Shown here one piece after another: positions 1-20,409 of a DNA stretch of 20,409 nucleotides (the stretch's first letter is position 1; every line of letters begins with the position of its first letter). Location of the stretch: positions 1 through 20,409 of the forward strand of contig JAVZYR010000012.1 in the NCBI GenBank assembly GCA_038999435.1, written 5' to 3'. The notes under the pieces were generated by a model. The model saw nothing but the letters and a program-made list of their open reading frames with translations. It was not told the DNA's origin and ran no database searches. The DNA is from Candidatus Aenigmatarchaeota archaeon (GTDB lineage Archaea; Aenigmatarchaeota; Aenigmatarchaeia; QMZP01). Both the position numbers and the translations under genes were made by a program.

Positions 1-415
1 TGGCTGTTAGCGGATCACCTTCAATGTCAGAATCATTTGCAAGTATGCCTGGTGCAGGAATGTTCAATGTCACATCTTCATCTGTGACATAGCTATCATC
101 TGATGCAACTGGTACATCGTTGACTGGATTGACTGTGATTGTAACAACTGCAGGGCTGCTGTTTGTTTGGCCATCATTTGCAACGTATGTAAAGCTGTCA
201 GTGCCATTCCAGTTTGCAGCTGGTGTGTATGTAAATGAGCCATCTGCATTTAGCACGAGGACACCATTTGTCACATCGCTAACAAGTATGGCTGTTAGCG
301 GATCACCTTCAATGTCAGAATCATTTGCAAGTATGCCTGGTGCAGGAATGTTCAATGTCACATCTTCATCTGTGACATAGCTATCATCTGATGCAACTGG
401 TACATCGTTGACTGG
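1..415. repeat. Intragenic tandem repeat, period 288 bp (96 aa), copies nucleotide-identical
   Basis: Positions 1-127 match 289-415 exactly. 128-415 is one full unit and the next copy is cut by the window edge. Confidence 0.95.
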
Positions 416-1498
416 TAAAACAATTATAGTTACATTCTGTGAAGCTGACAGATTTCCTGTATCTGTAACAGTAAATGTTACTGTCTCCTGTCCATTCCAA
501 TTAGGTTGAGCAGAAAAGTTTGCAACATGAGTTACAGGATCTATATTAATGATAGTATTATTATTTCCTGACACTGACCATGTCAGCGCAGACTCTGGGT
601 CTTCATCTACAACATAATCATCAAGATTAAGTGATGTTGAGCTATCTTCAAGAAATGTTATATTTATAGGTAGGTCTAAAATAGGTGGATTGTTAACTAT
701 AACTCCTGGAACTGTTACATTATCCTTGGTTAGATTTTGCGTTATTGACATAGCGCATTTATCATCTATAGATTCTGCTATTACTTGTATCGAATATACA
801 CCGGCAGTTATTGGAACCCATTCAAATATGAAATTCTTTGCCTTATCCTCTCTTATCAATTTTGTTTTGGTATTTGTCCATACAAGTTGCTTTGATTGGT
901 CATATATGTTCAAGGTCACACTGACATTTGCAGAAAAGTATTTATCAATTAAGTTATGGCCCACATAATGTTTAAGATCAGCTGCAGGTGTTATCGATGT
1001 ATTTGGTGCATCAGAAATCGGCGATTTTATCCTCACTTTAATATTGGCAGATTGACCAACTGTTATATTTGAAGGTATTACTAAATTACTTATTTTTGCT
1101 CTACAATATGGATACTTTGTAAATGTTTCAGTAGATTCATTTGATCCATTGATAGCTGGCTTCCACCACATCTCCTGCCTGACATAGCCAGGAGAGAACC
1201 AATAAGTAGCGTAGCCATATTTAGGTGCCTGCGAACCTGAACAGTAATGAACAGTTATTTTATTTGTGTCTGAATGTTTATCCTGAACTTTTTCGCCTAA
1301 TGTAGCGCAATAAGGGCTTGTACACTCAAAAACTAGTGCCCTTATACCACTTACATTTTGACCAGTCTCATTTTTCCATATAGTTGTATAATTATACCAG
1401 TTTTCAACCGGACATGACAAAACTGCATTTACAGGGCTAACTAAAATTAACAACAGCGCAAGCATTACCAAGCCCGATGCAAATATTTTCTGGTTCAT
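1..1498 (-). CDS. Secreted/surface protein with tandem cadherin-like (Big_9 / tandem-95) Ig repeats; 3' end lies outside the window
   Basis: Absent from the ORF track because it runs off the left edge. Manual translation from ATG 1498 is open to position 1: signal peptide MNQKIFASGLVMLALLLILVSPVNA, a Cys-containing N-terminal domain, then NNPPILDLP..FLEDS and VNDVPVASDDSYVTDEDVTLNIPAPGILANDSDIEGDPLTA..LNADGSFTYTPAANWNGTDSFTY repeats. GGTGA RBS at 1503-1507. Confidence 0.9.
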   Translation of the reverse strand, partial: MNQKIFASGLVMLALLLILVSPVNAVLSCPVENWYNYTTIWKNETGQNVSGIRALVFECTSPYCATLGEKVQDKHSDTNKITVHYCSGSQAPKYGYATYWFSPGYVRQEMWWKPAINGSNESTETFTKYPYCRAKISNLVIPSNITVGQSANIKVRIKSPISDAPNTSITPAADLKHYVGHNLIDKYFSANVSVTLNIYDQSKQLVWTNTKTKLIREDKAKNFIFEWVPITAGVYSIQVIAESIDDKCAMSITQNLTKDNVTVPGVIVNNPPILDLPINITFLEDSSTSLNLDDYVVDEDPESALTWSVSGNNNTIINIDPVTHVANFSAQPNWNGQETVTFTVTDTGNLSASQNVTIIVLPVNDVPVASDDSYVTDEDVTLNIPAPGILANDSDIEGDPLTAILVSDVTNGVLVLNADGSFTYTPAANWNGTDSFTYVANDGQTNSSPAVVTITVNPVNDVPVASDDSYVTDEDVTLNIPAPGILANDSDIEGDPLTA

Positions 1499-1520
1499 GT
1501 ATTCACCTTTTAGGAGTTAG

Positions 1521-1530
1521 ATTTAAATAT
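1521..1530 (-). promoter_or_regulatory. Putative archaeal TATA box for the repeat surface protein
   Basis: Minus-strand ATATTTAAAT ending 22 nt before ATG 1498. A second TTTAAAA lies at 1551-1557. Confidence 0.45.
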
Positions 1531-1562
1531 CTTAACCTCTTTGTAGTTAATTTTAAATACTT

Positions 1563-4500
1563 TCATGGTGCTGGAACACCTCCTGTTGTAGGTCCGGGTG
1601 GACCGTTAGGAACACCTCCTGGTGTAGGTCCGGGTGGGATTACTCCAGTCGGAGGAAGACCTTCTATTGCGCCACCGCCTTCTGCAGCTTGTAAACCTAA
1701 AGATTTTATCAATCCTAAAACTGATGCCCTTTGTGAGAGCCATGTCAAACCCATCTTAAGTTTTTCGTTTTCATTCATCCAATTATCCTCAAATCCTGGA
1801 TATGTGAAAGGATTGTTGCCATTTTCATCTTCTTCGTTATTACTGTCTGATGTTTTTTGATTTTGGTCACTATTTTGCTCATTATTTATTGTGGTTAAAT
1901 ACCATCTTTTTTCCAATTCATTCAAGGCTGCATCATCTATCCTTCCACCAGGAAGCGCCTCATACCATCTTTCCCAAAAAGCTATATCGTTTGCAAGACT
2001 TGTTATTGCAAATAATCTGCCTTCTGGTGTATCTGCCCATGGTTTATACAAATCAATAAGTTCTGCACCAATTTTTGCAGCAAGCGCCTTATTTTGATTG
2101 TTCAAAATTGCAGGCCAATTGTTCCATTTATTATCTTTTGTTTTATCCTTAACCTCAATCTTGACCTTTTGACCATGTGGACTTATTCTAGTCCACTCAT
2201 TTTTCTTATAACCTTCTGCAAACTTTTTCATGTTCTGTTTCATCTCATCAAGCATTGTTAAGTATTCCTCTTTTGTATCAGGTAAGTTATAGCCCATATT
2301 TGTTGTCTCAGGTGCATAGTTTCTCAAAACTTTTCTCACAGGCTCTGATGGGATTTGCTCAGTATATCCAAAGTGCGGATTTGTAATACTTATCCATCTC
2401 TTGTTATAAGGTGCCTCAAATGAGTTTGATGTAACTCTCAGCACATCTGGCTTTCCATCCCCATTCTTATCCACTTCTTCTACTTTTTTAACATCAACAT
2501 GTTCTGGCTTTTCACCGTTTTTGAATTTTCTAACTTCAAAATTTAATTTTGTTGGGTCGGTGATTTGGTTTGTTGGTATTTCTGCAACAGCATATATGTA
2601 TGGCTCTTCATAATGTTTTGGAGTGCATTTCTGCTCCTCTGCCAAATATATATCTATATCCCAGTCTTTGCCCTGTTGGCTTTTTCTATCAATTTTAACA
2701 GGTTTGACTTCAATCCTTTCAAGATATTTTACTATTTCATCGCATGGCTCAATCTCTAAATCTTGCGTATACGTTTTGATTTTGTTTTCCAGTTTGATTT
2801 TGTCATCTTTGGACAATTTCTGTTTTATTCGTACTTGATATTTCTCGCCTTCATCAACCTTTTTATTGTCATTCAAATCTTCCCAGAGGAAAAGAGGTTC
2901 ATCGGCATCCCATTGGCCACTTCCGTTTTTATCTTCATATGTTATCTGCCTTGTTACGCCATATACATAACCACCAGGGCCCCAGCCACTGCCTTTTTCG
3001 TCAGAGCAGACAAATGGCAGGCTTTCAGGAGGCTGTTTCTCTGGTTTAATTTCAGGTTGCTTAGCAATCTCACAAAAAGGTTTAAGTTCTTCTGTGGTTA
3101 TTTTTCCATCTTTATTATCGTCTATTTGATTGAAAAGATTAGAATATTCTTGATAGGTAATTATGTAATCTTTATTTTCATCTGCCTTTTCGGCGAATTT
3201 ATCTAAATTTCCACAAGCAAATTTATCGTTGTTGTTATTACAATTTTTTGCTAAATTCCGTAAATTGGCTTCTATCCCAGGTGTTGTTTTGTAACAATTT
3301 AGCTCTGGACATAGGCTGCCACCAAGATATTCAACTTGACCAACATTTATGCCCAAAACCTTTGCAGCTTCATCAGGTCTTGGACATTTTTCATATTTTG
3401 GCCCAGGTTTTGTACTTGGTTCAAAAATTATTACACGTTTTTTGCATGCCTGCTTATATTCAGGTTTCAGTTTTTCGTAGATCTCATCAGGTATGTTAAG
3501 TTTTTGACCAGGATATATGAAATTGGGATCTTTAATCTCTGGATTTGCTTTTAACCAAGGTTCCATTTTTTCACCAACATTTCCCAGATTTACATCCTCG
3601 CCTGTGAGTGCTTCATGAATGCTTGAAAGCCAATTGTCAGGCAAAACATGTATCGCTGGTTTTCCATCTTCGCATACAAATTCTACATTATAATTTGGAA
3701 TTTTCTTCTTTTGTTGCTCTTCTTGTTTCTTTTGTTCTTGTTGTTTTAAGTTATCCACATAAGTTACACCAATTTCGCCTATTTTACCAAGATATTCGGC
3801 GAACTTATCAACAGAGCAAGAGAATTTTTGGGGCGAATATTTGTCCTTGTTCTCTTCTGTTGGTGTTGAACTTGCCTGTTGAACTGCCGTTTTTGAATTT
3901 TGTGTCTGTTCTGCTGCTTTCGCTTCAGGTATAAACACAGATAAAACTGAATTTTTATCTGCTTCTGCTTGCAAAATTTGAACATCAGCTGATTTATTTG
4001 CATTTTCTATTTGTTCCTTCCAAAGCAGAATATTTTTAACATATTTTTCAGTTTCGGCATTTGCGTTTTCAGGTGTTCCAGCATGATACGCTTTCAGAAC
4101 TTCCACGTCGCCCTTGTAGGTTTTAAACAAGTTACTAAGTATTTTGGCTGAACATTCTGCATTTTTCTCCCAATTGTATAAATCGTTTTCATTTAAATCA
4201 CAAGAGGTAGATCCTGTTGCAGGCAATATCTGCCCCAAACCTATTGCTCCTTTTTTTGATTTTGCATTCGGGTTAAAACCTGATTCATGATATATAAGGG
4301 CTACAAACAAATCCTCATCAATGCCATATTTTTTAGCAATTTCAGAAATTTTGCCCAAATCAACACCGTGCTTTTCTGCAGCCTTTTTTATTTCGTCTGG
4401 ATATGATTTCAAATTATTATTTTGAAAATTTGGATAAGCATTATCATCATTACTAACAAAATTATTATTTTGTTCTGATGATGATTCGGGATAAGATATG

Positions 4501-5153
4501 TAAACCTTGTTTATATCATTTATATTATCTGATGCTTTCGCTTTAAATCCACCCAAAAATCCCCCGAAAGCTATACCAAGACCTAAAACAGGAAGTGCGT
4601 ATTTTGCATAATTTACAAATTTTCTAAAAGTAGAAGGTTGATAAACTTCTTTTTCAATTTTCTTTTCACATTTAGCTTCAATTCCTAAGATAGATAATAT
4701 TTCACCTTCAGCTTCCTTATACATCTGATCATATCCTCGAAAAAGACCCTCAAGCTCTATCTTTTTGCATTCATCCAATGCCTCTTTGTATACTTCAAGC
4801 AATTTTGGTGCAACTTCATCATTAAAATATGTATCCCAATCTCTTTTTTCAGATTTTATTATAAAGTCTTTTGATGAAATCACAGGTCTCATTAATGCCC
4901 ATTTTACAAAATAAGGAAGACAATTAAACTTGAGCTTCTGATCAATAATATCATAAAAACCAGCATAATATATCTCGTCTTCACTTACCCCTTGTTCTCT
5001 CAAACGTTGTTCTTCAGCTTTTAAAAGATTTTTTTCTGCAATTTTCCTAATTTGAACAATCTCCTCTTGACTTCTATATATATCTAAGTTGAAGAATCTG
5101 TACGTATCTAAATTGAGGTTGTCTTTCTCTGTCTTGGAATTTTCTATTGTCAT
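1563..5153 (-). CDS. Single-pass membrane protein with lytic transglycosylase (SLT, GH23-like) domain, LysM domain, EF-hand-like Ca2+ loops and Pro/Gly-rich tail
   Basis: Hydrophobic helix YALPVLGLGIAFGGFLGGF at about aa 185-203. SLT motifs KYGID..LFVALIYHESGFNPNAKSKKGAIGLGQILPAT..LYNWEKN..AYHAG..ETEKYV (catalytic-position Glu290, nt 4284-4286). LysM IHVLPDNWLSSI..ANPEIKDPNFIYPGQKLNIP (about nt 3488-3653). Loops DENKDYIITYQE and DDNKDGKITTEE. AGGTGA RBS at 5160-5165 and ATGA overlap support the start. Confidence 0.88.
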   Translation of the reverse strand: MTIENSKTEKDNLNLDTYRFFNLDIYRSQEEIVQIRKIAEKNLLKAEEQRLREQGVSEDEIYYAGFYDIIDQKLKFNCLPYFVKWALMRPVISSKDFIIKSEKRDWDTYFNDEVAPKLLEVYKEALDECKKIELEGLFRGYDQMYKEAEGEILSILGIEAKCEKKIEKEVYQPSTFRKFVNYAKYALPVLGLGIAFGGFLGGFKAKASDNINDINKVYISYPESSSEQNNNFVSNDDNAYPNFQNNNLKSYPDEIKKAAEKHGVDLGKISEIAKKYGIDEDLFVALIYHESGFNPNAKSKKGAIGLGQILPATGSTSCDLNENDLYNWEKNAECSAKILSNLFKTYKGDVEVLKAYHAGTPENANAETEKYVKNILLWKEQIENANKSADVQILQAEADKNSVLSVFIPEAKAAEQTQNSKTAVQQASSTPTEENKDKYSPQKFSCSVDKFAEYLGKIGEIGVTYVDNLKQQEQKKQEEQQKKKIPNYNVEFVCEDGKPAIHVLPDNWLSSIHEALTGEDVNLGNVGEKMEPWLKANPEIKDPNFIYPGQKLNIPDEIYEKLKPEYKQACKKRVIIFEPSTKPGPKYEKCPRPDEAAKVLGINVGQVEYLGGSLCPELNCYKTTPGIEANLRNLAKNCNNNNDKFACGNLDKFAEKADENKDYIITYQEYSNLFNQIDDNKDGKITTEELKPFCEIAKQPEIKPEKQPPESLPFVCSDEKGSGWGPGGYVYGVTRQITYEDKNGSGQWDADEPLFLWEDLNDNKKVDEGEKYQVRIKQKLSKDDKIKLENKIKTYTQDLEIEPCDEIVKYLERIEVKPVKIDRKSQQGKDWDIDIYLAEEQKCTPKHYEEPYIYAVAEIPTNQITDPTKLNFEVRKFKNGEKPEHVDVKKVEEVDKNGDGKPDVLRVTSNSFEAPYNKRWISITNPHFGYTEQIPSEPVRKVLRNYAPETTNMGYNLPDTKEEYLTMLDEMKQNMKKFAEGYKKNEWTRISPHGQKVKIEVKDKTKDNKWNNWPAILNNQNKALAAKIGAELIDLYKPWADTPEGRLFAITSLANDIAFWERWYEALPGGRIDDAALNELEKRWYLTTINNEQNSDQNQKTSDSNNEEDENGNNPFTYPGFEDNWMNENEKLKMGLTWLSQRASVLGLIKSLGLQAAEGGGAIEGLPPTGVIPPGPTPGGVPNGPPGPTTGGVPAP
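1573..1637. repeat. Short direct repeat (29 bp x2, period 36 bp, 1 mismatch) encoding the PPGPT(P/T)GGVP tail
   Basis: ggaacacctcctgttgtaggtccgggtgg (1573-1601) versus ggaacacctcctggtgtaggtccgggtgg (1609-1637). Confidence 0.9.
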
Positions 5154-5647
5154 TTCTGCTCACCTGTCTTATCCGCATATTTTTTCTTTAATCCTTCGAA
5201 ACAGCTTCTGGCCTCATCAAGCTGCCCTGAGTTTAAATAATTGATACAATTATAAACTGTCTCAAGGTCTTGTTCATATCCTTCGAATTTTTTAACACAC
5301 TCATTACATGCTGTTAAATTTTCATTACAGCTGTTAAGTTTTGTGGAATAGTTTTCAATTGACTTTTCCACGTAATGTTTTTCGAAATATTTCCCGCCAA
5401 AGAACCCACCTGCACCACCAATTATTAAGCCTACAATGCCTGTGGCTACATAATAAGGCCATTTGCGTTTGTACGGAGATTTTTGATCTTTTTGAGAGCT
5501 GTCTTCTTTTTTGCTCTCACCAATTATATTTGTTTCAGTTCCAGGATTTTTGCGTCCGATAGCTGGTTCTCCAACTTCAGATTTTCCAATGTCAAACTCA
5601 AATTCTTCTCCTACTTGCCCATCTTCTTTCTTATTTTCATCTGTCAT
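5150..5647 (-). CDS. Hypothetical single-pass membrane protein with Gly-rich TM helix and Cys-containing helical C-terminal part
   Basis: Charged N-terminus, KRKW then YYVATGIVGLIIGGAGGFFGG, then CNENLTACNEC and C..C segments. Stop overlaps the next start (ATGA at 5150-5153). TATA box upstream. Confidence 0.85.
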   Translation of the reverse strand: MTDENKKEDGQVGEEFEFDIGKSEVGEPAIGRKNPGTETNIIGESKKEDSSQKDQKSPYKRKWPYYVATGIVGLIIGGAGGFFGGKYFEKHYVEKSIENYSTKLNSCNENLTACNECVKKFEGYEQDLETVYNCINYLNSGQLDEARSCFEGLKKKYADKTGEQK

Positions 5648-5669
5648 GTGTTATTAATTGATAGTAAAT

Positions 5670-5685
5670 TATTTAAATCTATCGG
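5670..5685 (-). promoter_or_regulatory. Putative BRE/TATA promoter of the 165-aa + SLT-LysM operon (likely leaderless)
   Basis: Minus-strand ccgataga-TTTAAATA, with the box (5670-5677) ending 22 nt before ATG 5647 and no RBS in between. Confidence 0.6.
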
Positions 5686-5703
5686 AAATTGCAAATCTAC
5701 ATA

Positions 5704-6387
5704 TCAAATGAACATTATCACCAAAACAAGCAGCGGCTGATGAACAAGATATACAAAAAGCGATCTTTTACCCAATGTGCAAAGAGATTTGAGGATGCGG
5801 TTTTTCTTGATATGCGGTAGGTCGAATCGCCTTTTGTATTTAGGATAAAGTATAAAGCCAAAGAGCATGCCTAAAAGCACCAAACTAAACCACGGTATGA
5901 GAGGAAAATAATCTGCTGTTGCAAATCTCTGTGGAACAAGCCATAAGAGCCAGGGCCCGATATCATGAAGACTAAAATATGGCAATACAAACAAAGGTAG
6001 AAAGATTATGCTTTTAGGGCCAATCTTCAAAAAAGGATAACTGATAATCACAGAAAAGCCGATAAAATGAAGTATGCCAAATATCACAGGCATGTCAGGT
6101 ATTATTAGCATTGTGATCCCAGTTATCAACAATCCCCAACCAAATATCCTTAGCCCACGCCTCAAATATTTTCCAAAGCATGCATGATTTTGTATTTCTG
6201 CCCTCATATAACTAAGAGACAGGGAAAGCCCAACTAAAAAGATAAACATTCCGGCAATGATAAATGCATATAATGGATTTGGCGCAGAATAGCCTTTGAG
6301 TATGCTCAGGTCAAGTAAAAAATGGTAAAAAATCATTGCTATGATAGCAATGCCTCGCAGCGCATCAACCTCCCAAAATCGTTCCAT
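5704..6387 (-). CDS. DUF1624 / heparan-alpha-glucosaminide N-acetyltransferase-like membrane protein
   Basis: RFWEVDALRGIAI..MIFYH, FIFLVGLSL, FGILHFIG, DYFPLIPW and GKRSLFVYLVHQP motifs in a polytopic hydrophobic protein. Confidence 0.85.
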   Translation of the reverse strand: MERFWEVDALRGIAIIAMIFYHFLLDLSILKGYSAPNPLYAFIIAGMFIFLVGLSLSLSYMRAEIQNHACFGKYLRRGLRIFGWGLLITGITMLIIPDMPVIFGILHFIGFSVIISYPFLKIGPKSIIFLPLFVLPYFSLHDIGPWLLWLVPQRFATADYFPLIPWFSLVLLGMLFGFILYPKYKRRFDLPHIKKNRILKSLCTLGKRSLFVYLVHQPLLVLVIMFI

Positions 6388-6422
6388 TTATTTAATTAGA
6401 AAAAAATCATTACCTTTAAATT

Positions 6423-6725
6423 TTATTTCTTTTTTACTCTTTCTTCTGAAAACTCCAGTTCAATGCCACCAACTTTTTCAGCGATAAAATTGTATAATAT
6501 TGCCCCTATTGCCCCCATGACAAATCCTATCACACCGTATATTATTGGAAAGATGATAATTGAAACAATTCCAAGCCCTGCCCCTACAAGAGGGATGCCT
6601 ACAGCTGTTGCAAAGACAGCACCAAATACTGCAATAAAGATGCCTAACACAAAACCGATTATAGCCATTATAAGGCTATACACCTTTGCAAGAGATACAA
6701 CACCGATTCGCTTAAGCATCGCCAT
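6423..6725 (-). CDS. Small two-helix membrane protein, DUF3566-like
   Basis: LKRIGVVSLAK at the start and YNFIAEKVGGIELE at the end flank two long hydrophobic segments. The start could be the second Met (6719), which fits the TATA spacing better. Confidence 0.75.
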   Translation of the reverse strand: MAMLKRIGVVSLAKVYSLIMAIIGFVLGIFIAVFGAVFATAVGIPLVGAGLGIVSIIIFPIIYGVIGFVMGAIGAILYNFIAEKVGGIELEFSEERVKKK

Positions 6726-6744
6726 ATTTATTTTACGATGAGGC

Positions 6745-6752
6745 TATTTAAA
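6745..6752 (-). promoter_or_regulatory. Putative archaeal TATA box
   Basis: Minus-strand TTTAAATA in the 30-bp intergenic gap, 19 nt before ATG 6725 and 25 nt before ATG 6719. Confidence 0.55.
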
Positions 6753-6755
6753 TAA

Positions 6756-7934
6756 CTAAATCAGCTTCACATCTGTTAGCTCTGAAATAAATGGATCTGT
6801 TGTCCGCAAGTCCCTTTTTGACAATTTATGCACATCATCATGTCCGCATGCTGCAGCAGCCATCTTTACCTCCTCTGTTGTTGCCTTTAAAAAGTTTGCT
6901 GCCTTTTGTGCTGCTTGTGGGTCAAGTTTCTTTACAAATTCAGGGTCCTGTGTTGCAAGCCCGACAGGACAACGACCAAGATGACAAAGCCGACAATATA
7001 TACAGCCCATTGCTATGAGCAGGCTCGTTGCCATGAAAACCCCATCTGCGCCAAGGGCAAGACATTTTGCAACATCTCCTCCATTTGTAAGCCCACCGCC
7101 TATAAGAAGTTGTATTTTTGACTCCTGCCTATCTAATATAGCCCTTGTTTTGGCTAATGCTGCAATTGTTGGGATGCCAAAATCATCAAGCATGATTTGT
7201 GGTGCTGCTGCTGTTCCACCCTCACGGCCATCCACAGCAATTGCATCAGGGCCTGCCTTGATGATAAGCGGGATATCTGCATCCAAGTCACCAGCACCTA
7301 TCTTCACGATAATTGGTTTGCCCCCTGTAATTTCGCGAAGCCATTGAATCTTATTTTTCAAATCTTTCCAATCAAAAATATCAGGATGCGCAGGAGGGGA
7401 GTGTATATCCTTTCCCTTCTCAACCCCTCTTATCTTTGCTATTTCTGCAGTAACCTTTTCACCTGGCAAAAGCCCGCCCTGTCCTGGTTTAGCGCCTTGG
7501 CCAAGTTTAATTTCAATTGCGTCTGCTTGTTTAAGCACAGATTCACTTATTCCAAACCTGCCTGTTGAATACTGAACAATGAGCAGCCTTGCTTCTTTTC
7601 TTTCTTCTGGAAGCATCCCTCCCTCGCCTGTGTTTGTGACAGTGCCTGCAAGGGCCGATGCCTGAGCAAGCGCAATCTTTGAAGGTTTTGACAAAGCACC
7701 AAATGACATTGCACCAATCAAGATTGGCATTTCAAGCTCAAGTGGCTTGCTGGATTTTGGTCCTATAATCGTCTTTGCAGAAATTTTATCTTTAAAATAG
7801 TCTTTCGGCCGCCTTGCAATCTGTGAAGGGGCAAAAACAAGATTTCTAAAGTCTAGTATCTTTTCGCTGTGGCCACCTTGAATGATTGGCTTTCCTGTAG
7901 CTGACTTGGCCTTTATAGCTGATATCCAATCCAT
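6756..7934 (-). CDS. FMN-binding glutamate synthase family protein (stand-alone synthase domain)
   Basis: AMSFGALS, NTGEGG, IEIKLGQGAKPGQGGLLPGEKVT, SPPAHPDI, DGREGGT, KCLALGAD and the Fe-S motif GCIYCRLCHLGRCPVGLATQDP. Confidence 0.93.
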   Translation of the reverse strand: MDWISAIKAKSATGKPIIQGGHSEKILDFRNLVFAPSQIARRPKDYFKDKISAKTIIGPKSSKPLELEMPILIGAMSFGALSKPSKIALAQASALAGTVTNTGEGGMLPEERKEARLLIVQYSTGRFGISESVLKQADAIEIKLGQGAKPGQGGLLPGEKVTAEIAKIRGVEKGKDIHSPPAHPDIFDWKDLKNKIQWLREITGGKPIIVKIGAGDLDADIPLIIKAGPDAIAVDGREGGTAAAPQIMLDDFGIPTIAALAKTRAILDRQESKIQLLIGGGLTNGGDVAKCLALGADGVFMATSLLIAMGCIYCRLCHLGRCPVGLATQDPEFVKKLDPQAAQKAANFLKATTEEVKMAAAACGHDDVHKLSKRDLRTTDPFISELTDVKLI

Positions 7935-7964
7935 ACTATATTAATAATTGATTAAATAAAATGC

Positions 7965-8249
7965 CTATTCTCCTGTTTCTTTTTTGACTTCTTTTTTTCC
8001 TTCTTCTAATTCTTTGGTCTGTTGGCTATCCCTGTTTAAAAGCAGTGCAAGAAACTCTCCAACATGTGTCTTTTCTTCCTTTGCGATGTCCAAAAGCATT
8101 GTTTTTATGTTTTTGTCACTTGTCACAGCTGCCATCTGCTCATAAAGGTTTATTGCATCAAGCTCAGCAATAATACCAACCCTGAGTATCTCCGCATCTA
8201 TGTCTTTTTTGTTTGATTTATTCAAATCTATTGGTATGTTTGACATCAT
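7965..8249 (-). CDS. Small ferritin-like protein resembling encapsulated ferritin (EncFtn) / rubrerythrin half-domain
   Basis: LR..IIAELDAINLYEQ..DIAKEEKTHVGEF di-iron ligand pattern in 94 aa. GGAGGTG RBS at 8257-8263. Confidence 0.85.
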   Translation of the reverse strand: MMSNIPIDLNKSNKKDIDAEILRVGIIAELDAINLYEQMAAVTSDKNIKTMLLDIAKEEKTHVGEFLALLLNRDSQQTKELEEGKKEVKKETGE

Positions 8250-8288
8250 ATTCTAACACCTCCTTTTTATTTTATAAGAAGCTAAATT

Positions 8289-8594
8289 TTATTTCTTTGT
8301 GACCTTCTCTTCCTTCATCACCTTTTTTGCAATCAAGAAAACGACGAATGCAATTATTATAAAATTTAACAAATCTCCTAAAAATGCCCCCCATCCAATT
8401 ACAATTGGACCTAAGGTTAGTGTTGCTGTTTTCCATGCACCACCTGGAATAAATGGTGTTATCACAGGCATGATGATGTTATCGACAAGCGATTTGACTA
8501 AAGTTGTAGCAGCAACACCCATAATAAAAGCAACAGCTAAAGCTACTACCTTATATTCTCGCAAAAACTCCATAAACTCTTTAAACATACTCAT
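8289..8594 (-). CDS. mscL: Large-conductance mechanosensitive channel
   Basis: MFKEFMEFL..VVALAVAFIMG..LVKSLVDNIIMP..WGAFL..LLNFIIIAFVVF. Start moved from 8663 to ATG 8594 (or 8588) because the upstream 23 codons are AT-rich intergenic sequence. Confidence 0.92.
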   Translation of the reverse strand: MSMFKEFMEFLREYKVVALAVAFIMGVAATTLVKSLVDNIIMPVITPFIPGGAWKTATLTLGPIVIGWGAFLGDLLNFIIIAFVVFLIAKKVMKEEKVTKK

Positions 8595-8684
8595 GCACAC
8601 ATTATAATAAATATACAACTTTTTATTTAAGCATTTTAGCACTAAATATTTTGAATTTTGCATTAGTTGTAAACAAAATCAATA

Positions 8685-8692
8685 TTTATATA
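8685..8692 (+). promoter_or_regulatory. Putative TATA box for iscS-iscU
   Basis: TTTATATA ending 30 nt before ATG 8723, with a purine-rich tract upstream and an RBS-like GGTG at 8715-8718. Confidence 0.55.
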
Positions 8693-8722
8693 TCAACAAA
8701 TAATTTTTAATAACGGTGTTAT

Positions 8723-9874
8723 ATGAAAACAAAAGGTTTTAAGGCATACTTTGATTATGCAGCTACCACCCCACTTGACCCGCGTGTGCTCGCAGCAATG
8801 GAACCTTTCTTAAAAGAAAGATTTGGAAATCCCTCATCCATACATACATGGGGCCGAGAGGCAAGGCTTGCTATAGACAGAGCAAGGGAACAGGTTGCAA
8901 GGCTTATTGAGGCAAATTCTGAGAATATCATATTCACATCAGGAGGAACTGAAGCAGATAACCTTGCAATACAGGGAATAGCATGGCAAAGGAAAAAGGG
9001 CCACATCATTACATCATCAATAGAACATCATGCAGTGCTGCGTACCTGCCAATTTTTAGAAAGGCATGGCTTTGAGGTTACATATCTTCCTGTAGACAAA
9101 AGAGGTATTGTAAACCCTGACAAACTGCTACAAGAGATAAGAAAGGATACATTTCTTGTATCTGTAATGTATGTTAATAATGAAATAGGCAGCATCCAAC
9201 CTATAAAAGAGATTGCAAAAATTTGTAAGGAAAAGGGGATAATTTTCCACACAGACGCTGTTCAGGCATTTGGAAAAATTCCTATATCAGTAAAAAGGCT
9301 TGGTATAGACCTACTTTCTGCAAGCTCGCATAAGATATATGGCCCTAAAGGTGTTGGTTGTCTGTACATAGCAGATAATGTCAAAATAAAACCAATGTTC
9401 TATGGCGGGCATCAAGAAAGAGAAATTAGGGCAGGCACTGAAAATGTTGCAGGGATTGTTGGTTTAGGAGAGGCATGCAAACTTGCAAAAGCAGAAATGG
9501 AAAAGGACGAAAAAAAGGCATTATTATATAAAAACAATATTCTAAAAAATTGCCTACAAATAGAAGACTGTCATCTTAATGGAGATAAAAATGGCATCTC
9601 ATGTATTGCCAACTTCAGATTTAGGGGTATTGAAGGTGAATCACTAGTATTGAAATTAGATATAGAAGGTATTGCCGCATCTACAGGCTCAGCATGTGCT
9701 GAGGTTGAACTAAAACCATCACATGTTTTAATGGCTTTGGGACTTAGTCCTATAGAAGCACATGGCTCACTACGACTAAGCTGGGGAAGATTTACAAAAC
9801 CTGATGAAGTTAAACATCTACTCGATGTTCTACCTAAAAAAGTTGAAGAATTAAGGAGGATGAGCCCTGTATGA
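8723..9874 (+). CDS. iscS: Cysteine desulfurase (IscS/NifS type)
   Basis: YFDYAATTP, FGNPSS, FTSGGTEADN, HTDAVQA, SSHKIYGPKG (PLP lysine), RAGTENV, STGSAC (catalytic Cys). Confidence 0.96.
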   Translation: MKTKGFKAYFDYAATTPLDPRVLAAMEPFLKERFGNPSSIHTWGREARLAIDRAREQVARLIEANSENIIFTSGGTEADNLAIQGIAWQRKKGHIITSSIEHHAVLRTCQFLERHGFEVTYLPVDKRGIVNPDKLLQEIRKDTFLVSVMYVNNEIGSIQPIKEIAKICKEKGIIFHTDAVQAFGKIPISVKRLGIDLLSASSHKIYGPKGVGCLYIADNVKIKPMFYGGHQEREIRAGTENVAGIVGLGEACKLAKAEMEKDEKKALLYKNNILKNCLQIEDCHLNGDKNGISCIANFRFRGIEGESLVLKLDIEGIAASTGSACAEVELKPSHVLMALGLSPIEAHGSLRLSWGRFTKPDEVKHLLDVLPKKVEELRRMSPV

Positions 9875-10290
9875 ACTTCAGTTTGAAATATTCAAAAAGG
9901 GTTATGGAAGAGTTTCAAAATCCAAAAAACATAGGCGAGATAAAAAACCCTGATGGTATAGGAAGGGTAGGAAGCCCTCTATGTGGCGATATCATGTGGT
10001 GTTATATAAAGGTTGCAAAAAAAGACAATAAAGAATACATTGAAGATATAAAAATCAGAACATTTGGTTGTGTTGCAAATATCGCCACATCTTCTGTTCT
10101 GACCGAATCTGTGAAAGGTAAGACGCTAGAAGATGCGCAAAAAATAAAACCAACTGACATAATTAAAGCACTTGATGGCCTTCCTGAAGCAAAAAAACAT
10201 TGCGCTGACCTTGCTATAAATTCACTAAAAGCAGCAATTGAAGATTACAAAAGTAAAAAGTCAAAGGGTTTTGAAAGCAAGCACAAATAG
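9871..10290 (+). CDS. iscU: Fe-S cluster scaffold protein (IscU / NifU N-terminal type)
   Basis: YS..V.EEFQNPKNIG, PLCGD, TFGC and KKHC give the three conserved Cys. ATGA overlap with iscS. Confidence 0.94.
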   Translation: MNFSLKYSKRVMEEFQNPKNIGEIKNPDGIGRVGSPLCGDIMWCYIKVAKKDNKEYIEDIKIRTFGCVANIATSSVLTESVKGKTLEDAQKIKPTDIIKALDGLPEAKKHCADLAINSLKAAIEDYKSKKSKGFESKHK

Positions 10291-10989
10291 CATGCCAACA
10301 ACAAACATCATAAATGTGATCATCGATTTCTTAAGTTCTATTTCTTTGTGAAGCTCTGGAATTAGGTCTGAAGCTGATATATAGAGAAATCCTCCTGCAG
10401 CAATTGGCAAGATGTACTGTACAAAACCTGTTATTTCAGAAAAGAACCATCCAACAACCCCACCCGCAATGCATACAGCTTGGGACAGGAAATTATAAAA
10501 AATTGCCCTTTTCTTCTCCATACCACCATGTACCATCACGCCAAAATCTCCTAACTCCTGAGGCACTTCATGACTTATTATAATAATTGTGGTAAGTAAT
10601 CCAAAACCTGGATTTATAATAAAGCTTGCCGCTATGATCAGACCATCAATAAAATTATGTACAGCATCCCCAAAAATTATGAGATAGCTATAAGGATGGA
10701 CTTTACATATTTTTTCATGGCAATGATGCCAGTGCAGAAATTTTTCTATAAGAAAAAATATAATAAAACCAAAAAGCAAGCTACTAAATGCCATTGTTGT
10801 AGATAAATTTTCAAGGGACTCTGCCAAAAGATGGTACAGAGAACCTGAGAGCAGTGCTCCGGCTGAAAATCCAACTAATAGAAACAAAATTTTTTTCAGC
10901 GTACTTTCTTTGAGAAGAAGAAATATAGCACCTATAAATGCGACCAAGCTGTTGATAATCGTTGCGAATAATATCAGCCAAAAAGTCAT
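10261..10989 (-). CDS. ZIP family divalent metal transporter
   Basis: FSAGALL, His-rich loop HWHHCHEKICKVH, GDAVHNFIDG, HEVPQELGDF, AAGGFLYISASDLIPELH. ATG 10989 (ATGA overlap with the upstream stop) is preferred over TTG 10995. Confidence 0.93.
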   Translation of the reverse strand: MTFWLILFATIINSLVAFIGAIFLLLKESTLKKILFLLVGFSAGALLSGSLYHLLAESLENLSTTMAFSSLLFGFIIFFLIEKFLHWHHCHEKICKVHPYSYLIIFGDAVHNFIDGLIIAASFIINPGFGLLTTIIIISHEVPQELGDFGVMVHGGMEKKRAIFYNFLSQAVCIAGGVVGWFFSEITGFVQYILPIAAGGFLYISASDLIPELHKEIELKKSMITFMMFVVGMLFVLAFKTL

Positions 10990-11687
10990 ATCCAACCCAT
11001 AACCATGGATATACCAAGAGCAAACATTATTAATCCTGCAATTAAATGAAGCCTTCTAATGTTTCTTTCTTTCCAATCAGAAACAGATTCAACGGTTGTT
11101 ATGCCTGTATATACTGCTGCTGTTATACCAAGCATTGGAGCCACAAATATGAGATTGTATAAAAGAAGCCATGGTATGGTGTTCAGAATTTCGATAGCTG
11201 AAAGTATCCCTCCTGCAATTATATATGGACCAATTGTACATGGCAAAAGAAATAATGTAACAAAAATTCCAACAAAAAAAGCCCCTCGAGGACTTGTAAC
11301 GCCAGCAATCAGCTTCTGTGCTGTTGGCCTAAGAGACATTGGCATCTCTGTTGCAATGCCACCTGGCCTGTACCAAAAAAAATCTTTGATATTTAATATC
11401 CCAAGAACTACTGCAACACCACCAAGTATTTTGTAAAGCCAGAGCCTTATGTATGTCAATGCCTGAATAACCTGAAAAAATCTTATTATCACAATGCCGT
11501 AAAAAAGATAGAGAATAAAAACAGCAGTTGTAAAGCTCAATCCTGCAAAAAGTACCCTTTGCCTTTTTTCAGGATGATACGTCATTATTGCTATAAGCAT
11601 GAGGGTTAGCACTGCAAGGGCACATGGATTTATAGCATCAACAGCTGCAAGGGATACTATTTTAGAGATTGTGAGGTCCTCTATCAT
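10986..11687 (-). CDS. CcdA/DsbD-like transmembrane thiol-disulfide electron transporter
   Basis: About six hydrophobic helices with two Pro-Cys motifs, DAINPCAL and LLPCTIGPY. Confidence 0.85.
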   Translation of the reverse strand: MIEDLTISKIVSLAAVDAINPCALAVLTLMLIAIMTYHPEKRQRVLFAGLSFTTAVFILYLFYGIVIIRFFQVIQALTYIRLWLYKILGGVAVVLGILNIKDFFWYRPGGIATEMPMSLRPTAQKLIAGVTSPRGAFFVGIFVTLFLLPCTIGPYIIAGGILSAIEILNTIPWLLLYNLIFVAPMLGITAAVYTGITTVESVSDWKERNIRRLHLIAGLIMFALGISMVMGWI

Positions 11688-11709
11688 AAAATAATTTTTT
11701 GGCTCTTCT

Positions 11710-11717
11710 TATTTAAA
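11710..11717 (-). promoter_or_regulatory. Putative TATA box (internal promoter for ccdA-like + ZIP)
   Basis: Minus-strand TTTAAATA ending 22 nt before ATG 11687. Confidence 0.55.
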
Positions 11718-11729
11718 TAATCTCATGTT

Positions 11730-12443
11730 CTATTTTCTAAACCAATAAAACAATAACACAACAATTATTAAAACCCCAAGACCTGCCACAAAATAGCTTT
11801 GCATTTCTATAAAATAATTAACACCTTCTTTGACCTCATCGCCTCTCCATTGCAATATCCAGCCATCAAGTGACACGGCATAATCAAAGTCTATTTTGTT
11901 GCCAGATATCTGAACTGGTACAGCCCCAACCCGTGTATAATTGAGCTTTGATATATCAGAAAATAGTATCTTTCCATAATAGCCTAATGGCTTGTCAGAC
12001 ATCTTTAACAAAACCCTATTTCCTGCCCATATCTTTGGTTTTCCAGGCAAATCAGAGATCTGCTCAAATGCTGTGAGATTATCGAGAAGAGGACATAAAC
12101 TGTCTTTTTTTGATTCTAAAACAGACTGAAGATTTTCGATAATAGGATTATCACCAACAATGTATCTATCATCGAATATGAGCATTGGTATGCCAATTGT
12201 GCCAATTTTGTATTTTTCAGAATATGCAAGCAACAATCCTGAGTTCTCCGGTTGCTGATAAATTTCATATTCTATTATCACAAGGTCTGTGTTGTTTTTT
12301 AGTATTTCATTAAATAAGAATGGGTCTGTCTTTGCACAATGCGGACATCCTATGCCTGTGAAATATACCACACAATTATGTGCATAGACTGATGGAAATA
12401 TCAATATCGTTAGAACAAGCAAAATTAATACTCTACTTTTCAT
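11730..12443 (-). CDS. Exported, C-terminally anchored thioredoxin/glutaredoxin-fold protein
   Basis: Signal peptide ending VYA, YFTGIGCPHC active site, GIPMLIF cis-Pro loop, VGD motif, C-terminal TM ending FRK. ATGA overlap with the S8 gene. Confidence 0.85.
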   Translation of the reverse strand: MKSRVLILLVLTILIFPSVYAHNCVVYFTGIGCPHCAKTDPFLFNEILKNNTDLVIIEYEIYQQPENSGLLLAYSEKYKIGTIGIPMLIFDDRYIVGDNPIIENLQSVLESKKDSLCPLLDNLTAFEQISDLPGKPKIWAGNRVLLKMSDKPLGYYGKILFSDISKLNYTRVGAVPVQISGNKIDFDYAVSLDGWILQWRGDEVKEGVNYFIEMQSYFVAGLGVLIIVVLLFYWFRK

Positions 12444-15400
12444 ATAATTTTTTGTTTTAATATCTTATATTTTCCCAAAAACAAAATTGTAAATATTGCA
12501 ATAAATATAACTGTTAAAACAATCCATGCTATACTTGGTATTGCAGGTGTAGGTGAAGGTTCTGTTACATTTTCTGTTACGTTCTCTGTAATTGGTAATT
12601 TTGGTATGGACTGGAAAATCATAATCGCACCTGTTTCAAAAACAGATTTGAGATTTATATCTATATCAGCAATCCCATCATTATCGATATCTATCTGATT
12701 TTCTCCAAAAGATAGTATGTAGCTCTGTCCATCAAACTCTATGGTTACTGTTTGATTGCTAACAGCTATCAAGGTCATGTTTGTATCATTGAACACCACA
12801 ATATCAGATATATTTAGATATATTTCCTTTCCTTGAATGTATGAAAATTCGTATATTTTTGGAACAACAATGACTTCCTCTATTTCTTCTGTTGGTGGTA
12901 TGTAGCCACCTCCTGGAGCAGCTGGCCTCTGATAAGATGGTTCTGTCACTGTTATGTTTTTTGTTATGTTTGCAATCGAGCCATCCGAATCCCTTATATT
13001 TAAAATAACCGTATATGTACCTGAATTTTGATATGTATGTTGAACCGTTTCATTGCTCGTATGCAATAAGGAGCCGTCACCAAAATTCCACGAATATACA
13101 AAAGGCTTATCCCAACCTGTTGAATTAGAAGCATTAAATATCACAATTTGACCTTTTTGTGGTGATTGTGGATGCCAGTAAAAATCAGGTATTGGTATAC
13201 TATCTAAAATCGTTATGTTTTGACAAAAAACAGAACTAAAATTATAAACATCTGTCACATTCAAACAGATTGTGTATGTGCCATTTTGACTATAAACATG
13301 ACTAACATTTTGTTCAAAAGAAAAATTGCCATCACCAAGATTCCATTGCCATGTGGCATTATAAAAAATTTTTGAAAGGTCTGTGAAATTCACAGGCTTG
13401 CCTTCTTCTGGCGTCAAAGGTGTCCATGTAAAGCTTGCATTCGGTGTCAGATATATGTATATCCTGTTTGCTGCTTCTTCACGTCCATAGTTTCTATTCA
13501 GCAAAATCTGGGTTTGATTTTCTATACCTTTGTAATTTGCAACCACTTTGTGTGGCGTTAGATTGTGCTGTACATTTTCATTATCTATATAATATTGAGT
13601 CAAAAACCATCCTACTGACCCTGTATCATCTGTGATCAACTCAGATAAAGGATCAGTTTTGTTGAATTCGTATACTGTTACTGTTGCATTTTCTATAGGA
13701 TTTCCAAGATGGTCTTTAATCCATACTGTAAGGGTCCAGTTTATCACAAGTCTTCTATCATTTACCGTATCATAGATCTGATTTGTTTCTGAAATGTTGG
13801 AATTATAATTAATATCTGCAAGAATTATGCCATACCCAGAATTTTCTAAAATATTACCATCTATAAATGCTAGTTCATTACCCCAACCTTTCCCAAAAAT
13901 AGATATATTTGCATTGTTGATTTTATTGCCAATTACTGTTGTATTTTTGAAGAATCTTATCCCATAATCACAATTTGATAAATTGTTATTCAATAATGTA
14001 TTATTTCCATATGTAACATAATTTAAATCTATACAGGAGCCTGAATTATCAATTATATTATCTTTGATTGTATTATTGGAACCATATCTAAATGTTCTTA
14101 TTCCGCTGAAAGAAGAGTTGTATATTTTATTCCCGATTACCGTTGAATTACTATCAATCTCTATGGCAGTCCAACTATCATTGATTGTATTATTGAAAAT
14201 AAATGCAGATGACGTATAAACATCAATTGCAATTCGACTACCAGAGAGGTAACCATAAAATAAATTATGTGAGATATTTTTTATTCCAGAATAATATCCA
14301 TAGAAAACTGAATTTTCAAATATATTATAAAAAACATCCTGTCCTATAACACTTGAATTAACAAACATGTTATTGACAATCCTATCATATTTACCTTGTA
14401 ATTGAGCAGAGATAAAAGTATTATTATATATTGTACCGTTATCTGTCAGTAAAGTTGTCCCGATGATTATATTTTCAGCTATTAAGCCTTCCAAAGCCCT
14501 GAGATTAAGATAACCACTATAGGTTGCATTGTTACCGATAAATGTTATATTATGTGGCGTAGGTATGACATACGAAACTCCTACACTTACATTCTCTAAC
14601 GTGTTATTAATAATAGATATATTTTTAGCTCCCCAATCTATCTTAAATTGGCCTTGGCCTATGTTTCGCCACAGCCTATTATTGATAAAAATATTATATG
14701 TCCCTGTTGTTGAAAGGAGATAAGGATGGTTATAAATGTTGCAATTTTTCAATGTGACATTAGTCCCATCCACCCAAAATATTACAGGTTCCCATGGGTC
14801 ATTAGGGTCAAAAATTGCAGTTATATTTGAAAAATCACAATCTACATCCAAATTATTTCCATTTATATTCACAAACCTGTCTGAATAGACTTTTGCAGTA
14901 AGGTAATAGTTTCCTCTGCATATTCTTTTCGATGTATTTGTACCCACGATTGATATAGGTCCAAGCCTTATGCACTGTGAAATATTAAGAATAATCGGTT
15001 CAGAGCTTCTTATTGTTCTTTCATGGTCTATCAAAAATATTTCATCATAGTTTCCTATGAATTCTTTATATGCACCAATTTTGTAGGATGTTTTGTTTTG
15101 CAATGTTCCGTTTGAAATAATCCATTCTTCAAGCACAAATGGCTGGGTCCATCCTGATTGATTTGTAAAACCAGACCATTCCAAAGCATCATCAAAATAT
15201 ACCGTAACACTTGCATTATCAACAGGGCCTTCATTTGAGATTACATTTACCTGAACATCCCAAGCTTTTGATACATCGATGATGTTATCATAAAATACAT
15301 TCTCATTGTATATATCTTCAGAGAGATTTGAATTTACAGCCCGGATACCATAATCTAAGTTCTCAAATACATTTTGACTCGCATTCAACTCACCATCAAA

Positions 15401-17875
15401 AACATATACACCAATCTCTCCTGAACTTATATTGCAATTTTGTACTTTTACATTTCCACTGGCCCATATAGCTTTTTTATAATCATTTATAATGCAGTTT
15501 GATATATCTCCACCATTTTCAGAATATATCAATGTACCATTTGAAAATTCATTCCATATCATCGAGCCATGGCAATCAACCGCAACAGATGTTGTATTGA
15601 AAACTATCACAGGATAGTCAAGTTTCATAGACAGATGATAGCCCAAGCCATCAAGCTCCCATAAACCAGCTGAATTTATATAAAAGCTTACCTCGCTATC
15701 ATTAAAATTGTGCAGCGCATCTGTTAGATTTGAATAATTACAACCGCTGTCACACACTGTTATAATCATTGGCTTTACATCAGTATAGCCATTTTTATTT
15801 TGACTTTCTGCACTCGTGCTGTTACAATAAACCATAAATGAATATATGCCTGGCCTTTCTATCGCAAGCTCATATTTCCATAAACCAGAAGTATAAACCA
15901 TTGTATAGTTTGTATTATTAAACTCAAGCTGACATTCAGCATCCTCCACAGGCGTTGAATTTATACGATAGCTGTAGTTTGCATAGAAAGGTGTTAGACC
16001 TCCAACACTTCCACCAGGGCTCCAAACATCCAAAATAGAATTATCTATTGTTGTATAACTAGAAAATCCTGATATGTTAAATGCGAAATTTCCTTCATCG
16101 TATGAAATTGGAACACAATCAATGCAAACCTGTCCATCTTTTAGTATAACTGGCATAAATTGGAATGGCAGACCAAAAAATGAAAGTTCAGAGCTTTGAT
16201 TAAATTTTTGGCATTCTGACCTGTTCAAAAGCGTGATGTTATTATACTTAACTATAAAACATGATTCGAGCCCATCTAAATTTGGCAACAAATCATATCT
16301 GACCTTTCCAAATGTGTTGAAAAATGCTTTAGCCTCATAATCTATTTTTAACATTATATCAGAAGCGATATCAAACTGGACCCTTGGAAACATCAAACCG
16401 GTTCGTGCCATAGAGTAGTTATCAGGAACAGGCTTTCCTGTTTTCTTCAAAAGGTCTCTCAATTCATCCGGTGTCAATGTTCTATTATTCATCAATCTGC
16501 TTTGCTGTTGTAATATGGCAGCAACACCTGCTATATGAGGTGCTGCAAAAGATGTACCTGAGCCTGTTCCATATGTGTTTGGCATTTTTGTTGAATTTAT
16601 AGCATTACCTGGAGCAACGATATCAAGCATAGTTGGATGGACATTACTGTAATATGTCACTATATCATCTTTATATGAAGCTGCTACTGATGTTACATTT
16701 GCAAGGCATGCAGGATTTGATAAGCCATTTATAGAATAGCTATTTCCAGATGCAGCATCTATGAATATTCCATCAGCATGAGCAGCATCTACTGCTGGGG
16801 TTATTGTTGTATTTGTTGATGCTGCACACGATTCCCTGTCTGGATACACGTTCCATGTTCCAAGGCTTATTGTTATGATATCAATATTATATTCGTCTTT
16901 ATGCTGTCGACACCAGTCTATGCCTTTTGCAATATCTGATGTATAGCATTGCCCCCCTGAATTACAAACTTTTACAGCAACTATGGATGCTGCAGGTGCT
17001 ACACCTTTTATACCACCGTTTGCTGCAACAATACCTGCAACGCGTGTACCATGCCCATTATCATCTGTTGCATTCTCATCCTCTTCCTGGCCATTTGGGC
17101 AATACCCAACCCCATTACCTGGGATTGAATCATCAGCAAAACAGTGTTGTGCTATTATCCTATTTGCAAAGTCAGGATGCGGATATACACCTGTATCTAT
17201 CACACATACAGAAATATTTTGACCAGTTAGGTTTTGGCCATCTATAACCTTTTTATGGACAATATCAGCTCCTATTAGCGGCAGTGTATCTTGAAGCATT
17301 ATGTGCATTGCTTCATCAAGCTCAATCCTCACATCTTTCAAATTTGCTAAGTTTTTTATGTTCCTATTTTCTACCAGACCTATGTATGCATTTAGATAAT
17401 CAGAATATACAAAATTACTTAAACCTGTTTGCTTGATTTCATCGAAATCAGCAGTTGTTTTTAACACGATTCTTCTGACATCCTCTTTTGGGCTTATGTT
17501 TATTTCAAATTCTTCTTGACCTTTTAACTCATCTAAAACCCACTCTAACCTGTCAATGAGCCCGTTATCATTTTTATCAACATATCTTATGCCTTCTCTC
17601 AAAGAAATATTGTACCATTTCAGCTCTATGTCTTGTCTGAAACTTTCCGGAATGTCAGCCCATATTCTTAAATCCTTTTTTATTATCGAAGAATAAACTC
17701 TTATTTTGTTACCCTCTCTTTCTATACCAGGGGCTGACATGTCATGTGTCAAAACACCACACTTTAACTCCTCTTTTCCTGCCAGTAATCTGCCATCAAA
17801 TGTGCTTAACAAAAATATGGATATAAAGAAACACAACAAAAGAATTAAAGTAATTATTTTATAGGAATTTCTCAT
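12440..17875 (-). CDS. Large membrane-anchored S8 (subtilisin-like) serine protease with beta-helix (NosD/CASH-like) regions, Ig-like modules and two PKD domains
   Basis: Triad VIDTG (D227), NGHGTRVAG (H275), SGTSFAAPHIAG (S442), oxyanion ASGN. I.NN.I-type beta-helix repeats. PKD motifs WQWNLGDG..HVY..GTY and YSWNFGDG..HTY..GTY. N-terminal signal/anchor and C-terminal TM with a basic tail. Confidence 0.92.
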   Translation of the reverse strand: MRNSYKIITLILLLCFFISIFLLSTFDGRLLAGKEELKCGVLTHDMSAPGIEREGNKIRVYSSIIKKDLRIWADIPESFRQDIELKWYNISLREGIRYVDKNDNGLIDRLEWVLDELKGQEEFEINISPKEDVRRIVLKTTADFDEIKQTGLSNFVYSDYLNAYIGLVENRNIKNLANLKDVRIELDEAMHIMLQDTLPLIGADIVHKKVIDGQNLTGQNISVCVIDTGVYPHPDFANRIIAQHCFADDSIPGNGVGYCPNGQEEDENATDDNGHGTRVAGIVAANGGIKGVAPAASIVAVKVCNSGGQCYTSDIAKGIDWCRQHKDEYNIDIITISLGTWNVYPDRESCAASTNTTITPAVDAAHADGIFIDAASGNSYSINGLSNPACLANVTSVAASYKDDIVTYYSNVHPTMLDIVAPGNAINSTKMPNTYGTGSGTSFAAPHIAGVAAILQQQSRLMNNRTLTPDELRDLLKKTGKPVPDNYSMARTGLMFPRVQFDIASDIMLKIDYEAKAFFNTFGKVRYDLLPNLDGLESCFIVKYNNITLLNRSECQKFNQSSELSFFGLPFQFMPVILKDGQVCIDCVPISYDEGNFAFNISGFSSYTTIDNSILDVWSPGGSVGGLTPFYANYSYRINSTPVEDAECQLEFNNTNYTMVYTSGLWKYELAIERPGIYSFMVYCNSTSAESQNKNGYTDVKPMIITVCDSGCNYSNLTDALHNFNDSEVSFYINSAGLWELDGLGYHLSMKLDYPVIVFNTTSVAVDCHGSMIWNEFSNGTLIYSENGGDISNCIINDYKKAIWASGNVKVQNCNISSGEIGVYVFDGELNASQNVFENLDYGIRAVNSNLSEDIYNENVFYDNIIDVSKAWDVQVNVISNEGPVDNASVTVYFDDALEWSGFTNQSGWTQPFVLEEWIISNGTLQNKTSYKIGAYKEFIGNYDEIFLIDHERTIRSSEPIILNISQCIRLGPISIVGTNTSKRICRGNYYLTAKVYSDRFVNINGNNLDVDCDFSNITAIFDPNDPWEPVIFWVDGTNVTLKNCNIYNHPYLLSTTGTYNIFINNRLWRNIGQGQFKIDWGAKNISIINNTLENVSVGVSYVIPTPHNITFIGNNATYSGYLNLRALEGLIAENIIIGTTLLTDNGTIYNNTFISAQLQGKYDRIVNNMFVNSSVIGQDVFYNIFENSVFYGYYSGIKNISHNLFYGYLSGSRIAIDVYTSSAFIFNNTINDSWTAIEIDSNSTVIGNKIYNSSFSGIRTFRYGSNNTIKDNIIDNSGSCIDLNYVTYGNNTLLNNNLSNCDYGIRFFKNTTVIGNKINNANISIFGKGWGNELAFIDGNILENSGYGIILADINYNSNISETNQIYDTVNDRRLVINWTLTVWIKDHLGNPIENATVTVYEFNKTDPLSELITDDTGSVGWFLTQYYIDNENVQHNLTPHKVVANYKGIENQTQILLNRNYGREEAANRIYIYLTPNASFTWTPLTPEEGKPVNFTDLSKIFYNATWQWNLGDGNFSFEQNVSHVYSQNGTYTICLNVTDVYNFSSVFCQNITILDSIPIPDFYWHPQSPQKGQIVIFNASNSTGWDKPFVYSWNFGDGSLLHTSNETVQHTYQNSGTYTVILNIRDSDGSIANITKNITVTEPSYQRPAAPGGGYIPPTEEIEEVIVVPKIYEFSYIQGKEIYLNISDIVVFNDTNMTLIAVSNQTVTIEFDGQSYILSFGENQIDIDNDGIADIDINLKSVFETGAIMIFQSIPKLPITENVTENVTEPSPTPAIPSIAWIVLTVIFIAIFTILFLGKYKILKQKII

Positions 17876-17937
17876 TATTTCTTTTAGGGAAAAAACTTAA
17901 ATTCTTAAATTAATTATCCCAAAAATCAAAATTTTAA

Positions 17938-20004
17938 ATGATCACTTCTGTTAGAAAACGTGATGGTAAAATAGTCCCTTTCGAGCCAAAAAGGATTGAA
18001 TATGCAATACATCGTGCACTTTTTGATGCAAAAATTAGAGATGGAAAAAACGCAAAAAATCTTGCTAAAAAGGTTGTCGATATTTTGGAAAAGAAAAATA
18101 TAGAAATACCAAGTGTTGAATTAATACAAGATGTTGTTGAAAGTGTTTTAACAAAATGGAAACCAAAAGTTGGAAAAATATATGGAGATTATAGGCAGAA
18201 AAAGGCAGAGATAAGAGAAGCAAGAGAAAAATACGGCATTGAAGCAAAGCTTAGCTATAATGCAATGGTTGTGCTTGAACAAAGATATCTGCTTAGAGAT
18301 GAAAAAGGACAGATAATCGAAAAACCTGGTGATATGTTCAGGCGTGTTGCTCGGGCAGTGGCTGATGTAGAAAAAAAATATGGCGGTGATACGAAAAAGG
18401 TTGAAGAAGAATTTTTCAACATGATGTCAAGGTTAGAATTCCTGCCCAATAGCCCTACGCTTTTCAATGCTGGTGCTCCACTTGGTCAGCTCTCAGCATG
18501 TTTTGTCCTGCCTGTTGATGATTCTCTGGAATCTATATTTGAGGCTGCAAAAAGGCTTGCAATCATAGAGCAAAGTGGTGGTGGTGTTGGTTTTTCATTT
18601 TCCCGTTTAAGACCAAAAGGTGATATCGTCAGGTCAACGATGGGTGTAGCATCAGGACCTGTGAGCTTCATGAGGGTCTTTGACACCATAACTGATGTTA
18701 TAAAAGCAGGTGGAAAAAGGAGGGGGGCAATGATGGGTGTACTAAGTGTACATCATCCTGATATTGAAGAGTTTATAGAAGCAAAATCTGATCCAACCAT
18801 GCTTAAAAATTTCAATCTTTCTGTTGCTGTGAGTGATAAGTTCATGCAGGCCCTAACAAAGAATGGGGAATATGATATTATAAACCCGAGGACAAATCAG
18901 GTTGTGAAAAGATTGCCAGCAAAAAAGATATGGGATATGATTGTTAAGAGTGCATGGGAAAGAGGCGACCCAGGCCTACTTTTCATAGACGAGATAAATA
19001 GAAAAAATCCTACAAAACACATTGGGCAGATAGAAGGAACAAATCCATGTGGTGAGCTTCCTCTTCATCCCTATGAATCTTGCAACCTTGGCTCAATAAA
19101 CCTAACAAAAATGCTTGAAAAGAAAGGAGAAAAATATGAGATAGATTGGGAGAAATTGTCAAAAACAGTGAAAATGGCTGTAAGATTTTTGGACGATGTT
19201 ATTGATGCCAACAGATATCCATTTCCTGAGATTGAAAGGATGACAAAAGCAAATAGAAGGATAGGGCTTGGGGTTATGGGTTTTGCAGACATGTTATTCC
19301 TTATGAAAATACCCTATGACTCAGAAAAGGCTATTGAATTAGCTGAAAGGTTGATGAAATTCATCTCAACAGAAGCAAGGAAAGAATCTGAAAAACTTGG
19401 TGAGGAAAGAGGTTCATTTCCTAATTTTAAAGGCAGTTTATGGGAACAGAGTGGCTACAAGACAATGAGAAATGCCACAACTACAGTCATTGCACCTACA
19501 GGTTCGATAAGTATTATAAGTGGGTGTAGTTCAGGTATAGAGCCTGTATTTGCCTTAAGCTATGTTAGAAAAATTTTAGGTGGTAGAGAGCTACTCGAAT
19601 CGAATTGGATATTTGAAAGGGTTGCTAAAGAAAGGGGATTTTATTCAGCAGAACTTATGTTTAAAATAGCGCAAAGTGGTTCTATACAAGGTTTTAAAGA
19701 AATACCTGCTGATGTGAGAAGGGTATTTAAAACTGCTTTGGATATAAAACCAGCATGGCATGTCCGTGTGCAAGCTGCTTTTCAAAAGTATGTTGACAGC
19801 TCTGTAAGCAAAACAATAAACTTTCCACATTCGGCAAAACCTGCTGATTTTAGCAAAGCATTTATGCTTGCATACAAATCTGGATGCAAAGGCATAACAG
19901 CATATAGATATGGTTCAAAACCTGAACAAGTCTTCTACATAAAACCTATGATAAAAGCAGAAGCTGAATATGCTGGAGGATGTCCAGGGATCTGTCCTTT
20001 GTGA
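17938..20004 (+). CDS. nrdJ: Class II (adenosylcobalamin-dependent) ribonucleotide reductase with N-terminal ATP cone
   Basis: ATP cone [74 protein letters not shown]-terminal Cys pair CPGIC. No radical-generating nrdB nearby, and an adenosyltransferase follows. Confidence 0.93.
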
Positions 20005-20006
20005 AT

Positions 20007-20409
20007 ATGGGTGATATATATCTTTATACAGGAACTGGAGGTGGAAAAACGACAAATGCAATAGGCTTAGCTGTAAGGGCAGTGGCACACAACAAAAAGG
20101 TTGTGATGATACAATTTCTCAAATGGTGGGAAAAAACAGGAGAATATAAGATAAGAAAAAGACTTGGACCGAATTATGAAATCTATCAATTTGGAAGAAA
20201 GGGATGGAAAGGACTAAAAAATCTCGGGCCAGAAGATGCTAACCTTTGCAAAAAAGGGATAAAGTTTGCAGAGCATGTTGTTAAAACTAAAAAGCCCTTT
20301 TTGCTTATTTTAGATGAGATAAATCTTGTTGTTCACTGCAAGTTATTGAATGTGAACGATGTAATTGCACTACTTAAAAAAATACCAAAGAGGACACATG
20401 TTGTTTTAA
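20007..20409 (+). CDS. btuR: ATP:corrinoid adenosyltransferase (BtuR/CobO/CobA family); 3' end lies outside the window
   Basis: Absent from the ORF track. Manual translation MGDIYLYTGTGGGKTTNAIGLAVRAVAH..MIQFLK..GEY..LLILDEIN..HVVL is open to the window end and matches the family pattern YTG.GKGKTT / QFLK / LDEI. Confidence 0.92.
   Translation, partial: MGDIYLYTGTGGGKTTNAIGLAVRAVAHNKKVVMIQFLKWWEKTGEYKIRKRLGPNYEIYQFGRKGWKGLKNLGPEDANLCKKGIKFAEHVVKTKKPFLLILDEINLVVHCKLLNVNDVIALLKKIPKRTHVVL

Follow-up and report, generated by a model that had tools for sequence, protein, structure and literature searches.

Why would an archaeon carry a surface protein with a lytic transglycosylase domain, and on which glycan would that domain act? 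The question is raised by a large open reading frame (ORF), P0001, in the 549-kb genome of a hot-spring Aenigmatarchaeota (DPANN) archaeon. The window, by which we mean the whole stretch of DNA analyzed (20,409 nucleotides), is one entire 20-kb contig of a genome bin that has 30 contigs and is 86% complete. An earlier note, made from the sequence alone, had proposed that P0001 is machinery for attacking or attaching to bacteria.

Architecture of P0001

The reading frame of 1,196 codons was found at exactly the coordinates given in the earlier note, on the minus strand. Its parts are as follows.

1563..5153, minus strand: large ORF P0001, 1,196 aa plus stop
4602..5153, minus strand: N-terminal part, aa 1 to 184, predicted cytoplasmic, no known family
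4545..4601, minus strand: single hydrophobic helix (putative signal-anchor), aa 185 to 203, top Kyte-Doolittle window (1.61)
3933..4412, minus strand: SLT (family 1 lytic transglycosylase) domain, Pfam aa 270 to 374, modelled at about aa 248 to 407
3486..3665, minus strand: LysM-like segment, aa ~497 to 556, its two helices separated by a longer loop
3204..3386, minus strand: Cys-rich module, aa 590 to 650 (CPxPxEAAKVLGxNxGQVxYLG ... CYKT), conserved with P0004, no family
3087..3191, minus strand: EF-hand pair, two 12-residue DxNxD...E loops, aa 658 to 669 and 678 to 689
1764..2561, minus strand: conserved C-terminal domain, aa 865 to 1130, 42 to 44% identity to P0004 and P0005
1566..1763, minus strand: hydrophobic/amphipathic helix (aa 1134 to 1157) and Pro/Gly-rich tail (...GVPAP), near-invariant in three orthologues

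The segment at aa 185 to 203 is the sole strongly hydrophobic 19-residue window of P0001 on the Kyte-Doolittle scale, in line with the N-terminal domain of about 184 residues and the one transmembrane helix read earlier; the count of about 640 residues beyond the LysM-like piece was also right (aa 557 to 1196). P0001 has no N-terminal signal and no lipobox. Judged by where its one helix lies and by the charges on either side, P0001 would be a type II (N-in) membrane-anchored surface protein. A Pfam search showed no family in aa 1 to 184, and this part shares 28% identity with the N-terminal part of P0004, the longer of the two relatives described below.

The SLT domain was recognized by Pfam PF01464 (CAZy GH23) with 77.1 bits against a cutoff of 21.3 (E 1e-21) and with 82.2 bits in a six-frame search of the genome. 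Its motifs lie where the earlier note had read them, HES at 289 to 291 (with Glu290), GLGQ at 305 to 308, and AYHAG at 355 to 359. The lysozyme fold that it had expected was recovered by structure prediction: the AlphaFold2 model, with pLDDT of at least 91 for aa 248 to 397, has a lysozyme-like all-alpha fold, and Foldseek gave 31 matches at an E value of 0.001 or lower, all matches listed being lytic transglycosylases (Slt, MltC, MltE, Slt70, MltF, and MltD among them). The PDB matches include 5ohu (E 3e-6), 4c5f, 1qte, 2y8p, 4p0g, and 8rhf. The catalytic Glu of MltC in 4c5f, which is Gln in the mutant chain 4cfo, falls opposite Glu290 when the sequences are aligned. In the alignment of SLT domains, E290, G305, Q308, Y356, and G359 are the consensus in all 31 rows and S291 in 30 of them. 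P0001 departs from the lytic transglycosylase motifs GLMQ and AYNAG at two positions: GLGQ lacks the Met seen in 28 of the 31 rows, and AYHAG has His357, found only in P0001, where 30 rows have Asn. The closest relatives of the domain in sequence and in fold are all murein enzymes.

The LysM domain of the earlier note stands in part. Pfam PF01476 matches above its cutoff (22.3 bits versus 20.9), but only with the second half of the profile (positions 25 to 43 of 43, aa 535 to 555). It is the sole LysM match in the genome. The segment matches the SafA LysM (7r1l) with an E value of 7.7e-5, and 58 multi-LysM proteins match P0001 best here, a few of them across about 50 residues. The model shows strand-helix-helix-strand at aa ~498 to 546, with low pLDDT (50 to 67).

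The EF-hand-type loops, the C-terminal domain, and the Pro/Gly tail go beyond what had been described earlier. The best Pfam model for the loops, EF-hand_5, scores 25.7 bits, just below its cutoff of 25.9, with the other EF-hand models also under threshold, and a sequence search gave five matches to the region; the pair is probably a Ca2+ site. The C-terminal domain has no relative beyond P0004 and P0005 among 1.84 billion representatives. A model of aa 700 to 1196 from a three-row alignment was unusable (mean pLDDT, 36.2), and no fold search was made from it. No other ORF of the genome has a tail of this kind.

Relatives of the scaffold and neighboring genes

The same 1.84 billion representatives hold two relatives of the scaffold, P0004 (1,069 aa) and P0005 (a 573-aa fragment). 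P0004, the only full-length orthologue, has no SLT domain, and when the SLT alignment was compared with it as a profile, no match emerged (probability, 0.3%). The enzyme is therefore dispensable for the core role of the scaffold. A word-index search with the whole of P0001 returned the query itself only, and ESM Atlas searches with aa 700 to 1196 and with P0004 gave no usable match. Two genes flank P0001.

5150..5647, minus strand: small upstream gene P0002, 165 aa, its stop overlapping the start of P0001 (ATGA)
2..1498, minus strand: downstream gene for a secreted cadherin-like/Big_9 adhesin, running off the contig

P0002 begins with an acidic part, continues with a single Gly-rich hydrophobic helix, and ends in about 80 aa that are helical and rich in Cys; some 30 nt ahead of its ATG is a TTTAAATA box. 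It matches no Pfam, NCBIfam, or PADLOC family, and a single-sequence search of 40 relatives gave no hit; a homologue was reached only through its position on metagenome contig L074, directly upstream of the scaffold gene of a sister lineage (26% identity over 107 aa, pairwise E 7e-7). The partner gene of the earlier note is thus kept beside the scaffold in that lineage, but the scaffold there has no SLT domain, which makes P0002 a candidate partner of the scaffold and not of the enzyme domain. A complex prediction for aa 1 to 260 of P0001 with P0002 scored 0.00, and nothing was drawn from it. The downstream protein matches Pfam Big_9 (E 2.3e-36) and Cadherin_4 (E 3.6e-36). Its gene is preceded by a TATA-like box and a GGTGA of its own, and it also follows the scaffold gene in a genome of the same genus, G001. 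The upstream membrane protein and the downstream adhesin are each kept beside the scaffold, on one sister-lineage contig each.

The host genome and the search for wall genes

The host genome is archaeal, as the earlier note had supposed of a DPANN-like organism: the archaeal model gives its 16S gene 1346.6 bits and the bacterial one 1050.1 bits, and a fragment from the same genus carries the NCBI name Candidatus Aenigmatarchaeota. The contig fits the rest of the bin in tetranucleotide composition (correlation, 0.973), and the ribonucleotide reductase (RNR) that it encodes shares 78% identity with the one in the same-genus genome. Searches for three peptidoglycan synthesis families, Mur_ligase_M, Transpeptidase (PBP), and FtsW/RodA, turned up none here, agreeing with the earlier expectation, while control genomes gave matches; since the genome is 86% complete, we read missing families as not found rather than absent. 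The hydrolase families Amidase_2, NlpC/P60, and S66 were not found in the genome either, which gives no hint of a larger gene set for degrading walls or using muropeptides. The bin holds a second SLT gene, adjoining a PcrB-family gene. PADLOC gave only a Csm3 match at chance level (E 0.004).

Overlapping pieces of metagenome contigs tile the P0001 ORF, and one of them bridges the upstream edge of the SLT domain. Among the pieces listed (77 others lie outside the listing), none bridges the downstream edge, and short stretches are uncovered; no single public contig runs across the whole ORF. The metagenome contigs show strain-level variation in the gene region. No RNA run containing the stretch was listed among public runs.

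Distribution and ancestry of SLT domains

SLT domains were found in 86 of the 301 genomes sampled from the phylum, which makes the trait common in a third DPANN phylum, and in 28 of 61 relatives of this genome. In the 21 relatives' proteins examined, all but 2 of those with SLT contain anchor-like hydrophobic segments or polytopic ones. Among species genomes, the nearest SLT domains that were fetched, at 32 to 48% identity, are 32 bacterial ones, obtained with peptide patterns from P0001 and hence biased towards it, and 1 from Pacearchaeota. The domain tree (54 rows, 100 columns) is mostly without resolution. P0001 falls among the bacterial rows, adjoining one from Cloacimonadota (SH-aLRT 88, unstarred), and the archaeal relatives require at least five label changes, of which well-supported branches force only one. 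Because the bacterial rows are biased and the tree is poorly resolved, we claim neither a donor nor a number of acquisitions. A possible counterpart of the P0001 domain is a free-standing SLT protein of 191 aa encoded by G001, with 32% identity to it (E 3e-15) and two Cys positions in common; the tree does not join the two.

Proposed function and alternatives

Taken as a whole, the observations are best explained if P0001 cuts the peptidoglycan of a bacterial cell touched by the archaeon, to which we give somewhat better than an even chance. Since the cell appears to make no peptidoglycan itself, the enzyme would most likely act on that of a bacterial cell. The foreign substrate of the earlier note remains the most economical reading of an archaeal genome in which the synthesis families were not found and of a domain with this fold and catalytic Glu; the surface exposure and topology, the activity, the substrate, and the bacterial partner or prey as target are what we infer from them. 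The SLT domain would be located just outside the membrane, followed by the LysM-like piece, the EF-hand pair, and the lineage-specific C-terminal domain. It would cut the MurNAc-GlcNAc bond in the peptidoglycan of the bacterial partner while the LysM-like piece holds the glycan strand, and the local opening of the wall would permit attachment or access, or muropeptides would be released as food. The SLT domain may thus be a bacterial-type module plugged into a preexisting contact protein. It stands about 45 residues from the membrane, with about 800 residues lying farther out; if the cell has an S-layer, this closeness would count against its reaching the wall of another cell.

Several other readings were weighed. 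The domain could work on, or merely bind, another glycan (chitin-like GlcNAc polymers, the envelope of an archaeal host, or an environmental polysaccharide), P0001 then serving mainly as a lectin or adhesin towards an archaeal host; we regard this as unlikely, although several observations suit it. According to a statement in PMC12352652, chitin-type glycans are also within the range of LysM and GH23 folds. The Foldseek matches 4hjy, 8rhi, and 7lam were solved with chito-oligosaccharides bound, His357 occupies a near-invariant Asn position, and the scaffold has an adhesin and a small membrane protein as neighbors and no SLT domain in the sister lineage. To our knowledge, all DPANN archaea cultured so far have archaeal hosts, and we know of no Aenigmatarchaeota with a known host. 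However, the catalytic Glu-Ser and most motif residues of the substrate groove are as in murein transglycosylases, to which the nearest relatives in sequence and fold belong, and the lytic transglycosylase mechanism requires the C6 hydroxyl of MurNAc.

It is less probable still that the SLT domain was acquired recently, is perhaps decaying, and now does little or nothing in a scaffold that works without it. The frame is open across 1,196 codons, P0001 keeps the catalytic dyad along with five further invariant residues, the domain models with very high confidence, and the occurrence of SLT in the phylum argues for selection in the lineage. These stand against the lack of the domain in P0004, the substitutions at two near-invariant positions, and the strain-level variation of the gene region, all of which decay would accommodate. 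Equally speculative is the idea that P0002, the scaffold, and the adhesin form a host-contact apparatus, with insertion of the SLT domain in the lineage of this genome marking a switch or widening of partners from archaea to bacteria within the genus. If it is true, the presence or absence of SLT would be a genomic marker of host domain in DPANN archaea.

We think it very unlikely that P0001 is a diffusible or contact-dependent antibacterial weapon serving competition or defense instead of a host or prey relation. Peptidoglycan hydrolases of a haloarchaeon were shown experimentally to kill bacteria, as the abstract of PMC12352652 reports. P0001, however, is predicted to be membrane anchored, not secreted, sits in a module with an adhesin, and belongs to a genome whose size suggests dependence on other cells; the biochemical mechanism would be the same as in the preferred reading, the cutting of bacterial peptidoglycan, and only the ecological purpose would differ. 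That the contig is bacterial or chimeric and mis-binned, its SLT domain coming from an ordinary bacterium, is largely refuted and scarcely credible: the window is a whole contig of a 30-contig bin and no single public contig spans the ORF, but composition ties it to the bin and RNR to the genus, overlapping pieces tile the ORF, one of them bridging the upstream SLT edge, the bin's second SLT gene adjoins a PcrB-family gene, and the scaffold and adhesin are syntenic in the independent assembly G001, with a protein NCBI-named Aenigmatarchaeota.

Wall-cutting enzymes in wall-less cells are among the few genomic clues that some DPANN archaea interact with bacteria instead of archaea, and aa 208 to 560 of P0001 make a compact, expressible test object. 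The SLT domain behaves as a swappable module, present in the contact protein of one species and missing from the sister-lineage orthologue.

Comparison with known systems

The novelty of a DPANN attack on bacterial walls was overstated in the earlier note. Large murein transglycosylase proteins of DPANN archaea, seen as binding or degrading bacterial walls, have been published (Castelle 2021, PMC8204110; Vigneron et al. 2022, PMC9723730, the latter on GH23 genes). P0001 accords with an idea thus already published, in which archaea of this kind hold on to bacteria, break through their walls, or use them as food, and it raises no new question. What is particular to P0001 is an SLT domain in a lineage-specific scaffold with two relatives, the full-length one of which has none. 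The main text of a comparative genomic study of Aenigmarchaeota (PMC8407114) does not contain murein, lytic, lysozyme, cell wall, GH23, or bacterial host.

The hydrolases of Strock et al. 2025 (PMC12352652) are likewise archaeal, target a polymer made only by bacteria, and combine a catalytic with a peptidoglycan-binding domain. The enzymes tested there, unlike P0001, are secreted, haloarchaeal, and homologues of M23/zoocin A; PF01464, SLT, and GH23 do not occur in its main text.

Of the solved structures, MltC of Escherichia coli (PDB 4c5f, 4cfo, and 9vi7) matches P0001 best in sequence (E 1.2e-7 to 3.6e-6), and the two have only the catalytic domain in common. Orthology to MltC was rejected, the NCBIfam MltC model scoring 33 bits against a cutoff of 375.

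MltD, the membrane-bound lytic murein transglycosylase D of Gram-negative bacteria (PDB 8rhe, 8rhf, and 8rhi), resembles P0001 in having a membrane-tethered SLT domain followed by LysM, with a fold match and a weak sequence match. MltD, however, is a lipoprotein with at least two complete LysM domains and works on the wall of its own cell, whereas P0001, from a wall-less archaeon, has a putative signal-anchor preceded by 184 predicted cytoplasmic residues and a single, atypical LysM-like piece with about 640 residues beyond it. The lack of a lipobox and of detected families for synthesis of its own wall also sets P0001 apart from an MltD-type identity.

Closest in kind are the proteins of fam00969, a family that Castelle et al. 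(PMC8204110) call specific to Woese- and Pacearchaeota, the comparison being by description and not by sequence. P0001 differs in coming from Aenigmatarchaeota and in having a scaffold with two relatives only. Like them, it belongs to a peptidoglycan-less archaeon, has a proposed role in the binding or degradation of bacterial walls, and is a large surface protein in which a single SLT/GH23 domain is set in sequence that has no annotation.

Domain layout of P0001

The window is one complete contig (C12, 20,409 bases) of the 549-kb, 30-contig genome bin G000, and the frame of its large ORF is open across 1196 codons, as an earlier note had claimed. Strong hydrophobicity is confined to a single 19-residue segment of the product, P0001 (aa 185-203), so that a 184-residue N-terminal part stands ahead of one signal-anchor-like helix, the arrangement which that note had described. 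The motifs of the SLT domain also lie where it had placed them. The genes and P0001 features concerned are the following.

5150-5647, minus strand: small gene, 165-aa product (P0002)
1563-5153, minus strand: large ORF, 1196-aa product (P0001)
2-1498, minus strand: cadherin-like/Big_9 adhesin gene
P0001 aa 270-374: SLT domain (Pfam E value of 1e-21, 77.1 bits against a cutoff of 21.3)
P0001 aa 289-291, 305-308, and 355-359: HES, GLGQ, and AYHAG motifs
P0001 aa 658-669 and 678-689: two canonical DxNxD...E loops

The LysM domain of the earlier note stood only in part: the Pfam match (aa 535-555) just passes the threshold (22.3 bits versus 20.9), but it covers only profile positions 25 to 43 of 43. 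The structure model gives this region a strand-helix-helix-strand order with a pLDDT of just 50 to 67, and it is the best-matching region for 58 LysM-repeat proteins in an exhaustive search of 1.84 billion representatives. It is probably LysM-like. Around aa 671-697, several EF-hand models match slightly below the Pfam threshold.

Fold and catalytic motifs of the SLT domain

MltC enzymes give the best sequence matches to proteins of solved structure (9vi7, E value of 1.2e-7; 4c5f, E value of 1.4e-6), and Glu290 of P0001 falls on the position occupied by Gln in 4cfo, an inactive MltC mutant chain. A structure model of aa 208-560 was built from a 31-row alignment, including 27 SLT stretches from species genomes (27 of 33 loci retrieved) and 3 from relatives. 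The pLDDT was at least 91 across aa 248-397, and a Foldseek search of the PDB gave 31 matches at an E value of ≤0.001. All those listed are lytic transglycosylases, namely Slt of P. aeruginosa (5ohu, E value of 3e-6), MltC, MltE, Slt70, MltF, and MltD. The enzyme fold is thus supported by the predicted structure, and the analysis shows an intact-looking murein-type transglycosylase domain on a one-helix tether. In the alignment, whose SLT rows are a biased sample because they were fetched via peptide patterns taken from P0001, E290, G305, Q308, Y356, and G359 are shared by all 31 rows and S291 by 30, while P0001 departs from the near-invariant GLMQ by Gly for Met (Met in 28 of 31 rows) and from AYNAG by His for Asn (Asn in 30 of 31).

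The SLT domain as a module

We searched the 1.84 billion representatives with P0001 aa 401-1196 as the query (E value of ≤0.001). Of the 66 proteins found, one was the query itself, and in 63 the match was confined to the LysM-like piece (58 proteins) or the EF-hand region (5 proteins). The C-terminal half of P0001 had two matches only: P0004, a full-length orthologue of 1069 aa from a sister lineage (44% identity), encoded on an 85-kb contig, and P0005, a 573-aa fragment in the same-genus genome G001. P0004 and P0001 have in common the helix and, before it, the N-terminal part (28% identity), a LysM-like stretch in degenerate form, the EF-hand-like region, a Cys-rich CPxPxEAAKVLG module, the C-terminal domain, and a Pro/Gly tail that hardly varies. 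No SLT domain was found in P0004 by Pfam at an E value of ≤1 or by profile comparison (probability of 0.3%). The domain was therefore either inserted in the G000 lineage or lost in the sister lineage; two lineages only do not polarize the change. G001 has a free-standing SLT protein of 191 aa (32% identity to the P0001 domain, E value of 3e-15). The SLT phylogeny raised in the earlier note yielded a domain tree, but its resolution was too poor to join this protein with the P0001 domain. These comparisons show P0001 to be a singleton architecture, in which SLT behaves as a module of a contact protein specific to the lineage.

The end of P0001 (aa 1131-1196; window 1566-1763) is a hydrophobic/amphipathic helix followed by a Pro/Gly-rich tail ending in GVPAP. 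It is almost invariant in the three orthologues, whereas the remainder is only about 35 to 44% identical, and no other ORF of G000 has such a tail. Helix and tail might together serve to sort or anchor the protein.

Neighboring genes

The adhesin gene lies downstream of the scaffold gene (that of P0001 and its orthologues) in G000 and likewise in G001. P0002 had no family match and, in a single-sequence search, no match in 40 relatives. On a metagenome contig with a P0004 allele, a gene for a 115-aa protein is located immediately upstream, overlapping the P0004 start. This protein is built like P0002, with a Gly-rich helix and then a Cys-rich helical part, and is 26% identical to it over 107 aa (pairwise E value of 7e-7). 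The adhesin and the small membrane protein therefore each accompany the scaffold on a single sister-lineage contig, a different one for each, and neither pairing depends on SLT.

Directly upstream of the three-gene unit (5704-6387, minus strand) is a gene for an HGSNAT_cat/acyltransferase-3 family membrane protein (E value of 3.2e-58), for which a link to glycan acetylation is conceivable. Farther along (12440-17875, minus strand) lies the gene for an 1811-aa protein in which a subtilase S8 domain is combined with a right-handed beta-helix and two PKD domains; this is another giant degradative protein, probably extracellular.

Host genome and population

The archaeal origin of the contig, on which the earlier note depended, is supported by a 16S gene on contig C8 of the bin (1346.6 bits with the archaeal model versus 1050.1 with the bacterial model), by a tetranucleotide correlation of 0.973 with the rest of the bin (0.833 to 0.997 for all contigs), by a ribonucleotide reductase 78% identical to a fragment in G001, and by the G001 scaffold fragment P0005, which carries the NCBI name "Candidatus Aenigmatarchaeota archaeon." About 30 nt upstream of the gene that opens the three-gene unit is a TTTAAATA box, and a second TATA-like box with GGTGA precedes the adhesin gene. 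Also in line with that note, searches of the 86%-complete genome gave no match for Mur_ligase_M, Transpeptidase, or FtsW/RodA; in 14 control genomes these families were detected in 12, 10, and 10, respectively.

The ribonucleotide reductase gene (17938-20004; class I/II-type) is uninterrupted in the window. It has separated piecewise matches in four relatives (G040:C24, G042:C72, G043:C7, and G012:C17), where the frames are much longer (up to 1700 aa), a pattern that inteins in these relatives would give.

Four public hot-spring metagenome runs, all from a single study, contain the window sequence, and the best of them may be the source sample. Contig pieces from the four runs tile the P0001 ORF with small gaps and strain-level variation. 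One piece bridges the upstream edge of SLT, and none among the matches listed bridges the downstream edge. In three of the four runs, contigs matching the upstream gene diverge from about position 5138 leftward, shortly after the large ORF begins, and the SLT-to-LysM region (3450-4450) is covered by many short pieces with variants, which suggests that more than one allele of this surface protein co-exists in the population.

Distribution of SLT proteins

The SLT family was detected in 28 of 61 genomes of relatives. By family, G000 excluded, it occurs in 17/36 genomes of the same family and in 8/9, 0/1, 0/5, 0/1, and 2/8 of the others. Across the phylum, 86 of 301 sampled genomes (49 of 151 genera) were positive, 83 above the curated cutoff, and the longest open frame holding SLT was 3646 aa; in the control set, 8 of 10 bacteria and none of 4 archaea were positive. 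We examined 21 proteins from the relatives and G000. SLT was the only confident catalytic domain in 20, and the 21st, the G001 scaffold fragment, had no domain match. Six SLT proteins (843 to 1520 aa) have at least four hydrophobic segments and SLT near the C terminus, while the remaining ones have a single N-terminal hydrophobic segment in all but two cases. Proteins of 1157 to 1520 aa in G009 (L026:5622-10181), G011 (L027:4519-8436), G048 (L028:4973-8443), and G045 (L029:1423-4992) have at least six hydrophobic segments mid-protein and SLT at the extreme C terminus, and two start with CxxC...CxxC. This polytopic-membrane-plus-SLT architecture looks recurrent among the relatives; we met no description of it in the parts of the literature covered.

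G000 has a second SLT gene on contig C26 (L004:1435-2109, minus strand), encoding 224 aa with an N-terminal hydrophobic helix (Pfam E value of 3.9e-15). It is flanked by a small multidrug-export-family gene and a PcrB-family (GGGP-synthase-type) gene, and its SLT is very divergent from that of P0001 (pairwise E value of 0.067).

Possible action on bacterial walls

An N-in topology of P0001 would place everything behind the helix outside: SLT, the LysM-like piece, the Ca2+ loops, and 14 Cys residues. SLT could then cleave peptidoglycan of a bacterium in contact with the cell, while the LysM-like piece would hold the glycan strand and the adhesin would provide the contact. The purpose might be attachment, access, feeding, or killing. 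Judged from sequence, such action on a bacterial wall is plausible, with several caveats. P0001 has two motif substitutions, GLGQ and AYHAG; SLT is dispensable in P0004; it lies near the membrane, and some 800 residues extend farther out; no further peptidoglycan-handling family (Amidase_2, Peptidase_S66, or NlpC/P60) was found in the 86%-complete genome; and chitin-type glycans are within reach of GH23 and LysM folds (PMC12352652).

Comparison with known systems

The wall-cutting reading of DPANN transglycosylase proteins is already published. Castelle et al. 2021 (PMC8204110) proposed bacterial-wall binding and degradation for large murein-transglycosylase proteins of DPANN, crediting Rinke 2013 and Castelle 2015 with earlier sightings. 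Vigneron et al. 2022 (PMC9723730) reported GH23 "large lytic murein transglycosylase" genes in Woesearchaeota and argued for predation on bacteria, and the same wall-degrading point has been made in print for further DPANN MAGs. Experiments by Strock et al. 2025 (PMC12352652) showed that other peptidoglycan hydrolases from archaea are lethal to a bacterium. Among the matches listed, no published title or abstract opening concerned an SLT protein of Aenigmarchaeota, and the principal comparative study of the phylum (PMC8407114) has no wall-enzyme vocabulary in its main text. The architecture, in which the earlier note had in part located the novelty, is a singleton; the ecological reading is in print in kind, and P0001 belongs to a known kind. 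It differs from bacterial MltD, whose lipoprotein and own-wall features it does not share, and resembles it in the membrane tether and in the order of SLT, then a LysM-like piece.
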